NCBI GenBank assembly: GCA_963621995.1
Contig: CAVFFZ010000002.1
Location: 41,166-105,165, forward strand
Length of the DNA stretch: 64,000 nt
DNA from: Lachnospiraceae bacterium
GTDB lineage: Bacteria > Bacillota > Clostridia > TANB77 > CAG-508
Reading direction: 5' to 3'
The notes below the pieces were generated by a model. It did not search any database. It was not told the DNA's origin and saw only the letters and a program-made list of their open reading frames with translations. Of this stretch, positions 1-64,000 are shown piece by piece (the first letter of the stretch is position 1; each line of letters begins with the position of its first letter). Both the position numbers and the translations under genes were made by a program.

Positions 1-593
1 ATTTAGTAAAACTATTAAATGGTGAAGAAATAGAAGTTCCAACATTTGACTTCAAAAAAGGAATAAAATATTATACAGGGAAAACAATGAAACTAGAAGA
101 GGACGAAGTACTTGTAATGGAAGGAATACACTGCTTAAACGATAAGCTAACACCAGCAATAGATAAAAAACAAAAATTCAAAATATATATTAGTGCTTTA
201 ACAGTATTAAACATAGATTATTACAATAGAATTTCAACTACAGACACAAGAATAATAAGAAGAACAGTTAGAGATAGTCAATTTAGAGGATATGAAGCCT
301 TGAGAACATTATCTTCTTGGTATTCTGTATCAGCAGGGGAAGAAAAATATATATTCCCATTCCAAGAAGATGCAGACGTAATGTTTAATACATCACTTGT
401 ATATGAGATAAATGCGTTGAAAAAATATGCATTACCGCTATTTAGCCAAATAGGAAAAGAAGAAAAAGAATATGCAGAAGCAAAAAGATTAACAGAATTT
501 TTAAAATACTTTGAACAAATAGATATAGAGGACATTCCTAAAAATTCTTTATTAAGAGAATTCATAGGAGGAGGCATTTTCAATTACGACTAA
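1..593 (+). CDS. Nucleoside/uridine kinase family protein, C-terminal part (5' end is upstream of the window)
   Basis: The frame is open from the window edge into ORF 87..593. The motif run ...EGIHCLND...TDTRIIRRTVRDSQFRG... resembles long-form uridine kinase/PRK-family proteins. TAA stop at 591-593. Confidence 0.7.
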   Translation, partial: LVKLLNGEEIEVPTFDFKKGIKYYTGKTMKLEEDEVLVMEGIHCLNDKLTPAIDKKQKFKIYISALTVLNIDYYNRISTTDTRIIRRTVRDSQFRGYEALRTLSSWYSVSAGEEKYIFPFQEDADVMFNTSLVYEINALKKYALPLFSQIGKEEKEYAEAKRLTEFLKYFEQIDIEDIPKNSLLREFIGGGIFNYD

Positions 594-880
594 AAGGACA
601 TTTGGGGACGGGTCACTTTTGTCCTTTGTGAATTTTTGAGAATATAATAAAAAACCATATAAATTTTCAAAAAATGCTCGTTCAAGCTAAGTTACGCAGA
701 AATTATAATCGAAATTTGTGGCACCCTTCCATTAAAAAAATGAACTCTTTCCACAAATTTCTCAATAATTTCTAGCTTACTTACTTTCTAATAGTGCTTT
801 TTTTCAAATTAATATGCTTTTTTATTATAATTATTACTTTATGTAAAGGACAAAAGTGACCCGTCCCCAAATGTCCTTTT
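592..880 (+). repeat. Family A nested-palindrome repeat, copy E1 (MITE-like): terminal hairpin, L arm, core(+), R arm, terminal hairpin
   Basis: The ends are 35-nt inverted repeats: aaaggacatttggggacgggtcacttttgtccttt (593-627) and its reverse complement (846-880). Internal inverted repeats are tataataaaaaaccatat (643-660) and atatgcttttttattata (812-829). The core folds as a long imperfect hairpin (gaaatttgtgg / ccacaaatttc). Further copies lie at 1222-1494 and 62901-63294. Confidence 0.9.
803..831 (+). promoter_or_regulatory. Outward-facing sigma-A-like promoter spanning the core/R-arm junction of E1; probable promoter of the RNHCP gene
   Basis: TTCAAA (803-808), 17-nt spacer, TATAAT (826-831). 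No other promoter-like sequence lies between the upstream gene's stop and the ATG at 907. Confidence 0.45.
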
Positions 881-906
881 AGATGGTGTGAAGAAAGGGA
901 AAATAA

Positions 907-1215
907 ATGGAAAGAAAATTTACTGAAATAGATGAAGAATTTGTTTGTGAAAATTGTGGTAAAAAAGTGCCACCATTAGGATATTCTTGTAGAAATCATT
1001 GCCCACATTGTTTGCATTCAAAACATGTAGATATAAACCCAGGAGATAGAGCAGAAGAATGCCATGGAATATTAGAGCCAATTGGGCTAGAAATAGATAG
1101 TAAAAAAGGATATGTAATAATATTTAAATGTAAGAAATGTGGAAAAATTAGAAAAAATAAAGCTGCAAAAGATGACAATATGGATTTAATAATAAGTCTA
1201 AGTGCGAAACATTAA
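907..1215 (+). CDS. RNHCP domain zinc-ribbon protein
   Basis: Contains a literal RNHCP motif (SCRNHCPHCLHSKH) and several CxxC pairs. A purine-rich RBS (gaagaaaggga) lies upstream. TAA stop. Bracketed by repeat copies E1 and E2. Confidence 0.75.
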   Translation: MERKFTEIDEEFVCENCGKKVPPLGYSCRNHCPHCLHSKHVDINPGDRAEECHGILEPIGLEIDSKKGYVIIFKCKKCGKIRKNKAAKDDNMDLIISLSAKH

Positions 1216-1221
1216 ACTGTT

Positions 1222-1494
1222 AGGGGGACGGGTCACTTTTGCCTCTTGTAAATTTTTGATAATATAATAAAAAGCATATTAATTTGAAAAAAAGCGCTAT
1301 TAGTAAGTAAGCTAGAAATTATTAAGAAATTTGTGGAAAGAGTTCATTTTTAATGGAATGGTGCCACAAATTTCGCTTATAATTTCTGCGTAACTTAGCT
1401 TGAACGAGCATTTTTTGAAAATTCATATGCTTTTTTATTATAATTGTTACTTTATGTAAAGGACAAAAGTGACCCGTCCCCAAATGTCCTTTTT
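1222..1494 (+). repeat. Family A repeat, copy E2: truncated left hairpin, L arm, core(-), R arm, terminal hairpin
   Basis: The L arm (tgtaaatttttgataatataataaaaagcatat) and R arm (atatgcttttttattataattgttactttatgtaaagg) match E1 in the same left-to-right order. The segment between them (about 1280-1424) is the reverse complement of the E1 core. The right hairpin (1458-1494) overlaps the stop codon of the convergent U32 gene. Confidence 0.9.
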
Positions 1495-4024
1495 ATATTT
1501 CTCTGTTTAAATTTCCGTTTGTGTAGTCTTTGCCTTCTAGTCTACCACCAGAAAGAACAGTATTTACAATATTATTTATATTATTTATATTATTTATAGT
1601 TTCATCTAGTAAATCTATACGGTAAGAAGAGGCATTAGCAAAGTCTTTTGCACAAATAGAAGTTATTTTACTATTATAAAGAGTGCTAACAGTTTGAATG
1701 CTATCTGGAAGAATAGGAAATAAGAATCCTAATCTATCTTTTAAATAATATTTTGTATTATTCTTACATTGTGTGCCACATGTAGGATAACATTTATTAG
1801 TTTTTCCAAGTAGACAATAATTCATGCTCATTAATGGAGTTCTGCCATATACAATCAATTCTTGCTCTATACTAGAATTATTTAATATATTATTTATAGT
1901 AGATTTTCCTAATTCAGGTGAAATAGTTAATTTATCAATTCCAAGTTCTTTCCATTCTTGTATACTCTTATTGTTGTAAATATTAAGAGTATAATTGCCA
2001 ATAAATTTAAATTTATCATTGTATTTATTTTTTATTTGATGAATGAAATCGCCATTTGAAATGTTTGAAACAACAAAGCCAGAGACCTTAAAGGTTTCAA
2101 TAGAATTATCTATAACATTATGAAGCAAATTAGTATAGTTTGATTTGATAATTGTAGGTAAATAAATATAAGCATTAAAATTCTCACAAATGTTTTTAAT
2201 AATATTTTCATATTTTTTGTTTCCAAAGTATTTTAATGGAATATATACATTATCTACATTTTTAAGGTCATTGTAATTTTTATTTTCATCTAATATATTT
2301 AATAAAACAGAAATTTCTTTTTTGCTATTTGAATTAGTTACAATACCATTTGAAATACTGCAAGAGACATTACCTCCTTCAGAATCCTTATCTTTGCTAC
2401 TTATTGTTTCGGTTAAATTAAGCGAAGTAGGGGAATTTCTTAAAATTCTACTATTTGCAATTAATAAAATTTCATCTAAAGCATTTCTTCTTAACTCATT
2501 TAGAACTTTTATAGATGGTAAAAATAAGTTATCATCTAATATTACGTCAATATCTTTAAAAGTAAAAATAGTATCCTTTGTTTTATTAAGTTGGGATATA
2601 ATTCTATCTTTATCTAAAGGCTGTGATTTAGCTTCAATAGGTAAAGTGTCTGAAGATAATGAAACACTAATATCATCAAAAATAGGGTTATTATTTGAAA
2701 GAGTGCTAACATTAAGTAAAACTGGTGAATTCTTTTTTAATGTAATACAAGCAGTTAAATCTACTTTCTTATGTTCTTCTTGATAAGATGAATATGCAAA
2801 AGTAGAAAGTTCTTTACTATTAGTTTTATAAACCTTATCTCCAATATGTAAATTGCCTTTCATTCTACCAACTTCAACAAGTTGCTTTTTAAAACCAGTG
2901 GTAATATTTTTGTTTTTTATCATAAGCTCAGAAACAGTATATTTTGTAGATTCCTTTTCAAATTCAATAGTGTCACCAATAGAAATATCATCTGTTAAAT
3001 TGATGAAAACGTGACCTTTATTAGTTTTTAGGTTTGCAATGTTTCCAATATAAATGCCCATATTATTTGGCTTTTCAGGAAATACTAAAGAGGTATTTGC
3101 ATTTGAGTCTAAATGCCCATTAGAAAATCCACCACGATTAAATACTTGCATTAAATCTTTTACGTCTTTTTTATCAATTATATAAGGTTTATCAGACAAG
3201 GCTAAATCAATATATTTTCTGTAAATTCGGGTAACTGTAGCAACATATTCAGGAGTTTTCATTCTTCCTTCAATTTTAAAACACATAACTCCAGCGTCAA
3301 TTAATTTAGGTAAAAATTCCAAACCACATAAATCTTTAGTGCTAAGTAAATATCCTTTTGACGAAATAGGAACGGTTCTTTTGGCTTCATTTGTATCTTT
3401 TGTTTCACATGTTCTTAATAATTCATAAGGAAGTCTACATGGACCGGCACATTTGCCACGATTTCCGGATCTTGCACCTATCATACTTGAAAATAGGCAT
3501 TGCCCAGAATATGATATGCAAAGTGCACCATGTATAAATGTTTCTATTTCTACATTTGTATTTGCACGTATATATTGTATTTCTTCTAAAGATAATTCTC
3601 TAGATAAAACTACTCTTTTAAAACCTAACTTTTGTGCTTCTAGTGCACCTTCTAAGTTATGGATTGTCATTTGAGTACTAGCATGTATAGGCAAGTCTGG
3701 AAAGCTTTTTATTAGAAAACGTGCAAAACCTAAATCTTGTACAATTATTGCATCTATACCAAACTCATAAGCTTTTTTTGCTAAAAGAACTGCATCTTCA
3801 AATTCAGTATCTTTTATTAAAGTATTTAATGTTAGGTGAGTATTAACGCCTCTTAATTTAGCATAAGAAATAGCTTCTTTTAAGTTAGTTAAATCAAAAT
3901 TTGTTGCAGAAGCTCTAGCATTAAAATTTGCAGCACCAAAATATACACTATCTGCACCATTTTGAACAGCTGCTTTTAAACATTCAAAATCTCCAACAGG
4001 AGAAAGTAATTCTATTTTTTTCAT
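1493..4024 (-). CDS. Peptidase U32 family protein (long form with C-terminal extension)
   Basis: 843 aa. Contains the U32 signature E-x-F-x-HGALC-x-SYSG-x-C (ETFIHGALCISYSGQC). The N-terminus MKKIELLSPVGD is typical of the family. Confidence 0.9.
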   Translation of the reverse strand: MKKIELLSPVGDFECLKAAVQNGADSVYFGAANFNARASATNFDLTNLKEAISYAKLRGVNTHLTLNTLIKDTEFEDAVLLAKKAYEFGIDAIIVQDLGFARFLIKSFPDLPIHASTQMTIHNLEGALEAQKLGFKRVVLSRELSLEEIQYIRANTNVEIETFIHGALCISYSGQCLFSSMIGARSGNRGKCAGPCRLPYELLRTCETKDTNEAKRTVPISSKGYLLSTKDLCGLEFLPKLIDAGVMCFKIEGRMKTPEYVATVTRIYRKYIDLALSDKPYIIDKKDVKDLMQVFNRGGFSNGHLDSNANTSLVFPEKPNNMGIYIGNIANLKTNKGHVFINLTDDISIGDTIEFEKESTKYTVSELMIKNKNITTGFKKQLVEVGRMKGNLHIGDKVYKTNSKELSTFAYSSYQEEHKKVDLTACITLKKNSPVLLNVSTLSNNNPIFDDISVSLSSDTLPIEAKSQPLDKDRIISQLNKTKDTIFTFKDIDVILDDNLFLPSIKVLNELRRNALDEILLIANSRILRNSPTSLNLTETISSKDKDSEGGNVSCSISNGIVTNSNSKKEISVLLNILDENKNYNDLKNVDNVYIPLKYFGNKKYENIIKNICENFNAYIYLPTIIKSNYTNLLHNVIDNSIETFKVSGFVVSNISNGDFIHQIKNKYNDKFKFIGNYTLNIYNNKSIQEWKELGIDKLTISPELGKSTINNILNNSSIEQELIVYGRTPLMSMNYCLLGKTNKCYPTCGTQCKNNTKYYLKDRLGFLFPILPDSIQTVSTLYNSKITSICAKDFANASSYRIDLLDETINNINNINNIVNTVLSGGRLEGKDYTNGNLNREI

Positions 4025-4133
4025 AAATAAGCAAGTCCTTTCTTTGAAAAATATTATAACACTAAATTAATGGTAACACAATAAATAAAAATACATATTA
4101 TATTATATAAAGAAAAAAGAGGAGGGAAAGAAG

Positions 4134-4310
4134 ATGCAAGACGAAATAAGAAATTGCGGTTGCAACAGTGGATGTGGTTGCAATAATGGAGGATTTTTAA
4201 ATGGATTATTTGGAGGATGTGGCTGCGGAGATAGCGAAATATTATTCTTTATAATTATATTCTTATTACTATTCACAAACTTTGGATGTGGATGTGGCAG
4301 AGGCTGCTAA
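4134..4310 (+). CDS. Tiny Cys/Gly-rich membrane protein, YjcZ-like (58 aa; below the ORF-track cutoff)
   Basis: ATG at 4134 follows the strong RBS aagaggaggg. My translation is MQDEIRNCGCNSGCGCNNGGFLNGLFGGCGCGDSEILFFIIIFLLLFTNFGCGCGRGC. TAA stop at 4308-4310, followed by a terminator. Confidence 0.6.
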   Translation: MQDEIRNCGCNSGCGCNNGGFLNGLFGGCGCGDSEILFFIIIFLLLFTNFGCGCGRGC

Positions 4311-4335
4311 TAAGCTTAATAAAACATATTAAGAA

Positions 4336-4392
4336 AAAGATGTCTTTAAACAAAATGGATTATAAATTTATTTTGCATAAGACATCTTTTTT
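4336..4392 (+). terminator. Rho-independent terminator
   Basis: Stem aaagatgtctt / aagacatcttt followed by a T-run. Confidence 0.6.
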
Positions 4393-4552
4393 ATATTCTC
4401 CAAACTTCCCTAGAATATAAAAAGCTTCGCTAAACATTCCACACAAATTTTATTACATAAAATTTGGCGGTTGAACAAAGACGAGGCATGAAAAGTTTTC
4501 TAAAATGTCTAAAAATATTAATCATGCCTCGTTTGCTCTATTCTATAAAATA
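4393..4552 (+). repeat. Family B intergenic repeat, copy B1
   Basis: The sequence ...caaacttccctagaatataaaaagcttcgctaaacattccacacaaattttattacataaaatttggcggttgaacaaagacgaggcatga...tcatgcctcg...ctattctataaaa recurs at 33017, 51776, 48337(-) and partly at 57744(-). Confidence 0.9.
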
Positions 4553-4601
4553 ACAGAAATGTTACTAAAATATTACATTTTTATTAGTTTTAGGAAATTT
4601 G

Positions 4602-4630
4602 TTGACGTTATTTATACCTAATGATATAAT
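4602..4630 (+). promoter_or_regulatory. Sigma-A-like promoter of the autolysin gene
   Basis: TTGACG, 17-nt spacer, TATAAT. Confidence 0.6.
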
Positions 4631-4693
4631 TTGTTCGACGAAAAATGTAGAAAAACTAAAGAAATAGCAAGATATGCTAAGGAGGAAACTAAA

Positions 4694-6913
4694 TTGATTA
4701 CCGATATATATAAAACTACTAAACATAGGGTTTCAAAGCTAGTATTTATACTTATAATACTAACTTTTATATCTTATGTTTTTTTAGGAGTTATAAATCA
4801 AAATGTAATATTTGCAGCACAGACAAGAGAAAGTTATTCAAGCAAAATTAATAATTACCCAGGTTATAAGGAATTAATAGATAATTTAAAAAAATCTCAT
4901 CCAAATTGGAATTTTACAATATTTTATACAGGATTAGATTGGAGCCAAGTAATAAAGAATGAGACAACAGCATGTCATGGAAGAAATGTTGTACCAGCTA
5001 GTAAACCAAGTTCATGGAAATGTAGTGTATGTGGTGAAACACCGCGTGGAGGAACTTCTTGGAGATGTGCATCAGAGGCAGCAGTTTCATATTATATGGA
5101 TCCTAGAAATTGGTTAAATGATACATATATATTTGAATTTGAAAATTTATCTTATAATGGTGAAATTCAAACTATAGAAGGTGTAAAAAAGATTATAGCA
5201 GATATGGGGTATATGCAAGGAGATACAATAAAATACACAACAACAGATGGAACAACAGCCACAATAAATAAATCTTATGCACAAGTTATTATGGAGGCAG
5301 CAAGTGAAGCGGGAATAAGTCCATATCATTTAGCTTCTAGACTTCGTCAAGAACAAGGTGCAGGTTCAAAACCTGGTTCTACAGCAACAGGTACATATAG
5401 TGGTTATGTAGGATATTATAATTATTTAAATATTAAGGCATCAGGTTCAACAGATGCACAAGTTATAGCAAGTGGATTACAATATGCTCAAGATAATGAC
5501 TGGACAAACCCAGAAATTTCTATAAAAGAGGGAACAAAAGTATTAGCTAAAAATTATATAAATGATGGACAAGATACATTATATTTACAAAAATTCGATG
5601 TAGACAATTCAGATGGAACATTATATTATTTCCAATATATGCAAAATGCATCAGCATCTGTAACGGAAGGAGAAAATGTAAAAAGTACTTATGAAAGTTT
5701 AGGGTTAATAGATAGTTCTATTGAATTTATAATACCTGTATATGAGAATATGCCAGAAACTATATGTAGAGAACCAGTAGATGCAGGAATAGTAACTCAA
5801 AATGTTAAAGTCAAAGGTACAAATGTAAATGTAAGAAACGGAGCAAGTACTTCATCAACTATTATAAGTACCGTGAATACAGGAGATATTCTTCTTAGAA
5901 TAGAAATCGCTTCTAGTAGTAATAATGGAATTTATTGGGACAAAGTAGTATTACCAGATGGAAGAAAAGGTTATATATCACGTAGCTATTTAGTTGAAAT
6001 AGCAGATGTAACAAATTGTAATGATACAGTAATTGCAAACACATCTGTTAACTTAAGAAATGGACCAGGAACAACTTCAACAACAATAATTACAACATTA
6101 ATAAAAGGTCAAGTATTAACTAGAATAGAAAAAGATGCATATAATTTAGACGGGTATATATGGGACAGAGTAAAGTTAACTGATGGAAGGCAAGGTTATA
6201 TAGCACAACAATATATTAGTACATCAGGTTCAGAAACGGAAAATGGTGGAACAGAAAAAAATGAGTTAATTAAGGTAATTTGTAATTCAGGACTAAAAGT
6301 AAGAGAAGCACCAGGAACAGACCAAAAAGTTTTAACTTATTTAGATAAAGACGATGTATTAACAAGAACTCAAGCTGGAGCATCAAATGCTAATGGATAC
6401 ACATGGGATAAAGTAGTAACTTCAGATGGTATAGAGGGATATATAGCAAGAGGAGATTCTAAAGAACAATATATACAAGTAGTAAATACTAATGATTCAA
6501 ACTCAAACCCTAATACACCAACGACAAAAAATGATAAATTTAAATTAGAAGATTCAAATTTAGTTTGTGAGCCAGACACTAGTGTAGAAACAATTAAAGA
6601 AAAATATACAAATAAAAATATTGTTGTAAAAGATTCAAGCGGAAAAGAAATTACATCTGGAAATATTGGAACAGGATATACAATAACAATAGCAGAAAAA
6701 ACGTATACAATTATAAAACTTGGAGATGTTAATGGTGACGGAAAAGTAACAGCAGGAGATTATGTTACAATAAAAAATCATATTATGGGAACAGGTGTAA
6801 TTAATGAAAAAAATAAACTAGGAGCAGATGCTAATGGTGATGGAAACATAACAGCAGGAGATTATGTTATTATAAAGAACCACATTATGGGGACTGCTAC
6901 AATAAGTATATAA
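4694..6913 (+). CDS. Cell-wall hydrolase: N-terminal TM anchor, glucosaminidase-like domain, three SH3b domains, C-terminal dockerin
   Basis: Start moved to the TTG at 4694, which has RBS aaggagg 8 nt upstream. The track start at 4631 lies immediately after the -10 box. Motifs: ISPYHLASRLRQEQG; three copies of VNVRNG...GYI; two dockerin repeats GDVNGDGKVTAGDY and ADANGDGNITAGDY. Confidence 0.8.
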   Translation: MITDIYKTTKHRVSKLVFILIILTFISYVFLGVINQNVIFAAQTRESYSSKINNYPGYKELIDNLKKSHPNWNFTIFYTGLDWSQVIKNETTACHGRNVVPASKPSSWKCSVCGETPRGGTSWRCASEAAVSYYMDPRNWLNDTYIFEFENLSYNGEIQTIEGVKKIIADMGYMQGDTIKYTTTDGTTATINKSYAQVIMEAASEAGISPYHLASRLRQEQGAGSKPGSTATGTYSGYVGYYNYLNIKASGSTDAQVIASGLQYAQDNDWTNPEISIKEGTKVLAKNYINDGQDTLYLQKFDVDNSDGTLYYFQYMQNASASVTEGENVKSTYESLGLIDSSIEFIIPVYENMPETICREPVDAGIVTQNVKVKGTNVNVRNGASTSSTIISTVNTGDILLRIEIASSSNNGIYWDKVVLPDGRKGYISRSYLVEIADVTNCNDTVIANTSVNLRNGPGTTSTTIITTLIKGQVLTRIEKDAYNLDGYIWDRVKLTDGRQGYIAQQYISTSGSETENGGTEKNELIKVICNSGLKVREAPGTDQKVLTYLDKDDVLTRTQAGASNANGYTWDKVVTSDGIEGYIARGDSKEQYIQVVNTNDSNSNPNTPTTKNDKFKLEDSNLVCEPDTSVETIKEKYTNKNIVVKDSSGKEITSGNIGTGYTITIAEKTYTIIKLGDVNGDGKVTAGDYVTIKNHIMGTGVINEKNKLGADANGDGNITAGDYVIIKNHIMGTATISI

Positions 6914-6926
6914 AGGAGGACAACAA

Positions 6927-8501
6927 ATGAAAGCTAAAACAAAAAGTATAAATATAATATTAACTATGGCATTAATGGTAAGCACACTATTTTTTAGTAA
7001 TAAAGTAGAAGCTGCGTCTTTTTCTGTAAGTGCTTCAAATTCAACAGTAACAGTTGGAGACACATTTACAGTAACAATAAATGGAAAAGGATTAACTGGA
7101 CAATATACTATAGCAGGAAACTCTAATGTTTCTGTTAGTGAAACTAGCGTATGGATAGAAAATGAAAGTAAAACAGTAACATGTACTACTAAAGCAGAAG
7201 GAACAGCAACTGTAACGATTACACCTCAAACAGTAGCTGATAGTACAACAGGAGAGGACCAAAGCCTACCAGCAAAAAGTGTAAGTGTTACCGTTAATGC
7301 TAAAGAAACACAAAAGCCAAATAACGAAAACACAGAAAGTAACGAAGGCAATAGTGAAAACAACAGTGGTAGTAATGGAAGCAATGGAGGAAACACAACA
7401 GTTTCAGAGCCAACTTTTACAGATACAAACAAAACAATGTATTCTACAGGAAATATAAATTTACGTGCAAGTTGGTCAACAAGTAGCAGTGCAACACCAA
7501 TAGAAGAAGGAACAGAATTAACTGTAACAGGAACATCTAAAGAAAAAATAAATGGATATGTATGGTATAGAGTATCATATAATGGACAAACAAAATATGT
7601 AGCAAGTAGTTTACTAACTTCTACTAAACCAGAGGAAGAAACAAAATCTGATAACGCAAATTTAAAATCACTAGTAGTAGAAAATTTTGATATTATACCT
7701 AATTTTAGTTCAGATGTAACTGAATATACTTTGGATGTAACAAGTGAAGTAAATGAATTGACAATAAAGGCGGAGCCAGAAGATTCAAATGCAACAGTCA
7801 CAATTGAAGGAGAAAAAGAATTAAAAGAGGGAGAAAATACAGTAGCAATTTCTGTAAATGCAGAAGATGGTACAACAAAATTATATGAAATAAAAGTTAC
7901 TAAAAAAGCAGAAAATGTATTTGGACTAACATCTTTAAAAATAAAAGATACAAACATTGAATTTGAACCAGATATATATAATTACAGTATAAATATAAAA
8001 GCAGATGTAGATATATTAGAAATACAAGCAGTTGCAAGCGAAGAAGATGCAACAGTTGAAATAATAGGAAATGAAGAACTAAAAGAGGGAGAAAATATTA
8101 TAACAATTATGGTTTCTTCTAAAGATGGAGAAAAGAATGCAACCTACCAAATAAATGCAACTAAGGAAGAAAAAACTTCAGAAAATGTTCAATCAAATTT
8201 TAAAATTTACATATATGCTGGAATAGGTGTAGTAGCACTAATTGCTTTAATTATAGTAATAGTATATACAGTAAAACATAGAAATGAAGATGAGCCAGAA
8301 AAAAATGAAGATTTTCCAGATGAATTACCAGAAAAAGATGACAATGAAGAAATAAGCAATACTGAAGAAATACAAAATGCAGAATTAGAAGAAAACAATA
8401 ATGAAGAACAAGAAGAAATAGATAGAAAAAATTATTTTTTAGATGTGCAAAGCGAAGATGATTATGAAAAAACAAGAAAAAGAAGAGGAAAACATTTTTA
8501 A
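6927..8501 (+). CDS. Surface protein: signal peptide, Ig-like domain, SH3b, two cadherin-like beta-sandwich domains, TM helix, acidic tail
   Basis: RBS aaaggagg. Signal-like N-terminus. Two repeats of the type NANLKSL...FSSDVTEYTLDV. TM segment IYIYAGIGVVALIALIIVIVY. Glu/Asp-rich C-terminus. Confidence 0.7.
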   Translation: MKAKTKSINIILTMALMVSTLFFSNKVEAASFSVSASNSTVTVGDTFTVTINGKGLTGQYTIAGNSNVSVSETSVWIENESKTVTCTTKAEGTATVTITPQTVADSTTGEDQSLPAKSVSVTVNAKETQKPNNENTESNEGNSENNSGSNGSNGGNTTVSEPTFTDTNKTMYSTGNINLRASWSTSSSATPIEEGTELTVTGTSKEKINGYVWYRVSYNGQTKYVASSLLTSTKPEEETKSDNANLKSLVVENFDIIPNFSSDVTEYTLDVTSEVNELTIKAEPEDSNATVTIEGEKELKEGENTVAISVNAEDGTTKLYEIKVTKKAENVFGLTSLKIKDTNIEFEPDIYNYSINIKADVDILEIQAVASEEDATVEIIGNEELKEGENIITIMVSSKDGEKNATYQINATKEEKTSENVQSNFKIYIYAGIGVVALIALIIVIVYTVKHRNEDEPEKNEDFPDELPEKDDNEEISNTEEIQNAELEENNNEEQEEIDRKNYFLDVQSEDDYEKTRKRRGKHF

Positions 8502-8581
8502 AGTTGGACTAATAATAGATAATATTATTTTAAATAAAAAATAATAACAAAAGAGGCATGAAAAAATTATTTAAAAAGCAA

Positions 8582-8640
8582 AGCGATGTAGTAAACATAA
8601 AACTATGTCGTTTTTTATTTAATTTCCAAAGTGCTATAAA
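8582..8640 (+). repeat. Terminator-like hairpin module U1 (direct repeat of 8917-8970)
   Basis: agcgatgtagtaaacataaaactatgtcgttttttatttaatttccaaagtgctataa aligns with agtgatatagtaaatccaaaaactatatcactttattatatttaattttcaaagtgttgataa. Confidence 0.7.
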
Positions 8641-8691
8641 TTGGGGCATTATATAATATAATTTTTTATATAATTTAATGGTCAATTTTAA

Positions 8692-8720
8692 TTGACAGGC
8701 AAATATAAAAAAGATATAAT
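8692..8720 (+). promoter_or_regulatory. Sigma-A-like promoter upstream of tRNA-Thr
   Basis: TTGACA, 17-nt spacer, TATAAT. Confidence 0.6.
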
Positions 8721-8805
8721 GTTATAAGTAATAATTAATGCAATACAAAATACAATAAAATTGTTTGCAATAATTAAAGTACAAATATACACAATAATGA
8801 AATGT

Positions 8806-8881
8806 GCTACTGTAGCTCAGTTGGTAGAGCAACAGATTCGTAACCTGTAGGTCGCCAGTTCGATTCTGGCCAGTAGCTCCA
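8806..8881 (+). tRNA. tRNA-Thr (anticodon CGU), CCA encoded
   Basis: Folded by hand. The 7-bp acceptor stem gctactg/cagtagc is perfect. D arm gctc-agttggta-gagc. Anticodon loop ttCGTaa. T arm gccag-ttcgatt-ctggc. Discriminator t followed by cca. Confidence 0.9.
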
Positions 8882-8916
8882 AAACTGCTCAGTCTTTTAT
8901 GTTAATATTTTATAAA

Positions 8917-8970
8917 AGTGATATAGTAAATCCAAAAACTATATCACTTTATTATATTTAATTTTCAAAG
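8917..8970 (+). repeat. Terminator-like hairpin module U2 (tRNA terminator)
   Basis: Perfect 9-bp stem gtgatatag/ctatatcac followed by a T-rich tail. Homologous to U1. Confidence 0.7.
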
Positions 8971-9011
8971 TGTTGATAATACACTACCAAAGACTAATAA
9001 CGCCTTTTTTC

Positions 9012-9040
9012 TTGCCAAAACGCAACAACCGTGATATAAT
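9012..9040 (+). promoter_or_regulatory. Sigma-A-like promoter with extended -10, upstream of ftsY
   Basis: TTGCCA, 17-nt spacer, TGATATAAT. Confidence 0.6.
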
Positions 9041-9076
9041 ACATAAAGTTATAAAAACAAGAAAAGAGGTATAAAA

Positions 9077-9985
9077 ATGGGCTTTTTTGATAAATTAAAA
9101 AATGGTTTAAATAAAACAAAAGCATCATTTGATGAAAAAATAAATAATGTATTTAGTAATTTTAGAAAAGTAGACGAAGAGCTACTAGAAGAACTAGAAG
9201 AAGTACTAATAATGTCAGATGTTGGAACAGAAACATCTTTAAAAATAATTTCAAAATTAAGAGAAAAAATAAAAAAAGAAAATATACAAGAAGAGGCACA
9301 AGTAAAACAAGCATTAAAAAATGTTATAAAAGAAATATTAGACAAAGAAGATTCATCTTTAAAACTAGAAACAGTTCCATCTGTAATACTTGTTGTAGGT
9401 GTTAATGGAGTAGGAAAGACAACCTCCATAGGGAAAATGGCTAATAGACTAAAAAAAGATGGAAAAAAAGTTATAGTTGCAGCTGCAGACACATTTAGAG
9501 CAGCAGCTGTAGAACAACTTGAAGTATGGGCAAATAGAGCAGGGTGCGATATAGTAAAAAAAGAAGAAGGCTCAGACCCAGCATCTGTTGTATATGATGC
9601 AATAGCAAAAGCAAAAGAAACAAATGTAGATGTTTTAATATGCGATACAGCGGGAAGACTTCATAATAAGAAATACCTAATGGATGAATTAGAAAAAATT
9701 AAAAAAGTAATAGATAGAGAACTTCCAAATGCTTCAAAAGAAATTTTATTAGTATTAGATGCAACAACAGGGCAAAATGCAATAATGCAAGTAAAAGCAT
9801 TTAAAGAAACTGTAGATATAACAGGTCTTGTACTAACAAAATTAGATGGAACAGCAAAGGGCGGAGCAACTATAGGAATTGTAGAAGAAAACAATTTACC
9901 AATTAAATTTATTGGTGTTGGTGAACAAATAGATGATATGGAAATTTTTAATAGCAATGATTTTGTAAATGCTTTCTTAGATTAA
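9077..9985 (+). CDS. ftsY: Signal recognition particle receptor FtsY
   Basis: SRP GTPase motifs GVNGVGKTT, DTAGR and TKLDG. Acidic N-terminal helical domain. Confidence 0.95.
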   Translation: MGFFDKLKNGLNKTKASFDEKINNVFSNFRKVDEELLEELEEVLIMSDVGTETSLKIISKLREKIKKENIQEEAQVKQALKNVIKEILDKEDSSLKLETVPSVILVVGVNGVGKTTSIGKMANRLKKDGKKVIVAAADTFRAAAVEQLEVWANRAGCDIVKKEEGSDPASVVYDAIAKAKETNVDVLICDTAGRLHNKKYLMDELEKIKKVIDRELPNASKEILLVLDATTGQNAIMQVKAFKETVDITGLVLTKLDGTAKGGATIGIVEENNLPIKFIGVGEQIDDMEIFNSNDFVNAFLD

Positions 9986-10010
9986 AATAGAAATATTTTG
10001 GAGGTATTAA

Positions 10011-12875
10011 ATGAAAGAAAAAGAAGAAATTGTTAAAGAAGAAAATAAACAAGAAATGGTCAGAATTACTAAAAAAAGTAAAACAAGGTTAATTATTGTA
10101 CTAATAGTAGCACTTATTTCTTCTATAATTGGATATATACTATTTAGGGGAACATATTTAGAAACCTTGGAAATAGGAGAAAAATACATTACAGCATTTT
10201 GGCAAAATGTAAAATATATGGCAATAACATTAATTGTTAACTTTATAATTATTTATTCTATGGTATATATTACAAATGTAAGAATTAAAAGAGCATTAAA
10301 AGAATTCTTTAAACAAGAAAATAAAGAAATGCCAAAACTATTAAACAAATCAATAGCATTTATAATAGCAATTTTGGTAAGTGCAGTAACATCAAACTAT
10401 ATTATGCAAAAATTATTATTATGTTTTAATAGTACACAATTCGGGATTCAAGATCCTATTTTCGGATTTGATATAGGCTATTTTGTATTCCAAAAACCCT
10501 TCATAGAACTTATAATTTGGTATTTTATGATATCAATGATAGCATTATTAATATATACAGCAATTTACTATATTGTAACATTTAATATGTTTTTTGATGG
10601 AGTAGATAGAAAAACATTAAAAAACGGTGTAATAATAAAACAAATTACAACATTTACTATGATAATTACATTATTACTTGCATGTCTTGTGTTTATTAAA
10701 ACACAAGATATAGGCACAGAAAAATTTTTAACTCTAAAAAGTGAAGAAACATCATATTCTTTATATGGAGCAGGACTTACAGATGTAATTATTAAGTTAT
10801 GGGGATATAGAGTATTAGCATTAATTATGATTTTTTCTGTATATAGAGGAATACAAAACTTTAAACAAGGTAAAAAGAAAAAGGTTTTAGTATGTATAGG
10901 AATTGTACCTATTTATTTAGTGGGTTTATTCTTTACTTTAATTATATTTCAATCAGTATTTGTTACAACAAATGAATTAGACAAGGAAAAGAAATATATT
11001 GAAACGAACATAGAGTATACTAAAAATGCTTATGGAATAGATGCAGAAGAAATAAGTATGCAAACTCCAGAAACTATAACTAGTCAAGATATAACAGAGT
11101 ATGAAGAGGTATTAAATAACGTAAATATTATGAGTAATGATATTGTTTTAAAAGATTTAAACAATGGACAAACAGCCAAAGGGTATTATTCATATTCAAA
11201 TACACAAGTAGGCAAGTACTTAATAAATGGTGAAGAAAAATTAGTATACTTATCACCAAGAGAAATAATAAGCAGTACAGGCACATATAATAACAAAACT
11301 TATGAATATACACATGGATATAGTACAATAATAACTTTAGCAACAGGAACAAACGAAAATGGAACCTTAAACCATATACAAAAAAGTTTTGATAAAACTA
11401 ACGAAGCAATTACTATAACAGAGCCAAGAATTTATTTTGGAACGCAAACAAATGATACTGTAGTTATAAATAGTAAAGATAAAAACGAATTTGATTACCC
11501 AATACTAGATTCAGAAGAAGCAGAAAATGCAGAAAATGTGTACAGTGGAGAAGCAGGATTACAATTAAATTTCTTAGATAGAATGATACTTGCCATAAAA
11601 GAAGGAGACTTAAAATTAGCATTTTCAGGAAATGTAACAAGTGAAAGCAAAATACTAACGAACAGAAATATAATAAAAAGAGCTAAAACAGTAATGCCTT
11701 ACTTAATGTATGACGAAAATCCATACACAGTTATAAATGATGAAGGAAGAATAATATGGGTGTTAGATGCATATACAATATCTGATAGTTACCCATATTC
11801 TCAAAAAACAACAATAAGGCAAAGTGCTACAAGTAAAATAGAATTAAATTATATAAGAAGTTCAGTTAAAGTATTAATAGATAGTTATGATGGAACAATT
11901 TCGTTTTATATAACAGATAGAACAGATCCAATTGCAATGGCTTATAAAAATATTTATCCAGATTTATTTATGGACTTAGATGAAGAAATACCTGCAGATA
12001 TAAGTGAACATTTTGTATATTCAAAATACTTGTACGAAATTCAAGCAGATATAATTGCTAGATATCATAATGTTCAAGCAGATGTATTATATAGAAGCAA
12101 TGATATATGGGAAATAGCTAGTTACAATGTGGGAAAAGTTGTAACAAAAACTGGAACAGAAATGGAACCATATTATACTATGGTTAAAACTTCAAATGAA
12201 GATGAAGAACAATTAGGACTAGTACTTCCATATACTCCACAAGGTAAACAAAATTTAATTTCTTATTTAGTAGGAACCTGCGATACTAGTGGAAAAAGCA
12301 AACTTACAATATACAAATATCAAGCAGACACAAATATATTAGGCCCTATGCAATTAGATATGCAATTGTCGGAAGACGAAGAAATTGTAAAAGAATTGGA
12401 AACATTAAATGTTAATGGAATAAAAATAATTAAAAATATGATACTTATTCCGTTAGACGATAAAATTTTATATGTAGAACCAATTTATACCCAATACATT
12501 AATGAAAAAGATTCACTACCAACACTTAAAAAAGTAATAGTTGCATCAGGAAACAAGGTGGCAATAGGAGATACTTTAAAACAAGCATTAACCAACCTAG
12601 TTTCTCAGCAAGCTATTGACATTGAAGTAGAAAACACAGACACAATAGAGGATTTAATAACTACAATAATAAATGCAAACAATAACTTAACAAATTCAAA
12701 TGAAAGCAACAATTGGGAAATGATGGGCAAAGACGTAAGCAAATTGCAAGAACTAATAAATAAATTAGAAAAATTAGTTGAAGAGAATAAAGAAAAAAAT
12801 GAAATAGAAAACAGAAAAAAATCTACTAATACACTAATAGATGGAGAAAATAATTTAATAGTAAATGAAATATAA
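10011..12875 (+). CDS. UPF0182 family large membrane protein
   Basis: 954 aa. The N-terminal third is polytopic and the rest is a large soluble domain. Length and architecture are typical of UPF0182. Confidence 0.8.
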   Translation: MKEKEEIVKEENKQEMVRITKKSKTRLIIVLIVALISSIIGYILFRGTYLETLEIGEKYITAFWQNVKYMAITLIVNFIIIYSMVYITNVRIKRALKEFFKQENKEMPKLLNKSIAFIIAILVSAVTSNYIMQKLLLCFNSTQFGIQDPIFGFDIGYFVFQKPFIELIIWYFMISMIALLIYTAIYYIVTFNMFFDGVDRKTLKNGVIIKQITTFTMIITLLLACLVFIKTQDIGTEKFLTLKSEETSYSLYGAGLTDVIIKLWGYRVLALIMIFSVYRGIQNFKQGKKKKVLVCIGIVPIYLVGLFFTLIIFQSVFVTTNELDKEKKYIETNIEYTKNAYGIDAEEISMQTPETITSQDITEYEEVLNNVNIMSNDIVLKDLNNGQTAKGYYSYSNTQVGKYLINGEEKLVYLSPREIISSTGTYNNKTYEYTHGYSTIITLATGTNENGTLNHIQKSFDKTNEAITITEPRIYFGTQTNDTVVINSKDKNEFDYPILDSEEAENAENVYSGEAGLQLNFLDRMILAIKEGDLKLAFSGNVTSESKILTNRNIIKRAKTVMPYLMYDENPYTVINDEGRIIWVLDAYTISDSYPYSQKTTIRQSATSKIELNYIRSSVKVLIDSYDGTISFYITDRTDPIAMAYKNIYPDLFMDLDEEIPADISEHFVYSKYLYEIQADIIARYHNVQADVLYRSNDIWEIASYNVGKVVTKTGTEMEPYYTMVKTSNEDEEQLGLVLPYTPQGKQNLISYLVGTCDTSGKSKLTIYKYQADTNILGPMQLDMQLSEDEEIVKELETLNVNGIKIIKNMILIPLDDKILYVEPIYTQYINEKDSLPTLKKVIVASGNKVAIGDTLKQALTNLVSQQAIDIEVENTDTIEDLITTIINANNNLTNSNESNNWEMMGKDVSKLQELINKLEKLVEENKEKNEIENRKKSTNTLIDGENNLIVNEI

Positions 12876-12898
12876 ATTTAAAGTATAATTTTACAAAA

Positions 12899-12930
12899 AA
12901 AATACACCCTAAACATAAAGGTGTATTTTT
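12899..12930 (+). terminator. Rho-independent terminator whose 3' arm contains the SD of the next gene
   Basis: Stem aatacacc / ggtgtatt followed by ttt. The ATG of the next ORF starts at 12931. Confidence 0.6.
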
Positions 12931-13224
12931 ATGTTTAAAAAAAGAAAAAAAGAAAATATTTTAATAAATCAAATTGATAATTTAAATAGAAATTTGTTAG
13001 AAAGTAATATTATAGAAATTAGCCAATTGTTGGGAAATAGAAAAAAATTATTAGTAGTAAACCTAATTTCTGGTATTTCAAGAGGTATAGGAATAGGTAT
13101 AGGGGTAACATTAATAACGGCAATACTTGTATGGATTTTACAGAAGATAGTAACATTAAATGTTCCTGTAATAGGTGAGTATGTTTCAGACATTGTAGAG
13201 ATAGTTATGAAAAAGGTATATTAA
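12931..13224 (+). CDS. Small membrane protein (DUF5665-like)
   Basis: 97 aa. Contains SGISRGIGIGIGVTLITAILVWIL, a Gly-rich TM segment. Confidence 0.55.
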   Translation: MFKKRKKENILINQIDNLNRNLLESNIIEISQLLGNRKKLLVVNLISGISRGIGIGIGVTLITAILVWILQKIVTLNVPVIGEYVSDIVEIVMKKVY

Positions 13225-13323
13225 TACATGCTAAAATTTTAATTTGTTAATAGTAATTTTGAAATAAATTAAATACAAATCTAAAATTCATAAAAACGTA
13301 TAAAAGAAAAATAGAAAAAAGTA

Positions 13324-13352
13324 TTGACTAACAAGTAAAGTATTGTTAAAAT
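13324..13352 (+). promoter_or_regulatory. Sigma-A-like promoter about 260 nt upstream of the pilin-like gene
   Basis: TTGACT, 17-nt spacer, TAAAAT. Confidence 0.5.
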
Positions 13353-13611
13353 AATTTTGTTAAAGAATGTAACAACTTATAAACATAAAATTATACATTG
13401 AAAAATATTATTCAAGTTTTAGAAAGAAATTATTGAAATGTATAGAATTGTATAATTTTATGTCTAAAAGTTGAATGGCATAATTTTTATATTCGAGGAA
13501 ATTTATCATAGTATGATAAATTTCTGTAGAAGATAAATATAGAGGAATAAAACAAAAGAAAAAGCAGAAAATAAATGTAAACGTGAAATACACAAAGGAG
13601 GATAAAGTAAA

Positions 13612-15034
13612 ATGAAAAAACAAGAAAAAAGTGAAAGAAAAAACTTAAATAAAGAGAAAAACAAAATAATGCAAAGAAATACAAAAGGAATAACATTAAT
13701 AGCTTTGGTAGTCACGATAATTGTTTTGATTATTTTAGCTCGGAATAAGTATATCAATGCTAACTGGACAAAATGGAATATTAACACAATCACAAAATGC
13801 CAAAGATAGTACAAGAGGTGGAGATGTTCAAGAAACGGTAAATTTAGCTATAACAGAAAATCAAATGGCTGAATATACAAATGGAACTAAAAAATCAAGA
13901 ACAACGGTAATTGATGAACTAAAAGCAGATGGAAAATTAACAGATGAAGAAGTAGAAAAATTAAAGGAAAGTAATACTATAAAAATTGGAAATATAACAG
14001 TTGATTTTAGTGGTTTGGGTTCTGTATCTGGAGCTAAAACGTTGGTCGAAGCCTTTAAAAAAGGTGATATAAATAGAGGGGATTATATAACAAATTATAA
14101 TGCAACTTTAAAGAACAAAAGTGCAACTGTAGATTTAACAACAGAAGAAACGGGATATGATGGTGGAACACAAAGCTATAAGGTGGATACAAATACTACA
14201 TGGAGAGTATTAGGATTAAGTGAAGATGGAACAAAACTTGTTATTACTACAGGAAGTCCTATAAAAAGAGAAGGGACGGATCCATACTTATACTTAGACA
14301 AAGCAGAAGGATGGTATAATACAAATGATGAATTAGTGCCTGGCAACAATATTTTGGATAAAATATGTGAAATATACGATGGGGAATACGCAAGCTCTAC
14401 AAAAAGTATGAGAATAGAAGATATAAATAATGCATTAGGGCTAACTTTAGATACAACAGCAAATACTATGTATAAAAAAGCAGATACTTCAAAAACTCCT
14501 TTAACGGCTTTTGTGGGAATGTTTGGTACAAGTTATACATACAAATCAGGAGATTATGCTCCAGAAAATTATCTAAAACAAAAATATGGAACGAAGTATA
14601 GTTCTTTAACCAATAAAAAAATAGGAGATCCAGTAGATGGAACTTTTTATTATTACGATTACACGGATTCAAGTATTGTTAAACAAGGTAGTAAGCTATA
14701 TGAGGTTTTATTTAAAGGAACAACTTCTACAGAAAATTACGCAAAGAGTTACTGGCTTGCTTCTTCTGGATCTCCCGTGAATGGTACTGATTTTTGCTGC
14801 TTTGGACCTGGCGCTGTCTATGGGGGCATTGCTTTTGTTGGCAGTGATTTTTTCTGCTCGGATGGCATTAGCTTTGCGAGATGGATGGCTGTTCGCCCTG
14901 TAGTTTCTCTAAAATCTGATGTCACAATAGATGATTTGTCCGTTTCAAATGAAGGAAGCGAAGCTAATTGGACAACTAGCCTTCCAGATTCATATACAGG
15001 AGAGTCCTTGACATACGGACAAATACAAGAATAA
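13612..15034 (+). pseudogene. Prepilin-type N-terminal domain protein with large C-terminal domain, interrupted by a +1 frameshift at about 13741
   Basis: ORF 13612..13809 ends ...KGITLIALVVTIIVLIILA. ORF 13757..15034, extended upstream in its own frame, reads GISISMLTGQNGILTQ. Deleting the c at 13741 (gct-c-gga) restores the canonical ...LIILAGISISMLTGQNG pilin-like helix. Confidence 0.75.
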
Positions 15035-15215
15035 AACGGCTTAAAGTTTAAAACAGATTAATAAAGTCAAAATGATGTTGCAGATTATATATATATAGAA
15101 ATGTAGAAATAGATGATATGTTATTAATAGAAGGAAAAATTCATAATGATAGTATAGAAATTTTGAAGACGGAAAAAGTTTGAAAATAAAAAAACGTGTA
15201 TGTTGAAATTCATAA

Positions 15216-15252
15216 AAAAGCGAGAAATTAAAGATTTTTCTTGCTTTTTTTT
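15216..15252 (+). terminator. Rho-independent terminator
   Basis: Stem aagcgagaaa / tttcttgctt followed by T8. Confidence 0.6.
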
Positions 15253-15311
15253 GTATACAATTATATAATAGGCATGTGAAAAATGAATTAAAAAAATGGA
15301 GGAAAATACAA

Positions 15312-15911
15312 ATGAATTTAGCAAATAAATTAACAATATTTCGTATTGTTTTAGTACCAGTAATGATAATAGTAACATTTTTTAATATACCAGGAGAATT
15401 CTTAGGAATACCTACTACAGCATGGATTTTAAACATTATATTTATTATAGCATCTATAACAGACAAACTAGATGGACATATTGCAAGAAGTAGAAATCAA
15501 ATAACTACATTTGGAAAGTTTTTGGATCCTATTGCAGATAAAATATTAGTATTAACAGCAATGATTATACTTGTAGAAATGGGTAAAGTTCCAGCTTGGA
15601 TACCTACAATAATTGTATTTAGAGAATTTATTGTATCAGGCTATAGATTAGTAGCAGTTGAAAAAGGTGGAAATGTAATTGCAGCAAGTATATGGGGAAA
15701 ACTAAAAACAGTTACACAAATGATAGCAATTATTTTAGCTTTTATAGATAACAATAGCTTTGGAACAGTATTTACAGGGACTTTAACAAATGGTTATGAA
15801 ATTACTATAAATATTCTTACAACATTAATGATGGTAATTTGCGTAATTGCTACAATTTTCTCTGGAATGGATTATTTAAAAGGCGGAAAAGAATTATTAA
15901 AGGATAAATAA
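15312..15911 (+). CDS. pgsA: CDP-diacylglycerol--glycerol-3-phosphate 3-phosphatidyltransferase
   Basis: CDP-alcohol phosphatidyltransferase motif DKLDGHIARSRNQITTFGKFLDPIADK. Start set at the ATG at 15312 (MNLANKLT), which has RBS ggagg. The track start at 15276 lacks an RBS. Confidence 0.9.
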   Translation: MNLANKLTIFRIVLVPVMIIVTFFNIPGEFLGIPTTAWILNIIFIIASITDKLDGHIARSRNQITTFGKFLDPIADKILVLTAMIILVEMGKVPAWIPTIIVFREFIVSGYRLVAVEKGGNVIAASIWGKLKTVTQMIAIILAFIDNNSFGTVFTGTLTNGYEITINILTTLMMVICVIATIFSGMDYLKGGKELLKDK

Positions 15912-15913
15912 AA

Positions 15914-16918
15914 ATGGAAGAAAATAAACAAGAAAAAATTGATGTTTTAATGGCAGTATATAATCCAAATATAACATTTTTAACTAAACAAATAGATAGC
16001 ATTTTGAACCAAACATATGAAAATATTAATCTTATAATTAGTGATGATGCTTCTACTAATGAAGAGACTAAACAAGTTCTAAATGAATATGCCAATAAAG
16101 ATAATAGAATAACTTTATATTTTCAAGAAAAAAATTCGGGATATTTAAAAAACTTTGAAATTTTACTTACAAAATCTACTGCAGAATATATTAGCTATGC
16201 TGACCAAGACGATATTTGGTATAAAAATAAAATTGAAAAATCTATAAAAGTTCTAAAAGAAAAAGATGTAGATTTAGTATATTCAGATTGTAAACAAATA
16301 GATGAAAATGGACAAGTATTACATGAAAGTTATTTAGATTATAAAAGTTATCCAAGAGTAAATGGAAAAGAAAACATATTAACATTTTCAAGACATTTTG
16401 CAATAGGCTGTGCTTGCATGTTTACTAAAAAAATAAAAGAGCAAATGTTGCCCTTTACTGAAAGCGTAATGGCTCATGACTGGATTGATGTTTACTTAGC
16501 ATCTAAACAAAAAGGTATAGCTTGCATAGAAGAAAAACTATTTGAATATAGACTTCACGGCTCAAATGCTTTTGGAGGAAGGAGCTTAAAGCAAAACTTA
16601 AGTACATGGAAACAAGAAAATGGAAAAAGTTACTCTGCATACAAAAAATATAGAAATGAAAGAGTAATAAAAAAAGCATATTTAGAAGGAAGTTTAATGT
16701 GCTTAGAATATAGAGATAAGCTTAATTTAAGTAAAAATGAAGATGAAGAAGGAGTAATTGATTACTATAATAAATTACTAAAAACAAAGATATTAAACAT
16801 TCATTTATCAAAATACAATAAATATTTAGCTTACAAAAATATAGGAAAAAGAAGAATAAAAGAAGAAGGAATATTTCATTTTCCACTAATTTCTTATTTA
16901 CTATATTTGATAAAATAA
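15914..16918 (+). CDS. Glycosyltransferase family 2
   Basis: N-terminus IDVLMAVYN...IISDDASTNE...DQDDIW is a GT-A fold with a DxD-type motif. Paralog of 20038..21015. Confidence 0.85.
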   Translation: MEENKQEKIDVLMAVYNPNITFLTKQIDSILNQTYENINLIISDDASTNEETKQVLNEYANKDNRITLYFQEKNSGYLKNFEILLTKSTAEYISYADQDDIWYKNKIEKSIKVLKEKDVDLVYSDCKQIDENGQVLHESYLDYKSYPRVNGKENILTFSRHFAIGCACMFTKKIKEQMLPFTESVMAHDWIDVYLASKQKGIACIEEKLFEYRLHGSNAFGGRSLKQNLSTWKQENGKSYSAYKKYRNERVIKKAYLEGSLMCLEYRDKLNLSKNEDEEGVIDYYNKLLKTKILNIHLSKYNKYLAYKNIGKRRIKEEGIFHFPLISYLLYLIK

Positions 16919-16988
16919 AAAACTACCCCAAAAAAGGGTCAGATACTTTTGAAGTAAAGAGTGGTAGTTTTAGTGGAAAGGAAACATA

Positions 16989-17780
16989 ATGGAATTTATA
17001 AAATCTATAATTAAAAATAAAAAATTAATTTGGCAATTAGGAAAAAGTGATTTTAAAAATCGTTTTGCAAGTACAAGTTTAGGAAGCATATGGGGTTTTT
17101 TACAACCATTTGTGTTTATGTTTACATATGTAATTGTATTCCAAGGAATATTAAAAACAGGTAATTCAGATGGTGCACCTTATGTAGTATGGTTTTTACC
17201 TGCGATGGCAATGTGGCAATGGCTAAATGATAGTATAATGAGTGCAAGTAACTCTATAAGGTCATATAGTTATTTAGTAAAAAAAGTAGTATTTCCAGTT
17301 GATGTAATACCTATGATATCAATTGTGGCTTCTAGTTTTGTAGCACTATTTTTAGTGACAGTTGCAACAATTGTATGTATAATATTTAGACACATTCCAA
17401 ATGTATTACAATTGATATATGTGTTTTTTGCAACATATTGCTTTATTATAGCATTTACAAGATTTACATCTGCAGTTACAACAGTTGTACCAGATTTTTC
17501 AAATTTACTTGGAATTGCTATGCAATTATTCTTTTGGTTTACACCCGTTGTATGGAATTTGAATATGTTAAGTGATCACCAAACAATATTAACTTTAGTA
17601 AAATGTACACCATTTACATATTTGGTAACAGCATTTAGAGAAGTATTTATAAATGGAAATATTATAACAGAAAATAATTTCTTATTTACAATAGTATTTT
17701 GGTTAATTACAATTATTATGTTTGTATGGGGAAATAGCGTATTTAAAAGAAATAAAAAAGAGTTTGCAGATGTTCTATAA
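16989..17780 (+). CDS. ABC-2 type polysaccharide/teichoic-acid export permease (Wzm/TagG/RgpC-like)
   Basis: 263 aa with about 6 TM segments. Lies immediately upstream of the cognate ATPase. Confidence 0.85.
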   Translation: MEFIKSIIKNKKLIWQLGKSDFKNRFASTSLGSIWGFLQPFVFMFTYVIVFQGILKTGNSDGAPYVVWFLPAMAMWQWLNDSIMSASNSIRSYSYLVKKVVFPVDVIPMISIVASSFVALFLVTVATIVCIIFRHIPNVLQLIYVFFATYCFIIAFTRFTSAVTTVVPDFSNLLGIAMQLFFWFTPVVWNLNMLSDHQTILTLVKCTPFTYLVTAFREVFINGNIITENNFLFTIVFWLITIIMFVWGNSVFKRNKKEFADVL

Positions 17781-17795
17781 AGAAAGGAAAATAAA

Positions 17796-19103
17796 ATGTC
17801 AAATAACGAAAAAGAGACAATTATTGAAATTAAAGATTTAGTTAAAGATTACAAAATGTTTTCAAAAAAACAAGATAGATTAATAGAAACAATTTTTCCA
17901 ATGATAAATAGACATTCTAATTTTAGAGCAATGAATAATCTAAATTTAGAAGTAAAAAAAGGTGAAGTACTCGGAATTCTTGGAAAAAATGGTGCAGGAA
18001 AATCAACACTTTTAAAAATGATTACAGGTGTTGTTATACCAACTAAAGGAAGTATACAAGTAAATGGAAAAATAAGTTCATTACTAGAATTAGGAACAGC
18101 ATTTAATCCTGAACTTACTGGTGAAGAAAACATTTATCAACATGGGCAAGTAATGGGACTTACAAGAAAAGAAATAGAAGCTAAAAAACAAGAAATTATA
18201 GATTTTGCAGATATAGGAGAACATTTATTACAACCAGTAAAAACATATTCTTCTGGTATGTTTGCAAGGTTAGCATTTGCATGTGCTATAAATGTAGATC
18301 CAGATGTTCTAATAGTAGATGAAGTTTTGTCTGTAGGCGATATGGCTTTCCAATTAAAATGTTTTAAGAAATTCCAAGATTTTAAACAAAGAGGAAAAAC
18401 TATTTTATTTGTAACTCATAATGTTTCAGATGTACTAAAAAACTGCACAAGAGTAATTATACTGGAAAATGGAACAAAAACATTTGATGGAGATACAAAA
18501 GATGGAGTAGAACTTTACAAAAAAATAATTACAGGAAATGCTACTAAAAAAGTCGAAGAAAGCGAGAATACTCAAAAATCAAATAACAAAGATAAAGTTG
18601 ACACAGAAAACAAAACTGTAAATACTTGGAAAAGCCATTTTGATGAAAATCCAAATTTAATAGAATATGGAAATAAAAAAGCAGAAGTTATAGATTATGG
18701 TATATTTGATGAAAAAGGCAATTTTTTATCAAGCATAGACAATGAAAAAGAAGTTGTACTAAAGTCAAAAATTAAATTTAATGAAACAATTGATAATCCT
18801 ATTTTTACTATGACAATAAAAGATTTTAACGGAATAGAAATTGTTGGAACAAATACAATGAATGAAAAAATTTATCCAGGAAAATTTGAAAAAGGAGACA
18901 TAGTTTCAGTAAGTTTCAAACAAAGATTACCATTAGCACCAAATAAATATACATTATCTTTTAGCTGCACATACATAAATGCTAAAGGAGAATTAGAAGT
19001 TTTAAATAGAAAATATGAAGCTTTATTAATTGAAGTAATATCTTCAAAAGATTCTGTGGGACTTTTAAGAATAGACCCTAAAATAGAAATTGTAAAAGAA
19101 TAA
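17796..19103 (+). CDS. ABC exporter ATPase (Wzt/TagH/RgpD-like) with C-terminal Wzt_C-like beta-sandwich domain
   Basis: Walker A GKNGAGKST, signature YSSGM, Walker B LIVDE. An extra domain of about 180 aa follows (...EVIDYGIFDEKG...IEIVGTNT...). Confidence 0.9.
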   Translation: MSNNEKETIIEIKDLVKDYKMFSKKQDRLIETIFPMINRHSNFRAMNNLNLEVKKGEVLGILGKNGAGKSTLLKMITGVVIPTKGSIQVNGKISSLLELGTAFNPELTGEENIYQHGQVMGLTRKEIEAKKQEIIDFADIGEHLLQPVKTYSSGMFARLAFACAINVDPDVLIVDEVLSVGDMAFQLKCFKKFQDFKQRGKTILFVTHNVSDVLKNCTRVIILENGTKTFDGDTKDGVELYKKIITGNATKKVEESENTQKSNNKDKVDTENKTVNTWKSHFDENPNLIEYGNKKAEVIDYGIFDEKGNFLSSIDNEKEVVLKSKIKFNETIDNPIFTMTIKDFNGIEIVGTNTMNEKIYPGKFEKGDIVSVSFKQRLPLAPNKYTLSFSCTYINAKGELEVLNRKYEALLIEVISSKDSVGLLRIDPKIEIVKE

Positions 19104-19119
19104 ATTAAAGGGGCATTAA

Positions 19120-20016
19120 ATGAAAAAAGAGAAAATAGTATCTATATTAGCAATAGTCTTATGCATTATTGCTATTGTAATATCTATAGTTAGGATATCA
19201 AATAAACATACCATAGAATTAACACAATTATCAGATCATTCTACAAGACAAATGATGGGATATATTTTAAAAACTAAAAACAATAAAATAATAGTTATAG
19301 ATGGCGGAACTATTGATGATACAGAAAATTTAGTAGAACAAATAAATAAACATGGTGGTAAAGTAGATGCATGGTTTCTAACTCATCTACATGATGACCA
19401 TCTTGGAGCTTTTTCTAATATAGCAAACGATGAACAAATACAAATAGAAAAAATTTATTGTTCATTTAATGACTATTCTTGGTATGAAGAAAATGAGCCA
19501 GCAAGAGCAGAGTTTTCAAAACAAATATTAGAAATATTAAAACAAGATAATATAAAAGACAAAGTTGAAGAAGTTAGTTTAAACCAAAATATTAATATAG
19601 ATGATTTAAAAATAGAAATATTAGGAATAAAAAATCCTGAAATAACTGAAAATGCAGGGAACGAACAAAGCATGGTAATTAAATTTGACACAAGAAAAAC
19701 CACTTTTTTAGTATTAGGAGATACAGGAGTAAAATCAAGTGAAAAATTACTTAATACTCAAAAAGAAAAATTGAAATCAGATATAGTACAAATGGCTCAT
19801 CACGGGCAAAATGGTGCAACAAAAGAGTTATATGAACAAATAAATCCTACAATATGTATGTGGCCAACACCAGAGTGGCTCTGGAACAATGATTCTGGGG
19901 AAGGGAAAGACTCTGGAACATGGAAAACATTAGAAACAAGACAATGGATGGAAGAACTAAAAGTAAAGAAAAACTATGTAGAAAAAGATGGAGACATTAC
20001 AATACAATTAAATTAA
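19120..20016 (+). CDS. Membrane-anchored, probably extracytoplasmic, MBL-fold metallo-hydrolase
   Basis: N-terminal TM helix. HxHxDH motif (THLHDDHLGAF) and a later HHG. Confidence 0.7.
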   Translation: MKKEKIVSILAIVLCIIAIVISIVRISNKHTIELTQLSDHSTRQMMGYILKTKNNKIIVIDGGTIDDTENLVEQINKHGGKVDAWFLTHLHDDHLGAFSNIANDEQIQIEKIYCSFNDYSWYEENEPARAEFSKQILEILKQDNIKDKVEEVSLNQNINIDDLKIEILGIKNPEITENAGNEQSMVIKFDTRKTTFLVLGDTGVKSSEKLLNTQKEKLKSDIVQMAHHGQNGATKELYEQINPTICMWPTPEWLWNNDSGEGKDSGTWKTLETRQWMEELKVKKNYVEKDGDITIQLN

Positions 20017-20037
20017 AATAGCTGAAAGGAAAACAAA

Positions 20038-21015
20038 ATGGAACAAATAGATATTATACTTGCAACATATAACGGCGAAAAATATTTAAAAGAACAATTA
20101 GATAGTATTTTAAATCAAACCTATACAAACTTTAGGCTTTTAATTTCAGATGATTGTTCACAAGACTCTACCAAAGAAATATTAAAGGAATATGAAGAAA
20201 AAGATAATAGAATAAAAGTTTTCTTTCAAGAAAAAAATTTAGGGTATGTTAAAAATTTTGAATTTTTGCTTACTAAAGTAGAAAGTAGTATATATGCACT
20301 TTCAGACCAAGATGATATATGGAATAAAGACAAAGTAGAAAAATCATATAACAAATTAAAAGAAGAAAATGCGGATTTAGTATTTACAGATTTAGAAATG
20401 ATAGACGAACAAGGAAGAACTATAAAAAATTCTTTTAACAATTATATGAAACTAACTAGAAAAATAGAAAAAACATTAAATTCATATGAATTAGTGTATT
20501 TATACAATTGTGTTACAGGTTGCACAATACTTGCAAAAACAGAAATGTTAAAAAAGATATTACCAATACCAAAAACATCAAAACATATGATACATGATTA
20601 CTGGATAGCAGTAATTACAGCATTAAATGGAAAAGTAACATATCTTAAAGAGACAACTATAAAGTATAGACAACATAGAAAAAATCAAATAGGTGCAAAC
20701 CATACAGTTTATAAATTCGATAAGTTTGAACAAGTAAGAAATCACTTAATAGATGTAAAGATAGGAGTTTTTGGAATATATGTAGAAAATAAAGAAAAAT
20801 TTCCTAAAGAATTACAAGCACAAAATGAAAAAGCATACAAATATTTTAAAGGGTTAAAACAAATTAAAAATATAAACTTTAGAAATATAAAAATATTTAA
20901 AAAATTATATAAAAATGAAACATTTAAGTATCGCTTAGAAAATTTTATGGTATTAAATATGCCAGCATTATCAAGGGTAATATACAATTTGAAAATAAAA
21001 GGAAAGGGAAAATAA
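20038..21015 (+). CDS. Glycosyltransferase family 2
   Basis: IDIILATYNGEKYLKEQLDSILNQTY...ISDDCSQD...DQDDIW. Paralog of 15914..16918. Confidence 0.85.
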   Translation: MEQIDIILATYNGEKYLKEQLDSILNQTYTNFRLLISDDCSQDSTKEILKEYEEKDNRIKVFFQEKNLGYVKNFEFLLTKVESSIYALSDQDDIWNKDKVEKSYNKLKEENADLVFTDLEMIDEQGRTIKNSFNNYMKLTRKIEKTLNSYELVYLYNCVTGCTILAKTEMLKKILPIPKTSKHMIHDYWIAVITALNGKVTYLKETTIKYRQHRKNQIGANHTVYKFDKFEQVRNHLIDVKIGVFGIYVENKEKFPKELQAQNEKAYKYFKGLKQIKNINFRNIKIFKKLYKNETFKYRLENFMVLNMPALSRVIYNLKIKGKGK

Positions 21016-21018
21016 TAT

Positions 21019-22695
21019 ATGCAAGAGTTACAATTAAAAGAATTATATAAAAATTCTGATTTTAGAAAAAATGTAATACATTGGTATCCTGTAAAAGAAA
21101 ATAGTAGTGTACTACAAATTGGATATGAGTCTATAAAAATAGTAGAAGAATTATATAGCAAATTTAAAAAAGTAACTATATGTGTTAATAATGAAGAAGA
21201 TAAAAAAGAAATACTAGAAAAATATAATAATTCAGAAATAACAATAATAGACAATTTAGATAAAATACCTGAAACAGAAGAATACGACTATGTTACATTA
21301 ATAGGAACCTTAGAAATATATAAAGATATAGTAGAAGAAAAAGCATATAAAAGATTGGAAAAAATGCTAAACATAGCTAAAAAAGCTTGTAAAGAAGATG
21401 GAAAAATACTCTTAGCATTAGATAACAAATATGGAATGAAATTCTGGACAACTATGTATGCTCAAAAAAATATACTTTGTAACCAAACTTTTGCAATAAG
21501 CAAAACAATGATAAATAAATTGCTAGAGAAGCTTAATTTAACTAATTATAAATACTATTACATGTTGCCAGACTATAAAATAGCAAATGTAATTTTTACA
21601 GACAATTATCTTCCAAATATAGAAAGCATAAGTAGAAACTTTACCTATGGAGAAGAGGATTTTACAACATTTAATCAAACAGAAGCATATGGAGAAATAT
21701 TAAAAGAAAACACAAAATTATTTAAACTATATGCAAATTCATATTTTGTAGAAATTTCAAAACAAGAACTTGCAGATAATAATATAAAATTTGTATCATA
21801 TACAAATATTAGACAAAATGAATTTAGTATACAAACTACAATATTTAATAATAGAGTTGAAAAAACATATTTAACTGAAAAATCAAAGCAACATATAGAA
21901 AATATGAAAAAAAATATAGATATAATGAATGAAAAAGGCATAAAAACATTAGATTTTTATGAAAAAGAAAAAATAATAAGTAAATTTGTAAGTAATGTTA
22001 AAACTTATGATAAAATATTACTTGAATATTTAGAAAAAGGAGATAACGAAGGTTTTTTTGAAAAAATAAGAGACTACAAAAAGTTTCTAATAGAAAAACT
22101 TGAAAAAATAAATTACAACGATATAAAAGAAAATAACATTTTTACTAAATATGAAATTAAAATAGAAGAAAATACAGCTAATAAATTCAATTTTGTAAAA
22201 AATGGACTATGGGATATGATTTTCCAAAACATATTTTATATAGAAAATGAAATGTACTTTTACGATCAAGAATGGTATGATGAAAATGTTCCAGTTGAGT
22301 ATATAATATACAGAACAATTGCGTACTTTGCAAATGCTCATGAATATATAAAAACTGAAGAATTATATAAGAAGTTAGAATTAAACGAATATATAAATAT
22401 TTTTGAAGAATTAGATACTAAAATACAATTAAAAATAAGAAATGAAAAAATGTGGGAACTACATAACAGTACTAGAACAGGACAAACATTGCTAGATTCA
22501 TATAAAAATTTACAAAATGAATATGAAGAATATAATAAGAAAATAAAAGTAGCTAGAACAAAAGAAATATTATTAGAAAATGAAAAATTAAAAAGTGAAA
22601 ATGATGGACTAAAACAAATGAATCAAAAAATATTAAATTCAACATCATGGAAACTAACTAAACCAATTCGTTGGTTAGGGAAAAAGATTAAATAA
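21019..22695 (+). CDS. Methyltransferase-fold-like N-terminal domain with a long C-terminal coiled coil; candidate chain-terminator/ruler (WbdD-like role)
   Basis: The N-terminal region resembles a class I MTase but has a degenerate G-loop (VLQIGYES). The C-terminus is a heptad-rich helix ending STSWKLTKPIRWLGKK. Confidence 0.4.
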   Translation: MQELQLKELYKNSDFRKNVIHWYPVKENSSVLQIGYESIKIVEELYSKFKKVTICVNNEEDKKEILEKYNNSEITIIDNLDKIPETEEYDYVTLIGTLEIYKDIVEEKAYKRLEKMLNIAKKACKEDGKILLALDNKYGMKFWTTMYAQKNILCNQTFAISKTMINKLLEKLNLTNYKYYYMLPDYKIANVIFTDNYLPNIESISRNFTYGEEDFTTFNQTEAYGEILKENTKLFKLYANSYFVEISKQELADNNIKFVSYTNIRQNEFSIQTTIFNNRVEKTYLTEKSKQHIENMKKNIDIMNEKGIKTLDFYEKEKIISKFVSNVKTYDKILLEYLEKGDNEGFFEKIRDYKKFLIEKLEKINYNDIKENNIFTKYEIKIEENTANKFNFVKNGLWDMIFQNIFYIENEMYFYDQEWYDENVPVEYIIYRTIAYFANAHEYIKTEELYKKLELNEYINIFEELDTKIQLKIRNEKMWELHNSTRTGQTLLDSYKNLQNEYEEYNKKIKVARTKEILLENEKLKSENDGLKQMNQKILNSTSWKLTKPIRWLGKKIK

Positions 22696-22744
22696 GATTA
22701 TTTACTAGAAAGGAGAAAAGCTATATAAGTAGCTGAATTACAAA

Positions 22745-24577
22745 ATGAGAATAAAAAATATTATAAACAGAACAAGATATTATTTTAAAAAATATGGATT
22801 TATAAAAACTGTGAAAAAGATAATATCAAAATTATATGCAAAAATATTCAAAGGGGAACAATTAAAAAACTTACAGAGTGAGAGGGAAAAATATCAAACA
22901 TGGATAGCAAATAATGAACCAAATGAACAAGAACTAGAGGAACAAAGAAACACGAAATTTAAAATTGAACCTAAATTTAGTATAGTTGTTCCTATGTATA
23001 ATACACCTGTAAATTTCTTTGAAGAATTAGTAGATTGTTTAATTAACCAAACATATTCTAATTGGGAATTGTGTTTAGCAGATGGAAGTACAGAAAAGAA
23101 CAAAGAATTAGAACTTATAATAAATAAAGATTCTAGAATTAAATACAAATTTATAGATGAAAATAAAGGAATTTCTGGAAACACAAACGAAGCACTTACT
23201 TTAGCTACTGGTGATTATATAGCATTAGTGGACCATGATGATTTACTTCCAATATTTTGTTTATATGAACTTGCAAAGACTATAAATGAAAATCCAAATG
23301 TAGAATTCATTTATACAGACGAAGACAAAATAGAAGGAACTAAAGAAAATAGGTGTGATCCTCATTTTAAACCGGATTTTGCACCAGATACTTTAAGAGC
23401 TAATAACTATATAACTCATTTATCTGTTTTCAAAAAAGAATTAATGGAAAAACTAGGTGGCTTTAGAGAAAAATACAATGGAGCTCAAGACTTTGATATA
23501 ATAACAAGAGCATGTGAATTAACAAAAAATATAATTCATATTCCTAAAGTGCTATATCATTGGAGAGTACATCCAAACTCAACAGCAATGGTAGCAGATG
23601 CAAAACCATATGCATATGAAGCAGGAATAAAAGTTATAGAAGACCATTTAGAAAGACAAGGATTAAAAGCAAAAGTTACACATGGAGGAGACATTCCAGG
23701 TGTGTATGAAGTAGAATATGAAGTTATAGGAAATCCTAAAGTTACAATAATTATACCAAACAAAGATAGTGTAAAATTATTAAAGAATTGTATAAATTCA
23801 ATATTGAAACTAACTACTTACAATAACTATGAAATACTAATAGTTGAAAACAATAGTACAGAAGAAAAAACATTCGAATATTATAAAGAACTAGAAAAAT
23901 CAGAAAAAGTAAGAGTAATAGAGTATAAAGAAAAGGGATTTAATTACTCTAAAATAATAAATTTTGGAGTTAAAAATTGTGAAGGAAGCGAATTTGTTGT
24001 ACAATTAAATAGTGATACAGAACTTTTAACACCAAATTGGTTAGAAAAATTTATAGGGTATGCACAAAGAAAAGATGTAGGAGCAGTAGGAGCAAGGTTA
24101 TACTATGAAGATAAATCTATACAACATGCTGGAATAGGAATAGGAATTTGTGATTTAGCAGCTAACTTACTTACAAATACACCTAAAAATTTTCATGCTT
24201 ATTTTGGAAGAGAGTGCTTACCACAAAACTTATCTGCAGTAACAGGTGCATGTTTATTTTCTAAAAGAAGTATTTATGCAGAAGTAGGATATATGGATGA
24301 AGAAAATTTTGCAGTAGCATTTAATGATGTGGATTTTTGCTTAAAAATTAGACAAGCAGGATATTTAATAGTATATAACCCATATATAGAGTTTATACAT
24401 TACGAATCTAAAACAAGAGGGTATGAAGATACTCCAGAAAAGAAAGCAAGATTTGAAAGAGAATCCAATAATTTTAGAACAAAATGGAGAAAAGTATTAG
24501 ATGCAGGTGACCCATATTCAAACATAAATTTTGACAAAAACACTGCTCAATACAATATAAGAACAGACAAAATATAA
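22745..24577 (+). CDS. Two-domain glycosyltransferase (tandem GT2 modules)
   Basis: FSIVVPMYNT...DHDD and VTIIIPNKDS...NSDTE are two GT-A modules in one 610-aa protein. Confidence 0.85.
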   Translation: MRIKNIINRTRYYFKKYGFIKTVKKIISKLYAKIFKGEQLKNLQSEREKYQTWIANNEPNEQELEEQRNTKFKIEPKFSIVVPMYNTPVNFFEELVDCLINQTYSNWELCLADGSTEKNKELELIINKDSRIKYKFIDENKGISGNTNEALTLATGDYIALVDHDDLLPIFCLYELAKTINENPNVEFIYTDEDKIEGTKENRCDPHFKPDFAPDTLRANNYITHLSVFKKELMEKLGGFREKYNGAQDFDIITRACELTKNIIHIPKVLYHWRVHPNSTAMVADAKPYAYEAGIKVIEDHLERQGLKAKVTHGGDIPGVYEVEYEVIGNPKVTIIIPNKDSVKLLKNCINSILKLTTYNNYEILIVENNSTEEKTFEYYKELEKSEKVRVIEYKEKGFNYSKIINFGVKNCEGSEFVVQLNSDTELLTPNWLEKFIGYAQRKDVGAVGARLYYEDKSIQHAGIGIGICDLAANLLTNTPKNFHAYFGRECLPQNLSAVTGACLFSKRSIYAEVGYMDEENFAVAFNDVDFCLKIRQAGYLIVYNPYIEFIHYESKTRGYEDTPEKKARFERESNNFRTKWRKVLDAGDPYSNINFDKNTAQYNIRTDKI

Positions 24578-24597
24578 ATTATTTAAGGAGTAATGTA

Positions 24598-26322
24598 ATG
24601 ATGAAAGTATTTTCTAAGAGAAATATTACAATATACACTATACTTATTTTTATTGTAATGATGTTGACGTTTGAAGTTGGTTTCTGCAATGTACAAGTTA
24701 TACATCAATTTCTACATAATGAAGAAGTTACATACAATTTTTCATTATGTAGAATAGTAGTGTATTTGCTATTTATAATAATATATTGTGTATTCAAAAA
24801 TAAGTTTTTAGAAGTAGCAGAAGAAACTTTAAAAAATAAATTAAAAAGAATAATAACATATGTAGCAATAATAGGAGCATTAATATATTCAGTTTGGTTT
24901 TTAAGATATGCAATGCAAAATGGTAGTGACTATGTTAGATTTTGTTCTGTTAGAATTATATTAGCACTAATGACAACATTATTTGTTATATATATTTCAA
25001 AGGATGTGTGTAAGAATGTAATAGTAACTGCATGTACATTTGGAATTGTTTTTACATTTACAACAAATTATAACCATGCAATAGATGAAAAAAAGCATTT
25101 TATGTCAGCGTTAAATGTTTCATTTTTGAACTTTAATTATGTAGACAATCCAATTACAGATACTGAAATAGAAAAACTACCACAAGTAACAAGCTATGTT
25201 AGTATTGATGACTTTTTAAAAAATGATTATGTTCCATCAATAACTGATAACGTTAATAAAGAAGATACACCATCTACTCCAGCAACTTATAATGTGTTGG
25301 TATATATTTTTCCAGGGTTGGGAATAGCAATAGCTAGAACATTAAATGGAAGTATAATAGATATGTATATATTAGGAAGAATAATGAACTTAATAATATA
25401 CACCATTCTAGTATATATTGCTATGAGATTACTTCCTTTTAAAAAGAACATATTTTTTATAATAGCATTTATGCCATTTATGCTATTATTAGCAGCATCT
25501 TATTCAGCAGACGGAATGTGTTTAGGAACTATATATATTTTTACAGCATATTGTTTTAAACTTTATAAGGAAAATGAAACAATTTCACTAAAACAATTTA
25601 TAATTGCCATAGCTTTATTTGTACTTATGTTAGTAGGAAAAGGAATTGGATATATACCAATTGCGGTATTACTCTTAATATTGCCTTTAATAAAGACAAT
25701 AAAAAACAACAAAAAATATTGGCCAGTAATGATAACATGTGGAATTATATTTATAATTTTAGCTATATTTAGTTTTATATATATGAAAAACAATATGTTA
25801 TCTACAGAAGGAGACAATAGAGGAGAAGTTGGAATAAATAGTGTAGAACAATTTAAAGTAATTTTGACTAATCCAATATTAGATATAAAAGTAGCAATTA
25901 ACCATATACGAAATACATTGTTAAATTTTGATTGGATAAAAACATTACAACAAGATGTATTTTTTACAACAGATTATTCGGGAAATGTAATGCTTGTAAC
26001 ATTAATTTTTATTCTTTTTGTTGCATTAACAGAAGATGACCATAATTTTAAAATGAAAGATAAAATTGTATTAGCACTAGCTTTTATGTTGTCTTATGGA
26101 ATGACAAGTGCAGTGTTATATTTAACTTTTACACCAGTAGGAGAATTGTACATTTTGGGATACCAAGCTAGATATATATTCCCAATATTACCACTAATAT
26201 TATGCTGTATTTCAAACAATAAAGTGAAATGTGAAAAAAGTGAAAATAGAAATATGAAGATTGCCATAATTTCTGGTGCATTTCAAGTAATAGGTTTAAT
26301 ATTATTAACGAGTATTAAATAA
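24598..26322 (+). CDS. Large polytopic membrane protein, candidate GT-C-type glycosyltransferase
   Basis: 574 aa with more than 10 predicted TM segments. RBS aaggag. Lies immediately upstream of the polyprenyl-P-sugar synthase-like GT2. Confidence 0.55.
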   Translation: MMKVFSKRNITIYTILIFIVMMLTFEVGFCNVQVIHQFLHNEEVTYNFSLCRIVVYLLFIIIYCVFKNKFLEVAEETLKNKLKRIITYVAIIGALIYSVWFLRYAMQNGSDYVRFCSVRIILALMTTLFVIYISKDVCKNVIVTACTFGIVFTFTTNYNHAIDEKKHFMSALNVSFLNFNYVDNPITDTEIEKLPQVTSYVSIDDFLKNDYVPSITDNVNKEDTPSTPATYNVLVYIFPGLGIAIARTLNGSIIDMYILGRIMNLIIYTILVYIAMRLLPFKKNIFFIIAFMPFMLLLAASYSADGMCLGTIYIFTAYCFKLYKENETISLKQFIIAIALFVLMLVGKGIGYIPIAVLLLILPLIKTIKNNKKYWPVMITCGIIFIILAIFSFIYMKNNMLSTEGDNRGEVGINSVEQFKVILTNPILDIKVAINHIRNTLLNFDWIKTLQQDVFFTTDYSGNVMLVTLIFILFVALTEDDHNFKMKDKIVLALAFMLSYGMTSAVLYLTFTPVGELYILGYQARYIFPILPLILCCISNNKVKCEKSENRNMKIAIISGAFQVIGLILLTSIK

Positions 26323-26350
26323 AAAATATATAAGAAGAGGAAAAAATATA

Positions 26351-27067
26351 ATGAAAATTTTACTAATAATACCAGCATACAATGAACAAGACAATATATT
26401 AAAAGTATGTAATATAATAAAAGAATATAATGAAAAAAATGAACAAAAATTAGATTATATTGTAATAAATGATGGTTCAAGTGATAATACATTAAAAATA
26501 TTACAAGAAAATAATATAAATCATATAAACTTAATAAACAATTTAGGAATTGGTGGAGCAGTCCAAACTGGTTATAAATATGCATATGAATGTGGGTATG
26601 ACATTGCAGTTCAATTTGATGGAGATGGACAACATGATGTAAACTGTGTTCCACTTATATGTGAACCAATTATAAAAGGACAAGCAGATTTAGTAGTAGG
26701 AAGTCGATATTTAGATAAATCATCTAGCCAGTTCCAATCTACATTTATGAGAAGACTAGGCGGAAATATAATTTCTTTCTTTATAAAAATATGCACTGGA
26801 AAGAAAATTGCAGACCCTACATCTGGTTTTAGAGCAGCCAATAAAGCAATAATTAAGGAATTTGCTAAAGAATATCCAACAGAATATCCAGAACCAGAAT
26901 CAAGTGTTACAGCTATAATTAATAGGTATAAAATAGAAGAAATACCTGTTAATATGAATGAAAGAACAGCAGGAAAATCCTCAATTCGTTTTTTAAAAAC
27001 AGCAGATTATATGATAAAAGTATGCTTAGCTATTATATTAGATAGCCTAAGAAAAAGGAGAAATTAA
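26351..27067 (+). CDS. GT2 polyprenyl-phosphate glycosyl synthase-like (DPM1/GtrB/GacI-like, soluble form)
   Basis: LLIIPAYNEQDNI...VINDGSSDNT...FDGDGQHD. Confidence 0.8.
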   Translation: MKILLIIPAYNEQDNILKVCNIIKEYNEKNEQKLDYIVINDGSSDNTLKILQENNINHINLINNLGIGGAVQTGYKYAYECGYDIAVQFDGDGQHDVNCVPLICEPIIKGQADLVVGSRYLDKSSSQFQSTFMRRLGGNIISFFIKICTGKKIADPTSGFRAANKAIIKEFAKEYPTEYPEPESSVTAIINRYKIEEIPVNMNERTAGKSSIRFLKTADYMIKVCLAIILDSLRKRRN

Positions 27068-27069
27068 AA

Positions 27070-27426
27070 ATGACAATATCTTTAAAATTAGTATTAATAG
27101 TAATAACACTAATCTATATATTTTTTATATTAAAGTCTATAAAAAAGAAAAAATTGCAAATGTCATTTTCATTATTCTGGATTATTACAGGAATTTTATT
27201 AATAATAGCACTTGCAATTCCAAACTTAGTAGAAAATATTTCTAAAATGTTAGGATTTGAAGTACCAGCAAATATGATATTTTGTTTAACAATATTTGTG
27301 TCATTTTATTTAATATTTAGTTTGACAGTAGCGTTGTCAAAAGAAAATAAGAAAAATACATTATTAATACAAGAAGTTTCTTTACTAAAAAAGAGAGTAG
27401 ATGAACTAGAAAAAAGTAAAAAATAG
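27070..27426 (+). CDS. DUF2304 small membrane protein (GacJ-like partner of the preceding GT2)
   Basis: 118 aa with 3 TM segments and a C-terminal amphipathic helix. Start lies 3 nt after the GT2 stop. Confidence 0.65.
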   Translation: MTISLKLVLIVITLIYIFFILKSIKKKKLQMSFSLFWIITGILLIIALAIPNLVENISKMLGFEVPANMIFCLTIFVSFYLIFSLTVALSKENKKNTLLIQEVSLLKKRVDELEKSKK

Positions 27427-27458
27427 AATAATGCAAAAGAAAAATATAGAGGTGAGAA

Positions 27459-28988
27459 ATGAGAGAAAAAAATTCTATTTTAAATATTATTTCAAATTTA
27501 TTTGTAATAATATCACAAATTGTTTTAGCATTTATTGTTAGATTTGTTTTTGTAAAAGTACTTAACGAACAATATTTAGGAGTTCAAGGTCTATTTACAA
27601 ATATTATTTCTATGCTATCATTGGCAGAACTAGGAATTGGAACTGCAATAAGTTTTATTTTATACAAACCATTAGCAGAAAAAGATTACAATAAAGTAAG
27701 TATTATTGTAACTTTTTTAAGAAAAGTTTATATTGTAATAGGTATAGTAGTACTAATTAGCGGAATTATTATAACACCTTTTCTAAAATATATAGTAACA
27801 GGCTATACAATGGGAAATTTAAATATAATATTTGTTATATATTTTATTTCTCTTGCAGTAGAATATTTTCTTACATACCCAGAAACATTATTAAGTGCTG
27901 ATCAAAAACATTATAAAATTTCTTTTATACTTATTGGATACACATTAATGACTAATATCCTACAAATAATAGCATTATTAGTAACAAGAAATTTTGTAAT
28001 ATATATATTGGCAGATGTAATTATGAAATTAATAAAATTTATAGCAATAAATATATATGTTAAAAAATATTATTCAGAGATTAATTTTTATAATAAAGAA
28101 AAATTAAATAACGAAGAAAAAAAAGCATTTGCAAAAAATGTAAAGTCATTGTTTTTATATAAAATTGGAGATTACTTAATTAACGGAACAGATAATATTA
28201 TAATTTCAAAAGTTATAGATATTTCAACTGTAGGATTTTATTCTAATTATCTATCTACAATTACAATTTTTAGAAATGTAATGTATAATATTATAAATGG
28301 AGTAACTGCAAGTTTTGGAAATTTAATAATAAAAGAAAAAGAAGATGTACAAGAAAATGTATTTAATATAATGAATTTTATAACTTATATATTTTGTGGA
28401 TTTGTATTATGCAGTTTATTGTTCTTATTTAATGATTTTATAAAATTATTTTATGGAGAAAATTATATGTTAGGAGTACCAGAAGTAATAATAATATGCT
28501 TAAACTTTTATATAGCAGCAATGTTATTACCTTTAGAATCAGTAAAAAGTGCTGCAGGATTGTATTATGAAGATAGATATGTAACAATAATTCAAGCAGT
28601 AATAAATGTAATTATTTCTATAATATTGGGATATAAAATAGGATTAATAGGAATATTAATAGGTACACTATGTAGCTACATTTTAACAACTGCATGGGAA
28701 AGACCAATAATTATTTATAAAAAAATATTTAAAACTAGTTTTATAGAATATTTTAAAAAATATTTTGTTCAAGTTGTAATGATAGTATTTAATACTTTGA
28801 TTGACTATATAGTAATAAATAGTGTATTTACAAAGATTAGCATAATCAATTTTATATTAAAAGGAATAATAATATTTATTATATTTATGGTTACTAATAT
28901 TATTGTTTATAAAAATAGCAAAGAGTTTAAATATATATATGAAACTACTTTATCAAAATTAAAACTAATAAAGAACAAAAATAAATAA
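27459..28988 (+). CDS. MOP-superfamily (Wzx-like) flippase
   Basis: 509 aa with about 14 TM segments. N-terminal region typical of polysaccharide biosynthesis/flippase proteins. Confidence 0.75.
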   Translation: MREKNSILNIISNLFVIISQIVLAFIVRFVFVKVLNEQYLGVQGLFTNIISMLSLAELGIGTAISFILYKPLAEKDYNKVSIIVTFLRKVYIVIGIVVLISGIIITPFLKYIVTGYTMGNLNIIFVIYFISLAVEYFLTYPETLLSADQKHYKISFILIGYTLMTNILQIIALLVTRNFVIYILADVIMKLIKFIAINIYVKKYYSEINFYNKEKLNNEEKKAFAKNVKSLFLYKIGDYLINGTDNIIISKVIDISTVGFYSNYLSTITIFRNVMYNIINGVTASFGNLIIKEKEDVQENVFNIMNFITYIFCGFVLCSLLFLFNDFIKLFYGENYMLGVPEVIIICLNFYIAAMLLPLESVKSAAGLYYEDRYVTIIQAVINVIISIILGYKIGLIGILIGTLCSYILTTAWERPIIIYKKIFKTSFIEYFKKYFVQVVMIVFNTLIDYIVINSVFTKISIINFILKGIIIFIIFMVTNIIVYKNSKEFKYIYETTLSKLKLIKNKNK

Positions 28989-29008
28989 TAAAAGCATTGG
29001 AGAAAAAA

Positions 29009-30112
29009 ATGAAGCTTATTCAAATAAATACTGTTTGTAATGGTTCAACAGGAAAAATAATGGGAGATATCCAAAGAAAAGCACAAAGTGAAGGCTGGGA
29101 ATGTTTAGCAATATATGGAAGAAGGAAAGGATATAAAGATATACCATGTAAAAAATTCGGAAATCTATTTTCTTTTTGGTTTCATGTATTTTTGACTACA
29201 GTCTTTGATTTACAAGGACATGGCTCATATTTTGAAACCAAAAGAATAATAAAAGAAATAAAAAAACAAAAACCTGATGTGATTCACTTACATAATATTC
29301 ATGGCTATTATTTACATATTCCTACTTTATTTAAATACTTAAAAAATGAATATAAGGGAGAAATAAGATGGACACTTCACGATTGCTGGACATTTACTGG
29401 ACATTGTGCATATTTCACTTATGCAAATTGCAATAAATGGAAAACTAAATGTTATAAGTGTCCAAACAAAAAACAATATCCAATTAGTTTGTTTATAGAC
29501 AGGTCAGAAAAAAATTATTTAGAAAAGAAAGAACTATTTACTGGATTGAAAAATGTAACAATTATTACTCCATCTGATTGGCTAAATAAATTAGTAAAAC
29601 AATCCTTTTTAAAGGAATATAATGTTGTGACTGAAAATAACAAAATTAATACAGAAATTTTTAAACCAACACAAGATACAGAAATTTTAGAAAAGTATAA
29701 AATAGATAAGAGCAAAAAGATATTGTTAGGTGTTGCTAATATTTGGGAAAAAAGAAAAGGTTTATTTGATTTTTATAAACTAAGTAAGTTAATAGATAAT
29801 AATTATCAGATTGTTTTGGTTGGATTAAATAAAAAGCAAATTAAAAAATTACCTGAAAATATTATAGGAATAAGCAGAACAGATAACCAATATGAATTGG
29901 CAGTATTATATACTATGTCAGAATATTTAATTAATCCTACATATGAAGATAATTACCCTACAGTAAATCTTGAAGCTATTGCTTGTGGAACAAAGGTTAT
30001 ATGTTATGATACAGGTGGATGTAGAGAGCAAGTAAACAACGAAATAGGTTGTATTATACCTGTTGGAAATATTGAAAAAATAGTAGAAAAAATAAAAAAT
30101 GGGGAGAAATAA
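29009..30112 (+). CDS. Glycosyltransferase (GT-B, GT4-like)
   Basis: Start set at the ATG at 29009 (RBS ggag 7 nt upstream). C-terminal motif YEDNYPTVNLEAIACGTKVI. Confidence 0.75.
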   Translation: MKLIQINTVCNGSTGKIMGDIQRKAQSEGWECLAIYGRRKGYKDIPCKKFGNLFSFWFHVFLTTVFDLQGHGSYFETKRIIKEIKKQKPDVIHLHNIHGYYLHIPTLFKYLKNEYKGEIRWTLHDCWTFTGHCAYFTYANCNKWKTKCYKCPNKKQYPISLFIDRSEKNYLEKKELFTGLKNVTIITPSDWLNKLVKQSFLKEYNVVTENNKINTEIFKPTQDTEILEKYKIDKSKKILLGVANIWEKRKGLFDFYKLSKLIDNNYQIVLVGLNKKQIKKLPENIIGISRTDNQYELAVLYTMSEYLINPTYEDNYPTVNLEAIACGTKVICYDTGGCREQVNNEIGCIIPVGNIEKIVEKIKNGEK

Positions 30113-30114
30113 AT

Positions 30115-31218
30115 ATGAAAATATTATATTTTACTAATATTCCATCACCATATAGAGTTGAGTTTTTTAACTTATTATCTGCAAATAATGAAGTAACAGT
30201 TTTATTTGATAAAATAGGAGAAAAAAAGGAAAAAAGAAACAAATTATGGTATGAAAGTAATAAATATAAATTTAGAGCAATTAATATACCTAAGTTTGGA
30301 TTATTTAAATTAAATAAAGTCTTAAAAGAAAAGTATGATATAGTTATAATAGGAACGTATGCAACACTAAATGGAGCTTTTTTAAACATTTTATTACGTA
30401 TGAAAAAAATTAAATTTTTTATTAATGCAGATGGTGGTTTTGTACCTGAAAAAGAATCTTTTATGTCTAAGTTTTTAAAACACTATTTTCTATCAACAGC
30501 AGACTATTATCTAAGCACAGGAAAAGAAACAAATAAATATTTAACATACTATGGAGCAAAAAAAGAAAAAATATACATATATCCTTTTACATCACTACTT
30601 GAAAAAGATATATTGCAAGAGCCAATTACATATGAAGAAAAAATGAAAATTAGAAAAAATAGTAATTATAACTATGAAAGAATTTTTGTTAGTGTAGGAA
30701 GTTTTATTAAAAGAAAGGGATATGACTTATTCCTAGAATCAATAAAAAACGAAAAATTTGATAATACAGCTTTTTTAATAATTGGTGGAGGAGAAGAAAA
30801 GGAAAATTTACAGAATTATATAAACAATAACAATATAAAGAATGTATTTTTAATTGACTTTTGTTCAAAAGAAGAAATATTGAATTATTACAAAATGTCT
30901 GATGTTTTCTTTTTTCCATCAAGGGAAGATATATGGGGGCTTGTTATAAATGAAGCTATGTCATGTGGATTGCCTATAATTTCTTCTAATAATGTAATAG
31001 CCTCAAAAGAACTATTGGAAGAAGAATATTTATATAATTACAATGATACAAGCGCTTTAAGAAAATTGATACTAAAAATGAATGAGGAACAAAACGAAAA
31101 ATTGTATGAAACTGGAAATAAAAATATAGAAAAAATTAAAAATTATACTATTGAAAATACAGTAAAAATACATAACGAAATATTTGAAAAAGTAAAGAAA
31201 AAAGAAAAAAATAAGTAA
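30115..31218 (+). CDS. Glycosyltransferase family 4 (GT-B)
   Basis: E-x7-E region: SREDIWGLVINEAMSCGLPIISS. Confidence 0.8.
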   Translation: MKILYFTNIPSPYRVEFFNLLSANNEVTVLFDKIGEKKEKRNKLWYESNKYKFRAINIPKFGLFKLNKVLKEKYDIVIIGTYATLNGAFLNILLRMKKIKFFINADGGFVPEKESFMSKFLKHYFLSTADYYLSTGKETNKYLTYYGAKKEKIYIYPFTSLLEKDILQEPITYEEKMKIRKNSNYNYERIFVSVGSFIKRKGYDLFLESIKNEKFDNTAFLIIGGGEEKENLQNYINNNNIKNVFLIDFCSKEEILNYYKMSDVFFFPSREDIWGLVINEAMSCGLPIISSNNVIASKELLEEEYLYNYNDTSALRKLILKMNEEQNEKLYETGNKNIEKIKNYTIENTVKIHNEIFEKVKKKEKNK

Positions 31219-31234
31219 ATTAAGAGGTTTAATA

Positions 31235-31999
31235 ATGAAAATATCAATAATAACAGCAACATATAATTCAGAGAAAACTCTAAAAGATACCTTAGAGTCT
31301 GTCCTAAGTCAAACTTATCAAGACTACGAGCATATTATAATAGACGGAAAATCAAAAGATAATACAATGAAAATTGTAAAAGAATATGAAGAAAAATATA
31401 ATGGAAAATTAAAATATATATCTGAAAAAGATACTGGTTTATATGATGCAATGAATAAAGGCATAAAAATGGCAACTGGAGATGTAATTGGAATACTTAA
31501 TTCGGACGATAAATATGCAAATGAAAATGTATTACAAATAATTGCAAATAAATTTAAAAAAACAAATTGCGATGGAACATATGCTAACTTAATATTTATG
31601 GACGAAGAAACAATGACTAAACCTAAAAGAATTTGGAAATCTCCTTGTGGCAAATTAGAAGATGGTTGGCATCCTGCTCATCCAACATTATACTTAAAAA
31701 GAGAAGTATATGATAAAATTGGATTATTTAATCTAAAATATAGAATTGTAGCAGACTACGATTTTATGATAAGAATGCTAAAGGATAAAACTATAAAATT
31801 AGAATATATAGATGAGTATATTGTATATATGCGAGTTGGCGGAGCTAGTACAGCAGGATTAAAAGGTTATATTAAAAATCTAAAGGAAGCACATCAAGCT
31901 CTTAAAGAAAACAATATAAAACATCCAATAATAGTAGATACAAAAAGAATAATTAAGACTTTAAAAGAAATGAAAATAAAAGATAAAAATAGTTTATAG
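31235..31999 (+). CDS. Glycosyltransferase family 2
   Basis: ISIITATYNSEKTL...IIIDGKSKDNT...NSDD. Confidence 0.85.
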   Translation: MKISIITATYNSEKTLKDTLESVLSQTYQDYEHIIIDGKSKDNTMKIVKEYEEKYNGKLKYISEKDTGLYDAMNKGIKMATGDVIGILNSDDKYANENVLQIIANKFKKTNCDGTYANLIFMDEETMTKPKRIWKSPCGKLEDGWHPAHPTLYLKREVYDKIGLFNLKYRIVADYDFMIRMLKDKTIKLEYIDEYIVYMRVGGASTAGLKGYIKNLKEAHQALKENNIKHPIIVDTKRIIKTLKEMKIKDKNSL

Positions 32000-32089
32000 A
32001 ATGCTTATATAACACAAAAAGCTTGACATATAGGCAGATAAGGTATATCTTATAATATATAAAATTGCAGAAAGGAAGGAAAAATCTTT

Positions 32090-32947
32090 ATGAAAATTTT
32101 AATTACAGGAGCTAATGGAATGTTGGCCAAAGCGGTAAGAGAAAGATTTAAGGAGCATGAACTAATCTTAACAGATGTAGTTGGAACAGAGCTTTCTTTA
32201 GACATTACAAACCTTAAAGAAGTAGAAGAATTTGTACAACTAAAAAAGCCAGATATTATTATCAATTGTGCAGCTTATACTGCTGTTGATAAAGCAGAAA
32301 TGGAGGAAGAGTTGGCAAGAAAAATTAATGCCAATGGACCAAGAAATTTAGCAATTGCAGCAAGTAAAAACAATTGTAAGTTAGTTCACATTAGTACAGA
32401 CTATGTTTTTGGAGGAGACTTATATTTAGAAGGAACTTATAAAGAAAATGACCTAAAAGCACCAGTAACTGCATATGGAAGAACTAAATTAGCTGGAGAA
32501 GAAGCAATTGCAGAAAACATGAACAACTTTTATATTTTTAGAACAGCATGGCTTTATGGAGATGGTAAAAATTTCGTAAGAACAATGCTTAAGTTTGGAA
32601 AAGAAAAAGATGAAGTACAGGTTGTTTGTGACCAACATGGTAGCCCAACATATGCAGTAGATTTAGCAAATATTATCTATCAGGCATTAGAAAAAGAAAT
32701 TCCTTATGGTATTTACCATACAACTAATTTAGGATTTACAACATGGTATGAATTCACCAAAAAAATCTATGAATTAGCAGGAATTTCTTGCAAAGTAAAT
32801 CCTGTGACTTCAGAGCAATTTGTTTGTGTTGCTAAAAGACCAGCAAATTCAAAACTTTCAAAAGATAAAATTTTAAACACAGAAATTTCTATTCCTTCAT
32901 GGGAAAATGCCTTAGAAAGGTATTTAAAGGTAGAAAAAGAAATTTAA
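32090..32947 (+). CDS. rfbD: dTDP-4-dehydrorhamnose reductase
   Basis: ILITGANGMLA Rossmann motif, STDYVFGG, YGRTK. 285 aa. Confidence 0.9.
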   Translation: MKILITGANGMLAKAVRERFKEHELILTDVVGTELSLDITNLKEVEEFVQLKKPDIIINCAAYTAVDKAEMEEELARKINANGPRNLAIAASKNNCKLVHISTDYVFGGDLYLEGTYKENDLKAPVTAYGRTKLAGEEAIAENMNNFYIFRTAWLYGDGKNFVRTMLKFGKEKDEVQVVCDQHGSPTYAVDLANIIYQALEKEIPYGIYHTTNLGFTTWYEFTKKIYELAGISCKVNPVTSEQFVCVAKRPANSKLSKDKILNTEISIPSWENALERYLKVEKEI

Positions 32948-32973
32948 TTAAATAATTCTATCTGACCAACGAA

Positions 32974-33014
32974 AAATAGTGTGATTATTAATTTACTAAT
33001 TACACTATTTTTTT
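32974..33014 (+). terminator. Rho-independent terminator
   Basis: Stem atagtgtgatta / taattacactat followed by T7. Confidence 0.6.
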
Positions 33015-33016
33015 AG

Positions 33017-33184
33017 TGAGATAGGAAATTCCATAGAATATAAAAAGCTTTGCTAAACATTGCACACAAATTTTATTACATAAAACTTGGAGGCGAACAA
33101 AGACGAAGCATAAAAAATTTTCTAAAATGTCTAAAAATATTAATCATTCTTCTTTTATTCTATTCTATAAAATAGCAAAAGTTA
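33017..33184 (+). repeat. Family B repeat, copy B2 (degenerate 3' hairpin)
   Basis: Aligns with B1: ccatagaatataaaaagctttgctaaacattgcacacaaattttattacataaaacttggaggcgaacaaagacgaagcat... Confidence 0.85.
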
Positions 33185-33267
33185 CATAAATTTAATCAGA
33201 TATGTTGAAAAAAGCTATAAACAATGATATTATAAGAACGACAAAATAATGTAAAGGAATGATAAAA

Positions 33268-34155
33268 ATGAAAAAAAGAAAAGGAATCATATTAGCAGGG
33301 GGAAGTGCAACAAGGCTATATCCATTAACACTTGCAATATCAAAACAAATTATGCCAGTGTATGATAAGCCAATGATTTATTATCCACTTGCTATACTTA
33401 TGGAAGCAGGAATAAAAGATGTATTAATAATATCTACACCAAGGGATATTGTTACATTTGAAGCATTACTTGGCGATGGTTCAAAATGGGGAATGCGTTT
33501 TGAGTATAAAATTCAAGAAAAACCAAGAGGACTTGCAGAAGCATTTTTGATAGGAGAGGAATTTATAGGAAAAGACGATGTAGCAATGATACTAGGAGAT
33601 AATATGTTCTATGGTGAGCGTTTATCTAAAATATTAAAGAGAGCCAATAGCAGAGAAGAAGCAACTATATTTGGATATTTAGTAAAAGACCCTACAGCAT
33701 ATGGTGTTGTAGAAATAGATGAAGAAGGTAGAGCAATATCAATAGAAGAAAAGCCTAGCATTCCAAAATCAAATTATGCTGTACCAGGGTTATATTTTTA
33801 CCCTAATAATGTAGTTGAAATTGCAAAAAATGTAAAACCATCTGCAAGAGGTGAATTAGAAATAACATCTATTAACGAAGAATATATGAAACAAGGTAAG
33901 CTAAATGTAGAAAAACTAGGTAGAGGAACCACATGGTTTGATACAGGAACACATGATGCACTTTTAGAAACAGCAAGTTTTGTACAAACAATAGAAAAAA
34001 GACAAGGACTTCAAGTGTGTTCTCCAGATGAAATTGCATATTTAAATAAATGGATTTCAAAAGAGCAATTATTAGAGTTAGCAAAACCACTTGAAAAAAC
34101 AGAATATGGAAAATACTTAAAAGACTTAGCAGAAAATAAATTTATGGATAAATAA
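33268..34155 (+). CDS. rfbA: Glucose-1-phosphate thymidylyltransferase
   Basis: [16 protein letters not shown]. Start set at the second ATG, which is 9 nt after aaagga. Confidence 0.95.
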
Positions 34156-34173
34156 TTTAAAAGGAGAAAACAA

Positions 34174-36054
34174 ATGATAATATTAAAATATATATTTTTA
34201 TATTTTATTATATTATTAGGAAGTATATTTATTGCAGATAAATTAAAAGATAAAGTTCAAAACACTATAATAGCAGAGCTTATGTTTTCTATGCTGGGGC
34301 TATATATATTTGGAATATTAAATATTTTAAACATAGGAATATATTTAGTTGCATTAATTAATTTAGTATTAGGAATAATTACTATAATAAAGTACATAAA
34401 AAATAAGAATATAAAGCAATTGGAACAAATAATATGCACTCCAGGAATGCTATTTTTTACTGCAATATATTTTATATTTACAATAGTAACTCTAAATAGA
34501 ACAGCTATACATTGGGACCAATATTCATATTGGAGTTATGCAGCAAAAGATATGTATTATTCTGGAAAACTTAATATACAAAGTAATATAGGCTTTCAAT
34601 ATCCACCTGTACCTACAATTTTACAAGTGTATTTTATGAAAATAATAGGAACATATTCTCAAGGAATAGAAATATTTGCAACGTGGATTTTAAGTTTTTC
34701 ACTATTAATACCATTTTTTAATAAAACAAACAATAAAAAAATATGTAATATTGCAATAAGCATAATAATATTATGTATTCCAGCAATATTTAGTTTATTA
34801 ATTTTTTATGAAAGTACATATCCAGACGTATTATTAGGTTTATTTATAGGCTATATATCAACGATGTATTTTTTAGAAAAAAATGAAAAAGTAAAAAAAA
34901 TTATTATACCGCTTTCATTTTTTACAATAACTTTAACAAAACCAACAGGATTTGTTATTGCAGGAATAATAGCTGTAACTTTCTTATTATATGAAATTAT
35001 AAAAAATAAAATTAATATAACAAAAATTATAAAAGTAAAAAAGATACAAAAAATACTTGTGTGTATATTAATTGTAATATCAACGTATATGTCGTTTTAT
35101 ACTTATATAAATATTGCTACCAATTCAAATAATGAAATTGAAGTAGATAAAAACAATGAAAACATAGTAGAATATATAACAAATAGTATAATAACAACAA
35201 TTTTTGGAATATCACAAAATGACTATAGTGCAGCACAATCAAACGGAAATTTACTATATAAATTGCAAAAAACAACGGAAATAACTACCCCGACATATAT
35301 TAGTGCACTTGGAGTTATATGTATATATATAATTATATCGTTGTTTATATATAAATATAGTAAAGATGATAGAAACATACCAAAAAAAGATGTAAAAAAT
35401 ATGTATATATCTATATTTATTGGATTAATATTGTATATATTATTTTTACAAGTAGCATATATTACAAAATTTTCTTCAGAAGAAATGATTAATCATGATG
35501 GTTTTGAAAGATATATAGGAACATATTTGGTAGGAATATTATATTTTACAATATATGTAATATTAGAGAAATTTGAAGATAAGAAATTAAAAAACAATTT
35601 TCCATATATTATTGTAACAGTGATTATATTTGCAATAACACCAATATATCAAATAGCAAATGCTACAGTAACATCTGGAATATATAATATAAGTAATGAA
35701 AGCTATTTAAGTAAATCGTATGAAAATGCAGAATTTATAAATCAACATGTTAATAATAACGACAAAATATTAGGAGTTTGCCAAAAAACAGATGTAGAAA
35801 GATTAGAAAATTTAATAATTAGATATTATGTATATCCAATAAATTATAAAGCAATGGACAAAATAGACCAAAGCGAAGGTTCAATGGAGGACATAATTAA
35901 AAATTATAATTATATTTATATTGTATATTCAGATAGTTATTTGGAATATACAACAAAACAGTATTTAGATGAAGGAGAAACAATTAAAGAAAATACATTA
36001 TACAAAGTAAATACTGAAAATCAAACAATAAAATTAGAAAAAATAAATGAGTAA
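34174..36054 (+). CDS. Large polytopic membrane protein (candidate GT-C-type transferase) between rmlA and rmlB
   Basis: 626 aa with many TM segments and a C-terminal soluble domain of about 130 aa. Confidence 0.5.
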   Translation: MIILKYIFLYFIILLGSIFIADKLKDKVQNTIIAELMFSMLGLYIFGILNILNIGIYLVALINLVLGIITIIKYIKNKNIKQLEQIICTPGMLFFTAIYFIFTIVTLNRTAIHWDQYSYWSYAAKDMYYSGKLNIQSNIGFQYPPVPTILQVYFMKIIGTYSQGIEIFATWILSFSLLIPFFNKTNNKKICNIAISIIILCIPAIFSLLIFYESTYPDVLLGLFIGYISTMYFLEKNEKVKKIIIPLSFFTITLTKPTGFVIAGIIAVTFLLYEIIKNKINITKIIKVKKIQKILVCILIVISTYMSFYTYINIATNSNNEIEVDKNNENIVEYITNSIITTIFGISQNDYSAAQSNGNLLYKLQKTTEITTPTYISALGVICIYIIISLFIYKYSKDDRNIPKKDVKNMYISIFIGLILYILFLQVAYITKFSSEEMINHDGFERYIGTYLVGILYFTIYVILEKFEDKKLKNNFPYIIVTVIIFAITPIYQIANATVTSGIYNISNESYLSKSYENAEFINQHVNNNDKILGVCQKTDVERLENLIIRYYVYPINYKAMDKIDQSEGSMEDIIKNYNYIYIVYSDSYLEYTTKQYLDEGETIKENTLYKVNTENQTIKLEKINE

Positions 36055-36067
36055 AGGAGAATTTAAA

Positions 36068-37033
36068 ATGAAAAATATATTAGTAACAGGAGCTGCAGGT
36101 TTTATAGGAGCGAATTTTGCAGAGTATTTTGTAAATAAATACCCAGAATATCATATTGTAGTAGTAGATAAATTAACATATGCAGGAAATATGGAAAATT
36201 TAAAAAATGTAATAGACAAAATAGATTTTGAACAAGCAGATATATGTGACTTTGAAAGAATGACAGAAATATTTGAAAAATATGATATAAATGGTGTAAT
36301 TCATTTTGCAGCAGAAAGTCATGTAGACAACAGTATAAAAACACCATTTATATTTACACAAACTAATGTATTAGGAACACATACATTATTAGAAGTTGCA
36401 AAAAGAAAATGGGGAGAAGGTTCACCAAATAAATTTATGCATATTTCAACAGATGAAGTATATGGAGCATTAGGAGACGAAGGATATTTTACAGAAACAT
36501 CACCAATAAAACCAAGTAGTCCATATTCAGCATCTAAAGCAAGTTCAGATTTATTAGTAAAAGCATATCACGAAACATTCAAAATGAATGTAAATATTAC
36601 AAATTGTTCAAACAATTACGGACCATATCAACATAATGAAAAATTAATACCACATATGATTAAATTAGCATTAAACAATGAACCACTACCAGTGTATGGA
36701 ACAGGTAAAAACATTAGAGATTGGTTATATGTAGAAGACCATTGTGAAGCAATAGATTTAGTATTCCATAAAGGAAGAAATGGCGAAAGATACAATATTG
36801 GTGGACACAACGAAAAACAAAATATAGAAATTGTTAAATTAATATTAAAACAATTGGGAAAACCAGAAACTCTAATTACATATGTAGAAGACAGAAAAGG
36901 GCATGACTGGCGTTATGCAATAGATCCTACAAAAATAAGTACAGAACTTGGATGGCTTCCAAAAACAAAATTTGAAGATGGAATAGTAAAAACTATAGAC
37001 TGGTATGTAAAACATCCAGAATACTTAAAATAA
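36068..37033 (+). CDS. rfbB: dTDP-glucose 4,6-dehydratase
   Basis: ILVTGAAGFIG, YSASKASSD. Start at MKNILVTG with RBS aaaggag. Confidence 0.95.
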   Translation: MKNILVTGAAGFIGANFAEYFVNKYPEYHIVVVDKLTYAGNMENLKNVIDKIDFEQADICDFERMTEIFEKYDINGVIHFAAESHVDNSIKTPFIFTQTNVLGTHTLLEVAKRKWGEGSPNKFMHISTDEVYGALGDEGYFTETSPIKPSSPYSASKASSDLLVKAYHETFKMNVNITNCSNNYGPYQHNEKLIPHMIKLALNNEPLPVYGTGKNIRDWLYVEDHCEAIDLVFHKGRNGERYNIGGHNEKQNIEIVKLILKQLGKPETLITYVEDRKGHDWRYAIDPTKISTELGWLPKTKFEDGIVKTIDWYVKHPEYLK

Positions 37034-37042
37034 ATATGTTTT

Positions 37043-37078
37043 AAAAAGGCAAAATATAAATAAAATTTTGCTTTTTTT
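37043..37078 (+). terminator. Rho-independent terminator
   Basis: Stem aaggcaaaat / attttgcttt followed by a T-run. Confidence 0.6.
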
Positions 37079-37205
37079 GTTGCATAAAATGGCAAAAAAA
37101 TATATAATAATGCTAGTTTAAAAAAATAAATTTATAGTATGTCTAACATGAAAACTTAATCTTTTCAAAATAGATTTATACCGTAATGGAGGAATGAAAT
37201 AAAAA

Positions 37206-38150
37206 ATGAAGAAAATTAGTATAATTATACCAGCATACAACGAAGAAGAATCACTACCAATGCTATACGAAAGATTAAAAAAATTAATGGATGAAATTAA
37301 AAATTATGAATTTGAAGTTTTATTTGTAAATGACGGAAGCAAAGATAAAACAATACAAATAATAAAAGAATTAAGAGAAAAAGATAACAGAATATGCTAT
37401 GTAGATTTTTCTAGAAATTTTGGAAAAGAAATCGCTATGATAGCAGGACTAGACTATGCAGATGGAGACTGTGTTATATTTATGGATGCAGACCTTCAAG
37501 ATCCACCAGAACTAATTCCAGAATTAATTAAATACTGGGAAGAAGGCTATGATGACGTATATGCAAGAAGAAGTAGCAGAAAAGGCGAAACATGGCTTAA
37601 AAAATTTACTTCAAAAATGTACTATAGAGTACTTCAAAGTCTAACAAAAGTCCCTATTCAAAAAGACACAGGAGACTTTAGACTATTAGATAGAAGATGC
37701 GTAAATGCATTAAGAAAATTAAGAGAATCACAAAGATGTTCAAAAAGTATGTTTAGCTGGATAGGCTACAACAAAAAAGAAGTTATGTACGACAGAGATC
37801 CACGTATTGCAGGTACTACAAAGTGGAATTATAAAAAACTAATAGACTTAGCAATAGATGGAATAACATCATTTACAACATCACCACTTAGAATTTCAAC
37901 ATATTTAAGTATACCAACATTTATGGTATTATTTATATATGTTATTTATGTAATAGTAAAATGTATAGTTACATCAACATTTGTACAAGCATACCAAGCA
38001 ATAATATTACTTATATTATTCTTCTCAGGAATACAAATTTTATTGTTTGGCATTATAGGAGAATATTTAGGAAGAATATTTAATGAAACTAAAAATAGAC
38101 CTTTGTATTTTGTAAATGAGTATAATGGAATAAAAGAAACTAATGAATAA
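37206..38150 (+). CDS. Membrane-bound GT2 polyprenyl-phosphate glycosyltransferase (GtrB/CsbB-like)
   Basis: ISIIIPAYNEEESL...VNDGSKDKT...DADLQDPPE, plus two C-terminal TM helices. Confidence 0.85.
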   Translation: MKKISIIIPAYNEEESLPMLYERLKKLMDEIKNYEFEVLFVNDGSKDKTIQIIKELREKDNRICYVDFSRNFGKEIAMIAGLDYADGDCVIFMDADLQDPPELIPELIKYWEEGYDDVYARRSSRKGETWLKKFTSKMYYRVLQSLTKVPIQKDTGDFRLLDRRCVNALRKLRESQRCSKSMFSWIGYNKKEVMYDRDPRIAGTTKWNYKKLIDLAIDGITSFTTSPLRISTYLSIPTFMVLFIYVIYVIVKCIVTSTFVQAYQAIILLILFFSGIQILLFGIIGEYLGRIFNETKNRPLYFVNEYNGIKETNE

Positions 38151-38238
38151 AATACCGTATACTACTTGTTTTAATTTGTTAAAAAATGGTAGAATAAATT
38201 AACTTTACTTGGGTACGAGAAAGGAAATTAATTTAAAA

Positions 38239-39249
38239 ATGGAAGAAGATAATAGACTAATTCGTCCAGAACTTGAAGATGTACAAGAGGAGAAAATGGA
38301 AAACACATTAAGACCTCAAAAATTAAAGGACTATATAGGGCAAGATAAAGTAAAAGAAAATATGAAAATATATATAGAGGCTGCTAAAAAAAGAGGTGAG
38401 CCTCTTGATCATGTTTTATTATATGGCCCTCCTGGACTTGGAAAAACTACACTTGCAAATATTATTTCAAATGAAATGAATTCAAATATAAAAATAACAT
38501 CAGGACCTGCTATAGAAAAACCAGGAGATTTAGCAGCACTTTTAACAGGATTAAATGAATTTGATGTTTTATTTATAGATGAAATACATCGTTTAAACAA
38601 ATCTGTAGAAGAAATATTATATCCAGCATTGGAAGATTACACATTAGATATAATTATAGGCAAAGGACCAGAAGCAAAATCTATAAGAATAGATTTACCA
38701 AAGTTTACTTTAATAGGAGCAACAACAAGAGTAGGGTCACTTACAACACCTTTAAGAGATAGATTTGGAATAATACATAGATTAGAATTATATAGTATAG
38801 AAAACTTAAGCAAAATAGTAAAACGTTCAGCTGAAATACTAAATATAAAAGTGGATGATATATCTTGCATGGAAATAGCAAGACGTTCTCGTGGAACACC
38901 AAGAATTGCAAATAGACTATTAAAAAGAGTAAGAGATTATGCATTGGTAGTTGGAAATGGTTATATAGACTTAAAAATCACGAAATTAGCATTAAATCAA
39001 TTGGAAATAGATGAATTGGGATTAGATGAAATAGATAGAAAACTACTAGAAACTATGATTTTAACATATAAAGGAAGGCCTGTAGGAATAGATACACTTG
39101 CTACAACTATTGGAGAAGAAATAGAAACTGTAGAAGATGTATATGAACCATACCTAATTCAAATAGGGTTTATAGCAAGAACACCAAGAGGTAGAATACC
39201 ACTTGAACCTGCATATAAACATATTGGTGTTAATTACGAAAGTGACTAA
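38239..39249 (+). CDS. ruvB: Holliday junction branch-migration helicase RuvB
   Basis: [31 protein letters not shown]. The track's TTG at 38209 has no RBS, so the ATG at 38239 is preferred. No ruvA is adjacent. Confidence 0.95.
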
Positions 39250-39328
39250 AAAATTATAGGACTAATTTAAAAAGAATGAATTTTCATAACTTTGTGCATT
39301 TTTAGGCAGAGTTAGAAAGGAATAAAAT

Positions 39329-39886
39329 ATGAAATTACTATTACATACTTGTTGTGCGCCATGTAGTGTATATTGTATAGATACATTGAGAAATGAAGGA
39401 ATAGAACCAACAATATTTTGGTACAATCCAAACATACATCCATATACGGAATATAAGTCAAGAAGAGATTGTTTAAAAGAATATACTAAATCTATAAATG
39501 TACAAGCCATATTCGAAGAGGAATATGGCTTAGATGAGTTTTGCAAAAATGTAGTAGGAGATTTAAAAAATAGGTGTACAAACTATTGTTATCCAGTACG
39601 ATTAAGAAAAACATTTGAATATGCAAAAGAACATGGCTATGATGCAGTATCTACAACATTACTTTATAGCATATATCAAAAACATGATTTTATAAAAGAA
39701 TATATGGAGAGTTTAAGCGAAGAATTTGGGATAGAATTTTTATATAGAGATTTTAGAGTTGGTTTCTGGGAGGGGCACCAAAAGGCTCATGACCTAGGAC
39801 TTTATATGCAAAAATATTGTGGCTGTATATTTTCAGAAGAAGAAAGATATAGTAAGCAAATAAAGAAAGATAAAATAAATATATAA
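39329..39886 (+). CDS. queH: Epoxyqueuosine reductase QueH (DUF208)
   Basis: MKLLLHTCCAPCS..., a conserved Cys pattern typical of QueH. Confidence 0.85.
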   Translation: MKLLLHTCCAPCSVYCIDTLRNEGIEPTIFWYNPNIHPYTEYKSRRDCLKEYTKSINVQAIFEEEYGLDEFCKNVVGDLKNRCTNYCYPVRLRKTFEYAKEHGYDAVSTTLLYSIYQKHDFIKEYMESLSEEFGIEFLYRDFRVGFWEGHQKAHDLGLYMQKYCGCIFSEEERYSKQIKKDKINI

Positions 39887-40004
39887 AGCAAAGGAGAATT
39901 TATGACTTCAAAATTCTGTAAACAGAATAACTGGTCAAATTTATTGCTTTTTATTTAAAGTTTTTATATAATTTGCATATAAAAATGATAGGAGGAATTT
40001 CAAA

Positions 40005-41798
40005 ATGAAATTTAATAACGAACTTCATAAAATACATGAAATAAAAGATTTTAGAGAGTTAATAGACTATACAGTAGAACATTATCCAAATAATATAGCA
40101 TACAAATTTAAAAAGAATTTCAAAAAGGAAAATGAATACTTAGTAGAAAAAACATATAAAGAAATAAAAGAAGAAATAGTAGCTTTCTCAACAGCTTTAT
40201 TAAATATGGGATTAGAGAATAAAAAAATAGTTGTAATAGGAAACAATAGATATGAATGGTGCGTAACATATTTAGCTGCAACAACAGGAAATATGGTAAT
40301 AGTGCCATTAGATAAGGCACTTCCAGAGGGAGAAATAGAAAATTTAATAAAAATAAGCAAAGCAGATGCAGTAGTATATGAAAATAAATTTGTAGAAGTA
40401 TTTAATAAGATTAAAGAAGAAAATGTTAGTAATTTAAAAACATATATAAATATGGATTTGGAAAAACAAAAAGACGGAGAACTATCATTCCATGAATTAG
40501 TAAATGAAGGAAAAGAATTAATAAAAAATGGTAATAACAGTTATGAAAAGATAAAAATAGATAATGAAAAAATGAGCGCATTATTGTTTACATCTGGTAC
40601 TACATCTCAAGCAAAAGGTGTAATGCTTTCACAAAAAAATATATGTTCAAATGTAGAGGCTATGGCTAAAATGGCAAAAATGTATCCAAATGATGTAATA
40701 TTATCATTTTTACCATTACACCATACATTTGAGTGTACAATCACATTTTTATATGGATTTTATAGTGGCGTAACAGTAGCATTTTGCGATGGAATAAAAT
40801 ACATAGCTAAAAACCTAGAAGAGTATAAAGTTAGTATAATAGTAGCCGTTCCTTTAGTTTTAGAAACTATGTATAAAAAAATAGAAGCAGGAATTGAAAA
40901 ACAAGGAAAAACTGAATTAGTAAATAAAATGGGAAAATTCTCAAATTTTTTATATCAACATTTACATATTGATATTAGAAGAAAATTGTTTAAATCAGTT
41001 ATTAATCAATTAGGTGGGAAAGTTCGTGTATTATACTTTGGTGCTGCAGCAATGAATAAACATGTAATAGATGGATATAACACATTTGGAATAGCATCAG
41101 TTCAGGGGTATGGCTTAACAGAAACATCACCATTAATTGCAGCAGAAACAGATAAACAAAAAAGACCGGGAAGTGTTGGAAGAAATCCATACAATGTTCA
41201 AATAAAATTAATAGACGAAGATGGAAATGAAATAATAAATACGGATATATTAGATACAGATTTTGAAAATATAGAAACAAGAGTTGGAGAAATAGTTGCA
41301 AAAGGTCCAAATGTTATGCTTGGATATTATGAAAATGAAAAAGCAACAAGTGAAGCATTACAAAATGGATGGCTTAAAACAGGAGATTTAGGTTACTTTG
41401 ATAAAGACGGATTCTTGTATATTACAGGAAGAAAAAAAGAAGTTATAGTACTAAAAAATGGAGAAAATGTTTATCCATCAGATATTGAATTTTTGGTAAA
41501 TAGATTACCATATGTACAAGAAAGCATTTTATTTCCAAGAGAAAATTCTAAAAATGAACTAGCACTTGGAATAAAAATAGTATACGACGAAGAAGCAATA
41601 AAAGAAAAATTTGGAGAAAAGACAGAAAAAGAATATGAAGAAGCAGTATGGGAAGACATTAAAGAAATAAATAAAAACTTATCAGTATTTAAAAGAATAA
41701 AAGAACTTATATTAACAAAAGAACCACTAGAAAAAACAACAACACAAAAAATAAAAAGATTTAAAGAATTAGACAAAATTTTAAATAAGAACAAATAG
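40005..41798 (+). CDS. Long-chain acyl-CoA synthetase (AMP-binding family)
   Basis: AMP-binding motif LFTSGTTSQAKGV, then GYGLTETS and TGDLG. Confidence 0.9.
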   Translation: MKFNNELHKIHEIKDFRELIDYTVEHYPNNIAYKFKKNFKKENEYLVEKTYKEIKEEIVAFSTALLNMGLENKKIVVIGNNRYEWCVTYLAATTGNMVIVPLDKALPEGEIENLIKISKADAVVYENKFVEVFNKIKEENVSNLKTYINMDLEKQKDGELSFHELVNEGKELIKNGNNSYEKIKIDNEKMSALLFTSGTTSQAKGVMLSQKNICSNVEAMAKMAKMYPNDVILSFLPLHHTFECTITFLYGFYSGVTVAFCDGIKYIAKNLEEYKVSIIVAVPLVLETMYKKIEAGIEKQGKTELVNKMGKFSNFLYQHLHIDIRRKLFKSVINQLGGKVRVLYFGAAAMNKHVIDGYNTFGIASVQGYGLTETSPLIAAETDKQKRPGSVGRNPYNVQIKLIDEDGNEIINTDILDTDFENIETRVGEIVAKGPNVMLGYYENEKATSEALQNGWLKTGDLGYFDKDGFLYITGRKKEVIVLKNGENVYPSDIEFLVNRLPYVQESILFPRENSKNELALGIKIVYDEEAIKEKFGEKTEKEYEEAVWEDIKEINKNLSVFKRIKELILTKEPLEKTTTQKIKRFKELDKILNKNK

Positions 41799-41850
41799 AA
41801 AAGCTAATAAACTTATAGTTTATTATAAAAAAATACAAATTATAATTAGT

Positions 41851-41896
41851 AACAAAATGAAAATATAATAGTTTTTATATTTTCATTTTGTTGTTT
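41851..41896 (+). terminator. Rho-independent terminator
   Basis: 17-bp stem aacaaaatgaaaatata / tatattttcattttgtt. Confidence 0.7.
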
Positions 41897-41993
41897 ATAA
41901 ACATTATATTGCTTTTTTAATGTTTAAATAGTAAAATAAAGAAAATAATATAATTGAGTAACAAATATTAGTTATTTCTAAGGAGGAAAAACT

Positions 41994-44729
41994 TTGAGTA
42001 GACTAGTTGTAATAGATGGAAATAGTATAATGAATCGTTCATTTTATGGTATTATGGGTTCTAAAATGCTAACAACAGAAGATGGAACTTATACAAATGC
42101 GGTATATGGATTTTTAGCAATTTTATTTAAAATAATAGAAGATTTAAAGCCTGAATATTTAGCAGTGTCATTTGATTTAAAAGCCCCAACAGCAAGACAT
42201 AAAATGTACGAAGGTTATAAAGCAAATCGCCATGGCATGCCAGATGAGTTAGCTATGCAAATGCCCATAATTAAAGATATTTTAAGAGATATGAACATTA
42301 CAATTATAGAAAAAGAAGGCTATGAAGCAGATGATGTTTTAGGTACTCTTTCAAAAAGAGCAGAAAAAGAAGGAATAAATGTAACAATTCTTTCAGGAGA
42401 TAGGGACACATTCCAATTAACTTCAGACAATATTTGTGTTAGAATTCCAAGAACAAAAATGGGAAAAACAGAAGTAGAAGATTTTGATAGAAATAAAATA
42501 AAAGAAGTTTATGGACTAGAACCAATACAACTAATAGAAGTAAAAGGACTTCAAGGAGATGCATCAGACAATATTCCAGGAGTTCCAGGAATAGGTGAAA
42601 AAACAGCTCTTTCTTTAATTCAAACATATGGAACTATAGAAAATATATATAAAGAATTGGAGAATGGAAAAGCAGAAACAATAAAAGGTAAAACTAGAGA
42701 GAAAATAATTGAAAATAAGGATTTAGCTTTTCTTTCAAAAACATTAGGAACAATAAATTTACAAGTTCCAATAGAAGAAAAAATAGAAGATTTAAAAGTA
42801 AAAGAATGGGATAACGAAAAAGTATATGAAGATTTTAAATCACTTAAATTTAATAGATATATAGAACGCTTTAATCTAAAAGAAAATGGGGCAAAATTAA
42901 ATATAACTGAAAGCAAAGAAGAAAAAATTGAAGTAACAGAGCTTGAAATTAATTCAAAAGAATGTAGCAAGCTTTTAGATAATATAAAACAAAATAAAAT
43001 ATTAATCTATTATTTTAATAAAAATGAAGACAAAACTTCAAAGAATATAATTAAAAAAAGAGTTAATGGAATAAGTATACTTTATAATGAGAAAGTATAT
43101 TATATTACTATAAAAAATAAAGAAGAACTTGAAAAACTTAAAGAAATTTTTGAAGATGAAAATATACAAAAAATAGGCTACAAATTAGGAGAAGATTATG
43201 TACTTCTAAGGGAAAACAATATAACAATGAAAAATATCTTCTTTGATATAGAAATTGCAGCTTATTTGCTAAGCCCTACAACTAATAAATATGAACTAAA
43301 CAGTTTAATAAATCAATATTTAGAATTAGATGTAGAAGAATATTTACAAAAAAATGGAATAGATACTAATTCAAATAAACAAATGAATTTATTTGAAACA
43401 AATACTTTGAAAGATGAACAAAAGGCAACTATTCAAACAAATGCTTTTTACACACATAATATAGGAAAATTGCAAGAAATATTGATTAAAGAGCTAGAAA
43501 AACACAATGAAATAAATTTATTCAAAAATATAGAAATGCCATTAGTAGAAGTGTTAGCAAAAATGCAATACAATGGAATGTATTTAGACAAAGAAGAATT
43601 AATATCATTTGGAAATGAAATAAAAAAACAATTAGAAGAATTAACAAAGGAAATATACGAACTAGCAGAAGAAGAATTTAATATAAATTCAACAATACAA
43701 TTAGGAAATATTTTATTTGAAAAGCTTAAATTAACAAGTTCAAAAAAGACTAAAAAAGGCTATTCCACAGATGTAGATGCGTTAGAAAAAATAAAAAATG
43801 AGCATCCTATTGTAAATAAAATATTAGAGTACAGAGGTCTTACAAAATTAAATTCTACATATGTAGAAGGAATGCTTCCATATATAAATGAAAACACTAA
43901 ACGCATACACTCATTCTTCCACCAAACAGTAACGGCAACAGGCAGAATTAGCAGTACAGAACCAAATTTACAAAATATACCTACCAGAATAGAACTTGGA
44001 AAAAGATTAAGAAAAGTATTTAAACCAAGAAAAGGCTATCTTTTTATAGATGCAGACTATTCACAAATTGAATTAAGAGTATTAGCTCATATTTCACAAG
44101 ATGAACATATGTTACAAGCATTCAAAGACGGAGAAGATATACACAAACAAGCAGCATCTAAAGTACTTAATATTCCAATAGAACAGGTTACAAAAGAACA
44201 ACGTTCAAGTGCTAAAGCAGTTAATTTCGGCATAGTATATGGAATATCAGATTTCGGTTTAGCACAACAATTAGGAATTTCAAGAAAAAAGGCAAAAGAA
44301 TATATTGAACAATACTTAGAAAAGTATAATGGTATAAATAAATTTATGGAAGAAGTAGTAGAAGAAGCCAAAGAAAAAGGTTATGTAGAGACCCTATTCA
44401 ATAGAAGAAGATATATACCAGAACTAAAATCTAACAATTATATGGTTCGTGAATTTGGTAAAAGAGCAGCAATGAACACACCAATACAAGGAACTGCAGC
44501 AGATATAATGAAAATAGCAATGGTCAACTTAAACAAAAAGTTAGAAGAAACAAATATAGAAACAAATATTATATTGCAAGTACATGATGAATTAATTTTA
44601 GAAACAAAAATAGAATATAAAGAAAAGGCAAAAGAAATACTTAAAGAATGTATGGAAAATGCTGCTAAACTATCTGTACCATTAGTTGTAGAAGTTTCAG
44701 AAGCTACAAATTGGTATGATTGCAAATAA
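41994..44729 (+). CDS. polA: DNA polymerase I
   Basis: TTG start with RBS aaggagg. 5'-nuclease domain at the N-terminus. Pol motifs DYSQIELRVLAH and QVHDELILE. Confidence 0.95.
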   Translation: MSRLVVIDGNSIMNRSFYGIMGSKMLTTEDGTYTNAVYGFLAILFKIIEDLKPEYLAVSFDLKAPTARHKMYEGYKANRHGMPDELAMQMPIIKDILRDMNITIIEKEGYEADDVLGTLSKRAEKEGINVTILSGDRDTFQLTSDNICVRIPRTKMGKTEVEDFDRNKIKEVYGLEPIQLIEVKGLQGDASDNIPGVPGIGEKTALSLIQTYGTIENIYKELENGKAETIKGKTREKIIENKDLAFLSKTLGTINLQVPIEEKIEDLKVKEWDNEKVYEDFKSLKFNRYIERFNLKENGAKLNITESKEEKIEVTELEINSKECSKLLDNIKQNKILIYYFNKNEDKTSKNIIKKRVNGISILYNEKVYYITIKNKEELEKLKEIFEDENIQKIGYKLGEDYVLLRENNITMKNIFFDIEIAAYLLSPTTNKYELNSLINQYLELDVEEYLQKNGIDTNSNKQMNLFETNTLKDEQKATIQTNAFYTHNIGKLQEILIKELEKHNEINLFKNIEMPLVEVLAKMQYNGMYLDKEELISFGNEIKKQLEELTKEIYELAEEEFNINSTIQLGNILFEKLKLTSSKKTKKGYSTDVDALEKIKNEHPIVNKILEYRGLTKLNSTYVEGMLPYINENTKRIHSFFHQTVTATGRISSTEPNLQNIPTRIELGKRLRKVFKPRKGYLFIDADYSQIELRVLAHISQDEHMLQAFKDGEDIHKQAASKVLNIPIEQVTKEQRSSAKAVNFGIVYGISDFGLAQQLGISRKKAKEYIEQYLEKYNGINKFMEEVVEEAKEKGYVETLFNRRRYIPELKSNNYMVREFGKRAAMNTPIQGTAADIMKIAMVNLNKKLEETNIETNIILQVHDELILETKIEYKEKAKEILKECMENAAKLSVPLVVEVSEATNWYDCK

Positions 44730-44732
44730 TTC

Positions 44733-44767
44733 AAAGGACATTTGGGGACGGGTCACTTTTGTCCTTT
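44733..44767. repeat. Family A solo terminal hairpin (4 nt after the polA stop)
   Basis: aaaggacatttggggacgggtcacttttgtccttt is identical to the E1 left end and is followed by acataa, as in R arms. Confidence 0.9.
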
Positions 44768-44812
44768 ACATAATATTACAAAATAGAAATGTCAATAAAG
44801 AGAGCTCTTTAA

Positions 44813-44841
44813 TTGACACTTTTTGTAAAGTAAGATAATAT
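44813..44841 (+). promoter_or_regulatory. Sigma-A-like promoter of the lytic transglycosylase gene
   Basis: TTGACA, 17-nt spacer, TAATAT. The -35 box sits in the palindrome gtcaataaagag-ag-ctctttaattgac. A 14-bp-stem leader hairpin (cttttatacaatag/ctattgtataaaag) follows. Confidence 0.45.
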
Positions 44842-44928
44842 CTTTTATACAATAGGAAAGTTATTCTTTTCTATTGTATAAAAGAACTTCGATCTAAAAG
44901 TCGAATAAAAAAGTAAGGAGAGAATAGT

Positions 44929-45501
44929 TTGACAAATTCAAAGAAAAAATGGTTAATAATATCACTTATTATAATAGTTCTTATTTTCTTTCTTTTTGGG
45001 GCCTTAAAAGTACAAAATATAGTACTAAAGAAAATCTATGTAAAAGATTACGAAGAATATGTATATAAATATTCAGAAGAAAATAATATAGATCCATTTA
45101 TGACATTTGCAATAATTAAAGTAGAAAGTAAATTTAATAGGAATATAAAATCTTCAAGTGGGGCATTAGGCTTAATGCAACTTATGGAGTCCACAGCAGT
45201 GGAGATGGCAAATCAGTTGGGAGAAAAAGTAATAGTAAAGGAGTCTTTATATAATCCGGAAACAAATATAAAAATAGGAACTACTTATTATGCAACTCTT
45301 TTAAAACACTATGAAGGAAATGAACAACTTGCGCTTGCAGCTTACAATGCAGGAATGGGAAATGTGGATAATTGGATTGAAGAAGGAATAATAGAAAAAG
45401 ATGGATCAAATATAGAAAATATTCCATATAAAGAAACAAATAATTACGTAAGAAAAATTATGAGAGATTATAAAATTTATAAAAGCATATATGAAAAGTA
45501 A
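44929..45501 (+). CDS. Membrane-anchored lytic transglycosylase (SLT domain)
   Basis: TTG start with RBS aaggagag. Catalytic region AIIKVESKFN...GALGLMQL...AYNAG. Confidence 0.9.
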   Translation: MTNSKKKWLIISLIIIVLIFFLFGALKVQNIVLKKIYVKDYEEYVYKYSEENNIDPFMTFAIIKVESKFNRNIKSSSGALGLMQLMESTAVEMANQLGEKVIVKESLYNPETNIKIGTTYYATLLKHYEGNEQLALAAYNAGMGNVDNWIEEGIIEKDGSNIENIPYKETNNYVRKIMRDYKIYKSIYEK

Positions 45502-45572
45502 GATAAGAAATAATAGTTAAGATATAGGATTTTAGCAATTATATTAGCATTTAAAATGCAAATAAGAAAGGA

Positions 45573-46601
45573 ATGGAATTTAATATGTCAATATTAGTAA
45601 CAGGTGGAGCAGGATATATAGGAAGCCACACAGTAGTAGAACTTTTAAATGAAGGAAAAGAAGTTATAATTATAGATAACTTTTCAAATAGCAAGCCAAG
45701 TGTATTAGAAGCTATAAGAAAGATTACAAATAAAGATTTTAAATTTTATGAAATAGATTATTTAGATAGAAAAGCTTTAGAAAAAGTATTTGAAGAAAAT
45801 AAAAATATAGAAGCGGTAATGAACTTTGCTGGTTATAAAGCAGTAGGTGAATCTGTAAAGAAACCCATAGAATATTATACAAATAATATTTCAGGAGCAC
45901 TTGTATTATTGGACACAATGAAAAAATATAATGTAAAGAAATTTGTATTTAGTTCTTCAGCAACAGTTTATGGAGAACCAGAAAAAACACCTATTACAGA
46001 AGACTGTAAAATAGGTGGAACTACAAATCCATATGGAACAACAAAGCTATTTATAGAACAAATATTAAAGGATATATATGCTTCAGATAATTCATGGGAT
46101 ATTGCAATATTAAGGTATTTTAATCCTGTAGGAGCACATGAAAGTGGATTAATAGGAGAAGAACCACAAGGCATTCCAAACAATCTTATGCCATATGTAG
46201 TTAGAGTAGCAGCAGGAATATTACCAGAATTATCAGTGTTTGGAAATGATTACAATACACCAGATGGAACAGGAGTAAGAGATTATATACATGTTGTAGA
46301 TTTAGCAAAAGGACATATAAAAGCGTTGAAAAAATTAGACAAAGAAAAACAAGGATTATTTATATATAATTTAGGAACAGGAATAGGATATAGTGTATTA
46401 GACATGGTAAATGCATTTGAAAAATCAACTGGTAAAAATGTAAAATATAAAATAGCTCCAAGAAGAGAAGGAGATATTGCAACATGTTATTCAAGTCCTA
46501 AAAAAGCTAAAGAAGAGTTAAATTGGGAAGCAAAGAAAAGTTTAGAACAAATGTGTAGAGATTCATGGAACTATATAGAAAAGCAAAATACAAACAATTA
46601 A
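45573..46601 (+). CDS. galE: UDP-glucose 4-epimerase
   Basis: ILVTGGAGYIGSH and YGTTK. The true start may be the ATG at 45585 (MSILVTGG). Confidence 0.95.
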   Translation: MEFNMSILVTGGAGYIGSHTVVELLNEGKEVIIIDNFSNSKPSVLEAIRKITNKDFKFYEIDYLDRKALEKVFEENKNIEAVMNFAGYKAVGESVKKPIEYYTNNISGALVLLDTMKKYNVKKFVFSSSATVYGEPEKTPITEDCKIGGTTNPYGTTKLFIEQILKDIYASDNSWDIAILRYFNPVGAHESGLIGEEPQGIPNNLMPYVVRVAAGILPELSVFGNDYNTPDGTGVRDYIHVVDLAKGHIKALKKLDKEKQGLFIYNLGTGIGYSVLDMVNAFEKSTGKNVKYKIAPRREGDIATCYSSPKKAKEELNWEAKKSLEQMCRDSWNYIEKQNTNN

Positions 46602-46721
46602 AAATATGATAAACACAATAAAAAGTAACCATAATACTTATACAAATAAAAATAGTTTTCATAAAAAATAGTCTAAAAAATATTCACAAAAAAAGCAAAG
46701 CTCAAAACCGTTGAAAATAGT

Positions 46722-46751
46722 TTATCAACAGAGTTATCCACAATATCCACA
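46722..46751 (+). promoter_or_regulatory. Cluster of three direct DnaA-box-like 9-mers
   Basis: TTATCAACA (46722-30), TTATCCACA (46734-42, a perfect consensus), ATATCCACA (46743-51). Confidence 0.5.
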
Positions 46752-46845
46752 TATATTATTTTTTGTAATTATGCTACAAAAACGGATGACATAACACAAA
46801 ATAGAAAAACAGGTTTTATAGGATAAATAAAAAATATAAAAATCA

Positions 46846-46874
46846 TTGACTTTATTAGATCAAGTTGCTAAAAT
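46846..46874 (+). promoter_or_regulatory. Sigma-A-like promoter of glyQS
   Basis: TTGACT, 17-nt spacer, TAAAAT. Confidence 0.6.
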
Positions 46875-46882
46875 AGATAAAG

Positions 46883-46915
46883 AAACTGTTTTTTGCTCCG
46901 TCCCCAAAAACAGTT
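46883..46915 (+). promoter_or_regulatory. 5'-UTR hairpin with a C-rich loop (reverse complement of the GGGGACGGAGC loop type)
   Basis: 10-bp stem aactgttttt/aaaaacagtt with loop tgctccgtcccc. Ends 6 nt before the glyQS RBS aggagag. Confidence 0.6.
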
Positions 46916-46933
46916 AGAATAGGAGAGAAGATT

Positions 46934-48322
46934 ATGAACGAATTAACAATGGACAAAATAGTAGCTTTATGCAAAAATAGAGGGTTTGTATATCCAGGGT
47001 CAGAAATTTATGGAGGTTTAGCAAATTCTTGGGATTATGGTCCACTAGGTACAGAACTTAAAAAAAATATTAAAGATGCATGGTGGAAAAAATTTATAAT
47101 TCAAAATAAACACAATGTAGGAATTGATGCAGCAATTATGATGAATCCACAAGTATGGGTTACAACAGGGCACGTTGGGGGATTTTCAGATCCATTAATA
47201 GACTGTAAAGCTTGTAAAACAAGACATAGAGCAGATAAATTAATAGAAGAATGGGGATTTGCTCAAGGTAAAGATATTTCTGGTTTAGATGGATGGACAA
47301 ATGAGCAATTAGTTGAGTATATTAAAGAAAACAATATACCATGTCCTAATTGTGGAAAACAAGATTTTACAGATATAAGAAAATTCAACTTAATGTTTAA
47401 AACATTTATGGGAGTTACAGAAGATGCAAAATCTGAAGTATATTTAAGACCAGAAACAGCACAAGGTATGTTTGTAGATTTTAAAAATGTATTAAGAACA
47501 ACAAGAAGAAGAATGCCAATGGGAATTGGTCAAATGGGACGTTCTTTTAGAAATGAAATAACGCCAGGAAACTTTATATTCAGAACAAGAGAATTTGAAC
47601 AAATGGAACTTGAATTTTTCTGCAAACCAGGAACAGATTTAGAATGGTATGAATATTGGAAAAACTTCTGCAAAAATTGGCTTGTAAGTTTAGGAATGAA
47701 AGAAGAAAACTTACGTATGAGAGAACACTCTAAAGAAGAATTATCATTTTATAGTAAAGGAACAACTGACATAGAATTCTTATTTCCATTTGGATGGGGA
47801 GAATTATGGGGAATAGCAGATAGAACTGATTATGACCTATCAAGACATATGGAAGCTTCTAAAGAAGACTTAACATATTTAGACCCAGAAACAAATGAAA
47901 GATATATACCATATTGCGTAGAACCAGCAGTTGGTGTAGATAGAATATTCTTAGCAATGATGTGCAATGCATATGAAGAACAAGAAATAGCAGAAGGAGA
48001 TACAAGAACAGTACTTCATTTACACCCAGTGTTAGCACCATATAAAGTTGCAGTACTTCCACTTTCTAAAAAACTAAGTGGAAAAGCAGATGAAGTATAT
48101 ACAAAACTATCAAAGAAATTTATGTGTGACTATGACGAAGCAGGCTCAATAGGAAAACGTTATAGAAGAGAAGACGAAATAGGAACACCATATTGTGTAA
48201 CAATAGATTTTGACACTTTAGAAGATGAATCTGTAACAATTCGTGATAGAGACACAATGGAACAAGTAAGAGTAAAAATAGATGAACTACCAACTTGGCT
48301 AGAAGGTAAAATGGAGTTTTAA
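46934..48322 (+). CDS. glyQS: Glycine--tRNA ligase (homodimeric class II)
   Basis: 462 aa. N-terminus ...[28 protein letters not shown] is typical of GlyQS. Confidence 0.95.
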
Positions 48323-48336
48323 ATAATTGTAGAACA

Positions 48337-48473
48337 AAAGAGGTATGATTAATATTTTTAAACATTAATCATACCTCGTCTTTGTTCGACCGCCAAATTT
48401 TATAAAATAAAATTTGTGTGGAATGTAACGAAACTTTTTATATTATAGGAAAATTTGAAGAGCTTTCCTATAA
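48337..48473 (-). repeat. Family B repeat, copy B4 (reverse orientation, shortened hairpin)
   Basis: The reverse complement reads ...ttcctataatataaaaagtttcgttacattccacacaaattttattttataaaatttggcggtcgaacaaagacgaggtatgattaat... Confidence 0.85.
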
Positions 48474-48477
48474 CATG

Positions 48478-48514
48478 GGAAAAGGGTAATTTCAATTTGA
48501 AATTACCCTTTTGC
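48478..48514. terminator. Bidirectional terminator between glyQS and the convergent AbrB-like gene
   Basis: 15-bp stem aaagggtaatttcaa / ttgaaattacccttt, flanked by A and T runs. Confidence 0.7.
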
Positions 48515-48515
48515 T

Positions 48516-48878
48516 TTACCTTTCAAAACTATCAATTAAAAGATTTAAGTGATAGTTTTGAAGCTTTGACAAAGAATTGTTGCTGGTTTTGTAAATATAG
48601 ATTATATTATTTAGATAACAAGTAAAATAATAAATATCACCTGGTCCTAAATAAAAATCTACATTCTTTGGTATAAAAATCCGGTGCTTTTCGTCAAAAG
48701 AACATTTGCCTAAAAATTCATAATTCAATTTTTTACCAACCATATTATTTGTTATAACAACTCTTGAATCATTTGATATAAAAAAGCCAAAGCTTTTATT
48801 ATCGCACTCATCAAATTTTGCTACATCCCAAATATCTTTGGGAATTGTCAACCGCGCCTGTGAAGATTTTCTTGCCAT
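48516..48878 (-). CDS. Hypothetical protein with two SpoVT/AbrB-like swapped-hairpin motifs
   Basis: Strong RBS aaggagg 9 nt upstream. RLTIPKDIWD and HRIFIPKNVD resemble AbrB-type (R/K)hTIPK motifs. Confidence 0.45.
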   Translation of the reverse strand: MARKSSQARLTIPKDIWDVAKFDECDNKSFGFFISNDSRVVITNNMVGKKLNYEFLGKCSFDEKHRIFIPKNVDFYLGPGDIYYFTCYLNNIIYIYKTSNNSLSKLQNYHLNLLIDSFER

Positions 48879-48910
48879 ATAGTAAAGCCTCCTTTATATG
48901 ATTTATGTAA

Positions 48911-48939
48911 ATTATACATCGAGAGAGAAATAAAGTCAA
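48911..48939 (-). promoter_or_regulatory. Sigma-A-like promoter of the AbrB-like gene (divergent from ppdK)
   Basis: On the minus strand: TTGACT, 17-nt spacer, TATAAT. Confidence 0.6.
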
Positions 48940-48969
48940 TAAAAACATTAAAAAAATTGCCAAAAACCC

Positions 48970-48998
48970 TTTACAATTAAGCAATTTATGTATATAAT
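48970..48998 (+). promoter_or_regulatory. Sigma-A-like promoter of ppdK
   Basis: TTTACA, 17-nt spacer, TATAAT. Confidence 0.6.
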
Positions 48999-49097
48999 AA
49001 GTTTGTTCTGGGGAAAGTATTCTAGGACAATCATAAAGTAAAAGTTTTAACAAATTTTATATAGTTAAGACAATGTAGAAAACAAGGAGGTTTTTTT

Positions 49098-51734
49098 ATG
49101 AGTCAAAAATATGTATACCTTTTTAGCGAAGGAAATGCAGACATGCGTGAACTTTTAGGAGGTAAAGGAGCTAACTTAGCAGAAATGACTAACTTAGGTT
49201 TACCAGTTCCTCAAGGTTTTACAATTACTACTGAAGCATGTACAAAATACTATGAAGATGGTAGAGAAATTAATGAAGAAATTCAAAAACAAATTAATGA
49301 GTACATTGGCAAAATGGAAGAAATTACAGGAAAAAAATTTGGAGATAAAGAAAATCCATTATTAGTTTCTGTAAGATCAGGAGCTAGAGCATCAATGCCT
49401 GGTATGATGGATACAATATTAAACTTAGGTTTAAACGAAGATGTTGTTAATGTAATAGCAGAAAAATCAAACAATCCACGTTGGGCATGGGATTGCTATC
49501 GTAGATTTATTCAAATGTATTCAGATGTTGTTATGGAAGTTGGTAAAAAATACTTTGAACAACTTATCGATGAAATGAAAGCTAAGAAAGGTGTTAAACA
49601 AGATATAGAACTTGATGCTAACGATTTAAAAGAATTAGCAAACCAATTCAAAGCAGAGTATAAATCAAAAATAGGACAAGATTTCCCAAACGATCCAAAA
49701 GAACAATTAATGGGAGCTATAAAAGCTGTATTCAGATCATGGGATAACCCACGTGCTAATGTTTACAGAAGAGATAACGATATTCCTTATTCTTGGGGAA
49801 CAGCTGTTAACGTTCAATCTATGGCATTTGGTAACATGGGAGACGACTGTGGTACTGGTGTTGCATTTACTCGTGACCCAGCTACAGGAGAAAAAGGCTT
49901 ATTTGGAGAATTCTTAACAAATGCACAAGGTGAAGACGTTGTTGCTGGTGTTCGTACACCTATGAAAATTACAGAAATGGCTAACAAATTCCCAGAAGCA
50001 TTCGAAGAATTCAAAAAAGTATGCCAAACACTTGAAAATCACTATCGTGATATGCAAGATATGGAATTTACTGTTGAACATGGTAAATTATACATGTTAC
50101 AAACAAGAAATGGTAAAAGAACAGCTCAAGCTGCTTTAAAAATAGCTTGTGATTTAGTTGACGAAGGAATGCGTACAGAACAAGAAGCTGTATTAATGAT
50201 AGATCCTCGTAACTTAGATACATTATTACACCCACAATTTAATACAAAAGCTTTAAAAGAAGCCAAAGTTGCTGGAAGAGGTTTAGGTGCTTCTCCTGGA
50301 GCTGCTTGTGGTAAAATAGTATTCACAGCTGAAGATGCCGAAGCTCAAGGTATCGGTGGAAAAGGTGAAAAAGTTGTATTAGTAAGACTTGAAACTTCAC
50401 CAGAAGATATTACAGGTATGAAAGCTGCACAAGGTATCCTAACAGTACGTGGTGGTATGACATCACACGCTGCAGTTGTTGCTCGTGGTATGGGTACATG
50501 TTGTGTTTCAGGATGTGGAGACATCGTAATGGATGAAGAAAACAAACAATTCACATTAGCTGGAAAAACATATCATGAAGGAGATATAATCTCAATAGAT
50601 GGAACAACAGGAAACATCTATGACGGAGCAATTCCAACAGTTGATGCTACAATCGCTGGTGAATTTGGTCGTGTTATGGAATGGGCAGACAAATATAGAA
50701 AATTAGGTGTTAGAACTAACGCAGATACACCAAGAGATACTAAAAAAGCTATCGAATTAGGAGCTGAAGGTATTGGATTATGTAGAACAGAGCATATGTT
50801 CTTTGATGAAGAAAGAATCTTTGCTATCAGAAAAATGATATTATCTGAAACAGTTGAAGAAAGAGAAAAAGCATTAGCTTTATTAATTCCTTTCCAAAAA
50901 GGTGACTTCAAAGCTATGTACAAAGAATTAAAAGGATTACCAATGACAGTACGTTATTTAGATCCACCTCTACATGAATTCTTACCAAAAGAAGAAGCTG
51001 ATATTGCAGCATTAGCTAAAGATATGGGAGTTACTGTAGAACACTTAACTGCTAAATGTGCGGAATTACATGAATTTAACCCAATGATGGGTCATAGAGG
51101 ATGCCGTCTAGCTGTAACTTATCCAGAAATAGCTAAAATGCAAACTAGAGCATTAATGGAAGCTGCTATTGAAGTAAAAGAAGAAGAAGGATACGATATA
51201 GTTCCTGAAATTATGATTCCATTAGTTGGAGAAGTAAAAGAATTAAAATTTGTTAAAAATATAGTTGTTGAAACAGCTGAATTAGTTAAGAAAGAAAAAG
51301 GTTCTAATATGGAATACCATATTGGTACAATGATTGAAATACCAAGAGCAGCATTAACAGCTGATCAAATTGCTAAAGAAGCTGAATTCTTCTCATTTGG
51401 AACAAATGACTTAACACAAATGACATTTGGTTTCTCAAGAGATGACGCTGGAAAATTCCTAGGAGCTTACTATGCAAACAAAATTTATGAACAAGATCCA
51501 TTTGCAAGACTTGATCAAGTTGGTGTTGGACAATTAGTAAAAATGGCTGCTGAAAAAGGAAAATCAGTAAGACCAAATATTAAATTAGGAATATGTGGAG
51601 AACATGGTGGAGACCCATCAAGTGTAGAATTCTGCCATAATGTTGGATTAACATATGTATCATGCTCACCATTTAGAGTTCCAATCGCAAGATTAGCTGC
51701 TGCACAAGCTGCAATAAAAAATCCTAACAGATAG
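49098..51734 (+). CDS. ppdK: Pyruvate, phosphate dikinase
   Basis: 878 aa. Phosphohistidine region GGMTSHAAVVARGMG. PEP-utilising C-terminal TIM barrel. Codon usage is visibly less AT-biased, consistent with high expression. Confidence 0.97.
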   Translation: MSQKYVYLFSEGNADMRELLGGKGANLAEMTNLGLPVPQGFTITTEACTKYYEDGREINEEIQKQINEYIGKMEEITGKKFGDKENPLLVSVRSGARASMPGMMDTILNLGLNEDVVNVIAEKSNNPRWAWDCYRRFIQMYSDVVMEVGKKYFEQLIDEMKAKKGVKQDIELDANDLKELANQFKAEYKSKIGQDFPNDPKEQLMGAIKAVFRSWDNPRANVYRRDNDIPYSWGTAVNVQSMAFGNMGDDCGTGVAFTRDPATGEKGLFGEFLTNAQGEDVVAGVRTPMKITEMANKFPEAFEEFKKVCQTLENHYRDMQDMEFTVEHGKLYMLQTRNGKRTAQAALKIACDLVDEGMRTEQEAVLMIDPRNLDTLLHPQFNTKALKEAKVAGRGLGASPGAACGKIVFTAEDAEAQGIGGKGEKVVLVRLETSPEDITGMKAAQGILTVRGGMTSHAAVVARGMGTCCVSGCGDIVMDEENKQFTLAGKTYHEGDIISIDGTTGNIYDGAIPTVDATIAGEFGRVMEWADKYRKLGVRTNADTPRDTKKAIELGAEGIGLCRTEHMFFDEERIFAIRKMILSETVEEREKALALLIPFQKGDFKAMYKELKGLPMTVRYLDPPLHEFLPKEEADIAALAKDMGVTVEHLTAKCAELHEFNPMMGHRGCRLAVTYPEIAKMQTRALMEAAIEVKEEEGYDIVPEIMIPLVGEVKELKFVKNIVVETAELVKKEKGSNMEYHIGTMIEIPRAALTADQIAKEAEFFSFGTNDLTQMTFGFSRDDAGKFLGAYYANKIYEQDPFARLDQVGVGQLVKMAAEKGKSVRPNIKLGICGEHGGDPSSVEFCHNVGLTYVSCSPFRVPIARLAAAQAAIKNPNR

Positions 51735-51742
51735 AAATTACA

Positions 51743-51775
51743 AAAATCGTTTACTTTAAAGTAAGCGATTTTTTT
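51743..51775 (+). terminator. Rho-independent terminator of ppdK
   Basis: Stem aaatcgtttac / gtaagcgattt followed by T7. Confidence 0.65.
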
Positions 51776-51935
51776 ATATTCTAGGAATGTTCTCCAAACT
51801 TCCCTAGAATATAAAAAGCTTCGCTAAACATTCCACACAAATTTTATGTAATAAAATTTGGCGGTTGAACAAAGACGAGGCATGAAGAATTTTCTGAAAT
51901 GTCTAAAAATGGTAATCATGCTTCTTTTGCTCCTC
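51776..51935 (+). repeat. Family B repeat, copy B3, with complete head palindrome
   Basis: tattctaggaatgtt-ctcc-aaacttccctagaata, followed by the same body as B1. Confidence 0.9.
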
Positions 51936-51938
51936 AAC

Positions 51939-51972
51939 TAAGGACAAAACTGACCCGTCCCCAAATGTCCTA
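51939..51972 (-). repeat. Family A terminal hairpin (degenerate, reverse orientation) fused to the 3' end of B3
   Basis: taaggacaaaactgacccgtccccaaatgtccta. Confidence 0.8.
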
Positions 51973-51982
51973 TATGGAATTC

Positions 51983-52010
51983 TTGACAAAAAAGAGAAAT
52001 GTTATATAAT
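51983..52010 (+). promoter_or_regulatory. Sigma-A-like promoter
   Basis: TTGACA, 16-nt spacer, TATAAT. Confidence 0.55.
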
Positions 52011-52039
52011 AAAAAAGCAATAGATAAGGGGAGATAGAA

Positions 52040-52654
52040 GTGATATTAATAAATGCAATAAAACATTTTGGAACAATAACAAAACATAAATGGATAGTAT
52101 TTAAACTATGCTGTAAGGCAGGAGAACCATGGAGAGGATTTATGCATGATTGGTCAAAATATAGTCCAACAGAATTTTGGGAATCCGCTAAATACTACAC
52201 AGGAAAGTTTAGTCCAATACACGCGTGTAGAAAAATAAATGGATACTCAAAAGCATGGCTTCATCATAAAGGTAGAAATAAGCATCATCATGAATATTGG
52301 TATGATTATGCAACTGAAGAAAAAACACCAGTAATGCCATATAAATATGCTGTAGAGATGATATGTGATAACCTAGCGGCAGGAAAAGTCTACAATGGAA
52401 AGAAATGGACCAATAGTACACAATTAGAATATTGGACAAAAGTAGAAAGTAAAAAGAGAGTAAATCCAAAAATAAATAAATTTGCTAAAGAAATATTTAA
52501 ACAAGTAAGTGAACAGGGAATAAATCCTGTTATAAAGAAGAAAAACTTAAAAAAAGTTTATAATGAGATTGTTTTTAATAAAAATGAAGACATTGAAAAT
52601 AAACTAATAGAAGAGAAAAATAAAACTACTAATTTTTATAATAGTGTCAAATAA
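52040..52654 (+). CDS. DUF5662-like protein
   Basis: GTG start with RBS aaggggag. Motif ...HKWIVFKLCCKAG...FMHDWSKYSPTEF... Confidence 0.55.
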   Translation: MILINAIKHFGTITKHKWIVFKLCCKAGEPWRGFMHDWSKYSPTEFWESAKYYTGKFSPIHACRKINGYSKAWLHHKGRNKHHHEYWYDYATEEKTPVMPYKYAVEMICDNLAAGKVYNGKKWTNSTQLEYWTKVESKKRVNPKINKFAKEIFKQVSEQGINPVIKKKNLKKVYNEIVFNKNEDIENKLIEEKNKTTNFYNSVK

Positions 52655-52752
52655 TGTAATATAATTGTAATATAAAAGTAAATAAATAGTAACACATTTT
52701 TTATATGTTTAGTGCTATAATAATAAAACAATTTAATTAAAAGGGTGGAAAA

Positions 52753-53580
52753 ATGAACGAAGAAAAAGACACAAAAACTAAGGATGTAGAATTAAATAGT
52801 GAAGAATTTATAAGAAAAGCTAGAAAAGAGGAATTTGACAATATTTTATCTAAAATAAAGAAAATGTCAGATGCAGTAGAATTACATAAAAACGTAAAAA
52901 AGGCTGTTTCAGAAGACAAAGTTGATAATAATTATTTGAAATATATTGAAAACTCTTTAGAAGATAAGATTTTTTGTGATGCGAAATTTGATAAAATAAG
53001 ATCAAAAATCTTATTAGAAGTAGTATGTCCAGACTTAGTAAAACTTGAAAATTTCGAAATTGAAAAATTAGAAATAACTACTATTGGTTCTCACTTTGAA
53101 GAAATAGAAAATTATATAGATAAAATTTGTACATATGATAATAAATTTGTGTGCTTGTTTGGTGTAAATGAAAATAATCCTGAAAAAGTTATAAAATATG
53201 AACCAAGAAAATTTAGTAGACAGGATATGGTTGAGGCTATTTGTGGTAAATTAGAAGATGGAAACGTAGCTCAAATGGAACAATATGATGAATATTATGT
53301 AGTTACGGATAATAATGGATTAAAAGTATTTTCAGAAAGAAAAATAGTTGCCTTAATGAAAGTAGAAGAAACAGTTTTTGATAAAATAAAAGGTAAAATA
53401 TCTTCTTTGTTTTCAAATATGTTTTCAAAAAAGAAATGTATGCCTAATATAAAATTAGTATATGATACTAATCCAAATAGATTTGAAAATTTTGAGCATA
53501 CAAGCAAAGTGGATGCTAAAAGTAGAATGAAAGTACTATTACAAAAAGAAAGAGAGATAACAAGAAATACCGATTCATAA
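52753..53580 (+). CDS. Hypothetical soluble protein (275 aa)
   Basis: Long ORF with RBS aaagggtgg 5 nt upstream. No motif recognised. Confidence 0.5.
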   Translation: MNEEKDTKTKDVELNSEEFIRKARKEEFDNILSKIKKMSDAVELHKNVKKAVSEDKVDNNYLKYIENSLEDKIFCDAKFDKIRSKILLEVVCPDLVKLENFEIEKLEITTIGSHFEEIENYIDKICTYDNKFVCLFGVNENNPEKVIKYEPRKFSRQDMVEAICGKLEDGNVAQMEQYDEYYVVTDNNGLKVFSERKIVALMKVEETVFDKIKGKISSLFSNMFSKKKCMPNIKLVYDTNPNRFENFEHTSKVDAKSRMKVLLQKEREITRNTDS

Positions 53581-53633
53581 ATGAAAAAATATACCATGTA
53601 TTGGAATTTATTAATAATTTTTTTATCTATGTA

Positions 53634-53662
53634 TTGACAAAATATAAAAAAATTAGTATAAT
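53634..53662 (+). promoter_or_regulatory. Sigma-A consensus promoter of rpmF
   Basis: TTGACA, 17-nt spacer, TATAAT. Confidence 0.65.
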
Positions 53663-53735
53663 TTTATGGTACTTAAAAAAGAGAAAACTATGTAAAATAG
53701 ATACATAAAGATAAATTTGCGAGGGGGGAATAAAA

Positions 53736-53918
53736 ATGGCACAACCAAAAAGAAGATGGTCAAAAGCAAGAACAGGCTTAAAAAGATCAACATGGAAATT
53801 AGAAAATAAAAATTTAGTAGAATGCCCACATTGCCATGAAATGGTAATGCAACATAGAGTTTGCTCTAATTGTGGATACTATAACGGAAAAGAAATAATA
53901 GCAAAAAAAGAAGACTAA
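53736..53918 (+). CDS. rpmF: 50S ribosomal protein L32 (zinc-ribbon form)
   Basis: MAQPKRRWSKARTGLKRS... with CPHC...CSNC. Confidence 0.95.
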   Translation: MAQPKRRWSKARTGLKRSTWKLENKNLVECPHCHEMVMQHRVCSNCGYYNGKEIIAKKED

Positions 53919-53932
53919 AATATTAAGTAATA

Positions 53933-53965
53933 AAAATTGCACAGTATTTATACTGTGTTTTTTTT
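53933..53965 (+). terminator. Rho-independent terminator
   Basis: Stem cacagta / tactgtg followed by T8. Confidence 0.6.
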
Positions 53966-54056
53966 ATTATTTTACTTAAAAGATATTTTCAAGCCAAAAA
54001 AGTAATGTTATAATAAATCAAAAATAACAGAAAATATAAAGATAGGAGTTATACAA

Positions 54057-55796
54057 ATGAAAGAAGTGATATATAAGGTAATTAATCAAATAAAGAAAAA
54101 TAAATGGATACATTATGCAATAATAATTATAGTTGGAATAATATTAAGTATGCCGTTAGCAAAAATTCAAATTCGAGATACACATGATGGTTTCCTACAC
54201 TTATTACGTTTAGTAGGTACGAATAATGCATTAAAAATTGGAGAAATTCCACCTATAGTAGCACCATATTTTTGTAGTGGTGGAGGGTATGCAATGAACT
54301 TATTTTATAATCCATTAGTAACATATATTCCTCTATTAATAAAATTATTTACACCTACTTATACAATGGCATTGAAAATATTTGCAGGCATATGTATAGT
54401 TTTATCTGGAGTAACTATGTATAAATTTGTATATCAAGTTACTAAAAATAGAGCTATAGCAGTATTTTCAAGCATTATATATTTAATAGCTCCTTATAAA
54501 TTAAGCGATGTTTATAAAAGATTTGCAATTGGAGAATTTGCTTCTTTTATATTTATACCAATTCTATTTATTGGTGTGTATAGCTTATTCGATCAAGATG
54601 GAAAAAAGCATTATTACATAGCAATAGGAACAATTGGATTAATATTAACACATACTGTTACTACTTTTTATATGGCATTTTTCTGTGCAATATATGTATT
54701 ATTCCATATAAAGAAATTAAAGGATAAAAGGATTATTAAAAATATAATAATAAATGTAATATTTATTATATTAGTTTCAATTTGTTTTACTGCACCAATG
54801 TTAGAAGCAAAGCAATCAGCCCAATATACTATTTTTGACAGTAATATAATGTGTACTAATGGAATTTACGTATATGAAAATACATTAGAATTGAGTGAAT
54901 TTTTTGTAGATATAGGAGAAGAAAATGCAACTACATATATAATAGGAGTACCAACCTTTGTACTAATGTGTTTAACATTATTCACATTTAAAAAGGTAGA
55001 AAAAAATTATAAAGATTTTTATATATTATCATTATTATTTTCATTTATTGCTTTATATATGTCAAGTAAGTATTGCCCATGGTTTGTGTTTCCAGATTTC
55101 TTTTGTAAATTGCAATATCCATGGAGAATGATGGGATTCTTTGCATTCTTTATATCTTTTATTGCGGGAGTGAATTTATATATATTATTAAAAAATCTAA
55201 TAAACAATGATATATTAAAGCTATTGATAGCAACAATTATTGTAGTATTGTCAGTATCATATACTATACCATTAATAGAACAGTATAAAACAAATGATGA
55301 AACTAAAGATAAAGAATGGGAAAGTAATGTAGTAAATAATCCATATATAAACCATATGAGAATAAATAGAGATTATTTACCAATAAAAGCATTAGTATTA
55401 CAACATACATATTTAAAAGAAAAAGAAGATAAGATATATATTTTAAATGGAAAAGCAAATATAATTAATGAAAATAAACAGGATTTAAAAATTGATGCAA
55501 CATTAGAAAATATTGATAAAGATACAACTATAGAATTTCCATTTTTCTATTATCCTGGCTATGAGGCTATAATAGAAATAGATGGTAATAAAACAAAAGT
55601 TGAGACAAAAGAATCTGAAAATGGTTTTGTAAGTATAACTATCAACGAAAATATAGAAAAATGCAATATACATGTTGAATATGTTGGTACAAAATTAACG
55701 TATATTTCATATATAATATCTGCAATAAGTTTAGTTATTTTTATAATATATATAATTCATGAAGTAAAAAGAGGAGAAAATAATGTCAAAAATTAG
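54057..55796 (+). CDS. Large polytopic membrane protein with C-terminal extracytoplasmic domain (GT-C-like), paralog 1
   Basis: 579 aa. N-terminal loop motif IRDTHDGFLHLLRLVG. Paralogous to the next gene. Confidence 0.55.
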   Translation: MKEVIYKVINQIKKNKWIHYAIIIIVGIILSMPLAKIQIRDTHDGFLHLLRLVGTNNALKIGEIPPIVAPYFCSGGGYAMNLFYNPLVTYIPLLIKLFTPTYTMALKIFAGICIVLSGVTMYKFVYQVTKNRAIAVFSSIIYLIAPYKLSDVYKRFAIGEFASFIFIPILFIGVYSLFDQDGKKHYYIAIGTIGLILTHTVTTFYMAFFCAIYVLFHIKKLKDKRIIKNIIINVIFIILVSICFTAPMLEAKQSAQYTIFDSNIMCTNGIYVYENTLELSEFFVDIGEENATTYIIGVPTFVLMCLTLFTFKKVEKNYKDFYILSLLFSFIALYMSSKYCPWFVFPDFFCKLQYPWRMMGFFAFFISFIAGVNLYILLKNLINNDILKLLIATIIVVLSVSYTIPLIEQYKTNDETKDKEWESNVVNNPYINHMRINRDYLPIKALVLQHTYLKEKEDKIYILNGKANIINENKQDLKIDATLENIDKDTTIEFPFFYYPGYEAIIEIDGNKTKVETKESENGFVSITINENIEKCNIHVEYVGTKLTYISYIISAISLVIFIIYIIHEVKRGENNVKN

Positions 55797-57510
55797 AGCA
55801 ATATTAGAAAAAGAAAACGTAAAATGTATAATAATATTATTTATAGCTTCATTATTTATTTGCATGCCGTTAATAAGCAAAAAAATAGATATAACATATG
55901 ATGATGGAATTCAACATATAGCAAGATTAATGGGAACATATCAATCCATTACAGAAGGTCAAAGTTTTCCAGTTATAATGTCAAATTTCTGTAATGGATT
56001 TGGGTATTCATGGAATCTATTTTATAGTCCACTTACAGCATATTTACCACTAATATTTAAAATTTTTGGAGCATCATTTATAGAATGTATAAAAATATTT
56101 ATGTTTTTATGTGTTTTTGCATCTGCTATTGCTATGTATTTTTGCACAAAAGAAATAACAAAAAGCAAAAAAATAGCTGTACTTGCAGGAATATTTTATG
56201 TCTTTGCACCATATAGGCTAACAGATATGTATTTGCGAAATGCATTGGCAGAGCTAGTTTCATTTACATTTTTACCAATGGTATTTCAAGGGTTATATGG
56301 AATACTAAAAAATAAGCCAAAAAGAGAATACATATTTATAATTGGATGTGTAGGATTAATTCTGACACATACAGTAATTACTTTATATGTTGCAATTATG
56401 TGTTTTGTTTATTTATTAACTCAAATTAAGAAATTAAAAGAATCTAAAAGAATAGTAATAAAAATTCTAATTTATATTGTAGTTGTATTAGCTATAACAA
56501 GTTTCTTTTGGATGCCATTATTAGAGCATAAACTAAATGCAAATTATGAAGTATTTAAACCAGGCAGGATGGAAAGAACAGACGTACTTATAGCATTCAA
56601 ATTAAATTTCTACGACTTATTTATAACAAAGTCAAGTAATATTATGATTTATGAAATAGGTCTATTAAGTGTTATAGCTTTAATATTAACACCTTTAGTT
56701 ATAAAGAAGATAAACAGAAAACTAAAAGGAACAGATTGTTACTATTTCTATTTGTTTTCATTAATAACAGGAATAGTGTGTTGTATTATGACTTTAGATA
56801 TATTTCCATTTGAATATTTACCAGCTACATTAAAAATGCTACAATTTTCATTTAGATTATTAGAGTTTTCATCATTTTTCTTTACTTTTGTAGTTGCAGT
56901 TAATATAAAAATACTAATGAAAAATTTGGGCTATAAAGATATTTTTGTAATAACAGGAATATTAATGTTAATTACACTAACATTTATTTCACATTTACAT
57001 TTTAAAGAAGAGGATATAGATGAAAGCAAGTTATGGCCAGCAGTAACAGTTACGGAAAATACTGGCAGAGTTCATGCAGGTTGTGCAAGTTTTGAATACT
57101 TGCCATGCAAAGCTTTTGAAAATAGAAAATATATAGAACAAAGATCAGATGATGTAATTGTACTTAAAGGAACTGCCAATATAGAAAACAAACAAAAAAA
57201 TGGAACTGAATTATCTTGTGACATTAGTAATGTAACAGAAGAAACTGAAATAGAACTTCCTTATATTTATTATTTAGGATATAATGTTGGAATAGAGAAT
57301 AATGGAAAAAAGAAAACTCTAAAAACATATGAAACAGAGAATGGATTTGTAGGAGTTAAAGTTTCAAATGTTGAAAAAGGAACATTGAAGGTTAAATATA
57401 CTGGAACTCCAATAATGCATATTTCTAGATTTATTTCTATAATTGGAGTAGGGCTAGTTATATACAAAATAATAATTATAGATAGGAAAGTGTTACATAA
57501 AGTGGTATAA
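55783..57510 (+). CDS. Large polytopic membrane protein (GT-C-like), paralog 2
   Basis: 575 aa. Motif ITYDDGIQHIARLMG. Start overlaps the upstream stop by 14 nt. The two C-terminal domains are colinear (both contain IEFPFFYYPGY / IELPYIYYLGY). Confidence 0.55.
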   Translation: MSKIRAILEKENVKCIIILFIASLFICMPLISKKIDITYDDGIQHIARLMGTYQSITEGQSFPVIMSNFCNGFGYSWNLFYSPLTAYLPLIFKIFGASFIECIKIFMFLCVFASAIAMYFCTKEITKSKKIAVLAGIFYVFAPYRLTDMYLRNALAELVSFTFLPMVFQGLYGILKNKPKREYIFIIGCVGLILTHTVITLYVAIMCFVYLLTQIKKLKESKRIVIKILIYIVVVLAITSFFWMPLLEHKLNANYEVFKPGRMERTDVLIAFKLNFYDLFITKSSNIMIYEIGLLSVIALILTPLVIKKINRKLKGTDCYYFYLFSLITGIVCCIMTLDIFPFEYLPATLKMLQFSFRLLEFSSFFFTFVVAVNIKILMKNLGYKDIFVITGILMLITLTFISHLHFKEEDIDESKLWPAVTVTENTGRVHAGCASFEYLPCKAFENRKYIEQRSDDVIVLKGTANIENKQKNGTELSCDISNVTEETEIELPYIYYLGYNVGIENNGKKKTLKTYETENGFVGVKVSNVEKGTLKVKYTGTPIMHISRFISIIGVGLVIYKIIIIDRKVLHKVV

Positions 57511-57695
57511 TTTTATTAGTTATTTTTAATATTTTAACACTATAGACTCATCTTATTAAACCAAAAGTTTAGCAAGGTGAGTTTATTTTAGCAATATGTG
57601 AAGTGAAAAAATAAGTACAATTCTGGGGGAAAAATGTATTATTAAATGTAATTTAAAAGTTTTAAACCTAACAATTCAATAAAATAAAAAATTCG

Positions 57696-57724
57696 TTGAC
57701 TAAATAATAAAAATGATATAAAAT
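57696..57724 (+). promoter_or_regulatory. Sigma-A-like promoter upstream of der
   Basis: TTGACT, 17-nt spacer, TAAAAT. Confidence 0.55.
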
Positions 57725-57743
57725 ATGTAATGTAAAAAATACA

Positions 57744-57803
57744 GGAATGTTTAGCAAAGCATTGTTATATTCTAGGGAAGTTCTCTAAACTTTTCTAGAA
57801 TAA
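57744..57803 (-). repeat. Family B head fragment (palindrome plus about 25 nt of body) in the der leader
   Basis: ggaatgtttagcaaagcattgttatattctagggaagtt-ctct-aaacttttctagaata. Its reverse complement matches aacttccctagaatata..gctttgctaaacattcc. Confidence 0.8.
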
Positions 57804-57865
57804 AATAAAGGTTTATAGGTAAAACCTTATTAAAAACCTAAATATATTAAATAAGGATACTTAAA

Positions 57866-59191
57866 ATGAGTAAACCAACAGTAGCAATAGTAGGAAGGCC
57901 AAATGTAGGGAAATCTACATTTTTTAATTATATAGTAGGAAAAAAAATATCAATAGTACAAGATGAGCCAGGTGTTACCAGAGATAGAATTTATGCAGAT
58001 GCAACTTGGAAAGGTAAAACTTTTACATTAATAGATACAGGGGGAATAGAACCAAAATCTGAAGATATTATTGTTTCACAAATGCGTGAACAAGCTAATA
58101 TAGCAATAGATATTGCAGATGTAATAATATTTTTAACAGATATAAAACAAGGTGTTACAGTAGCAGATAAAGAAATAAGCCTAATGCTTAAGAAATCTAA
58201 AAAACCTATTGTTTTGGTTTGCAATAAAGCAGACAATTATGGAAAAACTTCTGACGATATATATGAATTTTATAATTTAGGTTTAGGAGACCCACATCCT
58301 GTTTCTTCAGTTAATGCAATAGGAATTGGAGATGTATTAGATGCAATTTATGAGGAATTTCCTGAAACAGAAAAAGAAGAAGATGACGAAACTATAAAAG
58401 TTGCAATTATAGGAAAACCAAATGTAGGTAAATCTTCTTTAGTAAATCAAATATTAGGCGAAAATAGAGTAATAGTAAGTGATATAGCAGGAACTACTAG
58501 AGATGCAATAGATTCAAACTTTGAAAATGAGTTTGGCAAATATGTATTTATAGATACGGCAGGAATTAGAAGAAAATCTAAAATAGATGAACAAATTGAA
58601 AAATACAGTGTTATGAGAAGCCTTCTAGCAGTAGAACGTGCAGATGTGTGTCTACTTATGATAGATGCAAATGAAGGTGTAACAGAACAAGACAAGAAAA
58701 TAGCAGGAGAAGCTCATGAAGCAGGAAAAGCAAGTATTATTGTTATAAATAAATGGGATGCATACGAAAAAGATGAACATAGTATGGAAAAATACAAAAA
58801 GCAAGTATATAGTGAGCTTGCATATTTATCTTATGCACCAATAATTTTTATATCAGCAAAAACAGGTCAAAGAGTTAATAAATTATTTGAATTAATAAAT
58901 CAAGTGGCCAATCAAAATGCATTGCGTGTTTCAACCGCAGTATTGAACCAAGTATTAAATGAAGCAATAGCAATAGTGCAGCCACCAACAGATAAAGGAA
59001 AGAGACTAAAAATTTATTATATGACTCAAGCATCTACAAAGCCACCAACATTTGTTGTATTTGTAAATGATAAAAAATTATTCCATTTTTCTTACGAAAG
59101 ATATTTAGTAAATCAAATAAGAAAAGAATTTACTTTAACAGGAACACCAGTAAGAATAATGGTAAGAGAACGAAAAGATAAAGAAGCTTAA
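57866..59191 (+). CDS. der: Ribosome-associated GTPase Der/EngA
   Basis: Two G domains: GRPNVGKST...DTGG...NKAD and GKPNVGKSS...DTAG...NKWD. Confidence 0.95.
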   Translation: MSKPTVAIVGRPNVGKSTFFNYIVGKKISIVQDEPGVTRDRIYADATWKGKTFTLIDTGGIEPKSEDIIVSQMREQANIAIDIADVIIFLTDIKQGVTVADKEISLMLKKSKKPIVLVCNKADNYGKTSDDIYEFYNLGLGDPHPVSSVNAIGIGDVLDAIYEEFPETEKEEDDETIKVAIIGKPNVGKSSLVNQILGENRVIVSDIAGTTRDAIDSNFENEFGKYVFIDTAGIRRKSKIDEQIEKYSVMRSLLAVERADVCLLMIDANEGVTEQDKKIAGEAHEAGKASIIVINKWDAYEKDEHSMEKYKKQVYSELAYLSYAPIIFISAKTGQRVNKLFELINQVANQNALRVSTAVLNQVLNEAIAIVQPPTDKGKRLKIYYMTQASTKPPTFVVFVNDKKLFHFSYERYLVNQIRKEFTLTGTPVRIMVRERKDKEA

Positions 59192-59195
59192 ACTA

Positions 59196-59230
59196 AAAGG
59201 ACATTTGGGGACGGGTCACTTTTGTCCTTT
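59196..59230. repeat. Family A solo terminal hairpin (5 nt after the der stop)
   Basis: aaaggacatttggggacgggtcacttttgtccttt followed by acataa. Confidence 0.9.
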
Positions 59231-59306
59231 ACATAAAATTGCTAAAAGGTTGAAAACTTGGAATTTTAGTTTAGCATAAAAATTAAATTTAAAGGAGAAA
59301 AAAATT

Positions 59307-59942
59307 ATGTTAGTTTATATTATTGTAGCAGTTATTGCATATTTATTAGGAAGTGTTAGTTTTTCAGTAATAATTAGTAAAAAAATGGCGGGATTTGATG
59401 TAAGAGAAAAAGGCAGTGGAAATGCAGGCACAACTAATGTTTTAAGAAGTGTTGGAAAAAAAGCAGCAGTAATAACTCTTATACTTGATATATTAAAAGG
59501 AGTACTAGCAGTATTAGTAGCTTATATAGTTGGAAATATAGTAAAAGAAGGTGTAGATAAAGCCCTATTAATTCAAATAGCAGGTTTATTAGTTATAGTA
59601 GGCCATACATTTCCAATCTTCTTTGGTTTTAAAGGAGGAAAAGGAATTGCAACAGCTTTAGGAGTATTGCTAATTACAAACTGGAATATTGGACTAATTT
59701 GCTTAGTATTTGCACTAGTACTAATGGTACTTACAAAAATGGTATCTTTAGGTTCAATATCAGCTGCAATATTATTTCCAGTACTAATTTTATTTATGCC
59801 ACATACAGCATATTTAGTAGATGGAAATTATATTATATATAGTATTTTAATCGCAGTTTTAGTTGTATTTAATCATAGAGCAAATGTAAAAAGATTATTA
59901 AATGGAACAGAAAGCAAGTTAGATTTTAAAAAAATTAAATAA
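59307..59942 (+). CDS. plsY: Glycerol-3-phosphate acyltransferase PlsY
   Basis: GSGNAGTTNV and FKGGKG motifs. Confidence 0.95.
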   Translation: MLVYIIVAVIAYLLGSVSFSVIISKKMAGFDVREKGSGNAGTTNVLRSVGKKAAVITLILDILKGVLAVLVAYIVGNIVKEGVDKALLIQIAGLLVIVGHTFPIFFGFKGGKGIATALGVLLITNWNIGLICLVFALVLMVLTKMVSLGSISAAILFPVLILFMPHTAYLVDGNYIIYSILIAVLVVFNHRANVKRLLNGTESKLDFKKIK

Positions 59943-60017
59943 ATTACCTTTTAAATATGGGCAAAAAAAGAAACACTATATATTCTAACTTTTAACTTTT
60001 ATAGGGAGAAAAATAAA

Positions 60018-61001
60018 ATGAAAAATATAGCAATAATAGGTAGCGGAAGCTGGGGAGTAGCATTAAGTATACATTTAGCAAAGCTAGGAAATAAAGTAAA
60101 AATATGGTCTTTTATGCAAGAAGAAGCAGATTTAATAAACAATGAAAAAAAGTGCAAATTCTTACCAGAGGTAACATTACCAGAAGGAATATATTGTACA
60201 ACTTCATATGAAGAGGCAATAAAAGATAGTGAAATAATATTACATGTAACACCATCAAAATTTACTAGAAATACAGTAAAAGAATACAAAAAATATGTAG
60301 CAAACCAAACTATTGTAATATGCACAAAAGGCTTTGAAAAAGAAACATTATCATCATTAGATGAAGTATTTAAACAAGAAATACCAAATTTAAAACTTGC
60401 TGTTTTATCAGGACCAAGTCATGCAGAAGAAGTTTCTAAAGCAGTACCAACAGCAATGGTAATAGCATCTGAAAATGAAGAAATAGCAAATGAATTAAGA
60501 GACATATTTATGAACGAAAACTTAAGAGTATATACATCAAAAGATGTTAAAGGTGTAGAACTTGGCGGAGCATTAAAAAATATAATTGCATTTTGTGCGG
60601 GTGTTGCAGCAGGAATAGGACTGGGGGACAATACTTTTGCAGCATTAATTACTAGAGGATTATGTGAGATTTCAAGACTAGGAGTAGCTTTAGGAGGAAA
60701 ATACGAAACATTTTATGGACTAACAGGACTTGGAGACTTAATAGTTACATGTTTAAGTGAACATAGTAGAAACAGAACAGCAGGAAAACTTATGGGACAA
60801 GGAAAAACATTAGAAGAAGCAAGAAATCAAATAGGAATGGTAATAGAAGGTGTAGACAATATAGAAGTTGCATATGAACTTGCAAAAAGATACAATGTAG
60901 ATATGCCAATAGTAAATGCAGTATATGATATGTTATATAACAATTTATCACCAAAAGAAGGAGTAACGAGGTTAATGACTCGTGACAAAAAAGCAGAATA
61001 A
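60018..61001 (+). CDS. gpsA: NAD(P)H-dependent glycerol-3-phosphate dehydrogenase
   Basis: IGSGSWGVAL, GALKNIIA. Confidence 0.95.
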   Translation: MKNIAIIGSGSWGVALSIHLAKLGNKVKIWSFMQEEADLINNEKKCKFLPEVTLPEGIYCTTSYEEAIKDSEIILHVTPSKFTRNTVKEYKKYVANQTIVICTKGFEKETLSSLDEVFKQEIPNLKLAVLSGPSHAEEVSKAVPTAMVIASENEEIANELRDIFMNENLRVYTSKDVKGVELGGALKNIIAFCAGVAAGIGLGDNTFAALITRGLCEISRLGVALGGKYETFYGLTGLGDLIVTCLSEHSRNRTAGKLMGQGKTLEEARNQIGMVIEGVDNIEVAYELAKRYNVDMPIVNAVYDMLYNNLSPKEGVTRLMTRDKKAE

Positions 61002-61006
61002 TCACA

Positions 61007-61034
61007 CACAATTGGGGGACAGTCCCTAATTGTG
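61007..61034 (+). repeat. Hairpin with a GGGGAC-type interior (gpsA-dtd spacer)
   Basis: cacaatt-gggggacagtcccta-aattgtg, followed by gacagttttggggcagagc. Confidence 0.6.
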
Positions 61035-61078
61035 AAATTTAGACAGTTTTGGGGCAGAGCTAAGGAGAAACGAAAATT

Positions 61079-61516
61079 ATGAAATTAGTTATTCAAAGAG
61101 TAAAACATGCTAAGGTGGAAGTTGAAAACGAAATAGTAGGAAAAATAGGACAAGGCTTTCTTGTCCTTCTTGGAGTTGGACCAGAAGATACAAGAGAAAC
61201 AGCAGATTATTTAGTACAGAAACTTATAAAATTACGTGTATTTGAAGATAAAAATGATAAAATGAATTTTGCATTAAAAGACATAAATGGGGAACTATTA
61301 ATAGTCTCTCAATTTACATTATATGCAGATTGTACAGGTGGAAACAGACCAAGTTTTACATTAGCAGCTAAACCAGATAAAGCAAATGAATTATACGAGT
61401 ATTTTATAAGTAAATGTGAAAAAGAAAATGTAAAAGTAGAACATGGAATTTTTGGGACAGACATGAAAGTGGAACTTTTAAATGATGGCCCAGTAACAAT
61501 AATTTTAGAAAAATAG
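61079..61516 (+). CDS. dtd: D-aminoacyl-tRNA deacylase
   Basis: MKLVIQRV..., SQFTLYAD. 145 aa. Confidence 0.95.
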   Translation: MKLVIQRVKHAKVEVENEIVGKIGQGFLVLLGVGPEDTRETADYLVQKLIKLRVFEDKNDKMNFALKDINGELLIVSQFTLYADCTGGNRPSFTLAAKPDKANELYEYFISKCEKENVKVEHGIFGTDMKVELLNDGPVTIILEK

Positions 61517-61519
61517 AAA

Positions 61520-61565
61520 ATAATTAACCTGTTTTTGGTAACGGAGCAAAAAACAGGTTAATTAT
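61520..61565. terminator. Bidirectional terminator with a GGTAACGGAGC loop
   Basis: 16-bp stem taattaacctgttttt / aaaaacaggttaatta. The loop is related to the reverse complement of the glyQS leader hairpin loop. Confidence 0.7.
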
Positions 61566-61575
61566 TTTTAAATTT

Positions 61576-61872
61576 TTAATATGGGAACCTTTCATATAAA
61601 TATCGAATTAATTCATCAACATTATTTTCACTAACATTAATTAGAACATCTTTATCTAAACTTACCCACATATTAATTTTAAAATTATCTTTATTATCCA
61701 CAAAAACCCCTATAATATCAGCCATTTCAATAGGATTTTTATATAATTTTTTCCACTCTAATAAAGAAGATTTTTCTTCATCTATATTTATATTTGTTTT
61801 ATTATAAAATCTATTTAAAAATTTGTAAATTTCACCTTTTTCATTACTAAATAACTTTACAATTGTACCCAT
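61576..61872 (-). CDS. Hypothetical small protein (98 aa)
   Basis: Start set at MGTIVKLF, which has RBS aaaggag 8 nt upstream. The longer track ORF has no RBS. Confidence 0.5.
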   Translation of the reverse strand: MGTIVKLFSNEKGEIYKFLNRFYNKTNINIDEEKSSLLEWKKLYKNPIEMADIIGVFVDNKDNFKINMWVSLDKDVLINVSENNVDELIRYLYERFPY

Positions 61873-61969
61873 CAAAAAATCTCCTTTTATAAATATTATA
61901 GAAAAAATTTTTTTATATATACTAGGAATAAATTTCAATTTTTTAGAAAAACTACAATTGAGGTGCAAT

Positions 61970-62902
61970 ATGAATAAAAAAATTTTTTTGATAATTTTTA
62001 GTATAGCAATAGTAATAATTTTTGTGGCTTATATAGTTACTTCTACAAATAATTATATAAAAAGCAATAATAAAAAAATAGAAGAAAAAACAGAAGAAGA
62101 AATAAAACAATTAGAGGAGAAACTAGTGGGAATGATAAATAGTTTAAATAATATATCTTTTACAAATACAGTATTAAAGCAAACTAGTGAAAAAAGTTCG
62201 GAAACAAACTCTGATAACAATTCATCTAATAATTCTTCAGGCAGCTCATCAAATGATTCTAATAGTGGACAAAACAGCCAATCTTCAGGAAGTTCTAATG
62301 ATAATTCAAATAGTATTAGCTCAAAAACAGAAGAACAAGTAAAATATGAAATACAAAAAAATGACATATTATTAACAAATTTGTCTAATATAGACTGGGA
62401 ATATATAAAAGCAAACACAGAAAGCATATATAATTTATGGGTTAACTTAATAGTAGACTTACATGAACTAGATGTAAATAATCAGGATATTTTAAATTTT
62501 AGTAATACATTGGACCAGGTAACATTAAGTGTAAAAGAAGAAAACAAGTATGCTTCAGTTACAAATTTAGTTAGTTTGTATTCTTATTTGCCAACATATG
62601 TAAATCAATTTTTAAATAATGAAAACGAGAAAAATCTTTTTTTAACAAAAAATTGTGTATTAAATACGTATGCATTAATTGAACAGCAGAATTGGGATGA
62701 AATGAAGAAACAAACAGCAAGTGCTATAGAATATTTTTCAAATATTATGAACAATATAGAAAATAATGAAAGACAAAACAGAAATAAAATTACAAAAATC
62801 TATGTCCTTTTAAATGAATTATATTCTAGCATAGATTTACAGGATAAAGAATTATATTATATAAAATATAGGAATACCATGGAAGAATTGCTAAACATCT
62901 AA
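61970..62902 (+). CDS. Membrane-anchored hypothetical protein with Ser/Asn-rich linker
   Basis: Start at MNKKIFL with RBS gaggtg. N-terminal TM helix. Low-complexity stretch SETNSDNNSSNNSSGSSSNDSNSGQNSQSSGSSNDNSNS. Confidence 0.55.
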   Translation: MNKKIFLIIFSIAIVIIFVAYIVTSTNNYIKSNNKKIEEKTEEEIKQLEEKLVGMINSLNNISFTNTVLKQTSEKSSETNSDNNSSNNSSGSSSNDSNSGQNSQSSGSSNDNSNSISSKTEEQVKYEIQKNDILLTNLSNIDWEYIKANTESIYNLWVNLIVDLHELDVNNQDILNFSNTLDQVTLSVKEENKYASVTNLVSLYSYLPTYVNQFLNNENEKNLFLTKNCVLNTYALIEQQNWDEMKKQTASAIEYFSNIMNNIENNERQNRNKITKIYVLLNELYSSIDLQDKELYYIKYRNTMEELLNI

Positions 62903-63294
62903 AAAGGACATTTGGGGACGGGGCACTTTTGTCCTTTACATAAAGTAACAGTTATAATAAAAAACAAAAATCAAGATTTTGTATACAGTACAAACTACTA
63001 CAAAATCTTGATTTTGTCATATTTATCTTTTACAGAAAGTTGTCAAACTTTCTTAGAATATAAAAACATATAAATTTTCAAAAAATGCTCGTTCAAGCTA
63101 AGTTGCGCAGAAATTATAAGCGAAATTTGTGACACCCTTCCATTTAAAAAATGAACCCTTTCCACAAATTTCTTAATAATTTCTAGCTTACTTACTTTCA
63201 ATCCGCTTTTTCTCAAATTAATATGTTTTTATTTTTTATTTAAATAGCACTTTATGTAAAGGACAAAAGTGCCCCGTCCCCAAATGTCCTTTTT
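62901..63294 (+). repeat. Family A repeat, copy E3 (composite): hairpin, R'-arm, terminator-like hairpin, B-like/L arm, core(+), R arm, hairpin
   Basis: The ends are aaaggacatttggggacggggcacttttgtccttt (62903-37) and its reverse complement (63258-94). The core ...aatgctcgttcaagctaagttgcgcagaaattataagcgaaatttgtgacaccc... has the same orientation as in E1. Confidence 0.9.
62964..63020 (+). terminator. Long hairpin inside E3; likely terminator of the upstream gene
   Basis: Stem of about 19 bp: acaaaaatcaagattttgta / tacaaaatcttgattttgt. Confidence 0.5.
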
Positions 63295-63299
63295 AAAAT

Positions 63300-63328
63300 T
63301 TGACATTTATAAATAAATGTATTAAAAT
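63300..63328 (+). promoter_or_regulatory. Sigma-A-like promoter of rnpB
   Basis: TTGACA, 17-nt spacer, TAAAAT, about 8 nt before the RNA 5' end. Confidence 0.6.
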
Positions 63329-63335
63329 AAAAATT

Positions 63336-63685
63336 GTGAGTAAATTGAATAGTCGCGTATAGCAAGGTCGAAAGACAGCGTACGAGGAAAGTCCGGGCTC
63401 CATAGAGCAAAGGTGCAAGATAACGTCTTGTGAGGGTAACCTTAAGGAAAGTGCAACAGAAAATAACCGCTACGAGAGTAGTAAGGGTGAAAAGGCGAGG
63501 TAAGAGCTCACCGCTTCTATGGTGACATAGAAGGCCAGTGTAAACCCCATCTGGAGCAACACCGGGACAAGAAGGCTAAGATTGCTCGTCATCTTCTTAA
63601 TCTGGTGGCTTTGAGCTACATAGTGATATGTAGAGTAGATAAATGACTATTCACGACAGAACCCGGCTTACAGATTTACTTATGA
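63336..63685 (+). ncRNA. rnpB: RNase P RNA (bacterial, type B-like)
   Basis: Universally conserved GAGGAAAGTCCGGGCTC near the 5' end and ACAGAACCCGGCTTA near the 3' end. P1 pairing agtaaat/atttact. The ends are approximate. Confidence 0.85.
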
Positions 63686-63691
63686 TATATG

Positions 63692-63723
63692 AAAAACACT
63701 TGGTTTTAAGCCAAGTGTTTTTC
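63692..63723. terminator. Bidirectional terminator (rnpB and the convergent rluA-family gene)
   Basis: Stem aaaacacttgg / ccaagtgtttt with flanking A and T runs. Confidence 0.7.
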
Positions 63724-63725
63724 TG

Positions 63726-64000
63726 TTATAAAGACATTAAATCATCTGGAATACTTGCAATGTAAGTTACTTCTTTATTTGTAATTGGATGAACAAAACT
63801 TATTTTATATGAGTGTAATGCTTGTCTTTTTATAAAATCAGTATTTCCACCATATAAATCATTACCTAAAAGAGGATGACCTATATGTGCCATATGAACT
63901 CTAATTTGATGAGTTCTACCAGTTTCTAAAGTACATTTAACAATAGAAATAGGGTATCCTTTTAAATTCTTCTCTTCTAAAACTTCATAATGAGTAATAG
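63726..64000 (-). CDS. RluA-family pseudouridine synthase, C-terminal part (5' end is beyond the window)
   Basis: My reverse-strand translation is ...VKCTLETGRTHQIRVHMAHIGHPLLGNDLYGG...ALHSYKISFVHPITNKEVTYIASIPDDLMSL, with a TAA stop. GRTHQIRVH is the family motif. This ORF is not in the track because it has no in-window start. Confidence 0.85.
   Translation of the reverse strand, partial: ITHYEVLEEKNLKGYPISIVKCTLETGRTHQIRVHMAHIGHPLLGNDLYGGNTDFIKRQALHSYKISFVHPITNKEVTYIASIPDDLMSL

Follow-up and report, generated by a model that had tools for sequence, protein, structure and literature searches.

Two neighbouring copies of an intergenic repeat, here called E1 and E2, raise the question of how the core of one can face the opposite way from the core of the other when the arms around both run in the same order, and of whether such a reversal is the work of a dedicated invertase. 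Both lie in a 64,000-nt stretch of DNA (the window, meaning the whole stretch that was analysed) from an uncultured gut Clostridia lineage with 27% G+C; the window is identical in GCA_963656305.1 and shows 0 mismatches to the independent record L031. E1 and E2 stand in direct order, separated by 630 bp, and are sister copies of an interspersed repeat without genes, a nested palindrome that is MITE- or REPIN-like (Table 1). They measure 273-293 nt, carry terminal inverted repeats and have no coding capacity.

The element is built of three concentric inverted-repeat shells: an outer hairpin repeat of 35-42 nt (T), an inner A/T-rich repeat of 17-32 nt, and a quasi-palindromic 150-nt core hairpin whose tip holds a conserved asymmetric 8x8 internal loop. 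Asymmetry is confined to this tip and to two 15-nt spacers. In E1 the terminal inverted repeat is perfect over 38 nt (590-627/845-882), the inner repeat extends imperfectly to 674 (643-674/798-829, 88%), and the whole is predicted to fold as a single hairpin (-75.5 kcal/mol as DNA, z = -15.3) in which the L spacer faces 830-844 in a 15x15 internal loop. The left outer repeat of E2 has lost its 5' stem half by a 31-nt deletion relative to strains L022 and L024. The only ORFs that overlap E2 look spurious.

Table 1. Repeat elements of the window and their parts.
Feature	Position	Strand	Setting or basis
E1, complete nested-palindrome element	590-882		between PRK-family gene (ends 593) and RNHCP gene (starts 907)
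E1 outer repeat, left copy; T hairpin AAAGGACA-loop-TGTCCTTT, loop TTTGGGGACGGGTCACTTT	593-627	+	
E1 L spacer GTGAATTTTTGAGAA, arm-specific unpaired 15-mer	628-642	+	
E1 inner inverted repeat, left copy; switch zone TATAATAAAAAACCATAT	643-660	+	
E1 core hairpin, orientation '+'	661-811	+	profile HMM
E1 inner inverted repeat, right copy; complement of switch zone	812-829	-	
E1 R spacer (reverse complement ACATAAAGTAATAAT)	830-844	+	
E1 outer repeat, right copy (T')	845-882	-	
Outward promoter-like site TTCAAA-17-TATAAT	803-831	+	76 nt upstream of RNHCP start codon; consensus match only
E2, second element	1222-1494		between convergent RNHCP (ends 1215) and peptidase U32 (ends 1493, minus strand) genes
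E2 left outer repeat, truncated	1224-1247	+	comparison with L022/L024
E2 L spacer GTAAATTTTTGATAA	1248-1262	+	
E2 inner inverted repeat, left copy (TATAATAAAAAGCATAT)	1263-1279	+	
E2 core hairpin, inverted relative to E1, arm order unchanged	1280-1424	-	profile HMM, alignment
E2 inner inverted repeat, right copy	1425-1442	-	
E2 R spacer (reverse complement ACATAAAGTAACAAT)	1443-1457	+	
E2 outer repeat, right copy (T')	1458-1493	-	
Solo T hairpin	44733-44767	+	few nt past stop codon
Solo T' hairpin	51939-51973	-	adjoins a different interior module
Solo T hairpin	59196-59230	+	few nt past stop codon
E3, third family member	62903-63292		45 nt upstream of RNase P RNA gene; core 63072-63218 (+), profile HMM

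The original prediction held that E1 and E2 share both arms in direct order around a reverse-complemented core, with the switch points inside a 17-18-nt inverted repeat, and our comparisons confirmed this arrangement on each count. The right arms match directly (798-880 vs 1411-1493, 95% identity), as do the left arms (604-655 vs 1224-1275), and inverted matches were found at 643-738/1347-1442 (96 nt, 96%), 736-785/1302-1351 (50 nt, 98%) and 780-822/1269-1311 (43 nt, 95%). When the two cores were aligned globally, 140 of 151 positions agreed as reverse complements (93%) against 106 of 151 in the direct sense (70%). The spacers gave the opposite picture: those of the L arm agree at 13/15 positions directly and at 7/15 as reverse complements, those of the R arm at 14/15 and 7/15, respectively. 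Since L and R spacers match each other at just 7-8 of 15 positions, the two arms are truly distinguishable, and they are not interchangeable. A profile HMM of the core scored every copy in the window at 146-152 bits one way round and at 23-31 bits the other way; E1 reached 145.7 bits forward vs 23.4 in reverse (661-809, plus strand), and E2 scored 147.6 bits for the minus strand and 30.9 for the plus strand (1282-1424). The repeat pattern is not a product of chance, because the outer-repeat 18-mer occurs nine times in the window where 0 occurrences are expected. All four inner repeats of E1 and E2 carry a derived extra G/C that the canonical AAAAACATAT lacks. The most economical history to separate the two copies is an inversion across their inner inverted repeats.

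Comparison of orthologous loci revealed that a segment enclosed by an inverted-repeat pair inverts in place in this family, repeatedly and recently. At the E2 site, an intergenic region of 326 nt, the core is '+' in strains L024, L029 and L058-60, and the whole interior is reversed ('-') in L020, L022, L074 and L075. The flanks of L020 ('-') differ from those of L024 ('+') at 0/850 and 1/309 positions, and from those of the other '-' strains at 17-24/850; L020 thus matches a strain of the opposite orientation and differs from those of its own, so that at least two flips took place independently. In a related element at this site the ~75-nt interior is inverted between L025/26 and L027/30/32, with one mismatch between the interiors (read by eye from the sequences), and flank distances do not separate the orientation states. 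In a sister species, the 234-nt interior of a homologous element is reverse-complemented, with 1-2 mismatches, between L046/47/51/52 and L049/50/53/54/55/76/77, and the partial contigs L078-80 have the left junction of the latter group. There the flanks of L051/52 and L050/53/54/55 show 0/1809 differences despite their opposite orientation, and both alleles of a SNP in the left terminal repeat are found with either orientation, which makes all four combinations. The repeats associated with these flips are four and unrelated in sequence: T, the AAACTAATAGGGACGGGCC type, AAAATAATYGTTTTTACAAGGTGTGAC and TATAATAAAAAASCATAT. Flips between strains occur at the outer repeat, and a flip at the inner repeat was seen only between the paralogous copies E1 and E2. 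Every alternative state recurs in at least two independent assemblies, with one orientation per assembly, and five sets of orthologous loci keep a constant orientation throughout the assemblies.

The elements also vary in presence. The E1 site lacks the element in L024, L029, L058-60 and L074, where only a solo T is found, and E1 replaced 26 nt of resident sequence without a clean insertion. At the sister-species site, L045-47/49-55 carry an element and L041-44/48 do not. No direct target-site duplication was found at E1, at E2 or at the sister-species insertion, and neither the window nor the orthologous loci examined contain an autonomous element with matching ends. A composite transposon carrying the RNHCP gene was considered and rejected, as this gene is at the locus in every strain, with or without elements. 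Since strains with identical flanks differ by insertion, replacement or inversion at these intergenic sites, the repeats are a rapid source of structural variation beside genes.

We regard the family as an undescribed, abundant repeat system of uncultured gut Clostridia. E3 has an R-type spacer (62938-62952) on the other side of the core from where it lies in E1 and an extra insert with a hairpin at about 62966-63055; it is identical in a second assembly (L056, found through the ATG-start protein of the gene upstream), with a single orientation in both. Exact-protein look-ups with the U32 peptidase and with a TTG-start version of the gene upstream of E3 found neither on record. Three of the nine copies of T in the 64 kb are solo, just past stop codons or beside another module, and at the 3' end of the gene followed by the solo T at 44733-44767 a full element stands instead in L010/L011. 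Conservation of T sits in its loop, GGGGACG(G/T), which is carried by at least six different stems; 74 of 114 GGGACGGG sites lie within stems of at least 6 bp, vs 5% of random positions. The core is more conserved than the arms, its asymmetric tip is kept across two species-level families, and its stem shows double changes in 8 of 28 pairs. The family is otherwise mosaic, with spacers that differ at almost all loci. A covarying hairpin with a conserved loop, together with a conserved asymmetric core loop, points to a putative protein or RNA partner. A conserved core peptide was rejected, for the 29-33-codon ORF from ATGCTCG has no ribosome-binding site and loops of 7 vs 9 nt shift its frame between copies. 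Likewise, the two 616-aa ORFs beside elements in L009 and L014 are not transposases but an M29-peptidase-like protein and a P-type ATPase, mutually unrelated.

Searches of Rfam 15 at gathering and permissive thresholds returned no family, the only matches being far-sub-threshold ones to generic long hairpins (plant miRNA precursors). IMG/VR scans with the exact outer-repeat 21-mer and the core-tip pattern gave no match, and a blastn search of phages and plasmids with E1 was likewise empty; nothing here therefore suggests a phage or plasmid origin. A JGI metagenome scan with an L-arm 23-mer yielded eight matches, all by chance in unrelated A/T-rich DNA, and no element.

Among known repeats, the Correia elements of Neisseria are MITEs, nested palindromes that bear promoters or terminators. 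The present family resembles them in being small, gene-less, intergenic and multi-copy, with terminal inverted repeats, insertion polymorphism among strains, outward promoter-like hexamers at the ends and subtypes set by alternative arms. It differs in the lack of a target-site duplication and of a known cognate transposase, in a core more conserved than the termini, and in termini that also occur as solo hairpins. To our knowledge, no Correia interior has been reported to flip in place. REP, BIME and REPIN repeats are reportedly mobilised by RAYT transposases (Nunvar 2010; Bertels and Rainey 2011); like them, T is a dense (nine in 64 kb), 35-nt extragenic hairpin that follows closely on stop codons and occurs either alone or as inverted pairs flanking a variable middle, which gives mosaic modular clusters. 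In T, however, the loop (GGGGACG..) is conserved and the stems vary, without a 5' GTAG and conserved stem, and the inverted pair encloses ~220 nt with a conserved core. No RAYT (Y1 transposase) gene was found among the 30 window ORFs scanned.

As to how the flips arise, recombination or template switching across inverted repeats is, at roughly even odds (about 0.5), our preferred reading over that of a dedicated invertase switch, because four unrelated inverted repeats are used and the arms are homogenised, as seen in the extra G/C shared by the inner repeats and in the double changes of the core stem. Flips would then be a by-product of the palindromic architecture and not the output of a dedicated invertase, arising by intramolecular recombination or by replication template switching between the repeat arms. 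E1 probably keeps the ancestral arrangement, with its core placed relative to the R arm as in L008/L009; in E2, an inner-repeat event in the lineage of this genome would have turned the core and left the spacers where they were. Plastid genomes offer a parallel, with recurrent small inversions associated with hairpins. Published cases of template switching across inverted repeats show that it both homogenises the arms and reversibly inverts the spacer or loop (PMC8604942, PMC8794818). As in these Ripley-type quasipalindrome events, the segment between the arms is here exactly reverse-complemented, recurrently and reversibly, the arms are homogenised and no specific site is needed. The published inversions, however, mostly concern loops of a few nucleotides, or a few to tens, whereas the segments here span 75-234 nt between arms of 17-42 nt, which weighs against this mechanism; the substrate also differs, being a mobile, multi-copy repeat that flips at two nested levels. 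The high flip rate, with opposite states beside identical kilobase flanks, is like that of programmed switches and counts against the favoured mechanism as well, as do an inner-repeat flip seen only between paralogues and the co-orientation of the core with its neighbours at six of seven co-directional sites. So does the GGGACGGG loop, which is present in two of the four flip repeats within covarying stems and looks like a protein recognition site, and so does a core that is more conserved than the arms and asymmetric at its conserved tip.

These last points fit a programmed inverton family, which we hold to be possible at clearly lower odds. A trans-acting site-specific recombinase encoded elsewhere in the genome, perhaps a master invertase like RecV or Mpi or else the enzyme behind the element's mobility, would flip the core and, at other loci, the entire interior; each copy would be a phase-variable switch with the conserved asymmetric core as its payload (a promoter, a terminator or a small RNA). 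The size classes agree, with a 150-nt core and repeats of 17-32 nt against 154 bp and 21-bp repeats in the C. difficile flagellar switch, which was likewise first seen by genome comparison (PMC5386303). The same work reports that RecV flips switches without recognisable repeat identity, so that dissimilar repeats can share one recombinase and the unrelated repeats used here are compatible with a single enzyme (PMC5386303). Both orientations occur in near-equal numbers among near-identical strains at three sites, the GGGACGGG loop and the core tip are conserved as described above, promoter-like hexamers are enriched (16 vs 6.1 +/- 2.1 expected), and orientation is biased at co-directional sites. 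More broadly, the family shares with invertons (C. difficile Cdi/RecV, PMC5386303; the Mpi-dependent promoters of B. fragilis; PhaseFinder-type surveys, PMC11892184, PMC11602134) an intergenic length of 100-250 nt, inverted repeats of 17-40 nt, both orientations of an outer-repeat segment at one locus in close gut relatives, several homologous copies per genome and promoter-like hexamers. Against this, and in agreement with the original statement that the window contains no recombinase gene, a Pfam scan of 30 ORFs from these 64 kb of the genome detected no recombinase, integrase, resolvase or transposase domain, and none was noticed beside any copy. Flips at four unrelated repeats and two nesting levels, an invertible part that is itself a quasi-palindrome with edges alike in both states, presence/absence polymorphism like that of mobile DNA, constant orientation at the five orthologous locus sets, and an arm homogenisation that conservative site-specific exchange does not produce all set the family apart from invertons. 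Of the inverton-like footprint first proposed, the inversion itself stands, as the most economical history and with in-place flips at orthologous loci; its reading as a programmed invertase switch fares worse, given the four unrelated repeats and the lack of a recombinase domain in the 30 window ORFs scanned. A more specific version, in which the elements are transposable, self-contained switches whose trans-acting recombinase reads the GGGACGGG loop and/or the inner repeat and flips the core, or elsewhere the whole interior, seems to us unlikely; the core might then act as a small RNA, or as a terminator or promoter whose effect depends on orientation.

It is less probable still that the core never inverted in this lineage and that pre-existing opposite copies had their arms made alike by gene conversion or modular reshuffling. 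Neighbouring copies would convert each other, anchored in the shared T and inner repeats, as the spacing and direct order of E1 and E2 favour; the mosaic spacers, the pairing of an R-type spacer with an unrelated insert in E3, the solo T hairpins and the displacement of resident sequence by E1 are in line with this. The E2 core, however, is of the subtype found in E1, L008 and L014 (GTTACGCAG, TAATAG) and not of the one that L020/22/24/29/58-60/74 carry at the E2 site; an E1-like source therefore supplied the entire interior and not the arms alone, and arm-only conversion is an insufficient explanation. Conversion also needs two short tracts, each ending precisely inside a 17-18-nt repeat, where one inversion would do, and in-place inversion is documented directly in the family. 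Finally, all data are metagenome assemblies or MAGs and several short contigs end inside elements, as would be expected if the opposite orientations were assembler artefacts at inverted repeats; the chance of this is nonetheless minimal, as the repeats (17-42 nt) are shorter than final k-mers and reads, and the states are reproduced by different assemblers (window = L031; L025 = L026; L027 = L030 = L032; L024/29/58-60; L020/22/74/75; L049/50/53-55/76/77).

If interspersed palindromic repeats flip their interiors fast without an invertase, gut metagenome surveys that work from reads will score them among the phase-variable switches, and inverton surveys need to recognise such flips and set them apart from regulated ones. 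Were the flips enzyme-driven, the element would be a switch module that spreads by transposition and, as a mobile inverton, a spreadable genome-wide phase-variation system for this uncultured lineage. Among the papers searched, none linked miniature inverted-repeat elements with invertons. The R arm bears only an eye-level likeness to dif/Xer sites and to the C. difficile flg repeat, in A/T-rich sequence.

With respect to neighbouring genes, the outward promoters of the original prediction are in place as hexamers in both copies (TTGAAA-18-TATAAT at 1415-1444 in E2), but the mirror sites of the L arm have weaker -10 boxes (TATATT), and the arrangement is not conserved in other family members, whose spacer lengths differ. 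An inward promoter, TTGTCC-18-TATAAT, occurs at all four E1/E2 arms and was rejected as a family feature, given T-to-TATAAT distances of 12-26 nt elsewhere. The fixed TATAAT receives a similar -35 hexamer in either core orientation, TTCAAA or TTGAAA, and therefore no ON/OFF logic is evident, which, like the lack of conservation across the family, is a further point against a programmed switch. Because the core is quasi-palindromic, either orientation gives the flanks similar hexamers and A-tract/hairpin/T-tract ends, so that a flip probably alters expression little, and flips may be close to neutral for elements flanked by convergent or divergent genes. At co-directional sites, the core is co-oriented with the neighbouring genes in six of seven cases; orientation may therefore matter.

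Comparison of E1 and E2, two copies of the gene-less nested-palindrome repeat, with a repeat finder and global alignments confirmed the original prediction that the core is reversed between them while the arms keep their order. The repeat finder returned the right arms as direct repeats (798-880 and 1411-1493, 95%), and likewise the left arms, from 604 and 1224 onwards, while the middle was recovered as three inverted blocks: 643-738/1347-1442 (96 nt, 96%), 736-785/1302-1351 (50 nt, 98%) and 780-822/1269-1311 (43 nt, 95%). When globally aligned, the cores (661-811 and 1280-1424) were identical at 140/151 positions as reverse complements and at 106/151 in direct orientation. The 15-nt L and R spacers are distinct from each other (7-8/15 in every cross-comparison) and stayed in place between E1 and E2 (L 13/15, R 14/15). 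As anticipated, the switch from direct to inverted similarity falls in the inner repeat TATAATAAAAAA(S)CATAT. A profile HMM of the family cores detected exactly three copies in the window, at 661-809 (+), 1282-1424 (-) and 63072-63218 (+), each scoring 146-152 bits in its own orientation but 23-31 bits in the opposite one. No mismatch was found over the overlap with an independently stored contig (GCA_963656305.1, CAVKHR010000001.1), and the core flip between E1 and E2 is a solid observation.

Next to the window copies, we used the RNHCP protein, encoded between E1 and E2, to retrieve the orthologous locus in many assemblies (loci numbered with the prefix L). At three sites the enclosed segment was present in both orientations with flanks and terminal repeats unchanged. 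At the E2 site, where the spacer is 326 nt long, L024, L029 and L058-60 have a plus-strand core, while in L020, L022, L074 and L075 the whole interior, including the spacers, is reverse-complemented. Since the flanks of L020 match those of L024, in the opposite state (0/850 and 1/309 mismatches), and not those of strains of its own orientation (17-24/850), the flip at this site happened more than once. A related element at the E2 site has a ~75-nt interior inverted between L025/26 and L027/30/32; judged by eye from the printed sequences the two versions are one mismatch apart, and the flanks are 99.3-99.6% identical, equally within and between states. The third case is the sister-species element, found in state A in L046/47/51/52 and in state B in L049/50/53/54/55/76/77, with a 234-nt interior that is an exact reverse complement save 1-2 mismatches; three partial contigs ending inside it (L078-80) have a left junction of the state-B type. 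Flanks of L051/52 and L050/53/54/55 showed 0/1809 mismatches. Each allele of a SNP located in the left terminal repeat is found with each orientation (all four combinations), which argues for recurrent exchange inside the repeat and not for excision and re-insertion. Every state was seen again in independent assemblies, so the flips are not assembly errors, and the population evidence for flipping in place is stronger than the original prediction could know.

Despite the 0/850 flanks, the T arms (outer repeats) of L020, whose interior is flipped, carry several substitutions relative to L024, which could reflect mutation or conversion associated with the flip. Among the CAKPAW and CAKPHG MAGs, the whole element is inverted in L003 and L012 compared with L016, relative to a shared 0.7-3.7-kb flank. 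This flank is the 3' part of large paralogous genes, and L003 and L016 lie on one contig; a flip, or two copies of the element having rearranged with each other, may account for the inversion.

The R-type spacer lies opposite the ATGCTCG end of the core in E1, L008 and L009, and on the ATGCTCG side in E2 and E3, so both arrangements exist; that of E1 is shared with its closest relatives. The E2 core carries the markers GTTACGCAG and TAATAG of the E1/L008/L014 subtype and lacks the markers of the resident element that occupies the E2 site in eight further assemblies. Because its core is E1-like and not of the resident type, the whole E2 interior would have been acquired from an E1-like source and afterwards inverted at the inner repeat. 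Conversion confined to the two arms is a less probable rival: it requires two short tracts, each ending within the 17-18-nt repeat, and leaves the E2 core subtype unexplained.

Occupancy also varied. In L024, L029, L058-60 and L074 the E1 site is occupied by nothing more than a solo T and 26 nt of different sequence; further strains have other contents there. The sister-species site upstream of the U32 peptidase gene is empty in L041-44/48, whereas L045 has one variant of the element and L046-55 a second with different terminal repeats; the states are separated by as little as 1-4 mismatches per 1.8 kb of flank. Moreover, two lineages with flanks 10% apart share an identical 234-nt interior. 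Given differing occupancy amid near-identical flanks and an identical interior amid divergent ones, the elements are mobile or are easily exchanged. Target-site duplications were absent from E1, E2 and the sister-species insertion; at the right end of the last, 10 nt of the left flank are instead repeated in inverted orientation. L052 contains an additional 106-bp nested insertion at the RNHCP-U32 site, and a conserved cysteine-rich ORF of ~50 aa on the opposite strand adjoins the insertion site between these genes in the sister species (L041-L055, L064-L073).

The outer inverted repeat of E1 is perfect over 38 nt and encloses unpaired 15x15 spacers, an imperfect 32-nt inner repeat and, at the centre, a long core hairpin. 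The whole of E1, folded as single-stranded DNA, reaches -75.5 kcal/mol (z = -15.3 against shuffles). T is itself a hairpin (AAAGGACA / TTTGGGGACGGGTCACTTT / TGTCCTTT). Across the fetched loci, the GGGACG loop motif was enclosed at 74/114 sites by a perfect stem of 6 bp or longer, compared with 5% of random positions, and one loop was combined with at least six different stems, a pattern that marks T as a hairpin whose loop is conserved while its stems covary. Extragenic hairpins with the loop GGGGACG then G/T form a superfamily, often right after stop codons, whose fully paired stems number at least six (GGACA, AAACTAA, TGCGCA, AACTGTTTTT, TAAATTTT and GAAGCAA); it suggests a putative loop-recognising protein partner. 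The left end of E2 (1215-1247) has a 31-nt deletion relative to L022/L024 that joins a degenerate neighbour hairpin (ACTGTTAG) to the T loop (GGGGACGGG), as would result from loop-to-loop recombination of two adjacent T-like hairpins. The module AAACTTYCYTAGAATATAAAAA is common to an extra insert of E3 (~63035-63060) and the DNA beside a solo T' (~51800-51830), which points to possible modular reshuffling among several repeat types.

Coordinates of the element, its hairpins and RNA genes
Feature	Position	Remarks
E1	590-882	nested palindrome: outer repeat, spacers, inner repeat, core hairpin
Solo T	44733-44767	few nt past stop codon
Solo T	59196-59230	few nt past stop codon
Solo T'	51939-51973	beside another module
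Loop-hairpin superfamily, window	593-627, 44733-44767, 59196-59230, 51939-51973, 62903-62937, ~46884-46915	
Loop-hairpin superfamily, other loci	L001, L003, L009, L024, L025-32, L061-63	
tRNA gene	8806-8878	
RNase P RNA gene	63337-63686	class A, 269.7 bits; begins 45 nt past E3 end

Flips occurred at four repeats that have no common sequence, at two nesting levels. A derived additional G/C is present in all four E1/E2 inner-repeat copies (AAAAAASCATAT; canonical form AAAAACATAT). When one change is found on the two arms of an inverted repeat, it indicates that one arm has been copied from the other. Such arms are known to be homogenised by template switching, which can also invert the spacer or loop reversibly (PMC8604942, PMC8794818). 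On account of the unrelated repeats, the copying between arms and this precedent, the reading we prefer, with a probability of about 0.5, is that the palindromic architecture itself causes the flips through recombination or template switching, although known template-switch inversions are much shorter than the flips of this element. A trans-acting recombinase is a serious, if less probable, rival: the flip rate in this family is high, the conserved T loop resembles a protein-binding site, and RecV of Clostridioides difficile inverts switches whose repeats show no recognisable identity (PMC5386303). As originally noted, the window yielded no recombinase domain among the 30 ORFs scanned, which are housekeeping and polysaccharide-synthesis genes; this result covers the window only.

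The earlier inverton-like description holds for a segment flipped between inverted repeats; an invertase-driven switch, defined by a recombinase and by mixed orientations within one sample, is less well supported, as no recombinase was seen in the window. In its behaviour the element probably resembles inverted-repeat spacer inversion on a MITE/REPIN-like repeat, and in appearance an inverton. It differs from a textbook MITE in having neither a target-site duplication nor a known transposase, and from RAYT-associated REPs in being devoid of their GTAG-plus-stem signature. A full-text literature search returned no paper connecting miniature inverted-repeat elements with invertons.

Scanning one genome per species with a core 20-mer placed the element in a few uncultured gut Clostridia MAGs and nowhere else, apart from one chance match; G+C in the window is 27%. 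Rfam contains no matching family, blastn of E1 against phage and plasmid collections found nothing similar, and the exact T and core-tip patterns were absent from IMG/VR. The usual family form, core-oriented, is T-ACATAA..variable spacer..-TATAATAAAAACATAT-core-ATATGTTTTTATTTT..variable spacer..TTTATGT-T', with the core conserved far above the arms. The sister-species element has other terminal repeats (AAAATAATYGTTTTTACAAGGTGTGAC) and a homologous core (HMM E ~1e-15, one direction only). The consensus core hairpin has 28 pairs, in eight of which both sides have changed and still pair. Its tip (~718-760 of the window core 661-811; L046 counterpart of the core at 2129-2274) has an internal loop, invariant and asymmetric (8x8), made of CACCCTTC on one side and AACTCTTT on the other and kept between two families whose stems diverged with compensatory changes. 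Both motifs are pyrimidine-rich on one strand, and as RNA they would be anti-Shine-Dalgarno-like motifs.

Promoter-like hexamer pairs were enriched between 500 and 1700 (16 against 6.1 ± 2.1 expected). The TTCAAA/TTGAAA-17/18-TATAAT sites proposed as outward promoters are present, but their spacing depends on a spacer length specific to E1/E2; inward TTGTCC-18-TATAAT sites rely on the T-to-TATAAT distance, 12-26 nt in other copies. Because E1 replaced the DNA upstream of the RNHCP gene in the window strain, its 803-831 site may be a promoter now serving that gene. The core may act as a two-way terminator, since it is an A-tract/long hairpin/T-tract unit. At 6/7 sites whose neighbours are co-directional, the strand of the core that reads ATGCTCG is also the one that codes for both neighbours, a suggestive bias in small numbers; between convergent or divergent neighbours the core lies in both orientations. 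Among the long ORFs of the window, 41/45 are on the plus strand, and a polysaccharide cluster with glycosyltransferases, a Wzt-type ABC transporter and rhamnose-pathway genes spans 13.7-38 kb.
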